A DNA stretch of 64,000 nucleotides from Blastocystis sp. Blastoise. Taxonomy: Eukaryota; Protista; Bigyra: Opalinata. Positions within the stretch are counted from its first letter, which is position 1; each line of letters begins with the position of its first letter. Shown here piece by piece: positions 1 through 64,000 of this stretch. The stretch is taken from the NCBI GenBank assembly GCA_039096225.1, contig JBBPEB010000028.1:744001-808000 (forward strand), written 5' to 3'. A program made the position numbers and the translations under genes. The notes below the pieces were generated by a model. The model was given only the letters and a program-made list of their open reading frames with translations. It was not told the DNA's origin and did not search any database.

Positions 1-1593
1 TACTTCTCATGGACTGTCCTCTCGAATATACTAAAGTATATATATATATATGTATATAGATATATATAATCTACAATACTAAATATATAATATGTAAATA
101 TCATCTATACTAATAAAATAAACTCTATAATACTAAATATATAACTATTATCTATAAATATAAAATAAATTTTATAATACTAAATATATAACTATTATCT
201 ATAAATATAAAATAAACTCTATAATAATAAATATATAAATATAAAATAAATTCTATAATCCTAAATATCTATACTACTTGAATATAGCCTGAGTCTCAAG
301 CTAATATAGAAATAACCGATCCTGAGGAATTTAATCGTGCTTTATTAGAAGAAGAAGAAGCTGTAAAACGTATGTCTGAAGATATAATTGCTTTAAAGCC
401 AGATCTTGTAATTACTGAGAAAGGAGTCTCTGATTTATGTCAACACTATTTACAAAAAGCTGGTATTACTGCTATTCGTCGTGTTCGTAAAACAGATAAT
501 AATCGTATTGCCAAAGCTGTTGGCGCTGTTATTTGTCATCGTACTGAAGAAATAGTTGAAAGTGATATTGGTACAGGTTGTGGCTTATTTGAAATTCGTA
601 AAATTGGTGATGAATATTTTGCTTTTATAGAAGATTGTGATCAACCTAAAGCTTGTAGTATATTATTAAGAGGAGGAAGTAAAGATGCTCTTAATGAAAT
701 AGAACGAAATCTTATGGATGTTCTTGAAGTCTGTAAAAATATTATGTATGACCCTCGTTTACTACCTGGTATATATATATAATATTCTATTTATTCATAG
801 TATTATAAATATTGATTTGTCATTATAGTTTTTGGTAGTCTATTTTTATCTTTATATATTTCTTTATCTCCATTCTTTGTCTTTATTACTATTCTATTTT
901 TTTTAAACTCTCTCTCTATATATCTATATCTATATATCTATATATCTATATCTATATATATATATATATATATATATATAACTATTATTATTATGTATAG
1001 GTGGTGGTGCTACTGAGATGGAGTTATCTTGTCGTATTTCTAAGGAAGGTGCTTCTATGGGAGGTATTGATGCTTTACCTTATATTGCTGTTGGAAAAGC
1101 TTTAGAATGTATTCCTCGTACACTCTGCGAAAACTGTGGTGGAGATGTTATCCGTACAATGACTTCTCTTAGAGTATATATATATATATATTAATAATAG
1201 AATAATTTTATTAACTATTGAATATTTATTGAGTATTTTAGTTATTATTAATAATAATAATAATATAAATATAATAATCCTAATAATATAAATATAATAA
1301 CTATATAGGCAAAACATTCGAAGAGTGGAAATGAGGCTATTGGTGTAGATGGAATAAAAGGAACAGAAGTTGATATGTTTAGTATTAATATATTTGATAC
1401 TTATCAAGTGAAAACACAAACTATTAAAACAGCTGTTGAAGTATGTATTCTATAATAATAATTATATTTATATACTTAACAATATCTATTTTAAAATCCT
1501 ATTTTAAAAACAAAAATTTATATTATGAATTTATAGTCTGCATGTATGCTTTTACGTATTGATGATATTGTCTCTTCAGCTCCTTCACAATAA
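1..1593 (+). CDS. CCT3: T-complex protein 1 subunit gamma (CCT3), 3' part, multi-exon; gene starts upstream of the window
   Basis: Spliced exons give LLMDCPLEY..., KPDLVITEKGVSDLCQHYL..GITAIRRVRKTDNNRIA, GLFEIRKIGDEYF, LLRGGSKDALNEIERNL, PGGGATEM, IPRTLCENCG, SACMLLRIDDIVS; stop TAA 1591-1593. These motifs are typical of CCT-gamma. Confidence 0.95.
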
Positions 1594-2106
1594 TCAAATA
1601 AATCTATTTTTTTTTATATAATTTTTATACTTTATATATAAATATGGATATAGATTTAATAATATTCTAGTTTTATTTACTATCGTCTCGTCTTTATTTG
1701 GGAACAAAATATTTCTTATTGTTGTTTATCTATTTTTGTTTTAGTCTGTTGTTCTTGAACGTCTAAGAAAATACATATTCATTTCTATTTCAGTTTATTG
1801 TCAATTTTATTATTGAAATGAATCATCTCCTCAACGTATTTTACTAACGAATCAACTCCGTTCTTAAAACAGACTCTATTTTTTCTTAATTAGCATTTTT
1901 TCGCAATTACTATTTCTTGTTACAACACAAAACACACCATCACTTGGTCCGGAAACACAGTTCATCATCATGCTATTTTAAAAACCTTTCAATGATCCAG
2001 ATTCTTCCATGTCACTGTAATCAATGGCTTCCTATGATAAAAGTCTAGAGAATCCATAGCTTCTTTCGTCATATTCTTTATAAAAATTGAAAATTCCTTT
2101 GAAAGA

Positions 2107-2214
2107 CCCAATCAGCCCACAAAAGAACGATTAAAAAGAAGAATTTGAATCCTGTTTGTAACCAAACGTTTCCATAAAAATGTTTGGATGCAAATAATCA
2201 GTATTTGATTGGCT
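2107..2214. promoter_or_regulatory. Two CCAAT-box-like motifs upstream of selenoprotein 1
   Basis: CCCAATCAG at 2107-2115 and TGATTGGCT (reverse AGCCAATCA) at 2206-2214 match the NF-Y consensus in an otherwise very AT-rich region. Confidence 0.35.
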
Positions 2215-2290
2215 CTTTCTTTTTTCTATTTTATTTATATTATTATAGATTTCGACATAAATATTTATTTATTCAATTTTTACAATTAAT

Positions 2291-2790
2291 ATGTCAGACA
2301 ACAAATTACCCGTTATTACTATTCAGCATTGTTCTTCCTGAGGTTATGGCAATCAGGCTAGAAGATTAGGATATCGCATTGGCTCTGCGATTCCAGAACT
2401 TGAAGGTCGTATCCAGACAGAAGTCTATAGTGGAAAATCATCTGTATATACTCATGTCGTTCTTCTTTTAGAACGCTTTCTCTACATTTTATCATTCTAT
2501 CTTATAGTATTTCGGTTTTTCTGGTGCCTTCGAAGTCCTCTATGATGGTATGTATTAAGTATCATATTTTTTTGATACATGAAATTATTATATATGTTTA
2601 TATATATATATATTTATCTTATTCATTATTTTAAAATATTTTTAGATGTAGTTATATATTCAAAATTACAAGAAGGAAGAATACCAAATCCAGATGTATA
2701 TTTCTTTTTTTTTATTCATATATATATATATATAACTATTTTATATAGGAGATTATTGCCCTTATCTATAACAGAATACATAAAGAATAA
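2291..2790 (+). CDS. Rdx-family (SelW/SelT/SelH-like) selenoprotein, paralogue 1; in-frame TGA (Sec) at 2339-2341
   Basis: Exons 2291-2443, 2508-2547, 2646-2695, 2749-2790 (all GT-AG) give MSDNKLPVITIQHCSS-U-GYGNQARRLGYRIGSAIPELEGRIQTEVYSGKSSYFGFSGAFEVLYDDVVIYSKLQEGRIPNPDEIIALIYNRIHKE*. It has the CxxU, GAFEV and SKL..GR.P...EI Rdx motifs and a SECIS in the 3'UTR. Confidence 0.93.
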
Positions 2791-2884
2791 TTGCTTCTCT
2801 TGAAATATTTTATATATACTCTTTTTTTTTAATAAATCTATTTAATATTTGTTTACATTATATAGAATCATTAATATATTATCT

Positions 2885-3030
2885 TTCATGTATATACTTA
2901 ATCTATAAAATTTTTGATACAATTCTTGTATTTTGATGATTATCTATTGAGAAAGCTTTACTGAGCATCAATAGTATATGAATAAATTCTTATAGACATA
3001 TATTTGCCTATATATGTGAATATATATGAA
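2885..3030 (+). ncRNA. SECIS element (form 2 core 2936-2982) inside an extended multi-stem 3'UTR structure
   Basis: ATGAT(2936-40), helix TATCTATTGA/TCAATAG(T)ATA, apical AAA plus ministem GCT/AGC, then TGAA(2979-82). It lies ~145 nt after the stop of a CxxU gene and is near-identical to the core behind paralogue 2. Confidence 0.9.
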
Positions 3031-3457
3031 TTATTTTATATTTATGTATTGTTTATAATGTCTTTTTGCAATCTATTTATGGTTTTGTTCATATGTTTTT
3101 ATTTTCAGATGAAATAAGTCAACTAGATCATGGTTTATTTCATTCGTAGCATTTGTGAGATACTCGTTATATAATATGATAAAGATAAATTGCTTTTATT
3201 GCAGATATCCATAGAATTAAAAGAATATTCGTTTTTTTATGAAATAATATAGCCTAAATTGCATTCCTTGAGTTTCGTTCAAAGCTATAAATCACTTTAT
3301 GAAGACAAATAAATTAATGAGCACACATGACAACTCTTTAAAGGTTAAAAGATTATAATCACGAAAAATAAACTTTTTGCAACCAAATGAATTCTCTTTT
3401 CCACAAAAAATTAATTTGTTTTTAAATATATTTTATTTTAGCAAAAACAAAAAGAAA

Positions 3458-3920
3458 ATGAATACGTTTTTCATTCGTGCGTTGGCTACCTTAAAGAGCC
3501 CATCTATTAAGATTCTTCATTGTACATCCTGAGGTTACGCTAACATGACTAATCAGATGGTTAGTAGAATAGGCTATGCAATTCCTTCATTAAAAGGAAA
3601 GATAACAGACTCAAAGTATAAGCCTGCATCTGGAATTGTATTTTTGTATAGTATTCTATCATAATAATTTCATTTCTAGTCGTTTGGACCAACAGGAGCT
3701 TTTGAAATCTATTATAATGGTACACAATTTATATATATAAGCTGATTCTATGTATATACAAACTATATTATTATAGATGAACTTATCTTTTCCAAATTAA
3801 AGGAAGGAAGAGTTCCTGATCCTGAAGTATTTCCATATAATATTCATTATTTATTGCTTATTCTATTCTTCTATATAAATATAGGAAATTATAAAGTTAA
3901 TAAAGGAAAAAATGGAGTAA
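3458..3920 (+). CDS. Rdx-family selenoprotein, paralogue 2; in-frame TGA (Sec) at 3530-3532; N-terminal extension resembling a mitochondrial presequence
   Basis: Exons 3458-3637, 3680-3719, 3777-3826, 3885-3920 give MNTFFIRALATLKSPSIKILHCTS-U-GYANMTNQMVSRIGYAIPSLKGKITDSKYKPASGISFGPTGAFEIYYNDELIFSKLKEGRVPDPEEIIKLIKEKME*. The three intron positions and phases match paralogue 1. Confidence 0.93.
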
Positions 3921-3990
3921 TTTCAAAAATCTCCTTATATTTTATATATTTGTTTTTAAAGATGTGTTTAATATATGATATGTTTTCTTT

Positions 3991-4138
3991 AATTTATTAT
4001 TCTTAATCTATATGCTTTATAATACAATTCTATTTGTATTTTGATGATTATCTATTGATAAAACTGGTTTTATAGTCTCAATAGTATATGAATAAATCTA
4101 TATAGAGATACATTAGCCTATGTATTGAATAATAAATT
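3991..4138 (+). ncRNA. SECIS element (form 2 core 4044-4092) inside an extended multi-stem 3'UTR structure
   Basis: ATGAT(4044-48), TATCTATTGA, TAAA, ministem ACT/AGT, TCAATAGTATA, TGAA(4089-92). The ministem shows a compensatory change (G-C to A-U) relative to copy 1. Confidence 0.9.
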
Positions 4139-5115
4139 TCATTGAAATCATATGATATTCATTGTATTCAATTGATATTTTATTTATTTGTTTTCTTTAA
4201 TGTTTGCTTTATTTCTTACATATAAACATCGCTTGATTCAAATAAACAATTGATAATTTCCTTTTTTTCTTTTCTTTTTAAAAGAATAAATAGATTCAAC
4301 ATCTTCTCTCACTTTTGTAACAATTAACATGACAATAATTGATTGCCACTATCGACAAAAACTTAAGTTAACTACATTCAAAAAGAAATTACACTCTCCT
4401 AAATAAATCGTTTATCACAATTTTCAGTGATAATTAATAGATTTAAGAAATAATTCATGGAAAGGCTACTTATTTATTAAAATCAATAAGTACGAGTTAA
4501 AATAAATTCAAAATTGTGTTTCTTATTATATTCATATATATTTTATGTATATAAAATAAGACTCACATTAATTGAAGCACTGTAATAATTCATTTGATGC
4601 AAAATTGTTCTATCTGATAAAAATAACTGACACAATCAACAATATGAATTCAATTAATTATCAAAGTGTAGTATATATACTATGAATATATAAAAATAAC
4701 TTGATTGCAGAAAGTATTGTTGATGATAATCATCATTTGTATGTTATAATAATGTCAAAACTATGTATAACTATGAAATTATTAACTGTTAAACCATTTA
4801 AAGATATTATTACATAACTAATCACAGAGATCAAGAAGATATCAGTAACCATGAATGACAAATTATAGTTTATTTTTCATTTTTGCTCTTCACATAAAGT
4901 CATTCATTCATTATTCGATCATTTATAAGTTTATTACTCACATATCATTGACATCTCAAAAGATATTTAAAAAAAAATAAAACTTGTTAGAATCATTTGT
5001 GTGGTGTTTTTTGTGAATATTTGCTTTAACAAGTTTCAAAAGATTATGGTTGAATATCTTAGTAGATGATGGAAGTCATAATTATTTTTATCTGTTACGT
5101 TTCTCTATTCTCATA

Positions 5116-7312
5116 ATGTCACAAAACACTCGACTTTATGAATTATTTGGTGTAGCTCCTGACTCAACTTTGGAAACAATAACAGTATTTTATGTGTTCA
5201 ACAGTCTTATAGTGATATCTTTTATATATAGAATCAATATAATAATTTGCGTAAATGTTACGATGCTGAGAATAATGCTAATGAAGGTGTGATGAGTTTT
5301 GTATGTGCTGTTCATTATTTTTTTTTATTTCTTGTAGTTACAAGTATATAAAAGAGCATACGAGATTCTTTCTGATCCAATAAAAAGAGTAATGTAATTA
5401 TTTTGATTGTTTTAATATTTTTTTTTAGCAATCTTATGATCAATGTGGAGATGGTACTAGTTATGTATTTGATCCAAATTCTAATACTAATTTAAATGAA
5501 TCAGAAACAGCGAACGTTCCTTCAAATGCTAATAATGTATTAGATTCATCTAATAATACTAATTTAAATGAATCAGAAACAGTGAATCTTCTTTCAAATG
5601 CTAATAGTGTGTTAGATTCATCTAATAATACTAATTTAAATGAATCAGAAGTAACAAATGTTCCTTTGAATGCTAATGATGTATTAGATTCATCTAATAA
5701 TACTAATTTAAATGAATCAGAAACAGTGAATCTTCTTTCAAATGCTAATAATGTATTAGATTCATCTAATAATACTAATTTAAATGAATCTGAAACAGCA
5801 AATGTTCCTTCAAATGCTAATAATGTATTAGATTCATCTAATAGTAATAATTTAAATGAATCAGAAACAGCGAATCTTCTTTTGAATACGAATGATCCTC
5901 ATTGGATAGAAATTAAACAGAGTTCTGAAATTATTGACCAAACTTTAATTGCTATTGATCCTTCGTTACAAACAAATAATCCAGTCACTTCAGAAACCTC
6001 AAATGATGTAGCAAACACAAGTTTGGAACACTTAAATGAATCATCAACTGTTTCTACTAAGGAAGTATCTCTATATGATGAATTTTGGAAGTTTCAAGAT
6101 AAATTTGTTAAAGATAGTTTTTTGGGTGCTATTATGCTACTTATCATTTTTATTGATTTTATTCCAATGATTGTTTTTCCAATTCTATTAGGATTGAGAA
6201 TAGATTCTATTGTTGATTGGAAATTTACCTATATTATGATCCCTATTTTTATATTAGATATTTTTATAATTTTGTGGTGCTTTAGTATTCATACCTGTGA
6301 ATTTTCTGTAGAGGCATTTTTTGCTTTGTATATATATATCTATTATTAAATTATTATAATTTATTAATTTATTTGTTGAATAATTATTTATTTTCTTCTA
6401 TAGCCTAATAAAATTATCTATTTTATGTTTTGTAATATCAACAGTGACTTTCTGTCTTTCCGTCGATTTTCATTATTTCAGTTTAACTATAGGTTTATGT
6501 CCATTATTTTTGGGATATTTATTATGGATAACAGCTATTCTTATAGAGTAAGTATTGAATCTTTTTTTATGGATAATAATTAATATATTATAAATATTTC
6601 TAGTTCTTGCAGATCTGTGGTTCATTTCTTTTATCATCTTCAAAGGTTATTGATTATCCTTCCTGTTATATCTATTCTAATAGCTTCTTTAATCTATGAT
6701 CAAATATTAGAATGGTCATACAATATTATATTTATTCCTCTATGGATTTATTTCATAATTTATAGTTTTTTATTGTATATATATAACTTTAATTTATTAT
6801 GATAATATACATATTATATAGTATTATAACGAGTGACACCCCTTTCGTATTTATATACTATTATTTTTTATTTCTATTATTATATTATAGGGAGAAAATG
6901 ACAACACACACACATCTTTGTGTCGTTATGATGCTTTTTTTTATTCAATTTATCTTTTTGCTTTTACCATTTGTATGTGCATAAAAATGAATGGAAATAA
7001 TATACATTTAATTTATTTTTGCATTCCTTATGTTTTAATTGTATGTATATATTTACATTTATATATTATTATATTTTTTCATTTAAAATATAGATTATTC
7101 TTCTTTGTGATAGTGTCTTTAACTATATGACTGACAACCCAAAATGTGATTCTTCTGTATTTTCCTGTGATGAATGTATAAATACGATGAATGCTAATAG
7201 TTTTTTTACAAATTTATTTGTATATCGTATTATATCAGCATTATTTATGAAGGTTGTTATTGCTTTCATCATATTATCGGTCGTGTTACTCATTATTTAT
7301 ATATTACCTTAG
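5116..7312 (+). CDS. J-like domain + 24-aa repeats + multi-pass TMEM185/FAM11-like membrane region (3' end approximate)
   Basis: MSQNTRLYELFGVAPDSTLETIT|NQYNNLRKCYDAENN..|..RAYEILSDPIKR|QSYDQCG is a J-domain pattern without HPD. The C-terminal hydrophobic hairpins carry W.....IP motifs (RIDSIVDWKFTYIMIPIF, DQILEWSYNIIFIPLW). Confidence 0.7.
5480..5895 (+). repeat. Coding tandem repeat, 72-bp (24-aa) unit, about 6 copies
   Basis: Unit NNTNLNESETxNxxSNANxVLDSS recurs every 72 bp (5551, 5623, 5695, 5767, 5839). Confidence 0.95.
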
Positions 7313-8231
7313 TATTTTATTTATAAAAGCACTTTTCTATATTAACATTCTTTGTATTAAAATGTATAGCTTTCTTGTTTTATTGGTTTTGTTGATTTGT
7401 TTTATTTTCATAATAAATTAATTTTATTAAAATAGTTGATTTAAGTAAACTAATGTAATTATTATGTGTATAGTCTCGTTAATTATATAATTATCATTTT
7501 ATAACATGAAGCAATATGATTTTAATACTTTTAAAGCAATAACTAATTATTTAAAGAGAATGTATTAAAAAATAAATATTGAAAACCATATATATATCAC
7601 TCCATGTAATATTTCACCTATTTTAAGATAATAACTTAATAATTATATATTTGTATCCGCTATTATATTGATAAACAATGTTTTTTTATATAATAAATAA
7701 TCATGAGTATATGCATAGATATAACTAGTAAAAATAATATGTAAACTCTAATATATATAATGTCAAAATTATGAATTATACAAGCACATTAATTATAATA
7801 AATAGAATAAAGAAATAATATACAATCAAAATAAATATTAATTTTGAAACAGAATAATATATATGTATAACAACTTTTTCAAATATATTGGTTTTAAAAT
7901 AGATTGTAACTAGACTTGGGATATCATTCTTATAAGTGTAATTCTATATGACTATTTATTAATCTAATTTTTCATGAATACTTCAAAATAAATTTAAAAT
8001 TAACATTTTATGGTATTCTACTCTATTTATATCATTTATATATATATTATTGAAAATTCTTATTCTATTAAAACACTAGTGTTATCTTATTGAAATAAAA
8101 TAAGAAACAATATTAATTAAATTATATATATATATACATTATAGACACGTTAATATATGAAAAAAAAAGACAAGATATTTATAAAAAAGAGTATAAACAA
8201 TAAATAATAATGGATATATATGTAAAAGAAT

Positions 8232-9788
8232 TTAACGTACCTTATTAAATTCATAATTCACATGATTTTCTTGAATAAATAAAGAATCACTCAATTGTTG
8301 TTTGAATATATCAATTTGTTTATTCGAAATACATTTATAATAATCTATATAATTTAATATAAAGATAAAGATAACATATATACAATCAAAACAAATATAT
8401 TTCAATTTAGGAATCTTTCCATTAATTACAAAATTGATAATTTTTATTAATAGTTCCTCATCACAAATATCTATAAAAAATGAAATTTCATAAATAAAAA
8501 AAATATATATATACATAATTTTAGACTTCTTATGTTTTGAGTTTTATTTATATTTATACAATCAATTAATGTTTCTATTTCATATTTATTCATCATTCCA
8601 TTTTCAGTACCAATAATTGTATTTATAAATGAATGACTATCATATTTACATCGGAAAATAGAAGTATTTGGGTCATATATATAATCACTATCATAATCAT
8701 ATTCCTCATCTATAGAATAGCAATATTCATGAATATGAATAGAATTATTATTGATGAAATACTACCTAATTGGACAATAGTTGAGGATAAAAAGTTATTA
8801 TTATTCATATAGTTACAAAATTGTGTTATAAAAGAAATCCACCATTCATTATCATGTTGATTATCTATATTCACATATTACATAATAATAATAAATATTA
8901 TATAAAAAAAATGCATACATAAATATACATGATTGATACTATAAAATATTATTATTTATATTATAAATATATATACAAATCTTGATATATTTTAATTGAG
9001 GGAAATTATCTAAAGTATATAGTTTGAGAAAGTCATCATCTGGTATATCCTCAATATCTAAATTAATATTTAAAAATAATACTAGCGTGAAATATATAAT
9101 ATATTATGATTGAAATAGTACATATTTAATATATATACCTAGTCTTAAATGAGTTGTATTATGGAAGCAACCTTTGAGAATTAATCGATTTATAAAAGAC
9201 ATGTAGCAACCTAATAAGAATAGTAATTAAAAGTAATTAAATAAATGATCAAAACATATAATAATAATAAATATTAATAATTACTATTTATTATAACAAT
9301 AGAAGCCTTAGGAATTAATTTAATCATAATATTTTCATATACAGTTAAATATTCAGAGAATGAATCTTCATTAATATTATATACTATATATATATTCATA
9401 TGTTGTATAATAGAATATACAATAAATCGTTAATTCATGAATAGTATTAAACTTATTATCCTTAAAAAGAGTTGAAATCCATGTTAAATATTCTATACTT
9501 ATATTCTCATCAACTATAAATAGTATACAAAGCATAATAATAATAATAATATATATATATAATATACAAAGAATAGTTAACTTATTCAAATGTTGTAATA
9601 CACTACTCTTTAAGAATCTCTCTAATGAATTTCTTTTATCAATTTCACTTTGATCATCATGGTTATTATTATTATTATCATCATCATTATCATTATGGTT
9701 ATTATTATTATCATTATCATTATGGTTATTATTATCATTATGGTTATTATTATTATCATCATCATTATCATCATCATTATCATTATGG

Positions 9789-9822
<34 letters not shown>

Positions 9823-12213
9823 CATCATTATCATCATTATAATAGTCATTATCATTATCATTATCTTGTTCTTTATCTATAAACAAATAAATATTAATTT
9901 TTAATATTATATATCAGCAATAAATCAATTATATATATTAATACATACCATTAAATAGTATTTCCAAACGATCAATATGATGCTTATACTTTTCAAAAAA
10001 ATCTAATATTTGGAGATTTTCAGAATGAAAAGAATCAACTGTATAGAACAGTATATATATAATATAAAAAAGAATACATTAAAAGAATAAATAAAAGGAC
10101 ATACTAGAAAGACGATCAAAGAAAATTAGATCTTTCTCGAATAAAACTTCTAAATGTGGAAAATACCAAACCAATTCATCTATAAAAAAGCAAATAAATA
10201 TAATAAATATATTTAGTAATATGATTAAAAATTTATATATATATATATTACATGTATATATATCACATAGATCAATATAAATTGAATAAGTATAAACTAG
10301 TTTATCTAAAAGTAGAGCTAGTTCTTCTTTTTCAATATCCTGAAATCCATATATACGAATAGTATCAATCATAGAAATTAAATTAGCAGGAAAAAGAGAC
10401 TCAAAATTGTAAGTATCTAGATTATGAAAATAGTTTATGATTTATATATAAATATACATATTGTAATTTTGTAGTCTATAATATGTAATTTAGGGAAGTT
10501 TTCTTTCTTTATTAAAGATAATTTGAAAGACTCTATATATATATATATATATATATAAACATATACTATCATCATATATAAGTTCAGTAACATTAGGAAA
10601 TACATGAGTTGCCATTATTTTCATAAACAGTTGATCATCATCTTCAATAGTCAATTCTTTAACTATATTATACATAATATTAATAATAATAATTAAAAGA
10701 AATACTCCAATGAACACTTAACTCGGTTAAACAATCATAAAAGCCTTCTTCAAATAATTTCATAATCATAGTATCACATTGATTAATCCCACCTAAAATA
10801 ACTTATTCTATTTATTATATATATTTATTTACGTGTATCTAAAATGACTTTGGAAATACACAAATAGGAAGGAAGACGTAATAATTGAGAGATACCGCCT
10901 TTAGAAGCTACTTTACCAATACTATTTAATATATAAGTAAAAATGCATAATATTAAAAAATAATATAATTTACTAGAATGTTTTATCACCTGTTTTATCT
11001 ATAAGTATTAATAATGATAATAATTTAAATATATATATATATACAATAATCATATTGAATAGTAACATAATCTTTTAACATATATTCTTCTTCTGATCTA
11101 CTTATTTCTACATTCGAATAATCATTTGTATATATAGCTTCATTAACTATATATTTATATAATTTAGGTAACGCATTTTTTTTTCTTCTTTCAGTAATAG
11201 AATCTATAAATTTATGAGAATAATTTAAATGATTAAGATCTAAAGAAGAAATCTTATTATATTCATTCATATCGGATTCAGTATAATACTCATATTTTTC
11301 AGGATTCTCTATTTCATAGTAACATCTACCAAATAAACGTAAATATTCTATCATATATTCATCACTATTTGGATTTAATAATTGTTCACTTTTCTTATAT
11401 TTTGTAGTTACTATTTATATTATAAAATATATAATATAAAATATATTTATATACCAGCTATCTTCAATTCTTTTAATGCTGGAAAAAGATCCTTAATAGA
11501 GGAAGGACATATATATTCTAATGGAGTATTCGAAGAATATTCATCTATATAGATATTATTATTTATTTATATATAAAATATATACAAATAATTTCAACTT
11601 CAGTAATATTCATCATTTTAAAAAGAAGAGAATAATATAAGAATTCATCTTTCCATTGAGGTGTAAATAATCCTATATATATAAAATAACATGATTATAA
11701 ATAATAATATAGAATTACCTCTTATACTTATTTTTGTTTTATATGAACTAAATATTTCCAAAGGTAGATTCGATGGGTGATTATTATTATAATATCCATA
11801 TATAATACATTTATTCTCTTTCCAATAATTATAGAATAACTCTCTAATATGAAATAATAAATCGCTTTGCTTTTCACTATCAATTGTAACTGAATATTCA
11901 ACAAGTATTTCATATATATCATAACTATCTTTCAAATTTAATGAAAAAAAATCAATATTATCTTTCATTAAAAAAGAAATCACTTTTTCTAGGTAAAAAG
12001 GAAGCATATCGATATAATAACTACCATCTTCATATTTATCAGTACGTTCAATAATATTATAAAATGGAAATTGAGGATATTTCTCCATAAATTCTTTAGA
12101 AATCCATAATTTTGTCTCATCTTGAAACGTAAATAAGTCTAAAAAAAATAAATAGTTCCTAATTAAATTAAAATACATTTCTCTTCAGTTCGGAAAGTTT
12201 CAGAGCCAGGCAT
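8232..12213 (-). CDS. Large multi-exon hypothetical protein with N-terminal BTB/POZ-like domain and leucine-rich-repeat-like C-terminal part
   Basis: ATG 12213 MPGSETFRTEEK|..LFTFQDETKLWISKEFMEKYPQFPFY...DGSYYIDMLPFYLEKVISFL is BTB-like. Later exons repeat FP.L..L motifs (VFPNVTELIY, NFPQLKYI, KIPKLKYICF), and there is an Asp/Asn-rich insert at 9660-9865. Confidence 0.6.
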
Positions 12214-12446
12214 CACTTAAATTCAATTATAATGACAAAATGATTAGAGATAAGTATGCTTAGAAGATAGTATTATAAATAAACAATAAATAAATACTCT
12301 CTTACTGATTCTAATATCTTATAATAATAAATAATCATTAAGATAACAAAGTATAAAACTTGCACTAAAATTGTATAAAATGATTTCAGAAGATTTTCAG
12401 CAAATTTGTATTCAAGTTAATAAATACTTCTAGAAAGCTTCTTATT

Positions 12447-13254
12447 ATGTTACAATCATTTAAACGTGCTTTACCAAAGGTGAATACTTTAATCCGTGCA
12501 TTTGCTGGAGTTTCTTCAAACTTGAGTGATTATGAAATGTTAGATGTATATATGTTGTCATTCTATTTGTTTCAATTATAAATATTCAAGTTTTATGAAA
12601 ATAAACAGTCATCATTTTCTAAAAATTAAGTACTTTATTTGTTTAATAGAAATTGGAAGGTTCTAATTTTGATGCTTATGATGAAGAAGGGTTTTCAATA
12701 AATAATGTATATCATAAAGGATCAGTCATGGCGTTTAATAATAATGCATTCTTCTGGAATGCCAAGTCATTTCAAGATATTACTCCTGAATCTTTGTCAC
12801 TCATCACTTTTTATAATCCATCTATTGATATTTTACTTATTGGAACAGGAAAATCATTTGAACGAGTTCCTAAGAATGTGGAGAAATTTCTCGATGATAA
12901 TCATATTGCCTATGAATCTATGAATTCAGTATAGAATTATAATATTATATATTATATTTTTATTATTTATTTGTTTATATTTATGATTTTTATTATTTAT
13001 TTGTTTATATTTATTATTTATTTATTATTTTATTTTTATTATATTTCTATTTTATATTTATTATTAATAATATATATATATATAACATAAAAAATATCTA
13101 GGCTAGTGCATGTGCTACATTTAATTTTTTACATAATGAGAATCGTCAAGTAGCAGCAGCAATCTTAGCTATTGAATCTAAGCCTTATGTATATGATGAT
13201 GTTATAAAGAAGAATATGAATGAATTTGGTCATTCACATGAAATACAACAATAA
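12447..13254 (+). CDS. NDUFAF3: Complex I assembly factor NDUFAF3 (Mth938/DUF498 domain), mitochondrial
   Basis: Presequence-like MLQSFKRALPKVNTLIRAFA, then DITPESLSL....PSIDILLIGTG and YESMNS|ASACATFNFLHNENRQVAAAI; 3 exons; TAA 13252-13254. Confidence 0.9.
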
Positions 13255-13658
13255 ATATATATTCATATATATAATATATATAATATATATTGATTTTCCA
13301 TTCTATTGATTTTTTATTATAATTTACATATATATATATATATTATTTATAACAAGTACATAGTTAATAACATATTTTTTTAAATATATATTTTATTTTC
13401 CGTTTTCTTTTCGATTTTATTTTTTACGTATTTTCATTAAAAGTGTATAAAATTATTTTAATTGTTTTTTAAATATATACATAATCATTAGTATATTTAC
13501 GATATACACTTTGTATTATATATATTTATTGTTTAAAGTGAATAAAAGAATTGTATATTCATATATAAATCAATAAAAAAGAAGTAAATAAAAATATTTT
13601 TTTAGATATAGACAATATATAGAATAAGCGATGTATATATAAATATAAATATATATAT

Positions 13659-15093
13659 TTATGGTTTAAAATTTGTTTTATACTTATCGGCAAGTTCGTA
13701 ATAGTTCTTGAATTCATTATTTTTATGATAAGTGCAAATCTCATTTAAAACAGAAGCTACATTATTCTATATAATAATAACAATAACAAGAAGAAGAAGA
13801 CGAAGAAGAAAAAGAAGAAGAAGAATATAGAATAATAATAATAATAATAATAGTTAATAATAATAATAAATACATAATAATAATATTAATTAATAATAAT
13901 AATGTATAAATATATATACAGAAGAAATATTGGGTAAGGTAGATAATATTTCTTTTTTAGTATAATATGCTTTTTTAGAAAATAGTTTAAAGATATGTTT
14001 TCGAATATCTGACTATATAGTAAAATAGTTAATTTTATATATATATTAATAATAACTAAAAAGATAAAGTATATATATATATTATAATGATTTAAATACT
14101 TCAGACATATTTGTTTTATTCATAGGACGAGATCGAGCTAAATCAACTTTCTAAATTAATATACATAGAATAAACAAGAATCATAATAAATATTATTAAA
14201 ATACTAATAATAATAATAAACATAATAATAAACATAATAATATATACAGTTTGTTGCATTTCAGCCTTTTTAATAGAAACTTCTCTTCTACTGACATCGG
14301 TATCTAAAGTAGCACCAACACTATATATATGTTTATATATCTAGTTTACATTATATAAAATAAATAAAATAAGAATAAAAAAAAAATATATTATTTAAAT
14401 GAATATCTAGTAAACTTAATAATTATTTTATATATATAATAAAATAAAATATATATATATTTTAAAATAAACACCTATATAACAATATACCGATTATTAT
14501 CATTTCTATAATCTTGAGTAACTCGATTGACATATTGAATAGTAGATGTTGATGGTTTCATCATATATACTTTATTCTTATATCCTTCAAATACAAATTT
14601 ATCATCATTTTGATCTACAGAAAAAAGACGCATCTTTTTACAACCTTCCATTGAATCAAAATTATAAATTAAGGGGAAATTAAGTGAATCTATAGTTGAG
14701 TCAACTTTCTTTAAAGTTTCTAAATTTAATTTCATTGATATCTAAATAAAAAAACATTATAATTTTATAAAAAATATATTATTTTGAACATACTTCTTTC
14801 TTTGATGTTTGTTTCATCTGACCAACAATATCATAGGCTATAATAAAAACATATATTTAACATAAATTGACAAATAACTTGAAAATATCATTTCTATATG
14901 ATACATACAATCAATCTTATCAATATATTTTGCAATACGATTCTATTTATATAATAATTAATGTAACTCAATCAGTAATAATAACATTATATACAGGAAT
15001 CTTCACAATCAACACTGGCTTGTTCTCTATATTTGGGTCTACAGCATAAGACTTTGCATTAGTATTAATATAAGATGAATTAGATTGTTGCAT
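13659..15093 (-). CDS. GTF2F2: Transcription factor IIF beta subunit (RAP30/Tfg2)-like, multi-exon
   Basis: N-terminal KPVLIVKIP, central MRLFS...FVFEG, and a C-terminal winged-helix pattern IRKHIFKLFSKKAYYTKKEI...VLNEICTYHKNNEFKNYYELADKY. Confidence 0.7.
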
Positions 15094-15361
15094 GCTTCAA
15101 AATAAACCGATATATTTCGAAAATAAAAATACTTCTTTTTCTCATCTTTTCTGAAATGTGCTGAATTCTAATTCATAATTTTTTTTTTGTGAAAATATTT
15201 TTTCAGTCAAGAATAATCAGCTGAATAATACAGACACAAATAATGAAAACTTGCTGATTTTATCTCTTTTTTAAATAACATTAAATGAAAAAACAAGTTG
15301 TCTATTTTAGTATTATTTTGGGATTATTTTATATATTTTTCATGTTTATAGTCCTACAGAT

Positions 15362-20489
<5,128 letters not shown>

Positions 20490-21600
20490 ATAAATAATTT
20501 ATTATTCTTATTTTATTTTTTATTCTGTGCAGTTTATTATATTTAAATATTTTATTTTACAAAATCATATTTATACATATATATACTTACATTTTTCTTT
20601 TTTTCAATAGTATATAATTTCATATTCATCATAATTTTCTTTTTAATTTTTCAACAACAAGATATATACTTTAGTATTTAGTTTTTATTTATATATATAC
20701 ATAAATCAAATAGTGACTTATTATTTTTTTTCAATATTATATATATATTTATTTATTTTTATTTCTTTTGCTAATTCATTTTAACTATATAAAATTTATA
20801 TCTATAATTTATATTCTTAGTGCATATATATTATACTATATGTTTCGTCTTTATGTAATAGATTATAGCTTCTTCTTCAAATATATAATATACTCGTTAG
20901 CAACTAGTATCATTTTCTTATATTCCTTTTTTTTTTCTATTTTAAAAATTTTAAAATTTTTATTATAGTTTAATATACTAGTTTTAGAAATATTAACTTA
21001 TTTTGATAATTATATTTAATTTTCTACTTTTTATCCATTTTCTCTTTTTTTTTATTATTTCATTTTCTTTATTATATATAATAGTTAAATTATTTTCAAT
21101 TCAATAATAAGATATTTCATTTGTGACTCCTCTGTTTGTCACTTGCTCATTTTTTTCCCTTTTTTATATACTTTTCTTTTTTTTTAATTATATTTATGTT
21201 ATTATATATAATTCATTTTCTAATAGATTCCTTTTCGTTTGTATTATTATGTGTTTTGTGCGTTTGATGTTTTGTTTACATATATATTTTTATAAATCAT
21301 CCTTATATATCTAAATTATTCTAGGTTTCACTTATGATAGAAATATTTTAATGTTTGAAAATGTTTTATAATTATTAAAAATAACATGGATATTTATATA
21401 CATATTCCTTTTTCAAAAATAAAAAAGATCTAGTGATAAATATAATATAAAAAGGATATATATCACAAAAATGCTATATAGACAGTAGTTTTGAAAAAAA
21501 AATGAAGAAAAAACAAAATAAAGACTTATTAAAAAGAAAAATAAGATATAAATAATAATAATATCTGTAAATATAGAATATACATATAGATATATTATAT

Positions 21601-22253
21601 TTAACAGTGAACTTCTTCATCGAAAATCTTTTGAATATCACCACTAACTTGTTCAATAGTTTGATCAGCATTAATTCTATATATATATATTATTATTATT
21701 ATTATTTTGATAATTATTATTCATATATATATTATTATAGTTTTTGAAAATATAAAAGAATTGAGAAATATATTGAATAATAGTTTAATAACTTATATAT
21801 ATATATATACTGTCTGACCATGTTTTTAGCTCTAAATAATTCAATAACAGGTAAACTAGTTTCATGATGAGTCTTGAATCGTTTAATAAGAGCTTCAGGA
21901 TTATCATCTTCACGACCACTGGCTCTACTTCTCGACATTACACGCTCTGTCATCACTTCATCAGAACATTCTAATAAAAGAATGAAAAGAAGCTATATAT
22001 ATAATAATAATAATAATAAATAGTTATAATTAATTATATGTAAATACAAATATAATAATAACAATAAATATAATAATATATACATTAGCCTTATCACCAA
22101 CAATTTCATTCCAATCATTAAGATTTTCCATAGAACGAGGGAAGCCATCAATAATCATGTTAGGGTGACCATTATTAACATTACTTTATAGATTATTAAC
22201 ATTATTAGTACATATTATAATTAAAAAAATAATAATAAATATAATAATAATAA

Positions 22254-22288
<35 letters not shown>

Positions 22289-22832
22289 TATATATTTGAA
22301 TCTTCTTCCAAAGAAGATTGATAGTAATATGACCAGGGACAATCTTACCCTCACGAATATATTCACGAATAAGATCAGCATCCTTAGATTGAGTATATAT
22401 ATATATATATATAATAATAAAAATAATATAAAATGAATAAAATTTATATATAATAAAAATAATAATAATCAATATACGTTTGTTGTTCTTCACGTAAACA
22501 ATCACCAGCAGAAATAGGAATCCATTTATATTTAGTTTCAAGAATCTTAGATTGAGTACCCTTACCTTTATATATATATATACATTATAAACATATACAT
22601 AAGGAAAATAATAATAATAAAAATAAACATAATAATAATAATACTTACCAGAACCAGGACCTCCTAATAAGAAGATAATATTAGGCTTGACAGGTTCTTG
22701 AACTGGCTTTTCTTCTTTCTTTTCATGAGCAGCAACATACTTCTTGTAGGCAATGTAACCTAAGCCACAAGCACCAACAGTAAGAGCGACAGGTAAAGCG
22801 TACTTTTTCATATTACAGTTGTTAGCAGGCAT
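21601..22832 (-). CDS. UMP-CMP kinase (adenylate kinase family) with N-terminal hydrophobic anchor
   Basis: IFLLGGPGSG|KGTQ P-loop, ISAGDCLREE, IREGKIVPGHIT, IIDGFPRSMEN, SGREDDNPEALIKRF. Confidence 0.93.
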
Positions 22833-23396
22833 TCTTGATCAGCTATTGAAATTACCAACGAATTTTTCTCTTTAAATGAAAATAATTATAAATCATTTAT
22901 TTGAATCAACAGAAAGTTTCCATTAGAAATCTATATGTATAGAAATAAACGTTTTTCTATCATTTTTTACCGTGGAATTATTTGTTATTTGACTCTTTTT
23001 ACTGAAGAGAATCATGAGTATTATTTCGAGAACTAAAAAGGAATAAATCTTATTATTTATACATAGTTGAATTCTATATCCTTAATAAGCTGATATTTAT
23101 TTATTAGACAATGTTAGTTTTTCATCTTGTCAATAGAGTTTCAATTAATTCACAATATGTGAATCATTTTGATGTCAACGTGTTCAAAGTGCTTGTATTA
23201 ATAGTTTCTATTCTTTAAAAAGATACTTGTGACAAAACAAAAATTCAAAAACATGAAAAATAAACGAAATTTGAAAAGATAAGAAACTAGAATACATGAA
23301 GTAATTCACATGAATAGCGAAGAACATATAGATTATAAAATATAACGAAAATAATGCGTCCTATTACGAATCAAGTAAGGAAAACGAAAAAGAATC

Positions 23397-24653
<1,257 letters not shown>

Positions 24654-25069
24654 GAATTCGTAAAAGGAAGAAAAGAATTAAAAAATAAAAAGAAAAAAAA
24701 GATATCGATTTTTTTCAAAAACACACTTGGTTTATGTGTTTATTCCTGAAAAACAATGGAGTCAGTTTTTATTTTTTTTTGTTTTTTCTTATTTGTGTTT
24801 GTGTCGATATTGTTACAATAATAATGTAATAATACAATATTAATATGCATGGATAAAATGGGAATGATAAAGGTATAGACGATGAATAGTTTTAGATACT
24901 TAAAAAGCATGAGAATGAAGAAAAAACAAAAGAATGTGAACAAAATAGAAAATATTTTGTTTAATAAAGAAATAACAGAATACAGTATATTATAAATGAA
25001 ACGAGCAAGTAAGGAACGATAGAATTAAGACGATAAATAGAATTGATTAATTAAAATACATAAATGTAT

Positions 25070-26468
25070 TTACATAATACTTTGAAGTTGTTTTTTAATT
25101 TTTTCTAATGATGGTTTAAATATACTTTCTGCTTGATCTTGAGGAATAAGACTATCGCTTGGATATTGCTTTAATGCATTAATACTAATTAAAGAAAAAA
25201 ATAATATTAATATGAATAAAAAAATAGCTTATAAATATATATATATATATATACATATTATCAACTTCACGAGGAGCATTAAAATTAACTCCATAATTTG
25301 CAATTAAATTTGTACATCTATATTTATAGCATTTAATAAATTATATAAAGAATTTAATTTAATAAATTTATTGTAAATAGTATAAATAGTATAAATAGTA
25401 TAAATAGTATAAATAGTATAACTATAAATTCAAATAACATACTATAATAAAATAAACATAATAATAAATAGAATATAATAAATATAAATACAATTTTTTG
25501 AATGCCATGTAGCAATCAATAAAAGTATAGACAGGTACTGCAACATATATAGAATCACTAAGTTGATTCAAACTATTCGACTATATACATAATAACAAAT
25601 ATATATTATTCATTAAACATATCTATATATTTTATATTCAATAAGTATTTTTGAAAAATATTAATATATATAATAAACATTAAATAAAAATTTAAAAAAA
25701 ATAAATATTAATATATATATTAAACATTCAATAAATATTTTTTAAAATAAATATTAATATATATATTAAACATTCAATAAAAATTTTAAAATAAATATTA
25801 ATATATATAATAAACATTCAATAAAAATTTAAAAAAAATAAATATTAATATATATAATAAACATTCAATAAATATTTTTAAAATAAATATTAATATATAT
25901 ATATACAAGTTCAGCGATATCCTGAGTATAATTATGTTGAAGACCTTTGTCTATAGCTGTACGAGCATGAATAACAGCATTCGCATCAAAGTTCCTATAG
26001 ATAATAATCATAATGTTATATGTTAATTATAGATCATTCATTATATATACAACAAATAAAGCAATAATATTTAAAAAACACAAACAAAAAAAAGCAAAAA
26101 ACAAATACTTGGCAAAAAATTGGTTTCTAAAGGCTATCTTATCAATACCCATCGTTTGAGCTGCTGATAATTCAGCTTGGAAATAACGTCCGAAATAATC
26201 GGCAGTCATACTATTATATTCAAAATTACTGATGGATCCTTTGATATGAAAGTTTTCAATCGATTCAATAGCTAAAATGAGAGAATAAAGAACAGCATTA
26301 TTGTTTTCGTTTCGTTCTTCTTCAAGGGAATCATATGTATTCACAGGCTATATAATAAATTAAATAAAAAGAAAAGTTAGTCAATACTTCATTTGGAGAT
26401 AACCGACTTAATGGAAGCTATACCATATAGAATATGTAACTGATAACACATACATTATGACTAAACAT
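25070..26468 (-). CDS. VPS28: Divergent VPS28 (ESCRT-I subunit)-like protein, multi-exon
   Basis: YDSLEEERNENNNAVLYSLILAIESIENFHIKGSISNFEY resembles the VPS28 N-terminus (ERE.YDN.AELFA......LEKAY.KD......Y); VAVPVYTFID matches the IA..V..FI helix. Confidence 0.65.
25610..25905. repeat. Intronic AT-rich minisatellite (~45-50 bp unit, about 6 copies)
   Basis: Recurring TAAACATTCAATAAA...AAATAAATATTAATATATATA within a VPS28-like intron. Confidence 0.85.
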
Positions 26469-27073
26469 TGATTAAGTAAAAAAGCGACAATATAAACTAT
26501 ATATGAAGAAATAACTCAAATAAAAATAGTTTCAGTGATTCCTGAATTTCGATGAAATTTGCTAGAATTTTCAGTTTTGATTACTAGATATATTTTTTTG
26601 TCTAGAAACGTATATTGTTATAATTATAGTCCTTTTTATTTATGGGAATACTTAGATATATATTCTTTATCAAAATATGTATCGAGATGTACACTTAAAA
26701 CGAATCGAGTCATCAAATTAATATAAAAGTGTGGAAATTAGATAAAGAAGTTTATATATTGATAGTTTATAATTTATTCTATAATAAGCAATCAAAGATG
26801 ATTTGTTTATGCTCTTCATTTCTAGAATAATACTAGTTTCTTTTTCTACTACTTCAAAAATAGATATTCATCGGTGTATATAATTGATTTTTCGCTATTT
26901 AAAATAAGAATGAATCCAACACAACAAATATCAACAAATGAAAGTAACTTTGAAAAGAGGAAAAATAAAAAAGAAATAGAAAAAAAATAATTTAAAAAAA
27001 GACATCAGATATATATATAAGAAAATAATTTTATTCAATAATTTTGTTTTATATCTGCATTTATATATTAATT

Positions 27074-27849
27074 TTAATTGTCATGTTGACTAGTAGAATC
27101 CGGTAAAGGTGACTTTTGGCTCTATAGAAAACATAACGATTGATATATATATATGTATATAAGAATACTATAAATTATATTAAGCTAAAAAGACAATTAT
27201 ATGTATTATATATATATATACATGTTGAGATGGTGTATATTGAGAAACAAGATTTCTGAATTCATTACGTTTTTCTTCAGGAAGTGAATCCCATTCTTTT
27301 TGTTCTTCTTCTTCTCTCTTAGGAGTACGTGGCTATATATACATATTATATTTATATACATATTATATATATTTATATAACAAATAATTATTAACTTATT
27401 ATCAAATAGTTTTCTAATAATTATTAAAATATAAATCATGAGCAAAAACATTAAGAATAATAATAAAAAAAATATACGCTTTCAGAATAATCTTCATTTA
27501 GTTTACATTGAAAATAGGCTTTTTTGGCTAGAAAATCTTGTGTTACACCTAGGATTTTCTTGCTGTTATCTTCGATAAGTGTTGTACTATTCTCTTTTTT
27601 CAGTTTCTTTCCATGTTTAGGCATTTGATTGCATGCCTTCACAAACATCTGTTGACTGCGAATTTGCTCGTCAATCTCACATAAAATATCAAGTAAGTAT
27701 TCTTTCTCGTATTCTAGCATAACAATCTCATTATCTAAAAGATTGTTGGCTTTCTCAAATTCACTTATTTCTGCGCTAATCTTTTTGAATCTCTCGAGAG
27801 AATCATCATATTTGTCTTTAAAACTATTATTAGACGCTGTTTCTTCCAT
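27074..27849 (-). CDS. INO80E/Nhp10-like protein (coiled coil + degenerate HMG-box-like C-terminus)
   Basis: FKDKYDDSLERFKKI...EIVMLEYEKEYLLDIL resembles the INO80E/TFPT coiled coil; KEWDSLPEEKRNEF resembles HMG-box helix 3. Confidence 0.5.
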
Positions 27850-29052
27850 TCTTGACACCAAAACAAGTTTCTTAATATTGAATAACTTTCACTAATGAAG
27901 CCAACCAATAGATCAACCTTCCTCTATAAAAAAGAAAAAGTATACAAATCCCACACAAGATTATCGAATAATCACGAACTTTTTAAAATTCACTGAGAAT
28001 AACTCCTTATTTTCATGAATCCACGCTTTTTCGGGTTTTATAGTGTTTCTTTATTAAATAATCAGTCCCGTGTTTATTCATGATTTATTGGGTATATTTT
28101 TGTGTTGGGAAACCAGGCGAGGTGTTTATTGTGTTATCTTAACTTGATTTATTTATTGATTACATGACGAATATCACTTTTAAAAGCTTGATTTCTATAT
28201 AGTCGATTCATGTCTTCATTCTCCTGTTGATTTATTTAATATTTAAGTAAACAGTATTGTGTTTCTATCATTTTTATACAAAGAATGAAACCACTATTTA
28301 TCCGGTTATAATATGCTTATATTCATTTTAAAGTATCGTAAATATATAGAATTCACTTTATAGTTTTTTTTGTCATCGTTCAATGTTGTTTTTTTAATAA
28401 ATAAAATAATTATATAGTGAATGAAATGAAATTTCTAATTGTTTTGTCTATTTTGCATGAAGCAGTATTTAAAATAAGTCATTAATCTTATTGAGCAAGT
28501 CTAAACGTCGTTTAACTAATATTGTGAGATATATATTACTATTTTCATGTTTTATAAGAGATTTTCACTGTTCTTTAAAGATATACTATTTTTAAAGGTA
28601 TTTTTATGCTTTATAGACTGCTAATAACAACATAGGATGTAAGGAGAGGAATATTGATTACCTTTTAAAACAAATTCAACCTGATTTTCGTTATTTCAAA
28701 ACATTTCTATAAGATTCTTATATCTAATTTCTTTTATGTTATTCTTCAATCATATTATTATGAAATAAATAATACTTTTTACGATATCAAAAGAATGAGT
28801 GCCATTTTTAATCATTTTTTCTGTTCTTCTAATAATTATCTATTGAAAAATGATCATTTATTTACTTGTATTACTCAAATACATAGTAAATCAAGAGATA
28901 AAACAAAATATATTATTGATCAAAATATTCATAATAATACGAACTATTGTCTGTAATAAATGAATAAAATCGTGGAAAGTTAAAAATGAAGGGAAAACGA
29001 TATTTTTTTAGGAAACCATTTTATTTCCAATTTCTTCATAGAATTCATAAGG

Positions 29053-29755
29053 ATGTCTTTATCCTTGATAAAATCTTTATGTACTAGATGTACAAGTTTC
29101 AATCCTGTAATTAGATCTGTCAGTTGTGTTCGTTCTTTTGCTGATCAGGCAAAAGAGAAACAAGTTACGTATAAAAAGATGGAACCTGGAAATAGAAAGA
29201 AAGCTAGTGATAAGAGAAAAGCAGAATTTAAACTAGAATTACAAAAAGCTCAAGAACTCGATGAACTTGCTTTGAAAGCTGGTTTTCCTAAACCTTGGAA
29301 ATACTATGCTGGAGTGTACATATATATATTTACATAATTTTAGAAATAGATAATACATAGTCTTGTTAGTTATCACTATAATCTTCTTTTTCTATTTTTT
29401 TTTATTTCTATCAATTATTTTTATATATTGATTATAGTGTTATTGATCGTGAACCTCAAGTTTTAGCTCCATTAGAAGATTGGCAAGTTGCAATGCAAAA
29501 GATTTGGGAAGAACGTTATAATGCTAATACAAAGAAAGTTGAACCTATTTTTGATCTAGTATTTTTATATATTTATAGAATTTAATAAATTTTATTTTTA
29601 TTATATGTTATTTATAGTTGAAAGAACACAAAGTAGAAAAGAAAGAAGATGATGAAGAAGAAGTATATTATTATTAATATTTTGAGTGATTTATATATAA
29701 TTTATAGGAAGATATTAATGCTCCCCTTGTCTATGAAACTGAAGATGGTATATAT

Positions 29756-29822
<67 letters not shown>

Positions 29823-29881
29823 TTTTTTATATTAGTTTATTTTATTTTATTTTATTTTATTTTATTTTATTTTATTTTATT

Positions 29882-29912
<31 letters not shown>

Positions 29913-29914
29913 TT

Positions 29915-29949
<35 letters not shown>

Positions 29950-30159
29950 TTCATTATTATATTATCTATCCAATACTTTATAGATAAGAATAAAGTGTTA
30001 ACTTCTTTAAATCGTGATTTAACACGATATTTATATTTACTTGTAAATAGACCTCAAAAGCACCCCCTCGGGAAGGGTTGGGCACTACCCATGGCGGAAT
30101 ATATAGAAGGCGAACATCACTCTATGAGAGAAGTATTCATTATATTTATTATTGTTTTA

Positions 30160-30213
<54 letters not shown>

Positions 30214-30255
30214 TTCTATTATTATTATCATTTATATTATGACTTCATTCTCTAC

Positions 30256-30294
<39 letters not shown>

Positions 30295-30773
30295 TAGCAG
30301 AAGGTATGGCAGATGCTATAGTAGGAAAACACATGAAATTATATTTTGTTGGAAATGCACCTGTTGGATATATGGCGTATATACATATATATATATAGAA
30401 ACCTTCTATTATTATTATTCATATAGAAATATAATAAATATTTATATATATTCTATATATATATATATATAATATAGTCATCAATATTCACCTGAAGATC
30501 AAAAGAAGAATAAATGTTTTGGCTATAAAGTATATTTTATATTGTACTTTATATTATCTTCTATTTCATTATCGTCTAATTATATATTACATATATTCAT
30601 TCTAATATATATATATATATACATAGGTATATTATCATCGTGCGTTTATTGTTGATGGTACAGCTACTATTAATCCAAGAGAAGCTAAAGAATATATTTG
30701 GGTGAATGCAGATTCTCTTGTTGATTATTTAGAACCTGATACTGCGAAATACTTAAAGAGATTATTAGATTAA
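29053..30773 (+). CDS. MRPL46: Mitochondrial ribosomal protein mL46 (Nudix-like fold)
   Basis: Presequence; IDREPQV, TSLNRDLTRYLYLLV, WALP......SMRE|VAE, YFVGNAPVG, K|VYYHRA, EYIWV; TAA 30771-30773. Confidence 0.9.
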
Positions 30774-31702
30774 ATATTATATATAGTTTAACTAAATATG
30801 TTCTACTATATATATTCTTCAAGTGTATTCCTATATATATATATATCTATTTTTTATACTCTTTTCATATTCATTCTTTGTTTTATGTGCTATGTAATTA
30901 CTAATTTATATATATATTCCTTTTTTCTGGGCTTTTTCATTGTTTAAACAAAATAAATCTTTTCTAATATATATATATATATACATTTTTTATAAATTGT
31001 ATATTGAATCGTCTAGTTTCGTTTTTCTTTTATTAAAAAACATTATTAATAGTCATATATCACTTGATACACTTTTCAATATATCAAAAATGGTCATTAT
31101 TTGTATTTTCAATAAGAATAATGATGTGAAAGTGTAGTCATTCTGATAATATTTTAGACAAAATCTTTTTATTGCCTTAACAAAATATAGTTCCTTTATA
31201 AACAATAACTCATCTTATAAGTTATATTTATTATAGGTGAAAGAATAGCAATGCATATAAATTCACATGACAATTTAAAATATAAAAAAACAATAGATTG
31301 AGTAATAACAAGAGAAGAAAAGAATGTCTAATCAATAAATCAGTTTATTATTTATATAGTCATAGTTTGTACATACTATTATTGATACTTCTGAGCATTG
31401 AGTCATATTTATCTTGATTTCATCTATGTTTAAAGCAGTGCGACGCTCATCAAATAAAAGAATCTAACAATTCAGATTAGTTTTCAATTCTATTTAGCTT
31501 CTTGATATAACCATTATTGATCTAATATATTGTAGGCAGTATCTCATAACATAACACATTATACAATCAAAAACAGAAAGAAAATGAATTCACATGAAGA
31601 GTAACTTTATTTGACTGATAAATGAAAAGAAAATCTTGGTAATTCTTAAAACAAAACATAAAATTTATTAATCTGAATAATTTGAATATACTAATAATAG
31701 GA

Positions 31703-32139
31703 ATGGTAAATATGATTGAATATTGAATATAACATGATATAGTCTAAGGAAGTCATATTAGATTTACAAAAATATAAAGGTCAAGGTGTCCGAATCAAGT
31801 TTATTGGTGGAAGAGAAATTACTGGAGTTCTTAAGGGTTTTGATCAACTTTTGAACATTGTCCTAGAAGATGCCTCAGAATATTTGAGAAGTATATATCT
31901 GATATTGTTATTTATAGGATATGGATATGTTTTTGATGATACAATTATAATTATGAATGATATAAGTTCAGTGTTTTCATATTTATTTAGATGCTGAGGA
32001 TCCTGATAGTATTACTACAGAAACAAGAAAGATAGGAATAGTTGTATGTCGTGGAGTGTCGATTATGTCAATAAATCCTATTGTTGGTATGAAAGAAATA
32101 GAAAATCCTTTTGCTGCTGTGAAAGAAGGAGATATATAA
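31703..32139 (+). CDS. LSM7: U6 snRNA-associated Sm-like protein LSm7
   Basis: M|SKEVILDLQKYKGQGVRIKFIGGREITGVLKGFDQLLNIVLEDASEYLR|DAEDP...TRKIGIVVCRGVSIMSINP..GMKEIENPF. The first coding exon is inferred to be ATG only. Missed by the ORF track. Confidence 0.93.
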
Positions 32140-32361
32140 ACAAATTGTTGCTATACTATAAAGAAATTCATAAATTGAAAGAATAATTGTTGATGTTTTA
32201 TTGTTTATTAGTTTTGTTTGATGGCAGAGTAGATATTTAGATTGTTTCTACTCATAGAAGAGAATTCTTTGTTTCTTGACAAATAGTATTTATTAAACAA
32301 AAAACATTTTGAACACAATTGATGATAAACTCTATTTTTTTATTATTTTTCAATTAACAAT

Positions 32362-33873
32362 TTATATATTATTTTCTTGTTCTTGTAATGATTGTAGATA
32401 TTCATTGAGATTATTCTGTAAGGATGGATCTTGTAATTCATACGGGTATTGATAAAACATCTGTTCAGCAATCTGTGTACCGGGATTCTCTTCTAAAACG
32501 ACATACAACGGCTCTACTGGCTCTTCTATGATTTCTATATCATTGCTTTCTTCTCCAGAAATATTTACATTCGTATTTTTTGGTTCTTCTATGATTTCTA
32601 TATCATTGCTTTCTTCTCCAGAAATATTTACATTCGTATTTTTCATTTCTATAGTCAAATTCTTCGGTTTATTCTGTTCACGTTGATTGATTTCTTCACA
32701 TTTCTCTTCTAATTGTTCCATAGATATTAATAATGGATTCATTTCTTTTGAAAATGGAGAGAAATCCAAAATATATATATTATCTTGTTTATCAACATAT
32801 ACATCAAGAACAACTATATAGATAAAGATATATATACATAAAATGAGAAGAATATGAATATTGATTGTATAGTATTGTATATACATACAATTCTCTAATG
32901 AAAAACGATCTACAACAATGGTTTCTACAAATTTCATTAAAATAGACTGTAAATGATCTTTCGATGATTTTAAGAACGAATAATACGTTGCTGAATCTTT
33001 CTGAGTTATAGCAATTAAGTAATAATGATATATAAAGAGTCTGAACTGCATAGAAGGAAACATTGTTGCCCATTGTAGTAATATGAGTTGAGGACAGAGA
33101 CTCTTAGATATTCCATTTGACTCCTGTTTATATGAATGACTATAGAAATATTTATCATTATTCTTTTTATTAATAATATAATAATATTTGAACAGGATAC
33201 ATATAAACAAATAGATCAATAATATATATATACATCTTTTGATAATCACTTTGAAGGATGCCACTACTTTTTAGAAACATAAATACATCTCCTGGGGTTT
33301 CACACTTCAAATTACCGGTCATCCATAAACAATCCTAAGAATAATTATTATTATACTGATTATTACATGTAGATTATATAAAAAAAAGATGAAAAAAAAA
33401 TACTTTTGGTGAATTCCAATTAGATTTTGGAAAGCAACAGCCATTTAATTCATTTATTGAGTCATTAATCATAATTTCTAAATCTTCAAAAACAGGAGGT
33501 TCGACCTATAAAGATATCTGAATAAATGAGTAACAATAAAGTGTTTAAAATGAATACTTCTTCTTCAGAAATATCTTCATCATCTGAATCAACTGATTCA
33601 ACCGTATTTGATTCATATCGTGGATCATAAACAGAGGAACAAATCATTTTAGGTAATAAAACACCATCTATTGATATTCATTTGAATAAGATATATTTTT
33701 CAGACTAGAGTATATAATCTTAATATACCTGTAAATAAGTATTCAATAAAATCATCTGATAATGAGATTGATCGAGACTTAATTGCATATTTTTTGAAAT
33801 AAGGATACCAACAATCGTGTGAACAAGCAAGTAGATCCTCATAAGATGATGTTTCGGGTATTCTAGAAGTCAT
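32362..33873 (-). CDS. CDC123: Cell division cycle protein 123 (D123, eIF2 assembly factor)
   Basis: CSHDCWYPYFKKYAIKS..I.LSDDFIEYL..DG, FPKSNWNSPK|DC.W, LKC.TP.DV...LKSS, LILLQW......QFRLFI....LIAITQKD, VLDVYV......ILDFSPF. Confidence 0.92.
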
Positions 33874-33999
33874 AATGAAAGAAAACAAATAATAAAGAAA
33901 TTGAAAAAAATGTTTTGTTTTTTTATAAATAAAAATTTCTTTGTTGCTTCTCGAAAAGAATCATTAGATATTTATATAAATTACAATTAAAATATATTT

Positions 34000-35826
34000 A
34001 TGGAGCAGCAAGAAGCACAAAAGATAATAAAACGACAATTAGTCAAAAGAAAGGCAATTCCTGAAAGTCTTCTAAATGATCCTGTTTTAAATGAAGCGAT
34101 TTCTGGTCTACCTACAAAATATAACTTCGAGATTCCAAAAACTATATTTAGAATCCGTGAATCAAAGGCAAAAGTAGTTGCATTACAATTTCCTGAGGGT
34201 TTAATGGTGTATTTAGTTTATTTGTTATTAGAAACATATTTAATATAATGAATTCTATTTTTAAATATAGTTATTCTGGTGGGATTGCTGATATCTTACA
34301 TCATTTTACAAATGCTGAAATGATTATTATGGGAGATGTTACTTATGGTGCATGCTGTGTTGATGATTTGACAGCTAGAAGATTAGGAGCTGAATTTCTT
34401 GTTCATTATGGTCACAGTTGTCTTGTTCCCATCACAACAACTAAATTACCAATGTTATATGTGTTTGTCGAAATTAAGATTGATGTGAAACATATTGTGG
34501 ATACTATAAAATTTAATATAGAGAAGAATCAACGAATAGCTATTTTAGGCACAATTCAATTCACAGCAGCCATCAATGCAGTTGCAAATGAATTAAAAGA
34601 TATCTATCCAGATTTTATTATTCCTCAAGTATTTTTATTTTTATTTTTATTTATTTTTATTATTATTGATTATTAAATATTCTTGTAATATACATATTAC
34701 TTATATATATAGCGTAAGCCATTGTCTAGAGGAGAAGTATTAGGGTGTACTTCACCTCAAATAGAGGATGTTGATATTATTGTATTTATTGCCGATGGAA
34801 GATTTCATATTGAAGTATATATATAATTTTATATCGTATTATAGCTTATATATTAAATATAAATATAATTATATATATAATACATAGAGTTGTATGATAT
34901 CGAATCCTCATATTAAATGCCTTCGTTACAATCCTTATGAGTATATATATATATTCTTATTTTTATAAATATATTCTTTATTCTTATTATTATTGTATTA
35001 TTAAGCATGTAACATATATATTTTTAAAACACAATTTTTTGATATATTACAATCATACAATTAAATTATATATATAGTCAAGAAATAACTCATGAAGAAT
35101 ATGATTATTCTAAAATGATGTCTATACGTCGTTCCTATATATTAAAAGCTTCAAAAGCAAAGAAATGGGGTATTATTTTAGGCACTTTGGGAAGACAAGT
35201 ATATATATAGATTATTATTATTATTCAATATATATATTATTTTTATTATTAATCAATATATATAATCATTATTCTTATGCATAAATATACTAATTATTCT
35301 TATATATATAATCATTATTCTTATACATAACTCTATATATATATAGGGAAATACAATAGTGATGAATCAAATAGTAGAATTACTAAAGAAGAGAAATAAA
35401 GAATATATCATTTTATTATTATCTGAAATCACTCCACAAAAAGTATATTATTATAATTGCTATTACTATTCTATATATACAATATTTCTTATATGTAACC
35501 ATCTTAAATACTTCTTTTTCTACATTATCAATAAATTTATTATACAATTTACTATCTATTTTTCTCTCTCATATCCTATCTATATATATTCTATATCTCT
35601 ATATATCTTTTAGTTAGCATTATATTCAACTATTGAATCATGGGTACAATTAGCATGTCCTCGTTTATCTATAGATTGGGGGATGTCTTTTGACACTCCT
35701 TTTCTTACTGTATATGAATCCTATGTCGCTTTAGGAGAAGTAGAATGGAAAGAAGAATATCCCATGGACTGGTATGCTAATGATGGAGGCATCTGGGGAA
35801 ATAACTCGAAGAAAGATTTACTATAA
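34000..35826 (+). CDS. DPH1: Diphthamide biosynthesis protein 1
   Basis: [76 protein letters not shown]|[17 protein letters not shown]. Confidence 0.96.
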
Positions 35827-36139
35827 GGACACTATATTATTTTGTTTTATTTTTAAGGATTTTATTTTGACATGCAGTGATTTTGTTCGTTGATCCTTTT
35901 AATAAGTTATCTTTTTTTTTAATATTTTTATTGAACGCTTCTATTCATAAATTTCGTTTCTACACTGAGTAATACGATGTTCATCATTAAAACAACAATA
36001 AACCTTTGAAATGTTACTATAGAATATTCAGACTAAAGCTGAATACATTTCAGTCAGTTTCACGAAAACCATTTTTTTTTTTTAATACCAATTTTATTCT
36101 TAATATATACAATATATTAATTTAAAAAATCGAATAACA

Positions 36140-40158
<4,019 letters not shown>

Positions 40159-40512
40159 TGCTCTTAAATACAACATTTATTTTTTTTGTGTTTTTTTTTT
40201 CAATTTATGCTATTTCAACGTTTTATAAAAATAATTTTGTCAGTTCATGATTTGTATAGTCATCTTATTGTGATATTTATCGTTATAAGGCATATAATAA
40301 AAACCAATTGAAAATTAATTCTTGACAAATGTTCTAAATAATCAAACTATTGTTTTATTGCATTATAAATATTTTTTATACCAATTTTAAAATGTGCTTC
40401 ATATTTTATAAAAACATTTTTGCTACAATTTGATACAATTTTGGAGAAGATATTCAAACAACATCATTAAGTGTTAAATTCCTCAAATATTTATTTAAAA
40501 ATTCATATAATT

Positions 40513-41809
40513 TAGAGATTTACAAAAAACCGTATATGAATATATCACCGGTTTTTTTTTGAGAAAACCGTATATACGGTTTTTTATTTTACTTATATCT
40601 CTTTTAATGTTTTTTTTTTATTGTTTATTAATTATGTATATTCATAAGAATTATAGTTGTAATAGAAAGAAACTTAGAAAAAAAAGAAACAATTCCATTT
40701 GTTGACATTGTTCACAAAGTATCTTCGAATTTATTGTTTACTATATTATGATAATGTTAATTATGTTATGTATATATGTAAAAACTAATATTGTTGAAAT
40801 ACTCATGATATAAGTACTATTTTATAAGCAATTAATTATTTAATTTGATATTTTTTATACTATAATATTTCTCCTTTACTATAAATGCTATTTAATACAC
40901 AATAAACTAATATAATCAACATTTGATGAGCTTTAAAAAACTACATATTCTGTGAAATGTTTTTAATATCTTTCAGATTAATGTGCTCTATCATGTCAAC
41001 ATCTTCATAAATAATTACATATCATAAATTATAACTGATATTACATTTTCACTAATTGTACATTGATTCTATTTTTATTTGACTCATTAATAGTAGTAAT
41101 GATTCATTTATACTTTATATCTCTCTATATAAATATTTCATGCTTTTAATATAGCTATAACTAGTATTTAAGAGAATAAAAAACATCATTCATTTTATGA
41201 TAGATAAATTTCAATGAAATTATAATAATATTATAAAATACATTGAGAAGTGATGATATATATCATATTATGTAATTATTTATAATATAGAGTCAAATAT
41301 AGCCGATAATGTAAAAAAATGTTATAGTCACGGATTCATTGTATTTCCAAAAGAAGTTACTTCATTTTATATTGATAAACGCAGATTAGAGTATTGAATA
41401 AGAACAATTAACTGATTCAATCAAAATGGACAAAAAGTGATTACTATCAATAGAGTTTAATCTACCCATAACTTGCTTGAGATTATCAGAAACAGTTATT
41501 ATATGTTTGTAATATGACTAGATTAAGCTTAAATCTCTTTATTGTCTATATAATCTAATTAATAATAAAATATTTCTAAAAGAATATCAAGAAATAACTT
41601 AAATATATGAATAAGCCTGATATAACACTTATAAAACAAAAAACAATTTTAAAAAATTAATATTTGACTTTATATAAGTAAAATAAAATTCATATACGGT
41701 TTTAAAACCGAATATGGAATTTTGACTGAGAAATGAAAAAACCGTATATACGGTTTTCTCAAAAAAAAAAGCGGTGATATATTCATATACGGTTTTTTGT
41801 AAATCTCTA
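40513..41809. mobile_element. Non-autonomous hAT-type DNA transposon, 1297 bp, long terminal inverted repeats, 8-bp TSD
   Basis: Left end TAGAGATTTACAAAAAACCGTATATGAATATATCACCG..GAGAAAACCGTATATACGG is the reverse complement of the right end (...GTAAATCTCTA). ATATAATT is duplicated at 40505-40512 and 41810-41817. A TAG terminus with an 8-bp TSD is typical of hAT. Confidence 0.9.
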
Positions 41810-41890
41810 ATATAATTTTTGATAATGTGTTTTTTAGTGAACTTAAGCAAAAGGAAAGTTTTAAAAAGAAGGGTTTTTTCATTATTATTA

Positions 41891-42989
41891 ATGTCCATGG
41901 ATATTGATCCTTTGGAAGATATTTGTGAATCAACACGTCAACTTCTTGATCCTACAAGAATAGATTATGTTCCTGATGCATATTTTGCAATTAATTCCAA
42001 GAATGTGATTGGCTGTGACTCTATTTATGGATACGAAGATATAGAAGAAGTGAGCACAGCAGTTTCGATATTATTACTAGATTCTATTGACTCTTCTGTA
42101 ACTAATCTTCAAAGTATCGTCCTATGCTCAAAAAAAGAGACTTGTTTTGAAGTGTTTTCAAGGTTTATGGGTCTTACGAATTCTTCTTGTAAAATCCGTT
42201 CTCATGTATCTGTAGGTGGTATGAAAATTAGTAGAGATGTTCAAGGTTTAAAGAGTAGTATGTTTTCATATTTATTATTTAAAGATATTCATTGTGATAT
42301 GAATAGATCCACATATTTTATTTTGTTCTCCTGGACGACTGATAAGACTTCAAGAAGAATCTTTATTAGATTTATCAAATATTCAAAATATTTTTGTTTT
42401 TGAAGGAGAATTTCTACTCTCAAAAACATTAATCCATAGTGTATATATTCATTATTATATTTATTATTATATTTATTATTCTATTTATTATTTTTATTGA
42501 TTTATATTTATTATATGTATTATTATATTTATTATTATATATAGACTATTCGTTGTTTGCATATGATTCGAGAAATTCATCAAACAATATTTTTGTTTGA
42601 TTCCCACGGTTTGAATGAGGAATCTATATCTACGTCTATTCTTAACCCATTATCAAAACAACTTAATTGTCCTCAAGTATTTATTATATATATTTTTATT
42701 ATAAGTTTTTATATGCTTTTATAATATATATTTATAATATATATTTTTTATATTCAATTAGATATATAAATATTTATTATGATTATTCAACTTAATAATA
42801 TATATATAGTATATTCCCTGTATATATCCCACACCTTATATGAAACAGAAATCTATTAATAATAATGATTTACTAACTACATGTCAAAAACAACAATCAA
42901 TTTCTCATTTAATACCTTCTTATGGTATATATAAATATTTTTTAACTTTTTACTTATTATTTTTATATATATTTTATAGTTTTATTGAG

Positions 42990-43037
<48 letters not shown>

Positions 43038-43994
43038 CATCTCAGTCACCTTTAAAAAGAGGTAGTTGCATATTAAAATATATTCTTAATCATGAAATCT
43101 CTACCTTATCATCATCAGATATATCTACTTCTGCTTCTGTTTCTACTTCTCCTTCTATTCCAATAGAATCTCTACATAGTAATAAAGAGAATAAAGAGAA
43201 TAAAGAGACTACTACTAATACTCTATCTTCTTCAATTATTGAAAAAAATATATCTAAAAAGAATTCTAAAAGAATTGTGTTGTTTACGTCATCTGAAGTA
43301 TATACACAAATACTTTATGATCTATTCTATTCACTTAAAACGTATATATATATTATTTTTTTTAATGTTATTTTTTTTTCATATTTTTAAATTTATTTAA
43401 CTATTATATTTCTTTTTCAATATGTTTATATATATATACATTTAGTTGTATTGTGATTCAAATAAATGAAGAATCATTATATAAGGATATAAAAGCACGT
43501 GTGAAACGAATTCGAGATGGCGGGAATATGATTATTATTATTTCTGATTCTCTTATTCATCTTCTACCCTCTGTTCTCTATTCTTCATTTGTATATATAA
43601 ATATATATAAATATATATAAATATATATAAATATAATTAATAATAATAATAATATATATATCTAGTATCATATTACACTTCCATTAACGTCGGCATTATT
43701 TATAAATCGATTGTATTTTCTGGATGAATCTTTATATATACAACAATCGTTATCTGAAAATAATTCAGATGAAAATCAGTCAAATATATCTTCTTCTATT
43801 TCTTCTCATGTATTTATATCTGAAAATGAAATATCTGTAATACAAGGATTATATAAACAATTCAACTTAATACTAGAAGAAGGAGAACCTATTGATATTG
43901 ATATATATTCTATTAATGGAAATAAATTCGATAATATGTCTATTACTGTATATTTATATATTGTGCATCTTATAACATCATATTTATTATTCTA

Positions 43995-44026
<32 letters not shown>

Positions 44027-45238
44027 CTCACTTTTATTCTACATTTTTTAATTTTATTTATATTCATATAAATATATGTTATGTATATATACTATTTCCA
44101 GATGGATCCAAAACAGTTAGTGTCCGCCAATGATACGAAGAGTAATGAAATAGGTATAAATACTGAGTCATCAGAAATATCAACAGAACTGAAGGATACT
44201 GAACACTCGACTATTACTATAAAGAATTCATTGTCTGTTTCACCTTCTTCTTCAAATTCTCCTTCTTCTATTAATAATCCTACTAATAATAATTTAGAAT
44301 CCAATATACATAATTTAATGCATACACCACGAGTAATATCTCCTCTTTTTCCTTCTATAAATGAACCTGAGCAGTTCTCTATAGATATAAATAAAATGCC
44401 TACTACTCTTCAAGACACAACATCTCCTCCTTCTATAATACCCTTACCTCCTCTTCTTAGTATGAAAGCACCTTCATTTTATAAACAAATACCTAGTCCT
44501 TATTTTAAAGTATCTACTTACAGAGAGAAACAAAAAAGTACGAAATCGTTAGATTCTTCCAATCAAAGTGAACAAATGTCAACAGGATTGAATTATAATC
44601 CTGTAAATGTAATTAATAATGATATGAATGATAATAATATGAATAATAATAATAATAATATGAATACTATAAATACAGATGCATTGAATCCAGTAACAGC
44701 AGAACCATTAATATTTAGTTCACTACCAGAGACTTCTCCCAACCCTGTTATATCCCCGCTCTCTTTATCTTCTGAGCCACATCTCTTACCAACAGCTACT
44801 ATATCCTCTATTCCTATTCATCAATATAATACACCTAATAATCAACAATATAATATACCATATAATCAACAATATATTCAACAATATAATACACCTAATA
44901 ATCAACAATATATTCAGCAATATAATACACCTAATAATCAACAATATAATATCCCTAATATTCAACAATATAATACACCTAATAATCAACAATATAATAC
45001 ACCATACTCTACTCAAGCTACTACTGCTACTACTTTTTATTCTCCTATAAATCCATTATTATCAAATCATTATTATACAAGTCAACAAATCATAGAAAAC
45101 CAAAATACATGTATGAATCCTATATATAATCAAGTAGAACAGAAAACAGAAGATAAAGACAAGAAGAATAAATTGGACATTCTTAAGAATAAAGTGAAAC
45201 AAGGATATGTCTGCCAAAATGCTAAATACTTTATATAA
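41891..45238 (+). CDS. Degenerate eIF4A-like DEAD-box fold protein (probable pseudo-helicase) with S/P/N-rich tail
   Basis: LQSIVLCSKKETC (Ia), HVSVGG (GG doublet), PHILFCSPGRL (Ib), LDLSNIQNIFVFEGE (motif II position); no GxGKT; tail with QQYNTPNN repeats. Confidence 0.7.
44820..45005 (+). repeat. Coding Q/Y/N/P-rich tandem repeats (QQYNTPNN, ~24-bp core)
   Basis: CAACAATATAATACACCTAATAAT and variants repeated about 7 times. Confidence 0.9.
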
Positions 45239-45880
45239 ATATATTTATTAAAAAGAATCATATTTATATGTTATTCTTTTCTATCTTTTTTTTAATATTT
45301 ATTTATTGCATATCTAGTTTTGTCTAAATTGGTCTTATCATCAAAATTCATTCTTTTTAAAAGAAAGTAATTTTTCTAATTTATAGTACTACTTGCTTTT
45401 TTAAACTTAATTTATTGAATATCTTGTATATGGATCTTAAAGAAACGGGCTAAAAAAGAATTGTGGTATGAAATTTAATTTTGTTTCTTTTAATCACAGA
45501 AATATTTCTACACTAGACATATATAGAAAAAATCATATATGCATCTACTTGCAAAAAATATCTTTTAAACGAATCCACATCATCTGAAATAAAAAGAATC
45601 AAAAGCAAACAAACAGCAACATAATTATTTCTTTTTATATTCTACTAATTTCATAATTCTTCGATACTTAATATAAAAGAGTATAGAACATAATTATTTT
45701 AGAGATATTCATAATAAGAGAGACAGAAAACAAAAATGAAATTTAAACAACTGATGCTGAAATCATTTAAAAATCTGTTTTTGAGAGAAAAATAACGCAA
45801 TAAACTGACTGATTGAATCTGATTCTATTAAAAAGACAAACATAGTTTTTTATTAGCTATTCTGCATTTAAAAAGAAGAG

Positions 45881-46865
45881 ATGAACATTAGTATATAGTT
45901 AGATTGATATAAACATATGAAAAATAGGTGTGGAAGTGAATAAATTTGTAGAAGGTGAAATCAACAAACAAAAACAGTCATGGAAATCGTTCAATAATGA
46001 ATTTCCTCATGGTATAAAGCCAGGAGATGCTATTCCTCTGTTACCAAATACTAATCAAGTGGATTATTATTCAGTTCTTGGAATTACTACTAGTGCATCT
46101 CAAGAAGACATCAATGTTGCTGCAAAGTCTATGAAGAGTTTTTATCATCCTGATAAGTTCACTAGATGGATTAATAAACATAATTTAAAATTTGATGCTT
46201 TGTTGATGGATGAATCAAGAAGGATATTTCAATTAGCTTCTGATGCATATGCTGTACATATATTTATTTTCTTTTCATTTTTATTTTTTAGATAAAAAAT
46301 TTATATATATATTCAATTCTTATATTTATACTATTAGTATGTATATTATTTTCTGTATAGACAATAGGAGATGAGAGTCGTCGGAATCAGTATGATAGTG
46401 ATTATTGTATACAAACAATTGAAGATCTCTCCAAAAAAGTATTTATAGTTGTTTAAAATAATTTCTCACATATATATATATTATATATATATTATATATA
46501 TATATAGATATATATAAGTGAAAAAGAGCGTGCTGAAAGAGATATTGAAAATATGAAGATCATGTATACAGACGTCATAGATAGTGAGCATGACGTCATC
46601 GGAGGTGGACTCGTCATCATTGATGCTTATTATGGTGTCTTTCCCAAGGAAATTAGTCCTTATAAACCTATTGAAGATCAAGTATATATTTATTTGTTAT
46701 TATTATATATTATTATTATATATTATTATTATATATTATTATTATATATTATTATATATATATATTATTATTATTATATAGGCTTATGGACCTTATGAAA
46801 ATGTTATTGTTCCTATGACATGTGCTATTAATAAATCACGAATCTGGATTATCAATACATCAAGT

Positions 46866-46934
<69 letters not shown>

Positions 46935-47001
46935 GATACATATCAGGATATTCCTTCGTTTTCCACGGGAACAGGATTCTATGATGTAGCACCTGGACAA
47001 G

Positions 47002-47033
<32 letters not shown>

Positions 47034-47117
47034 TCTAAAAAAATAAAATTTATATAAATATATATATAGATAAAACGACTTGTTGTTCGTTATTTATTTA
47101 AGAATGATCATCATCAA

Positions 47118-47158
<41 letters not shown>

Positions 47159-47202
47159 GGTAGTATATAGTGATGATGATGCTGTTTCTATACCCATGAG
47201 AA

Positions 47203-47258
<56 letters not shown>

Positions 47259-47485
47259 CTTTCTATAGGTCATAAGATATCTTTAAGAAATGATTGGAAG
47301 TATATATATATATATATATGTACATATAATAATAATTATTATTATATAGATCTAAACAAAAACATATAAAGTCAAAAACAGATATTCAAAAGAAACCAAA
47401 GAAGGATGTCTTATTCTATCTATTATGTTCTATTATTGGTATATCTGCATTTTCAATTCTTAAACGTATTTTCTCTAAAAAGTAA
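45881..47485 (+). CDS. DNAJC11-like co-chaperone: J-domain + DUF3395-like domain + C-terminal tail anchor
   Basis: DYYSVLG...YHPDK; GLVIIDAYYG, NVIVPMTCAI, GFYDVAPGQ|IKRLVVRYLFKNDHHQ|VVYSDDDAVSIPMR|SHKI. The last exon ends VLFYLLCSIIGISAFSILKRIFSKK*. Confidence 0.8.
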
Positions 47486-48355
47486 TTCATTCATTTTTTT
47501 GTGTTTTTTTCTCATTTCCATTATCATTCTTTCCCTAGATATATATATATATATATTCCTTCAGTTGTTTTTCAAAATATCTTTTATTCTATTCTTTACA
47601 GAATAAATAAAGATATTCTAACTTTCATATCACTTATACTAGCTATTTTAATGCATATGAATAAAAAATATTATGTAAAAGAAGAATAATTATATTTGAA
47701 ATTCTCAAAAATAGAATTTTTTTTTCTTAAACTATGTAATGAACTTTAGCTATTCAGTTCATACTCAGTCAATGCATTGATTCTTGCAAATATCCTCATA
47801 TCGAATAAGCCTGTAGACAACAATTGAATTATCAAAAACTATAGAACGCAGCTATAAAGACTTAGAAAATAACTGAAAAAAACCTGATAATTGTTCTGCA
47901 TTATATGAATATATTGAAATGAAGAAATCAAATAAAAATTTATTTGATAAAAATATAATTCTAATTCACGTGTTCTATTTATTATCTATAAGGCTATATA
48001 GACTCATTCGCTAATGATTTCAGATGTAATATAGAGAGTCAGTACAAAAACAATTTCAGTAAAAAAATGAAAACATAGAATACTAACAAAAACGAGTTTC
48101 CTATGGTTTTCAGAGGACGTCTTCATCATGAAAACATAATGAAAAAACTAGTAATTGAGTTATATCAAAAAACTATGTTATTAAAAAAGGAAGAACTGAA
48201 CAACTACAGATAACCGCGATTTTTTAGATTTACACTAGTAAATTTAGGTTTTTCCACTGTATATATTTCTACAAGAAAAATGACTATCTTTTAGAATAAA
48301 CTCAGTTTTCTGTACATATTTATTTTATCATAATCGTTTATTCTATCAACCTAAA

Positions 48356-49005
48356 ATGTTCAGCTTTTTAAAGAAGAAGCCTTCTCTTCAAGATATCCTT
48401 TCATTCTTATATTTATTTATTTGTTTGATTACGTCTAGTTATTCTTTTCCATTTTTGATTCTATATTTGTTTCTTTAATATGTTTTACACCAAATCATTC
48501 AAATTAAGGTCAATGGCAAGATGTTAGAAAGTCAATCTAAGCAAGCTATGAAGAGAGCTAAGCAACATGAAACTAAAATGAAAAACGTATATTATTATAT
48601 TCATTGTTTTTTATTTTTTATTTTGTGAATGTGTTATTTATAATACAAGCAAGTTTAAAGATCTTTTTATTTCTTTCTATTTTCTTTTTAAAATTAATTT
48701 GTTGATCAAGAATTCTATTCATTTATTAATATAGTGTATTAAGAAGGGAGAAATGGAAACTGCTCAAGTTTTCGCTGAAGTATGTAAATATATTCATTTT
48801 TTAATGTATTCATATTAATCCATTTGTATATATAGAGTATGATTCGTTGTAAGAATGAATCTATTCAATTACAAAGAACTGCCAATCAAATGGAAGCTGT
48901 TGCTGATGTTCTTAACTCTCAAGCTCAAGCTCAAATTGTATAGATTTATATATTATTATATTGGTTAGAATATTATGAGTTTTTATTAGTTGTTATTATT
49001 ATTTA

Positions 49006-49042
<37 letters not shown>

Positions 49043-49153
49043 TGGTACTCTTGGTACAACCGTTAATGCTCTTGCTTGTGCTTCTGAAAACTTAAATGCC
49101 AATTATATATATATTTATTATTATTATATTTATTATATTTATTATTATTATTA

Positions 49154-49203
<50 letters not shown>

Positions 49204-49616
49204 TATTATTATATATATTATTATGTATAGATTACAAATACATTAAAACAATTTTCTAGTCTTGCAAATGAACTTGGTGTTCAGTATGTTTAATACTTAT
49301 TTTTATATATTTATTTATTTATTTATTTATTTATAGAACTCAATTTATGAATGAAAAGATTAGTGAAAGTCAATCTACTAATACTGATCAAGTATATATT
49401 ATTATTCTATCTTCAATTATATTATACTTTTAATTACTATTCTTTACTCTCTAGTCTGAAGTTAATGGTGTGATGAAGGAAGCTATGATGCAGATGGGAT
49501 ATGAAGTGAGTGAAGGATTTGATGGTGTGCCTGTTGCTAAACCTAAGGAGAAAGAAGCTGAAAATAATGGTGGTGTTGCTACAAGTGATCTTGCAAGTCG
49601 TTTAAATAGCCTTTAA
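48356..49616 (+). CDS. CHMP1: ESCRT-III accessory subunit CHMP1 (Did2/Vps46)
   Basis: SLQDQIIQIKVNGKMLESQSKQ, CIKKGEMETAQVFAESMIRCKNESIQLQRTANQMEAVA, LKQF, and C-terminal MIM1 DLASRLNSL*. Largely missed by the ORF track. Confidence 0.9.
48393..48488 (+). other. U12-type (minor spliceosome) AT-AC intron, CHMP1 intron 1
   Basis: 5' ATATCCTTT, branch-like TTCTTTAAT with A at 48478, 3' TTTAC. Removal restores the frame (caa g|ac caa = Q D Q). Confidence 0.9.
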
Positions 49617-49975
49617 ATCAATCTCTCTTTCTATTTTTGGTCCATTATATATATATATTATTATGGATTCATTCCTTATTTTACTATTCACTCATAGTAT
49701 TCGATCATTTTTTTTTGTATATTTTCGTATCTCGTTTTATTTTTGTACTATTAAATATATTTATATTCTTCATACATTTTAATTGTGCTTATAAAACTAC
49801 TTTTGTTACTTAAAAATTAATTTGTTCTAAAACATAGTTTTCTTTATGAATATATAGATAAATAAGATAGTTACTCGTATATTAAAATAAAAACTAAGAT
49901 CTACAAGCCACAAATTTAAATAAAAACAGAATAAACGATAATAATAACAACTATACACTATATACAAATATATAT

Positions 49976-51201
<1,226 letters not shown>

Positions 51202-51388
51202 ATTCTATAATATAAAAATTTAAATATGGAATAAAAGAAAAAATTCATCATATAAACAATTTAACAAAAAGATTTCATATACTTAAATATAATATACTAA
51301 CTAACATACTTTTATTAATTGAAAATGAAGAGTAAATGATAAATAAAGTTCTTTATAAAAAATGAAGCCGCGGAAAACATACAAAATA

Positions 51389-51433
51389 CCGCCATTTTTT
51401 GTATTAGGAAGTTCTTTTGAATGAGCCAATCAG
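51389..51433. promoter_or_regulatory. YY1-like (CCGCCATTTT) and CCAAT-box (AGCCAATCAG) motifs upstream of the E2 gene
   Basis: Two consensus matches within 45 bp in a local GC-richer patch about 190-230 bp upstream of the ATG. Confidence 0.4.
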
Positions 51434-52218
51434 TTGTCAGTTCTTCTTATTCAAAGCATTGTATTGGATATTTCTTTCTATTCTCTGTTTTTTGTTTTTT
51501 TTATTTATTCACGGAAATCATGAAAATTTCAGTGGCAACACTCATTTTTCCCATCTTTATTTAAAGGAGACGCGTTTTCCCTTTTTGGTTTTGACAACAG
51601 TGTAAGAATTATGGGAATACACAATAAACTTTGATTTGCATAAAACTATGCTTTTGAAGGCAAGATGTGACTGTATGTACTTATTTCATTATGCACATAG
51701 TCTCTATATTTGTATGCAGAAATGTCATGAATATTCATAAGAAATTCTACACATTTATCTTAAAGATGATCGATTTTTTTGATAGAAATATGTATTTCTA
51801 TGTTTTTTGCGCTTTTTTTTTTAAGATTAAACTTAATATCTGAGTAGTTGATGATGAAGAAAAAGGTTATTGTTCCTAATTATCTGTAAGTTGGTTCTTT
51901 CTTGTTATTCAGATCTTATGAGTAAACACCATAGTATTCATGTTATGACTTATCTCTAGATTCTTTTATCTACATTCTTTGGCTGTCTTATATTCTAAAA
52001 TATCTTAATAAGCCATAAAATACATACACTCGCTCAAAATATTGTAATTTTTTTAATTTATTCTTCTTTTATTTTATGTTTGTAATGATAGCTAATTATA
52101 TTTATGATGTTTATATCTGAGTTTTCTTTTTAATTAAGTTTATAACAACTCTATCTATGAATAACAAAAAGCATATTCAAAGAGTATTTATTTTACAGTT
52201 TATAATTCATACATGTGT

Positions 52219-54831
<2,613 letters not shown>

Positions 54832-55089
54832 CTTCTAATTGTGTATCTTTTAAACTCACTATTTGATAGATATATATAACTAATTGATTTATTCAAAGAA
54901 AACAAAGAAAGACAGATATAATCACAAATATAGTTTTCTCTACAGGTAGTTTTTCCATTTTTTCCATTTTACTCTCTTATTGCCTATTCTCTAATCATTT
55001 ACTAGTATGATATACTGTGTTTATTTTCTAGTTTTTTAGTGCAATTCCTCAATAGTCAACAACCTGAAGCTGTTGCTAAACCTAAACCA

Positions 55090-55369
55090 ATGAGCTACAT
55101 TGGCTCATTTTTCAACTGGATGTGGATGAAGAGTGGTGCTTCTGAATCTCTTCGTTTCCAACATATATCCTTTTTCTCATTCTATCATAGATTATCTTTA
55201 TTTTCTTTTTTCTTATAATTGTTTTATTATTAATTCGCGTTTTTTATTGTTTTCTCCATGAAATTATGATTTCCTTCATTCTTTGTAATTAAGCTCCCTG
55301 TTAAATGTAGGCTTATTTGGTGTTGGTGTCTACGTTATTCATTTCTTTAGTGATGCTATTGCCATATAA
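55090..55369 (+). CDS. Small tail-anchored protein resembling plant-type Tom5 (TOM complex); start may lie slightly upstream
   Basis: MSYIGSFFNWMWMKSGASESLRFQH|LSSLLNVGLFGVGVYVIHFFSDAIAI* resembles the plant Tom5 C-terminal pattern (LL...GxF..GV......D...). Not in the ORF track. Confidence 0.6.
55165..55288 (+). other. U12-type intron with probable non-canonical AT-AA termini
   Basis: 5' ATATCCTTTT, branch-like TTCCTTCAT with A at 55278. The in-frame acceptor 10 nt later is ...TGTAA|TTA. Confidence 0.7.
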
Positions 55370-56071
55370 GGATTCTTAAGAAGAAGTTTCATAAATATAC
55401 TTGTTTATGTTTATCATTTTTATATATTGGGTTGATTTACTATACTTTTCTCCTTTATTTGTTATGCAATTTATTAAATTCAGGTTTATACTATGGTTTT
55501 ATTTGTATTTTTTGAGTAGATACTACATATTGATGTTATTTGATTATAATTCGCTATTCCTTTTTAAATATAAGGATTAAACATTATTTGTTCTATTCAT
55601 GAAAAAAGATTATGTTGTGAATCAAATTGAAATATGTGAATTTTAGAAATATGAAATAAAATGAAGATGACAACGTTAATTATCAAATATCTTCATTTTT
55701 TCAGTTCTTAAAATAATAAAATATGTTTAGCATAAGATTGTTTATATATTTAAATATAAATCTATAAATTCTATCAACTTTTCAAATTCAATAATCTGAG
55801 AAAAACATGATAAATAAGAAATAGAAGCTTTATTGTATTTTAAATGCATTTTTTCTGCATTCAAGTATATCTATAGCCAAAAGTATTATGGTAATTATAA
55901 CTTCAACGACAAAATGACACTATTTGTTATCAATACTATTTATAATAGATAACACAACTTATGAGTGTCTCAAAGAAGATTTTATAATAATTAACAACGT
56001 AAACCATATTTCTTACATAAAAAAAAAAGAAATAGAAAATATTTTCTATAGTTTTTTTTATTATTTTATTC

Positions 56072-56499
56072 ATGATATGGGGTATAGGAACAGATATTCT
56101 TTATATTCCAAGAATATCTAAGATATTGGAAAGACATGGAGATCGCTTTGTAAAGCGAGTTTTAAATGTTGAAGAACAAACAATTTATTACGCTCATCGT
56201 GATCCAGTTAGTTTTTTAGCATCAAGGTATGTTTGATATTGCGTGTAACATATCTATACTACTCTAGATGGTGCTCAAAAGAAGCTATTTACAAAGCAGT
56301 GGGTTGCAATGGCTTGAATTTCAATGAAATCATTATTAAACACAAAGTAACCAATGCATTCTCTGGAATTCCATCTGTCTCCTTTACTGGAAAAACGAAA
56401 CTCATCATAGATCCATTACATCTTTCAAATATTCAAATAAGTATATCTCATGATCAAGATTATTGCATTGCATATGTTCTTGCTGTAAAGGAATCCTAA
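56072..56499 (+). CDS. acpS: AcpS-type holo-[acyl-carrier-protein] synthase (4'-phosphopantetheinyl transferase), one intron
   Basis: MIWGIGTDILYIPRI...RFVKRVL...E...FLASR|WCSKEAIYKA...G.P...ISISHDQDYCIAYVL. Confidence 0.93.
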
Positions 56500-57127
56500 A
56501 TAATGGATCTATCAGAAAAGAATATACTATTATTATTTAAGTTATAAATTCATATGAGTTTTGTACCTTTTATTCTTCTATAATGTTATTAAAAGACATA
56601 GAGAGTATAGTGAATAAGCTGGGAAACAAAATATGAATTTAAATCATTCTATAAAAATGAAGGATTATCATTTTTCAAAACAACTTTTTATATATATTTG
56701 TGCTACTAAATATTTAATATAAATATTGTTTGATAGTTATTATAAAATTTCTCATTTTTCTGTATAAGTTAAAAGAAGTCTATATTGTCATATATTAAAC
56801 TACGTTATTGTTATATATATATGAATAGATAATAACTATTTAATCAATTAATACTATTCAACCTCATCAATCGTGTAATATATCCAATAGAAGGAAAACA
56901 TTCATGCTTTGTTATATATATATATATAAATATCATAAAGATATAAAATAATATATTGTGTTACTATAAAAGTGTAATGATTTCATAATTTTGTTATAAA
57001 AATAATAATCCTATTTCTCTTCTTACAATCTGTGAAACAAACAACAACAAACTCTATTTTCAAAAAAACATATATATATATACAAATAACATAATAACAA
57101 CTATAGTACAGACGGCGATAAATAAAA

Positions 57128-57232
57128 TTATCTAGAAGAATAGATTAATATCGATTTCGCTCCAATTCTTACATTTCCACAACTTGATGAATATGTCCAA
57201 CTATATATAATAATAAAGAAATATAAGATATA

Positions 57233-57276
<44 letters not shown>

Positions 57277-60200
57277 GTTCTTCCAGTTTCTTGAGGGCAT
57301 TGTCGTAATACAACATTTCCACCGATTCCCGTGAATAATTCGTTGTATTTTTGATCATCACTATTAAATATCATCTTCCATAATTTTCCAGACAAAGGAG
57401 GGAAATCAACAAATAAAGTTCCATCATCATAGCTTGTTTTACTTGTGTTAATAACCACGGTTAATTGAGCAGAATCTGATGATCCTTTTGTCATCGCTAA
57501 TATATTCTTTTCAGAATTCGTGTAATATATAGAATACTCAGAAGATATCATTTGAGTATAATCAGATCGAATAGTTAGTAAATCTTTTGTGAGAATAAAA
57601 TAAGAATATGAAGGACCTTTTGTTATCCATGCTCCATAGTTATATTCACCAACGTTGTTTAAGTCAAGAGGAGAAGGAGAAGCACCAAATGGAAGTGTAG
57701 ACATATACTCTGTACCTATATATATATAATATATATAATATATATATAATATATATTATTAGGATTCATAGAAATAAATGAGAATAAATCTTTATAATCA
57801 TTTATAGAATAATAAGATATTATGACTATACATATATATATATACCCATAAAGAAGTTAGGAATAGCAGGAGTGGAGGACATTAGATATAATGCTAATAT
57901 GGAGTCCTTTATTGTATATATATCATCCGGATTATTACTATTCAATTGAACGCGAAATCGATTCAGCTATATATATTAATATACATAATAATGTATATAA
58001 CAATAATATAAATATTAATATATATACAATAGCTGTTTCAGGTGTTTCAATTGAGAACATAAGTGATGATGATGAATATAAATATTCGAACTGAATGAAA
58101 TTCGCAAGAGAAGTCATACTGATAGAAGAAGTGTTGAATAAGGAATATATCTGATTCGTGCTAGATATATATATGTATAGTAATGTTAATATAAATCACT
58201 GTTATTTATATATATATACAATCGTTTATCAAATTGAATTGTAAATCCTAATCCTTTATTCCCACGGGTATTTGTAACATCTATAATACTACTATTTTCA
58301 TGGGAAACATTCAAACTATCATCAGCCAACTATATTAATAATATTATTAGTATTATTAATAAATATAATCTTAATAATAATATAAATAGAATAAATATAA
58401 TCTTAATAATAATATAAATATAATAAATCTAATCTTAATAATAATATAAATGTAATAAATATAATCTTAATAATAATATAAATGTAATAAATATAATCTT
58501 AATAATAATATAAATAGAATAAATATAATCTTAATAATAATATAAATAGAATAAATATAATCTTAATAATAATATAAATAGAATAAATCTAAACGCCTAC
58601 ATAATACATAGATTTATAGCTGGTTAAGGTAGCTAATAGTTCGTTCATTTCTGTATTGTCTTCTCCTTCTCCTTCATTACATTTCTTTCCATATAAACGT
58701 TGACATAACAAATGTTTCATATATACACCATCAATACCATAGATCTCATTATATCGATGAATCATATTAATAAAGAACGAATTCCCGCGACTATTAACAG
58801 TTCCTCGAATTCTATTTAATCCATTTGGTTGATTGTCTTCTTTATATATATCCATATATTCCTCTCCCCAATTGTTCTTCGAACTTCCATCATAATTGAC
58901 TAAGAACATATCTTCAGAGAAAAGTGACCAATCTATCTCTATTACTATATGCATTCCAAGCTTATGAATCTCATAAACCAACTTCTTTAACTCAACTATA
59001 CTACCAAAGGAAGGATGAATCTTACCAGGAAATAATGTATAATAATTATCTATATATATTATAGTATATTATATTATATACTATTATATTATATACTATT
59101 ATATACTATTATATACTATTATATACTATTATATACTATTATATACTATTATATACTATTATATACTATTATATACTATTATATACTATTATATTATATT
59201 ATATTATATTATATTATATTATATACTATTATATTATATACTATTATATACTATTATATACTATTATATACTATTATATACTATTATATACTATTATATA
59301 CTATTATATACTATTATATACTATTATATACTATTATATACTATTATATACTATTATATACTATTATATTATATTATATTATATTATATTATATTATATT
59401 ATATTATATTATATTATATTATATTATATTATATTATATTATATTATATTATATTATATTATATTATATTATATTATATTATATTATATTATATTATATT
59501 ATATTATATTATATTATATTATATTATATTATATTATATTATATTATATTATATTATATTATATTATATTATATTATATTATATTATATTATATTATATT
59601 ATATTATATTATATTATATTATATTTATTATATTATATTATATTATATTATATTATATTATATTATATTATATTATATTATATTATATTATATTATATTA
59701 TATTATATTATATTATATTATATTATATTATATTATATTATATTATATTATATTATATTATATTATATTATATTATATTATATTATATTATATTATATTA
59801 TATTATATTATATTATATTATATTATATTATATTATATTATATTATATTATATTATATTATATTATATTATATTATATTATATTATATTATATTATATTA
59901 TATTATATTATATTATATTATATTATATTATATTATATTATATTATATTATATTATATTATATTATATTATATTATATTATATTATATTATATTATATTA
60001 TATTATATTATATTATATTATATTATATTATATTATATTATATTATATTATATTATATTATATTATATTATATTATATTATATTATATTATATTATATTA
60101 TATTATATTATATTATATTATATTATATTATATTATATTATATTATATTATATTATATTATATTATATTATATTATATTATATTATATTATATTATATAT

Positions 60201-61288
60201 ACACCAGCATAGATAGGATGGAGTAATATCGCATTTAAGAGGTTCAATAGGGAGTAATATAATACAATTAATCCCTAATAACTTCAAATAATTTAAACGA
60301 GGAATAATCGAAGAAAAAGTACCATTTATATATCCTATAAAATAGTATAGAATAGTATATAATAGAATATACCATCAGAATTGAATGTAGGTACATGAAG
60401 TGTATAGAATACGAGTTTCTCTTTGGCTTTTAAAGTAATAGTCTTATAAGTATTCCATTCTATATCTTCAGAATAAGTAGAATCAAACATAGGATTCAAA
60501 TCATAAGGAGATCTATATATAAAATAATATATAACACAACATATAATACAATATATAATATAACACAATAAAATAATATATAACACAATAAAATAATATA
60601 TAACACAATAAAATACATATATAACACAATAAATAGAATAAATACAATGTAAAAGATTCAATAGAATAACGTTTATAGTGTTCACCATTATATTCCATAT
60701 CATAATAAAATGAAGTATCATTTCGAATATTAACAATAAATAAATACCAATAACCGTCTCCTTGATTTCTATAGAATAATAATTATATATATTATAAACA
60801 TACGTCATGGAATATAAGTGACTTTCATCATCTTGTTTGATATATACGGACACCTTTGTTGAATTCTTTGAATAAACTCGGTAGGACATACCATAATAAT
60901 ATAAATTACCATTCAATTTATATCCTATAGACTTTTCCCAATATAAGAAACCTTCAAAATCACTTCGTTCACAATTAGGAAGACTATAATCATCAGGACA
61001 TTTCAATGTTGGATCACTTTTAGCTAATGCATCCAAATATAATCCTAATGAAATCGCAAGGGCCAAGAAAATAATGAAGAAAAACAAAGATATAGAAATA
61101 ACAAAAGCTAAATGATCTCGAGCCCAACTATTTTTCTTCGGAACATTTCTCTTTGCCATTTTCCTTCTTAGTTTCTTCTCTGTAGACCATGTATTGTTTA
61201 CAGAAAAGAAATCTTCAGGTAAGATCTTCAAATCAATACGAGTATTCAACGATTGATTTGCAGATGATGTAGATCTAGTTCCATACAT
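57128..61288 (-). CDS. Type II membrane protein with CBM48-like + GH13 (branching enzyme/trehalohydrolase-like) fold, catalytic motifs degenerate
   Basis: TM LAFVISISLFFFIIFLALAISLGLYL; YRVYSKNSTKVSV; LVFYTLHVPTF; GTFSSIIPRLNYLKLLGINCIILLPI; HPSFGSIVELKKLVYEIHKLGMHIVIEID; YGIDGVYMKH; PAIPNFFM|GTEY. Confidence 0.8.
58360..58587. repeat. Intronic 32-bp minisatellite, about 7 copies
   Basis: Unit TAAATATAATCTTAATAATAATATAAATAGAA with minor variants. Confidence 0.9.
59065..60200. repeat. ~1.1-kb compound satellite (ATATACTATT)n / (ATATT)n filling one intron
   Basis: Decamer array grading into a long pentamer array between two GH13-like exons. Confidence 0.97.
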
Positions 61289-61572
61289 TAGTCTGAATCT
61301 ATTTATTTATTGAATAACTCAAAACTATGGAATCTTTTTCTTAAAAAACAAATTTGTTTTTATTCAAACACTTGCTATTCGTTAAATTCAAAAACAAAAT
61401 TTCGTGCATCCAATATGTTATTGATATATTATTTTTTTTTCTTTTTATTCATCCTCTTTAATATTTCTATTAGTTTTCAATTATATATAATTTTGTATAT
61501 GTAAACAAACCATGAAACAAAAAGATAATAATATCCTATTATTTAAAAAAAAGAATATATAAAGAAATAATT

Positions 61573-63214
61573 TCACTTTTGTTGATAAAACGTACGACTT
61601 TTGATTCTATCGGATAAACTAGCATCATTACCCAAATAAGCATCCTTCTTAAATGATTGTAAATAATTATTATTTTCATCATAATTCTTCTTCAACTCTT
61701 CTTCTTCTTCTGTTTCTTTTATATCCTTTTTATGATTCTCTAATAATCGCTTATATCGCAAATCTTGATTCACCGAAGCATCTTGTTTCATTTCATTTAA
61801 TCGCTTCTGAACTTCTTCTTCAGTTAATTGTTTATCTTTTTTATTATTTCTATCTTTTGTATATGTATTTGAATTCTTGTGAGAATCATCTATTTTTCGA
61901 GTCTCATAAGTATCTCTTGTATTACTATTCTTATTATTATTATGTCTACTATTACTTCTACTTCTATATCTAGAATGTCTACTATTACTTCTACTTCTTC
62001 TTCTATTACTATTACTTCTGTGTCTAGAATGTCTTCTTTTAGAATCAACTCTATTATCTCTATATTCTGATCTTTTCTGTATAGTATTATTCTCTTTCTT
62101 CTTATCTATATCTATATCACTATCATCATTCTCTCTAGAAGGAGAAGAAGAAGAAGACGATTTTTTATGATTTTTTGAACGATAATCACGGGAATGGTGA
62201 TGATGATCTCTTTATATAATATCATATAATAAAAATAATATAATAAAAATAATATAATAAAAATAATAATAAAAATAATAATAAAAATAATATAATAAAA
62301 ATAATATAATAAAAATAATATAATAAAAATAACAACCATACCTTTCACTATTTGATTTCTATATAAATATAATAATTATATATATGATTATTTATACATA
62401 CAGAAGAATAACTTGTTTTACTGTGCTTATCATTTTCTGATGATTTCAACATATCAGCTGTACTCGTTGAAATACCTACTGGCTTCCCTAATTGCTTTGA
62501 TAACTATAATAATAATATAAATAGACATAATAAATGTTATAAACATAATAAATGTTATAAACATAATAATAATAAACATAATAATAAACATAATAATAAT
62601 AAACATAATAAATGTTATAAACATAATAAATGTTATAAACATAATAATAAACATAATAATAAACATATATATACGGCTCCATGAGTTGTTTCTTACGTCT
62701 TGGATTCTCTAATAGTTTCTTCCTCATTTCAATTTCTTTTCGCTTCATCTCTAACAACGGGTCTTCATGAACACGACGAAAAGCCTCGGTTTCAGAGGAA
62801 ACAACTGGAGCATTAGCTATACTGGCACCGGCGATTGAACCATCTTCAAGCTTCGAAAATGTATTTTTATCATCTTTATCAAAATCAACAGCTGCCTTAC
62901 CAGTTAAATAATCTTCATCAGTTGGACCTTCTCTCTTATACGTATACATCCATTCTACACACTCTTTCTTATCATCTTCAATATTTCGATCGTGAATAGC
63001 TGTGATCTCCATCAATTGGCGCTCATCTTTTATCTTCTTCTGTAATTCTTTGATTTTCTTCTCTTCAGCTGCCTTCTCTTGCTCTCTTATCCACACAGCC
63101 TCTCTGTTCTATCCAAAATAAACATATAATGACATATAATAAAGAACAACTTACATTTCTATTACCTGGATTCCATTTCTTTTTCGACAAAAACTCTAAA
63201 GGAGTCTTTACCAT
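61573..63214 (-). CDS. CWC25: Pre-mRNA splicing factor CWC25
   Basis: FLSKKKWNPGNRN|NREAVWIREQ....E.KKI.EL.K.I.DER, VEWMY, DEDYLTGK, EDPLLEMKRKE, RS-rich middle, LTEEEVQKRLNEMKQDA, SLSDRI; ends at a TGA stop. Confidence 0.9.
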
Positions 63215-64000
63215 GATCAATATAAATTAAATCTATAATATATTATAATAAAAATTATTTTTTTCCTTAATAAACAAAAAATAAGATATATCGAAATGTT
63301 TTGAATGTTCTCCTGTTTATTTATGTTTGAATAGGTCATTTTTTTAAATATTTCGTGATTCACGAATTTTGTGAATAATTTGTTGTGTATTGATTTTATA
63401 TAAGGAATTGAGGTTTTATTAGATTTGTATTATGTTTGGAATGAATTATATATCAGAAATGAAGAAATTTATGTGGTGATTTTAAATTATTATTTGTATT
63501 ATTAATAGATTAGTAGTTATAAATAGCTGAATGATAAGTAAACATGATTTAAGGAATATTTAATGAATAGAATCTATGATAAAAGTTCATCATTCTTGAA
63601 AATCACAGAAAATAAGCGATTCTTCTCTCTTTAAGTTATTTTCAATTGTTTAGATATATCTCAGATATTATCATAAATAAAATTATAAAAAGAATGTAAA
63701 TAGATAATAAATATTATGAATATAATACTTGTTATAGATTTATAATATTATTTACTTTATATATATATGTATTTTATGTCTTTAAACATTATATTCATAG
63801 AAATCTTCCTATTTTTGTTATTCCATTAGATATTTATCAATAAATAAGATATATATATAAATATATTGTCTATTATATATACATAAAAAAAATATAGTTT
63901 TTCTGTATATTATATTCTGTTGTTCATATTGATATTTATCATATTAATATTATTTATTACATAATAAGAAAACCAAAGATAATATATACATATATATGTT

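Follow-up and report, generated by a model that had tools for sequence, protein, structure and literature searches.

Two small genes, which we call A and B, lie head-to-tail on the plus strand of a stretch of 64,000 nucleotides of the Blastocystis sp. Blastoise nuclear genome (contig C5, positions 744,001-808,000; hereafter the window), in which positions 1800-4500 were read and translated. The nuclear genome amounts to 33.3 Mb in 34 contigs with 22% GC, and Blastoise is a tortoise isolate of the gut protist Blastocystis; an intron-free HSP70 encoded on contig C16 is identical to KAK8807319.1 of this isolate. Gene A spans 2291-2790 and comprises 94 codons, gene B spans 3458-3920 and comprises 101 codons, and both are built of four exons and end in TAA (Table 1). 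All six introns of the pair begin with GT and end with AG, five of them starting with GTAT and one with GTAC; they are 42-98 nt long with 9-30% GC, the exons having 34-36% GC. The positions and phases of the introns (0/1/0) are the same in both genes, the N-terminus of gene B being 8 residues longer than that of gene A. Each gene holds a single in-frame TGA, the 17th codon of gene A and the 25th of gene B, and each is followed in its 3'UTR by a SECIS-like element. Our reading and translation bear out the initial annotation, which had described two four-exon genes with matching intron positions and a TGA in the context HCxS-TGA-GY, and the motifs that it quoted (RIG.AIP.L.G.I, GAFE and SKL.EGR.P.P.EII) are all found in the translations. 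As it had also stated, the pair is hidden from the list of open reading frames, in which not one frame of at least 60 aa spans the coding exons in frame and the genes appear as fragments only.

Table 1. Exons, introns and SECIS-like elements of genes A and B (positions counted from the first nucleotide of the window).
Feature	Positions	Strand	Details
Gene A exon 1	2291-2443	+	51 codons; ATG 2291; TGA 2339-2341 in HCSS-U-GY; TIGR02174 match from model position 1
Gene A introns 1 and 2	2444-2507, 2548-2645	+	GT-AG
Gene A exon 2	2508-2547	+	40 nt; YFGFSGAFEVLYD + 1 nt of split codon
Gene A exon 3	2646-2695	+	50 nt; VVIYSKLQEGRIPNPD; stop-free piece matches TIGR02174 positions 44-67, E 0.052
Gene A exon 4	2749-2790	+	EIIALIYNRIHKE; TAA 2788-2790
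Gene A SECIS-like element, type 2	2927-2990	+	AUGA 2936-2939; AAA 2952-2954; mini-helix 2955-2966; 3' UGA 2979-2981
Gene B exon 1	3458-3637	+	60 codons; ATG 3458; TGA 3530-3532 in HCTS-U-GY; TIGR02174 positions 1-52
Gene B exon 2	3680-3719	+	40 nt; SFGPTGAFEIYYN + 1 nt of split codon
Gene B exon 3	3777-3826	+	50 nt; ELIFSKLKEGRVPDPE; Pfam Rdx E 0.02; TIGR02174 E 0.006
Gene B exon 4	3885-3920	+	EIIKLIKEKME; TAA 3918-3920
Gene B SECIS-like element, type 2	4035-4100	+	AUGA 4044-4047; AAA 4060-4062; mini-helix 4063-4076; 3' UGA 4089-4091

The two copies were compared exon piece by exon piece, unjoined, with the BLOSUM62 score of the in-frame alignment set against those of the two shifted frames. 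The part of exon 1 that precedes the TGA scores 19 in frame and -9 in either shifted frame, and for the part after the TGA the difference is larger, with 55 in frame against 1 and -12, so that the claimed continuation of protein similarity past the TGA holds and is frame-specific on both sides of that codon. The remaining exons score 38 against -12 and -11 (exon 2), 56 against 25 and 32 (exon 3), and 14 against -10 and -9 (exon 4). At the DNA level, the copies share 55-74% identity in exons and 45-57% in introns, the latter being about background for sequences of this composition, and the two proteins are about 45% identical. Intron identity near background together with frame-specific similarity of the exons points to a duplication that is old, with both copies kept under protein-level constraint on either side of the TGA. 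Gene B has Met codons soon after its TGA; exon 1 of gene A has none past that point, meaning that gene A could not give rise to an Rdx-type product without decoding of the UGA.

To what family the pair belongs follows from profile searches of the two loci and of the whole genome. When the 33-Mb genome was searched in six frames with TIGR02174 (CXXU_selWTH), the loci of genes A and B were the only matches; in both genes the match begins with the first position of the model and continues across the TGA, which aligns with the U of CxxU. Gene B matches the model over positions 1-52 (24.4 bits) and 50-68 (14.2 bits) and is reported at 40.9 bits against a cut-off of 34.2, while its exons 2-3 also match Pfam Rdx (PF10262) with 23.2 bits, over the 22.6 cut-off. 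The match of gene A covers positions 1-67 with 23.7 bits (E 9.5e-4) and is made up of exons 1 and 3, which lie in a common frame; it stays under the TIGR02174 cut-off because only these two exons share a frame and the gene was scored unspliced. Exon 3 taken alone has Rdx or TIGR02174 as its sole family match in both genes (E 0.006-0.05), and for the exon-1 pieces by themselves, searches of Pfam, NCBIfam and the PDB sequences found no match. The proposed identity of the pair as Rdx-family genes with CxxU is thus supported, by scores over both cut-offs for gene B and by the lower score just given for gene A.

Within this family, proteins of the SelW type are about 85-100 aa long and have neither the insertion of SelT nor the basic tail of SelH, and SelW-like proteins are a common selenoprotein family among protists. 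About 40 residues separate CxxU from GAFE in the pair and, judged from the sequences, the SelW-like branch fits both genes better than SelT or SelH, on account of their length and their tail S-K...G-R-x-P...E-I-I, and because no insertion separates the CxxU helix from the GAFE strand. With SELENOW and the SelW-like proteins of protists, algae and bacteria (PF10262/TIGR02174), genes A and B have their small size in common, and the HMM matches of the pair cover model positions 1-68. As in mammalian SelW, CxxU comes right after hydrophobic strand 1 and precedes G-Y, and there are a strand of the form G-x-F-E-V/I, a segment S-K...G-R-x-P and, at the C-terminus, a short helix. The differences from SelW are these: vertebrate SelW has C-G-A-U where gene A has C-S-S-U and gene B has C-T-S-U, an Asp encoded across the phase-1 intron stands ahead of the last strand, where Gly is usual, and the pair consists of two diverged tandem copies, one of them N-terminally extended. 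SelT and SelH likewise carry CxxU in the thioredoxin-like beta-alpha-beta-beta-beta-alpha fold that is common to the Rdx superfamily and would be expected of the pair, and C-T-S-U of gene B is the tetrapeptide of the SelH type. In SelT, however, a long insertion or hydrophobic segment separates the CxxU helix from the GxFEV strand, and SelH has a basic or AT-hook-like tail, both of which the pair appears to lack on inspection of the translations, and its length suits SelW.

Downstream of each gene we found an element resembling the eukaryotic type 2 SECIS, its core lying 146 nt past the stop in gene A and 124 nt past the stop in gene B; in the mRNA, its distance from the UGA is some 360-380 nt. 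The layout in the pair is AUGA, a helix II of 12 nt, an unpaired AAA, a mini-helix, a return strand with one bulged U, and UGA. Likeness to type 2 elements thus extends to the non-Watson-Crick core of 5' AUGA and 3' GA, a helix II of about 11-12 nt, the unpaired AAA, the additional apical mini-helix and the site in the 3'UTR; unlike typical type 2 elements, those of the pair are very AT-rich, have a one-base bulge in helix II and include AAUAAA in the 3' arm, which reads UGAAUAAAU in both copies. In an alignment of the two 3'UTRs, the block containing the element is the best-conserved stretch of the duplicated unit, and the conservation runs slightly past the element. Both copies have the same arm sequences over 27 nt (the UUGUAUUUUGAUGAUUAUCUAUUGA region) and 21 nt (UCAAUAGUAUAUGAAUAAAU), whereas the apical part has diverged and its 4-bp mini-helix is still paired, with a G-C pair replaced by A-U and a U-G pair by G-U.

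Generic detection methods gave little for these elements. No Rfam SECIS model matched in a scan of positions 2000-4600 with E values up to 10; the same models gave no match to the 3'UTR elements of the SPS2 and thioredoxin reductase (TrxR) genes described below, and since these are missed as well, the silence of Rfam is uninformative. A simple SECIS pattern scanner was set aside as unspecific: it placed the elements of genes A and B below its threshold because of the bulge, and in random AT-rich sequence it returned 0-4 look-alikes for every 64 kb, so that the SECIS shape alone is not evidence. The folding energies of the pair's two elements are no better than those of shuffled sequences (z about 0), and the same holds for three of the four elements when those of SPS2 and TrxR are included.

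More telling are the other genes of the genome in which a UGA appears to encode selenocysteine. In the SPS2 gene, the canonical ...KG-U-GCK site is encoded with an in-frame TGA, and one thioredoxin reductase ends in C-U-G followed by a stop. A covariance model built from the two elements of the pair only, and searched against 67 kb on both strands, had as its top non-self match an element in the SPS2 3'UTR, about 330 nt beyond the stop (L013:2243-2299; 25.1 bits, E 0.012). With a three-sequence model, an element in the 3'UTR of the Sec-containing TrxR gene, about 320 nt beyond its stop, ranked first of seven loci (17.5 bits, E 0.32). The four elements share one layout, namely GAUGA, 11-12 nt, AAA, a mini-helix of 3-4 bp and then (U/A)GA, and the minimum-free-energy folds computed separately for each show the same architecture, even though the helix sequences of the SPS2 and TrxR elements differ from those of the pair. 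Of the cells in the three-sequence alignment, 96% pair, against 30-52% in slid registers, and both sides have changed in 7 of the 18 base pairs; because the alignment had been fitted to the model, these counts are biased in favour of the structure. Models R1 and R2 were also run over the whole genome, where 150 of about 9,000-16,000 first-look candidates were scored; their extra matches on contigs C14 and C8 we rejected as chance, as they have either no AUGA core or no upstream UGA gene.

CxxU selenoproteins of the Rdx family require tRNA-Sec, EFSec, SBP2, SecS, PSTK and SPS2, and the initial annotation had accordingly proposed that the organism has a working Sec machinery, a view that would have been untenable had the genome held no tRNA-Sec or no EFSec. 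Two tRNA-Sec genes are present (C5:69863 and C14:272975), each scoring 72.3 bits, where the gathering score is 47, and each called SeC with anticodon TCA by ARAGORN. The fourth domain of eEFSec is found on C31, over the cut-off, with none of 14 prokaryote controls matching; SepSecS is a multi-exon gene on C13, and the Sec-containing SPS2 lies on C34. PSTK is probably represented by a P-loop kinase ORF on C33 that is distinct from KTI12: the best NCBIfam match of its exon piece is TIGR03575 (selen_PSTK_euk; E 1e-12), under the equivalog cut-off. A match on C26 that had first been considered for PSTK is KTI12 itself. The proposal thus finds support in all of these components, with PSTK at the level of a probable assignment.

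The data also support UGA as a normal stop codon in this organism. Blastocystis stops include UAA and UGA (Lind et al. 2025; PMC12129017), and a TGA in frame is absent from six intron-free HSP70 ORFs. The initial annotation had pointed to a CWC25 gene in the window as one that ends in TGA. Pfam CWC25 matches positions 62491-63096 of the minus strand with 51.5 bits, and what is likely the last exon of the gene ends in ...FYQQK-TGA at 61573; this exon is not proven to be the last one, and the TGA stop of CWC25 is best regarded as plausible.

Whether genes A and B had been seen before was asked of both proteins and papers. Among 5.8 billion proteins, none of 37-117 aa shared words with the post-TGA exon-1 piece of gene A and none of 24-77 aa with that of gene B, so that no close relative emerged in this way. 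This collection contains other proteins of the Blastoise genome, and such a word search would not pick up models that are longer or built in another way. A protein of the window, looked up by exact match among public contigs, had no record there. The two genes have probably been missed by annotation, as far as can be judged from these comparisons. A search of a literature library found no paper describing SelW-like genes in Blastocystis, including the two that bear most closely on the subject: a Sec-type TrxR was predicted in Blastocystis subtype 7, and Sec insertion machinery inferred, by Denoeud et al. (2011; PMC3129679), and the genome paper of the tortoise isolate (Lind et al., Genome Res 2025; PMC12129017), which reports 33.3 Mb and 21-23% GC, does not contain the string "seleno" in its main text. 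The predicted subtype 7 TrxR comes from the same genus and rests on the same reading of UGA as Sec, and differs from the pair in belonging to another protein family. Across stramenopiles, selenoproteins are reported to have a scattered distribution (PMC4561486).

Several explanations other than selenocysteine coding deserve consideration. One or both copies might be dead or dying duplicates, with the TGA a plain nonsense codon and no Rdx protein made, and this would fit the lack of public proteins sharing words with either post-TGA exon-1 piece as well as the scores of gene A, which exon by exon remain under the curated family cut-offs. Yet the TGA is kept at the same redox-motif codon in both copies; at about 45% protein identity, the splice sites, phases, open exons and motifs have all been retained and the similarity is frame-specific; and no other part of the unit is as well conserved as the SECIS arms, none of which is expected of a pair of pseudogenes. 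We therefore regard decay of either copy as very improbable. The genes might instead be real and the UGA not read as Sec, either because translation starts downstream, leaving the stretch from ATG to TGA as a short uORF, or because readthrough inserts a standard amino acid. The Met codons that follow the TGA in gene B would permit a downstream start, and thermodynamic support for the SECIS-like elements is weak, but exon 1 of gene A offers no Met past the TGA, and a downstream start would discard beta-strand 1 and the CxxU, which are conserved in the copies and match the model from its first position. Genes of the Sec pathway are also present, and the same SECIS architecture stands behind SPS2 and TrxR; we regard this reading, too, as very improbable.

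A third alternative concerns the 3'UTR block only, whose near-identity could stem from recent gene conversion or from a shared poly(A) or 3'-end signal rather than from SECIS function. The AAUAAA in the 3' arm of both copies and the conservation that extends slightly past the element would both be accounted for in this way. Simple conversion of a block would not, however, yield an apical part that is diverged yet paired between identical arms, and the elements of SPS2 and TrxR carry the same architecture with other helix sequences; moreover, the alternatives are not exclusive, as the block may be a SECIS and a 3'-end signal at once. We consider it improbable that conversion or 3'-end signalling takes the place of SECIS function here.

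Taken together, the data lead us to conclude with high confidence that genes A and B are intact, tandem-duplicated selenoprotein genes of the SelW-like type (Rdx, a thioredoxin-fold family) in which UGA is recoded as Sec. This reading rests on the structure of the genes, their frame-specific conservation across the UGA, the family matches, the SECIS-like elements and the Sec machinery genes; on this reading, both genes would be transcribed and Sec would actually be inserted. The type 2 SECIS in each 3'UTR would recode the single UGA of its own mRNA to selenocysteine, with SBP2 expected to bind the AUGA/GA kink-turn core and to recruit eEFSec with Sec-tRNA(UCA). The predicted products, of 94 and 101 residues, would carry the CxxU redox motif after the first beta-strand of a thioredoxin-like fold and would most likely act as small thiol/selenol oxidoreductases.

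A more elaborate reading assigns the two copies different places of work, gene A being cytosolic and the basic, acid-free extension of 8 residues in gene B (MNTFFIRALATLKSPS...) serving as a presequence to the anaerobic mitochondrion-related organelle, with the AAUAAA-bearing SECIS arms reflecting a lineage-specific coupling of Sec recoding to 3'-end formation. The idea of an organelle presequence is speculative, and we think the combined proposal unlikely; were such a division of work and such coupling true, they would, together with further genes, make the selenoproteome of the tortoise lineage of Blastocystis broader than has been described for the genus.

In conclusion, what is known of SelW and of Sec decoding is left unchanged by the selenoprotein genes proposed here, which would be ordinary members of a well-known family. 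They add two probably unannotated selenoprotein genes to a recent Blastocystis genome, and a genome-specific SECIS consensus, of a kind that Rfam misses, would aid the re-annotation of selenoproteins in very AT-rich protist genomes. Alongside Sec-SPS2, Sec-TrxR, tRNA-Sec, eEFSec, SepSecS and a probable PSTK, the pair suggests that the Sec pathway has been kept in a strictly host-associated anaerobe.

In the Blastoise genome SPS2 is itself a selenoprotein: its in-frame TGA reads ...TKMKG-U-GCKLPQ..., and a predicted type 2 SECIS lies downstream of the gene. The C-terminus of one thioredoxin reductase (TrxR) likewise reads ...KKGS-C-U-G-stop (codons TGC TGA GGT TAA), and ~320 nt downstream, on that strand too, lies a SECIS-like element. 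Of the four elements (gene A, gene B, SPS2, and TrxR), the TrxR one alone has a fold clearly better than those of its shuffles (z -2.9). A P-loop kinase ORF (CGAPASGKST..., LVDDTMHLRSMRK), whose top NCBIfam matches are the eukaryotic (E 1e-12) and archaeal (4e-11) PSTK models, probably encodes the O-phosphoseryl-tRNA(Sec) kinase and is a different gene from KTI12, which lies on contig C26.

Coordinates of features in the Blastoise assembly (G000) and in extracted loci (L013, L031, L040)
Feature	Assembly or window position	Locus position (nt)	Remark
SPS2 in-frame TGA	G000:C34:268394		
SPS2 type 2 SECIS (predicted)	C34:270404-270460	L013:2243-2299	~330 nt past TAA stop
PSTK candidate locus L031	G000:C33:1207028-1210186	1207-1695	P-loop kinase ORF
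TrxR locus L040	G000:C3:617372-620542	1925-1936	C-U-G-stop
TrxR SECIS-like element		L040:2259-2315	
Gene B N-terminus with extension	window 3458-3505		8 extra residues
SelW-like SECIS 3' arms	window 2979-2987; 4089-4097		UGAAUAAAU
Trinucleotide microsatellite	window 53531-54155		~600 nt
Uninterrupted frame	window 16485-20489		1334 codons

The SelW-like gene pair was found on C5 only. Equal-scoring copies of the tRNA-Sec gene lie on C5 and C14, and those of several HSP70 genes on separate contigs or at distant sites (C25/C16 (x2), C4/C8, C33 (x2), and C1/C21), suggesting that the assembly contains large segmental duplications or haplotypes left uncollapsed. Elsewhere in the window, an ATT/AAT-type microsatellite enters the ORF list as poly-Ile from one strand and poly-Leu from the other, and a single long frame holds poly-Asn tracts and Asn/Met repeats of very great length. 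No Pfam domain was found in this frame, a typical example of the low-complexity expansion described in the tortoise isolates.

Within the tandem pair, gene B has a longer N-terminus than gene A. The extra stretch (MNTFFIRALATLKSPS) is basic (R, K, K), contains no acidic residue, and has many hydrophobic and hydroxylated ones; it may be a short presequence targeting the mitochondrion-related organelle. Both SelW-like elements share the same 3' arm, so that in each the SECIS core and a canonical AAUAAA overlap; at the matching position, the TrxR element carries UGAAUAAUA. This overlap may couple 3'-end formation to the SelW-like SECIS element, or may partly account for the extreme conservation of that element.

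Follow-up and report, generated by a model that had tools for sequence, protein, structure and literature searches.

Two tandem SelenoH-like genes of Blastocystis sp. Blastoise carry, in each of their 3′UTRs, a form-2 SECIS core (AUGA, 12 nt, AAA, ministem, UGAA) that is embedded in a common five-helix fold. The helices are P1, which closes the domain, P2, which is SECIS helix I, the hairpin P3, the core of helix II and ministem, and the side hairpin P4. The extra helices P1, P3, and P4 are probably accessory parts of the SECIS domain of this SelenoH pair, most likely with an architectural role. The window, that is, the whole stretch of DNA analysed, comprises 64,000 nt of contig JBBPEB010000028.1 (positions 744,001 to 808,000; assembly GCA_039096225.1). 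It has a GC content of 22% and comes from a Blastocystis of the tortoise gut. All coordinates below are those of the window, and all features lie on the forward (+) strand.

The two genes are neighbours and have four exons each. Gene A (2291..2790) has the exons 2291–2443, 2508–2547, 2646–2695, and 2749–2790, with the Sec codon UGA at 2339–2341 in the motif HCSSUGY and the stop codon TAA at 2788–2790. It was delineated from spliced RNA contigs with GT..AG joints, exon translations, and matches to TIGR02174 and PF10262. Gene B (3458..3920) has the exons 3458–3637, 3680–3719, 3777–3826, and 3885–3920, with the Sec codon UGA at 3530–3532 in the motif HCTSUGY; here, the evidence is a spliced RNA contig, the translations, and PF10262. 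In both genes, the introns and the in-frame UGA are confirmed by spliced contigs from an RNA run and from a poly(A) gut metatranscriptome. The contig of gene A reaches position 3073, which is 43 nt past the 3′ strand of P1, and the mRNA of gene A spans the whole domain including this strand. The contig of gene B breaks off at 4067, within the SECIS. The expectation that the transcripts include P1 was thus borne out for gene A, with the coverage of gene B stopping at 4067.

Both products contain the HC[ST]SU motif and, downstream of it, the motifs G-A-F-E and P-x-P-[DE]-E-I-I. When the exons were queried separately, PF10262 matched gene B with 23.2 bits (cut-off 22.6), and TIGR02174 gave 40.9 bits for gene B with neighbouring pieces and 23.7 bits for gene A. 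Hence, both proteins match the Rdx/CXXU_selWTH models and combine the C-x-x-U redox motif with an Rdx domain. Going by the HCTSU ... FPEP motifs and by their likeness to the human protein, we tentatively assign them to SelenoH rather than SelenoW; the original prediction had spoken of selenoprotein genes only.

The RNA domain spans 2885–3030 in the 3′UTR of gene A (copy A) and 3991–4138 in that of gene B (copy B), with its parts in the same order. The original prediction had assigned the same topology to both UTRs, and every helix was found where it had been placed.

The core: In copy A, the SECIS core occupies 2936–2982, with AUGA at 2936–2939 and UGAA at 2979–2982. In copy B, it occupies 4044–4092, with AUGA at 4044–4047 and UGAA at 4089–4092. 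Both copies thus have the kink-turn quartet. Helix II is formed by 2941–2950 with 2968–2978 (U2975 bulged) and by 4049–4058 with 4078–4088; in each copy, it has 10 bp with a single bulged U. The AAA follows at 2952–2954 and 4060–4062. Its spacing of 12 nt agrees with the unpaired AA(A) expected 10–13 nt past the quartet (PMC1802603). The ministem consists of 2955–2957 paired with 2964–2966 in copy A and of 4063–4065 paired with 4074–4076 in copy B. Both copies keep an AAUAAA hexamer just 3′ of the core. In gene A, this hexamer evidently does not serve as a nearby poly(A) signal because the RNA contig continues to at least 3073.

P2: This helix lies below the internal loop and has 11–12 bp, as required of SECIS helix I. 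In copy A, the 5′ strand 2902–2913 pairs with the 3′ strand 2984–2996, with C2989 bulged. In copy B, the strands are 4007–4019 and 4093–4106, in which an outer part (4007–4013 with 4100–4106) is followed by an inner part (4016–4019 with 4093–4096).

P3: The hairpin sits in the 5′ internal loop, whose strand from helix I to AUGA measures 20–24 nt. In copy A, it extends over 2916–2932 with the arms 2916–2922 and 2926–2932 and the loop UUC, giving a stem of 6 bp, or of 7 bp when G2916–U2932 is counted. In copy B, it extends over 4021–4040 and has 7 bp and the loop UUCUAU.

P4: In copy A, the hairpin lies at 2997–3016 with 7 bp, the arms 2997–3003 and 3010–3016, and the loop UUGCCU. In copy B, it lies at 4107–4126 with 7 bp and the loop UAGCCU. 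Five of the six loop bases are therefore identical between the copies (UKGCCU).

P1: The 5′ strand of copy A (2886–2897) is paired at 11 of 12 positions with the 3′ strand 3018–3029, which is inside the transcript. In copy B, 3991–4002 is paired at all 12 positions with 4127–4138. P1 adjoins P2 and P4 via 0–1 nt on two sides. On the third side, the linker UUAA (TTAA in the DNA) connects P1 to P2 at 2898–2901 and 4003–4006, and it is invariant between the copies.

Compared with the form 2 SECIS (type II; Rfam SECIS_1, RF00031), both copies share the quartet, the AAA spacing, the 10-bp helix II, the ministem, and helix I. They differ in two additions, namely the 6–7-bp hairpin P3 within the loop strand and a helix I that ends in a three-way junction with P4 and the 12-bp P1. 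By definition and in search models, SECIS elements are unbranched hairpins. The two copies depart from this topology, as P3 branches from the internal loop and P4 from the lower end of helix I, and the Rfam models, run on the window and on five SECIS loci, matched neither of them at E ≤ 10. As the in-frame UGA stands at the Sec position of the HC[ST]SU motif (SelenoH/Rdx) and the core lies in the 3′UTR, each 3′UTR carries a working-type form-2 SECIS, which is predicted to direct Sec insertion at the C-x-x-U UGA. A genuine ATGA..AAA..TGA core inside a multi-branch fold, as originally proposed, is therefore present in both copies with respect to motifs and spacing.

Folding calculations agree with this architecture. 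The minimum-energy fold of each copy recovers P1, P3, helix II, the ministem, and P4. P2 is present in that of copy B and displaced by alternative pairs in that of copy A. Against dinucleotide shuffles, the z-scores are −2.8 (A) and −2.5 (B), and equally good folding was seen in 1 of 200 and 2 of 200 shuffles, respectively. The RNAalifold consensus contains P2, P3, helix II, the ministem, and P4, and the comparison with shuffled controls that had been proposed came out in favour of the fold. In the whole 3′UTR, the pair probabilities (copies A and B) are 0.92 and 0.99 for P1, 0.92 and 0.94 for P4, and 0.57 and 0.95 for P3. P2 and helix II score lower in the thermodynamic model (P2 of copy A only 0.15–0.32), and the nearest-neighbour energies behind these values cannot represent the kink-turn with its G-A quartet. 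Folding of the full UTR left the interior pair probabilities unchanged by the context; since P1 is strongly paired, the interior fold is independent of the flanking UTR. The RNA is thus predicted to be an autonomously folding domain of ~145 nt with the SECIS at its centre.

Each part of the domain can be given a putative role. By analogy with other eukaryotes, the core would recruit SBP2 and the Sec elongation factor. Helix I is prolonged by P1, with P4 at their junction and P3 filling the 5′ loop strand before AUGA. The three-way junction of P1, P4, and helix I may seal the SECIS from the AU-rich and repeat-rich UTR, and this sealing would allow the kink-turn core and helix I to form reliably and without mis-pairing with the UTR. 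P3 would compact the long 5′ loop strand and leave UUG-A before the G-A pairs. As a second option, the P4 loop and the UUAA linker could tune Sec insertion in a gene-specific manner. Given how strictly the sequences of P3, the linkers, and the P4 loop are conserved, a gene-specific binding partner is conceivable, which we offer as a conjecture.

A stronger reading takes the whole branched structure as an “extended SECIS,” in which P1, P3, and P4 with their loops are needed for Sec insertion or tune it. The accessory helices might do so, for example, by recruiting an extra factor or through a contact just after the UGA. We regard this reading as less likely than not. An extra binding factor for the branched domain, which the original prediction had suggested, is pure conjecture. 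As to a direct contact, the P4 loop and the region at UGA+7 show a complementarity of 4–5 nt in both genes, with many competitors in gene B; we rejected this kissing contact as probably due to chance.

The comparison of the two copies carries most of the argument. Proteins A and B have 49% amino-acid identity, and the same codon is used at 17 of 43 conserved degenerate residues. At the nucleotide level, identity is 55–72% in exons, 47–57% in introns, and 57–58% in the flanking UTR, with a shuffled baseline of 57%. The RNA domain reaches 77% with the aligner used for exons and introns and 84–90% with MAFFT. Judged by these values, A and B are old tandem duplicates whose synonymous sites and introns look randomised, and the RNA domain is the best-conserved portion of either gene. 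Conservation is concentrated in two invariant blocks of 25 and 20 nt. The first comprises the P3 3′ strand, the junction, AUGA, and the helix II 5′ strand, and the second comprises the helix II 3′ strand, UGAA, and UAAAU. They flank an apical loop that is nearly unalignable. We also considered a recent gene-conversion tract, which is disfavoured by this mosaic of a diverged apical loop flanked by invariant blocks.

The substitutions respect the helices. Among 119 ungapped columns, 21 are substituted, and 12 of these substitutions fall in stems; nevertheless, 38 of 39 pairs are kept. When the same substitutions were placed at random, equal retention occurred in ~1 of 100,000 trials (p ~1e-5). 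Paired cells amount to 98.7% versus 26–54% in slid controls. In five pairs, both partners differ between the copies; two of these pairs belong to P2, one to the ministem, and two to P4, and the slid controls have none. In P4, all four substitutions are compensated (two pairs, p ~0.009). In P1, there are 13 differences in 24 positions, and 11–12 of 12 pairs are kept (p ~3e-5). The claim that pairing persists despite sequence turnover in P1, P2, P4, and the ministem is thus upheld. P3 and helix II show no covariation, being invariant between the two copies. The only support for the pairing of P3 comes from conservation, from energy, and from a 3-nt indel that is confined to its loop. These patterns show purifying selection at work since the old duplication, acting on pairing in P1, P2, P4, and the ministem and on sequence in P3, helix II, and the linkers.

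Could only the canonical core of helix I, kink-turn, and helix II be functional, with P1, P3, and P4 as passengers from the ancestral UTR? Such passengers would be helped by the propensity of AT-rich, (TA)n-like sequence to form hairpins, and the tandem copies might have exchanged sequence now and then by gene conversion. Closing helices of 10–12 bp do arise by chance in 10–18% of the loci in the window under free placement, and helices of ≥12 bp in ~10%. P1 in one copy alone is weak evidence because the (TA)n-rich genome makes long closing helices common; hence, the weight of the case lies on the same register in both copies and on the compensated changes, not on the existence of P1. The comparison rests on two copies, which are paralogous and from one genome, and this favours the passenger explanation, as do a P3 without covariation and the canonical unbranched SECIS elements that serve three other selenoprotein genes of the organism (see below). 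It is opposed by the 84–90% identity of the domain next to randomised synonymous sites, introns, and flanking UTR, and by the compensation of all four P4 substitutions and of most substitutions in P1. In addition, the diverged apical loop between invariant blocks fits poorly with the recent conversion tract. On balance, we consider it improbable that the extra helices are mere passengers.

Somewhat less probable still is a reading in which P4, P1, UUAA, and UKGCCU belong to a cis-element of their own that happens to adjoin the SECIS. Such an element could act in mRNA stability, localisation, or 3′-end formation, or it could be the site for a protein unrelated to recoding. P1 and P4 do fall outside the SBP2 contact region established for other eukaryotes, and the P4 loop is conserved at five of six bases. 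The structure may also mask a processing signal, given the AAUAAA 3′ of the core and a transcript A that continues past it. However, P1 encloses the SECIS as well, and linkers of 0–1 nt to P2 and P4 make one junction rather than two modules. Moreover, the domain model found no other P4-like copy in the genome.

The other SECIS elements of the same genome bear on this accessory role of P1, P3, and P4. Its Sec machinery includes two identical tRNA-Sec genes (72 bits; ARAGORN anticodon TCA). Selenophosphate synthetase (SPS) encodes Sec in G-U-G-C-K, thioredoxin reductase 1 (TR1; C3) ends in G-S-C-U-G-stop, and thioredoxin reductase 2 (TR2; C8) ends in C-U-G-stop. The TR1 SECIS is unbranched, with a 5′ internal loop of 7 nt and a basal stem of 6 + 10 bp. 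That of TR2 has a loop of 7 nt and a helix I of 7 + 5 bp, and that of SPS has a loop of 4 nt and a helix I of 9 bp, followed by an outer helix. Equivalents of P3 or P4 are absent from all three.

Like the SelenoH copies, these elements have the consensus GAUGA ... AAA ... UGAAUAA (AGAACAA in SPS). The spacing to AAA is 12 nt in A, B, TR1, and TR2 and 11 nt in SPS. Long composite basal stems of 12–18 bp occur in TR1, TR2, and SPS as they do in A and B. The GCU/AGC ministem of TR1 equals that of copy A, and SPS may form a 2-bp GC/GC. TR1, TR2, and SPS differ in their 5′ loops of 4–7 nt and in having bulges or loops of 2–13 nt in the basal stem instead of P4, and they share no sequence similarity with A and B beyond the consensus. 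In the light of all five elements, P1 would prolong helix I once more, and P4 would occupy a break in it.

Because TR1, TR2, and SPS have unbranched elements, the machinery of the organism works with ordinary SECIS elements and may not need the extra stems. We infer that the Sec machinery does not require them and that the extension is specific to the SelenoH pair and not lineage-wide. The element had been predicted to be both selected and lineage-specific: the compensated changes favour selection, and the unbranched elements contradict the second attribute. They likewise leave a divergent SBP2, which had been put forward, unsupported, as these are standard elements in the same genome. The Rfam models also miss the unbranched elements (TR1 reaches 18.3 bits, below the gathering score of 35; TR2 and SPS are not found). 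Hence, the failure of Rfam says nothing about branches. We consider it very improbable that the whole lineage has a divergent SECIS architecture, evolved together with a divergent SBP2: the Rfam failure on A and B and the dropping of Y-shaped candidates by an early SECISearch-type procedure (PMC1802603) would fit it, but the TR1, TR2, and SPS elements are unbranched with 5′ internal loops of 4–7 nt, and Rfam fails on them as well.

Next to these elements, further copies of the domain were sought. In the assembly (33.3 Mb, 34 contigs), a covariance model of the domain found only the two SelenoH copies, with 127 and 133 bits. The next match, on C2, had 26 bits and is a TA repeat. The suggested scan thus revealed no further branched domain of this kind in the 33-Mb genome, and the model detected no further copy of the P4-like motif there. 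An origin of the P1 arms from a mobile element was rejected because target-site duplications and further copies are absent. With the profiles PF10961, PF08806, PF10262, and TIGR02174, nothing beyond A and B was found in the genome, and the codon pattern C-x-x-U-G-Y occurs there in A and B only. Among the first 100 of 131 matches to a SECIS consensus pattern, which were inspected by eye, helix II complementarity was seen only in A, B, TR1, and TR2. The five known SECIS elements of the genome align poorly, and a pooled model would fall below the genome noise.

Searches for orthologues yielded none. An exact 25-mer had no match in metagenome contigs, and the protein search with exon-1 pieces gave no matches either. 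Scanning of metagenomes with a protein pattern yielded 224 pattern matches, none of which was confirmed. By way of synteny with a CCT-gamma exon, we found an 87%-identical relative in ENA, on a contig of 783 nt that is too short to be of use.

In a limited search of the literature, we came across no SECIS whose internal loop carries a hairpin or whose helix I contains a junction. A related case is the k-junction, a kink-turn elaborated into a three-way junction, which demonstrates that kink-turns tolerate a third helix (PMC4005666, PMC10573300). Copies A and B resemble it in that an extra helix is predicted to emerge from a kink-turn-type motif. They are not k-junctions, as the extra helix of the k-junction is on the non-bulged strand, whereas P3 is on the bulged (AUGA) strand. 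The Y-shaped candidates that the SECISearch-type procedure filtered out as false positives (PMC1802603) share with A and B a branched topology around a SECIS-like core. Unlike those candidates, A and B belong to expressed genes with Sec at a conserved position and have compensated pairs. Selenoprotein genes with no detectable SECIS are numerous in some lineages; in early-branching fungi, a SECIS was found in only 5 of 16 selenoprotein genes, and undetected variants were suspected (bioRxiv 10.1101/314781). For Blastocystis, Sec-type thioredoxin reductases were predicted in ST7 (2011), and the paper on the tortoise isolate, in which amino-acid identity within the clade falls as low as 56%, does not mention selenoproteins (PMC10690189).

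The impact of the finding is limited to one gene pair in one protist genome. If the “extended SECIS” reading were true, multi-way junctions backed by covariation would be seen in a SECIS for the first time. The element would also belong to a class that a Y-shape filter in the style of PMC1802603 would discard, since branched SECIS elements would tend to be lost in such filtering. Being clearly maintained by selection, the branched element shows that a kink-turn core is compatible with a hairpin in the loop strand and with a junction within helix I. Models for SECIS searches may need to permit such insertions. The SelenoH pair is also a tractable case in which to ask whether SECIS-flanking sequences set the gene-specific efficiency of Sec insertion.

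The hexamer AAUAAA lies immediately 3' of the SECIS-core 3' GA, on the 3' strand of helix I, and is kept in both copies (2981-2986 in copy A, 4091-4096 in copy B). The transcript of gene A extends to at least 3073 despite its hexamer.

The P4 loop is complementary to codons beginning 7 nt 3' of the Sec UGA in both SelenoH-like genes. Five base pairs can form in gene A (2348-2352 with loop 3004-3009) and four in gene B (3539-3542 with loop 4114-4119). This complementarity is probably due to chance because several further sites in gene B match the loop equally well.

Elsewhere in the genome assembly (G000), two thioredoxin reductase genes are of the Sec type and end in C-U-G-stop: TR1 (C3:617030-619700; loci L022, L025) and TR2 (C8:2091102-2094200; loci L023, L026). 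Their first exons are 56% identical, each gene has one unbranched SECIS, and the two elements have only the consensus in common. The selenophosphate synthetase gene (C34:268847-270470; loci L018, L019, L034) carries Sec within G-U-G-C-K. On the 3' side, its SECIS has AGAA in place of UGAA, and the 13-nt 3' loop of the basal stem includes UUGCUU, which is similar to the P4 loop UUGCCU of the SelenoH pair. The sole glutathione peroxidase found (C33:907640-907963; locus L020) has Cys rather than Sec at the active site, and its nearest relatives in a protein search are mainly bacterial.

The SECIS pattern search of the genome also returned near-identical strings of 53-54 nt in two families, which may be part of subtelomeric or dispersed repeats. 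The first family is found at C4:8441, C14:34043, C16:2155166, C17:24851, and C17:896468, and many of its members sit in roughly the first 35 kb of their contig. Further strings are at C8:28376, C13:1289905, C14:1320737, C19:203191, C20:59884, and C23:130663.

Immediately upstream of the SelenoH pair, a CCT-gamma (TCP-1) chaperonin gene is represented by its 3' part (1-1593), with short, (TA)n-packed introns. One of its exons is 87% identical to an ENA metagenome protein (P0121; source contig of 783 nt), and this match indicates that public assemblies include a close relative of this Blastocystis. A gene with a DnaJ-like N-terminus starts at about 5123 and encodes tandem Asn/Ser-rich repeats of ~26 residues each (N-A-N-x-V-L-D-S-S-N-N-T-N-L-N-E-S-E-T...; 5460-5900).

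In the minimum-energy folds of the whole UTRs, short helices are stacked beyond P1, approximately between 2871-2885 and 3031-3046 in copy A and between 3975-3987 and 4139-4155 in copy B. Their sequences differ between the copies. These helices may be AT-rich noise; alternatively, the SECIS domain may be longer than 147 nt.
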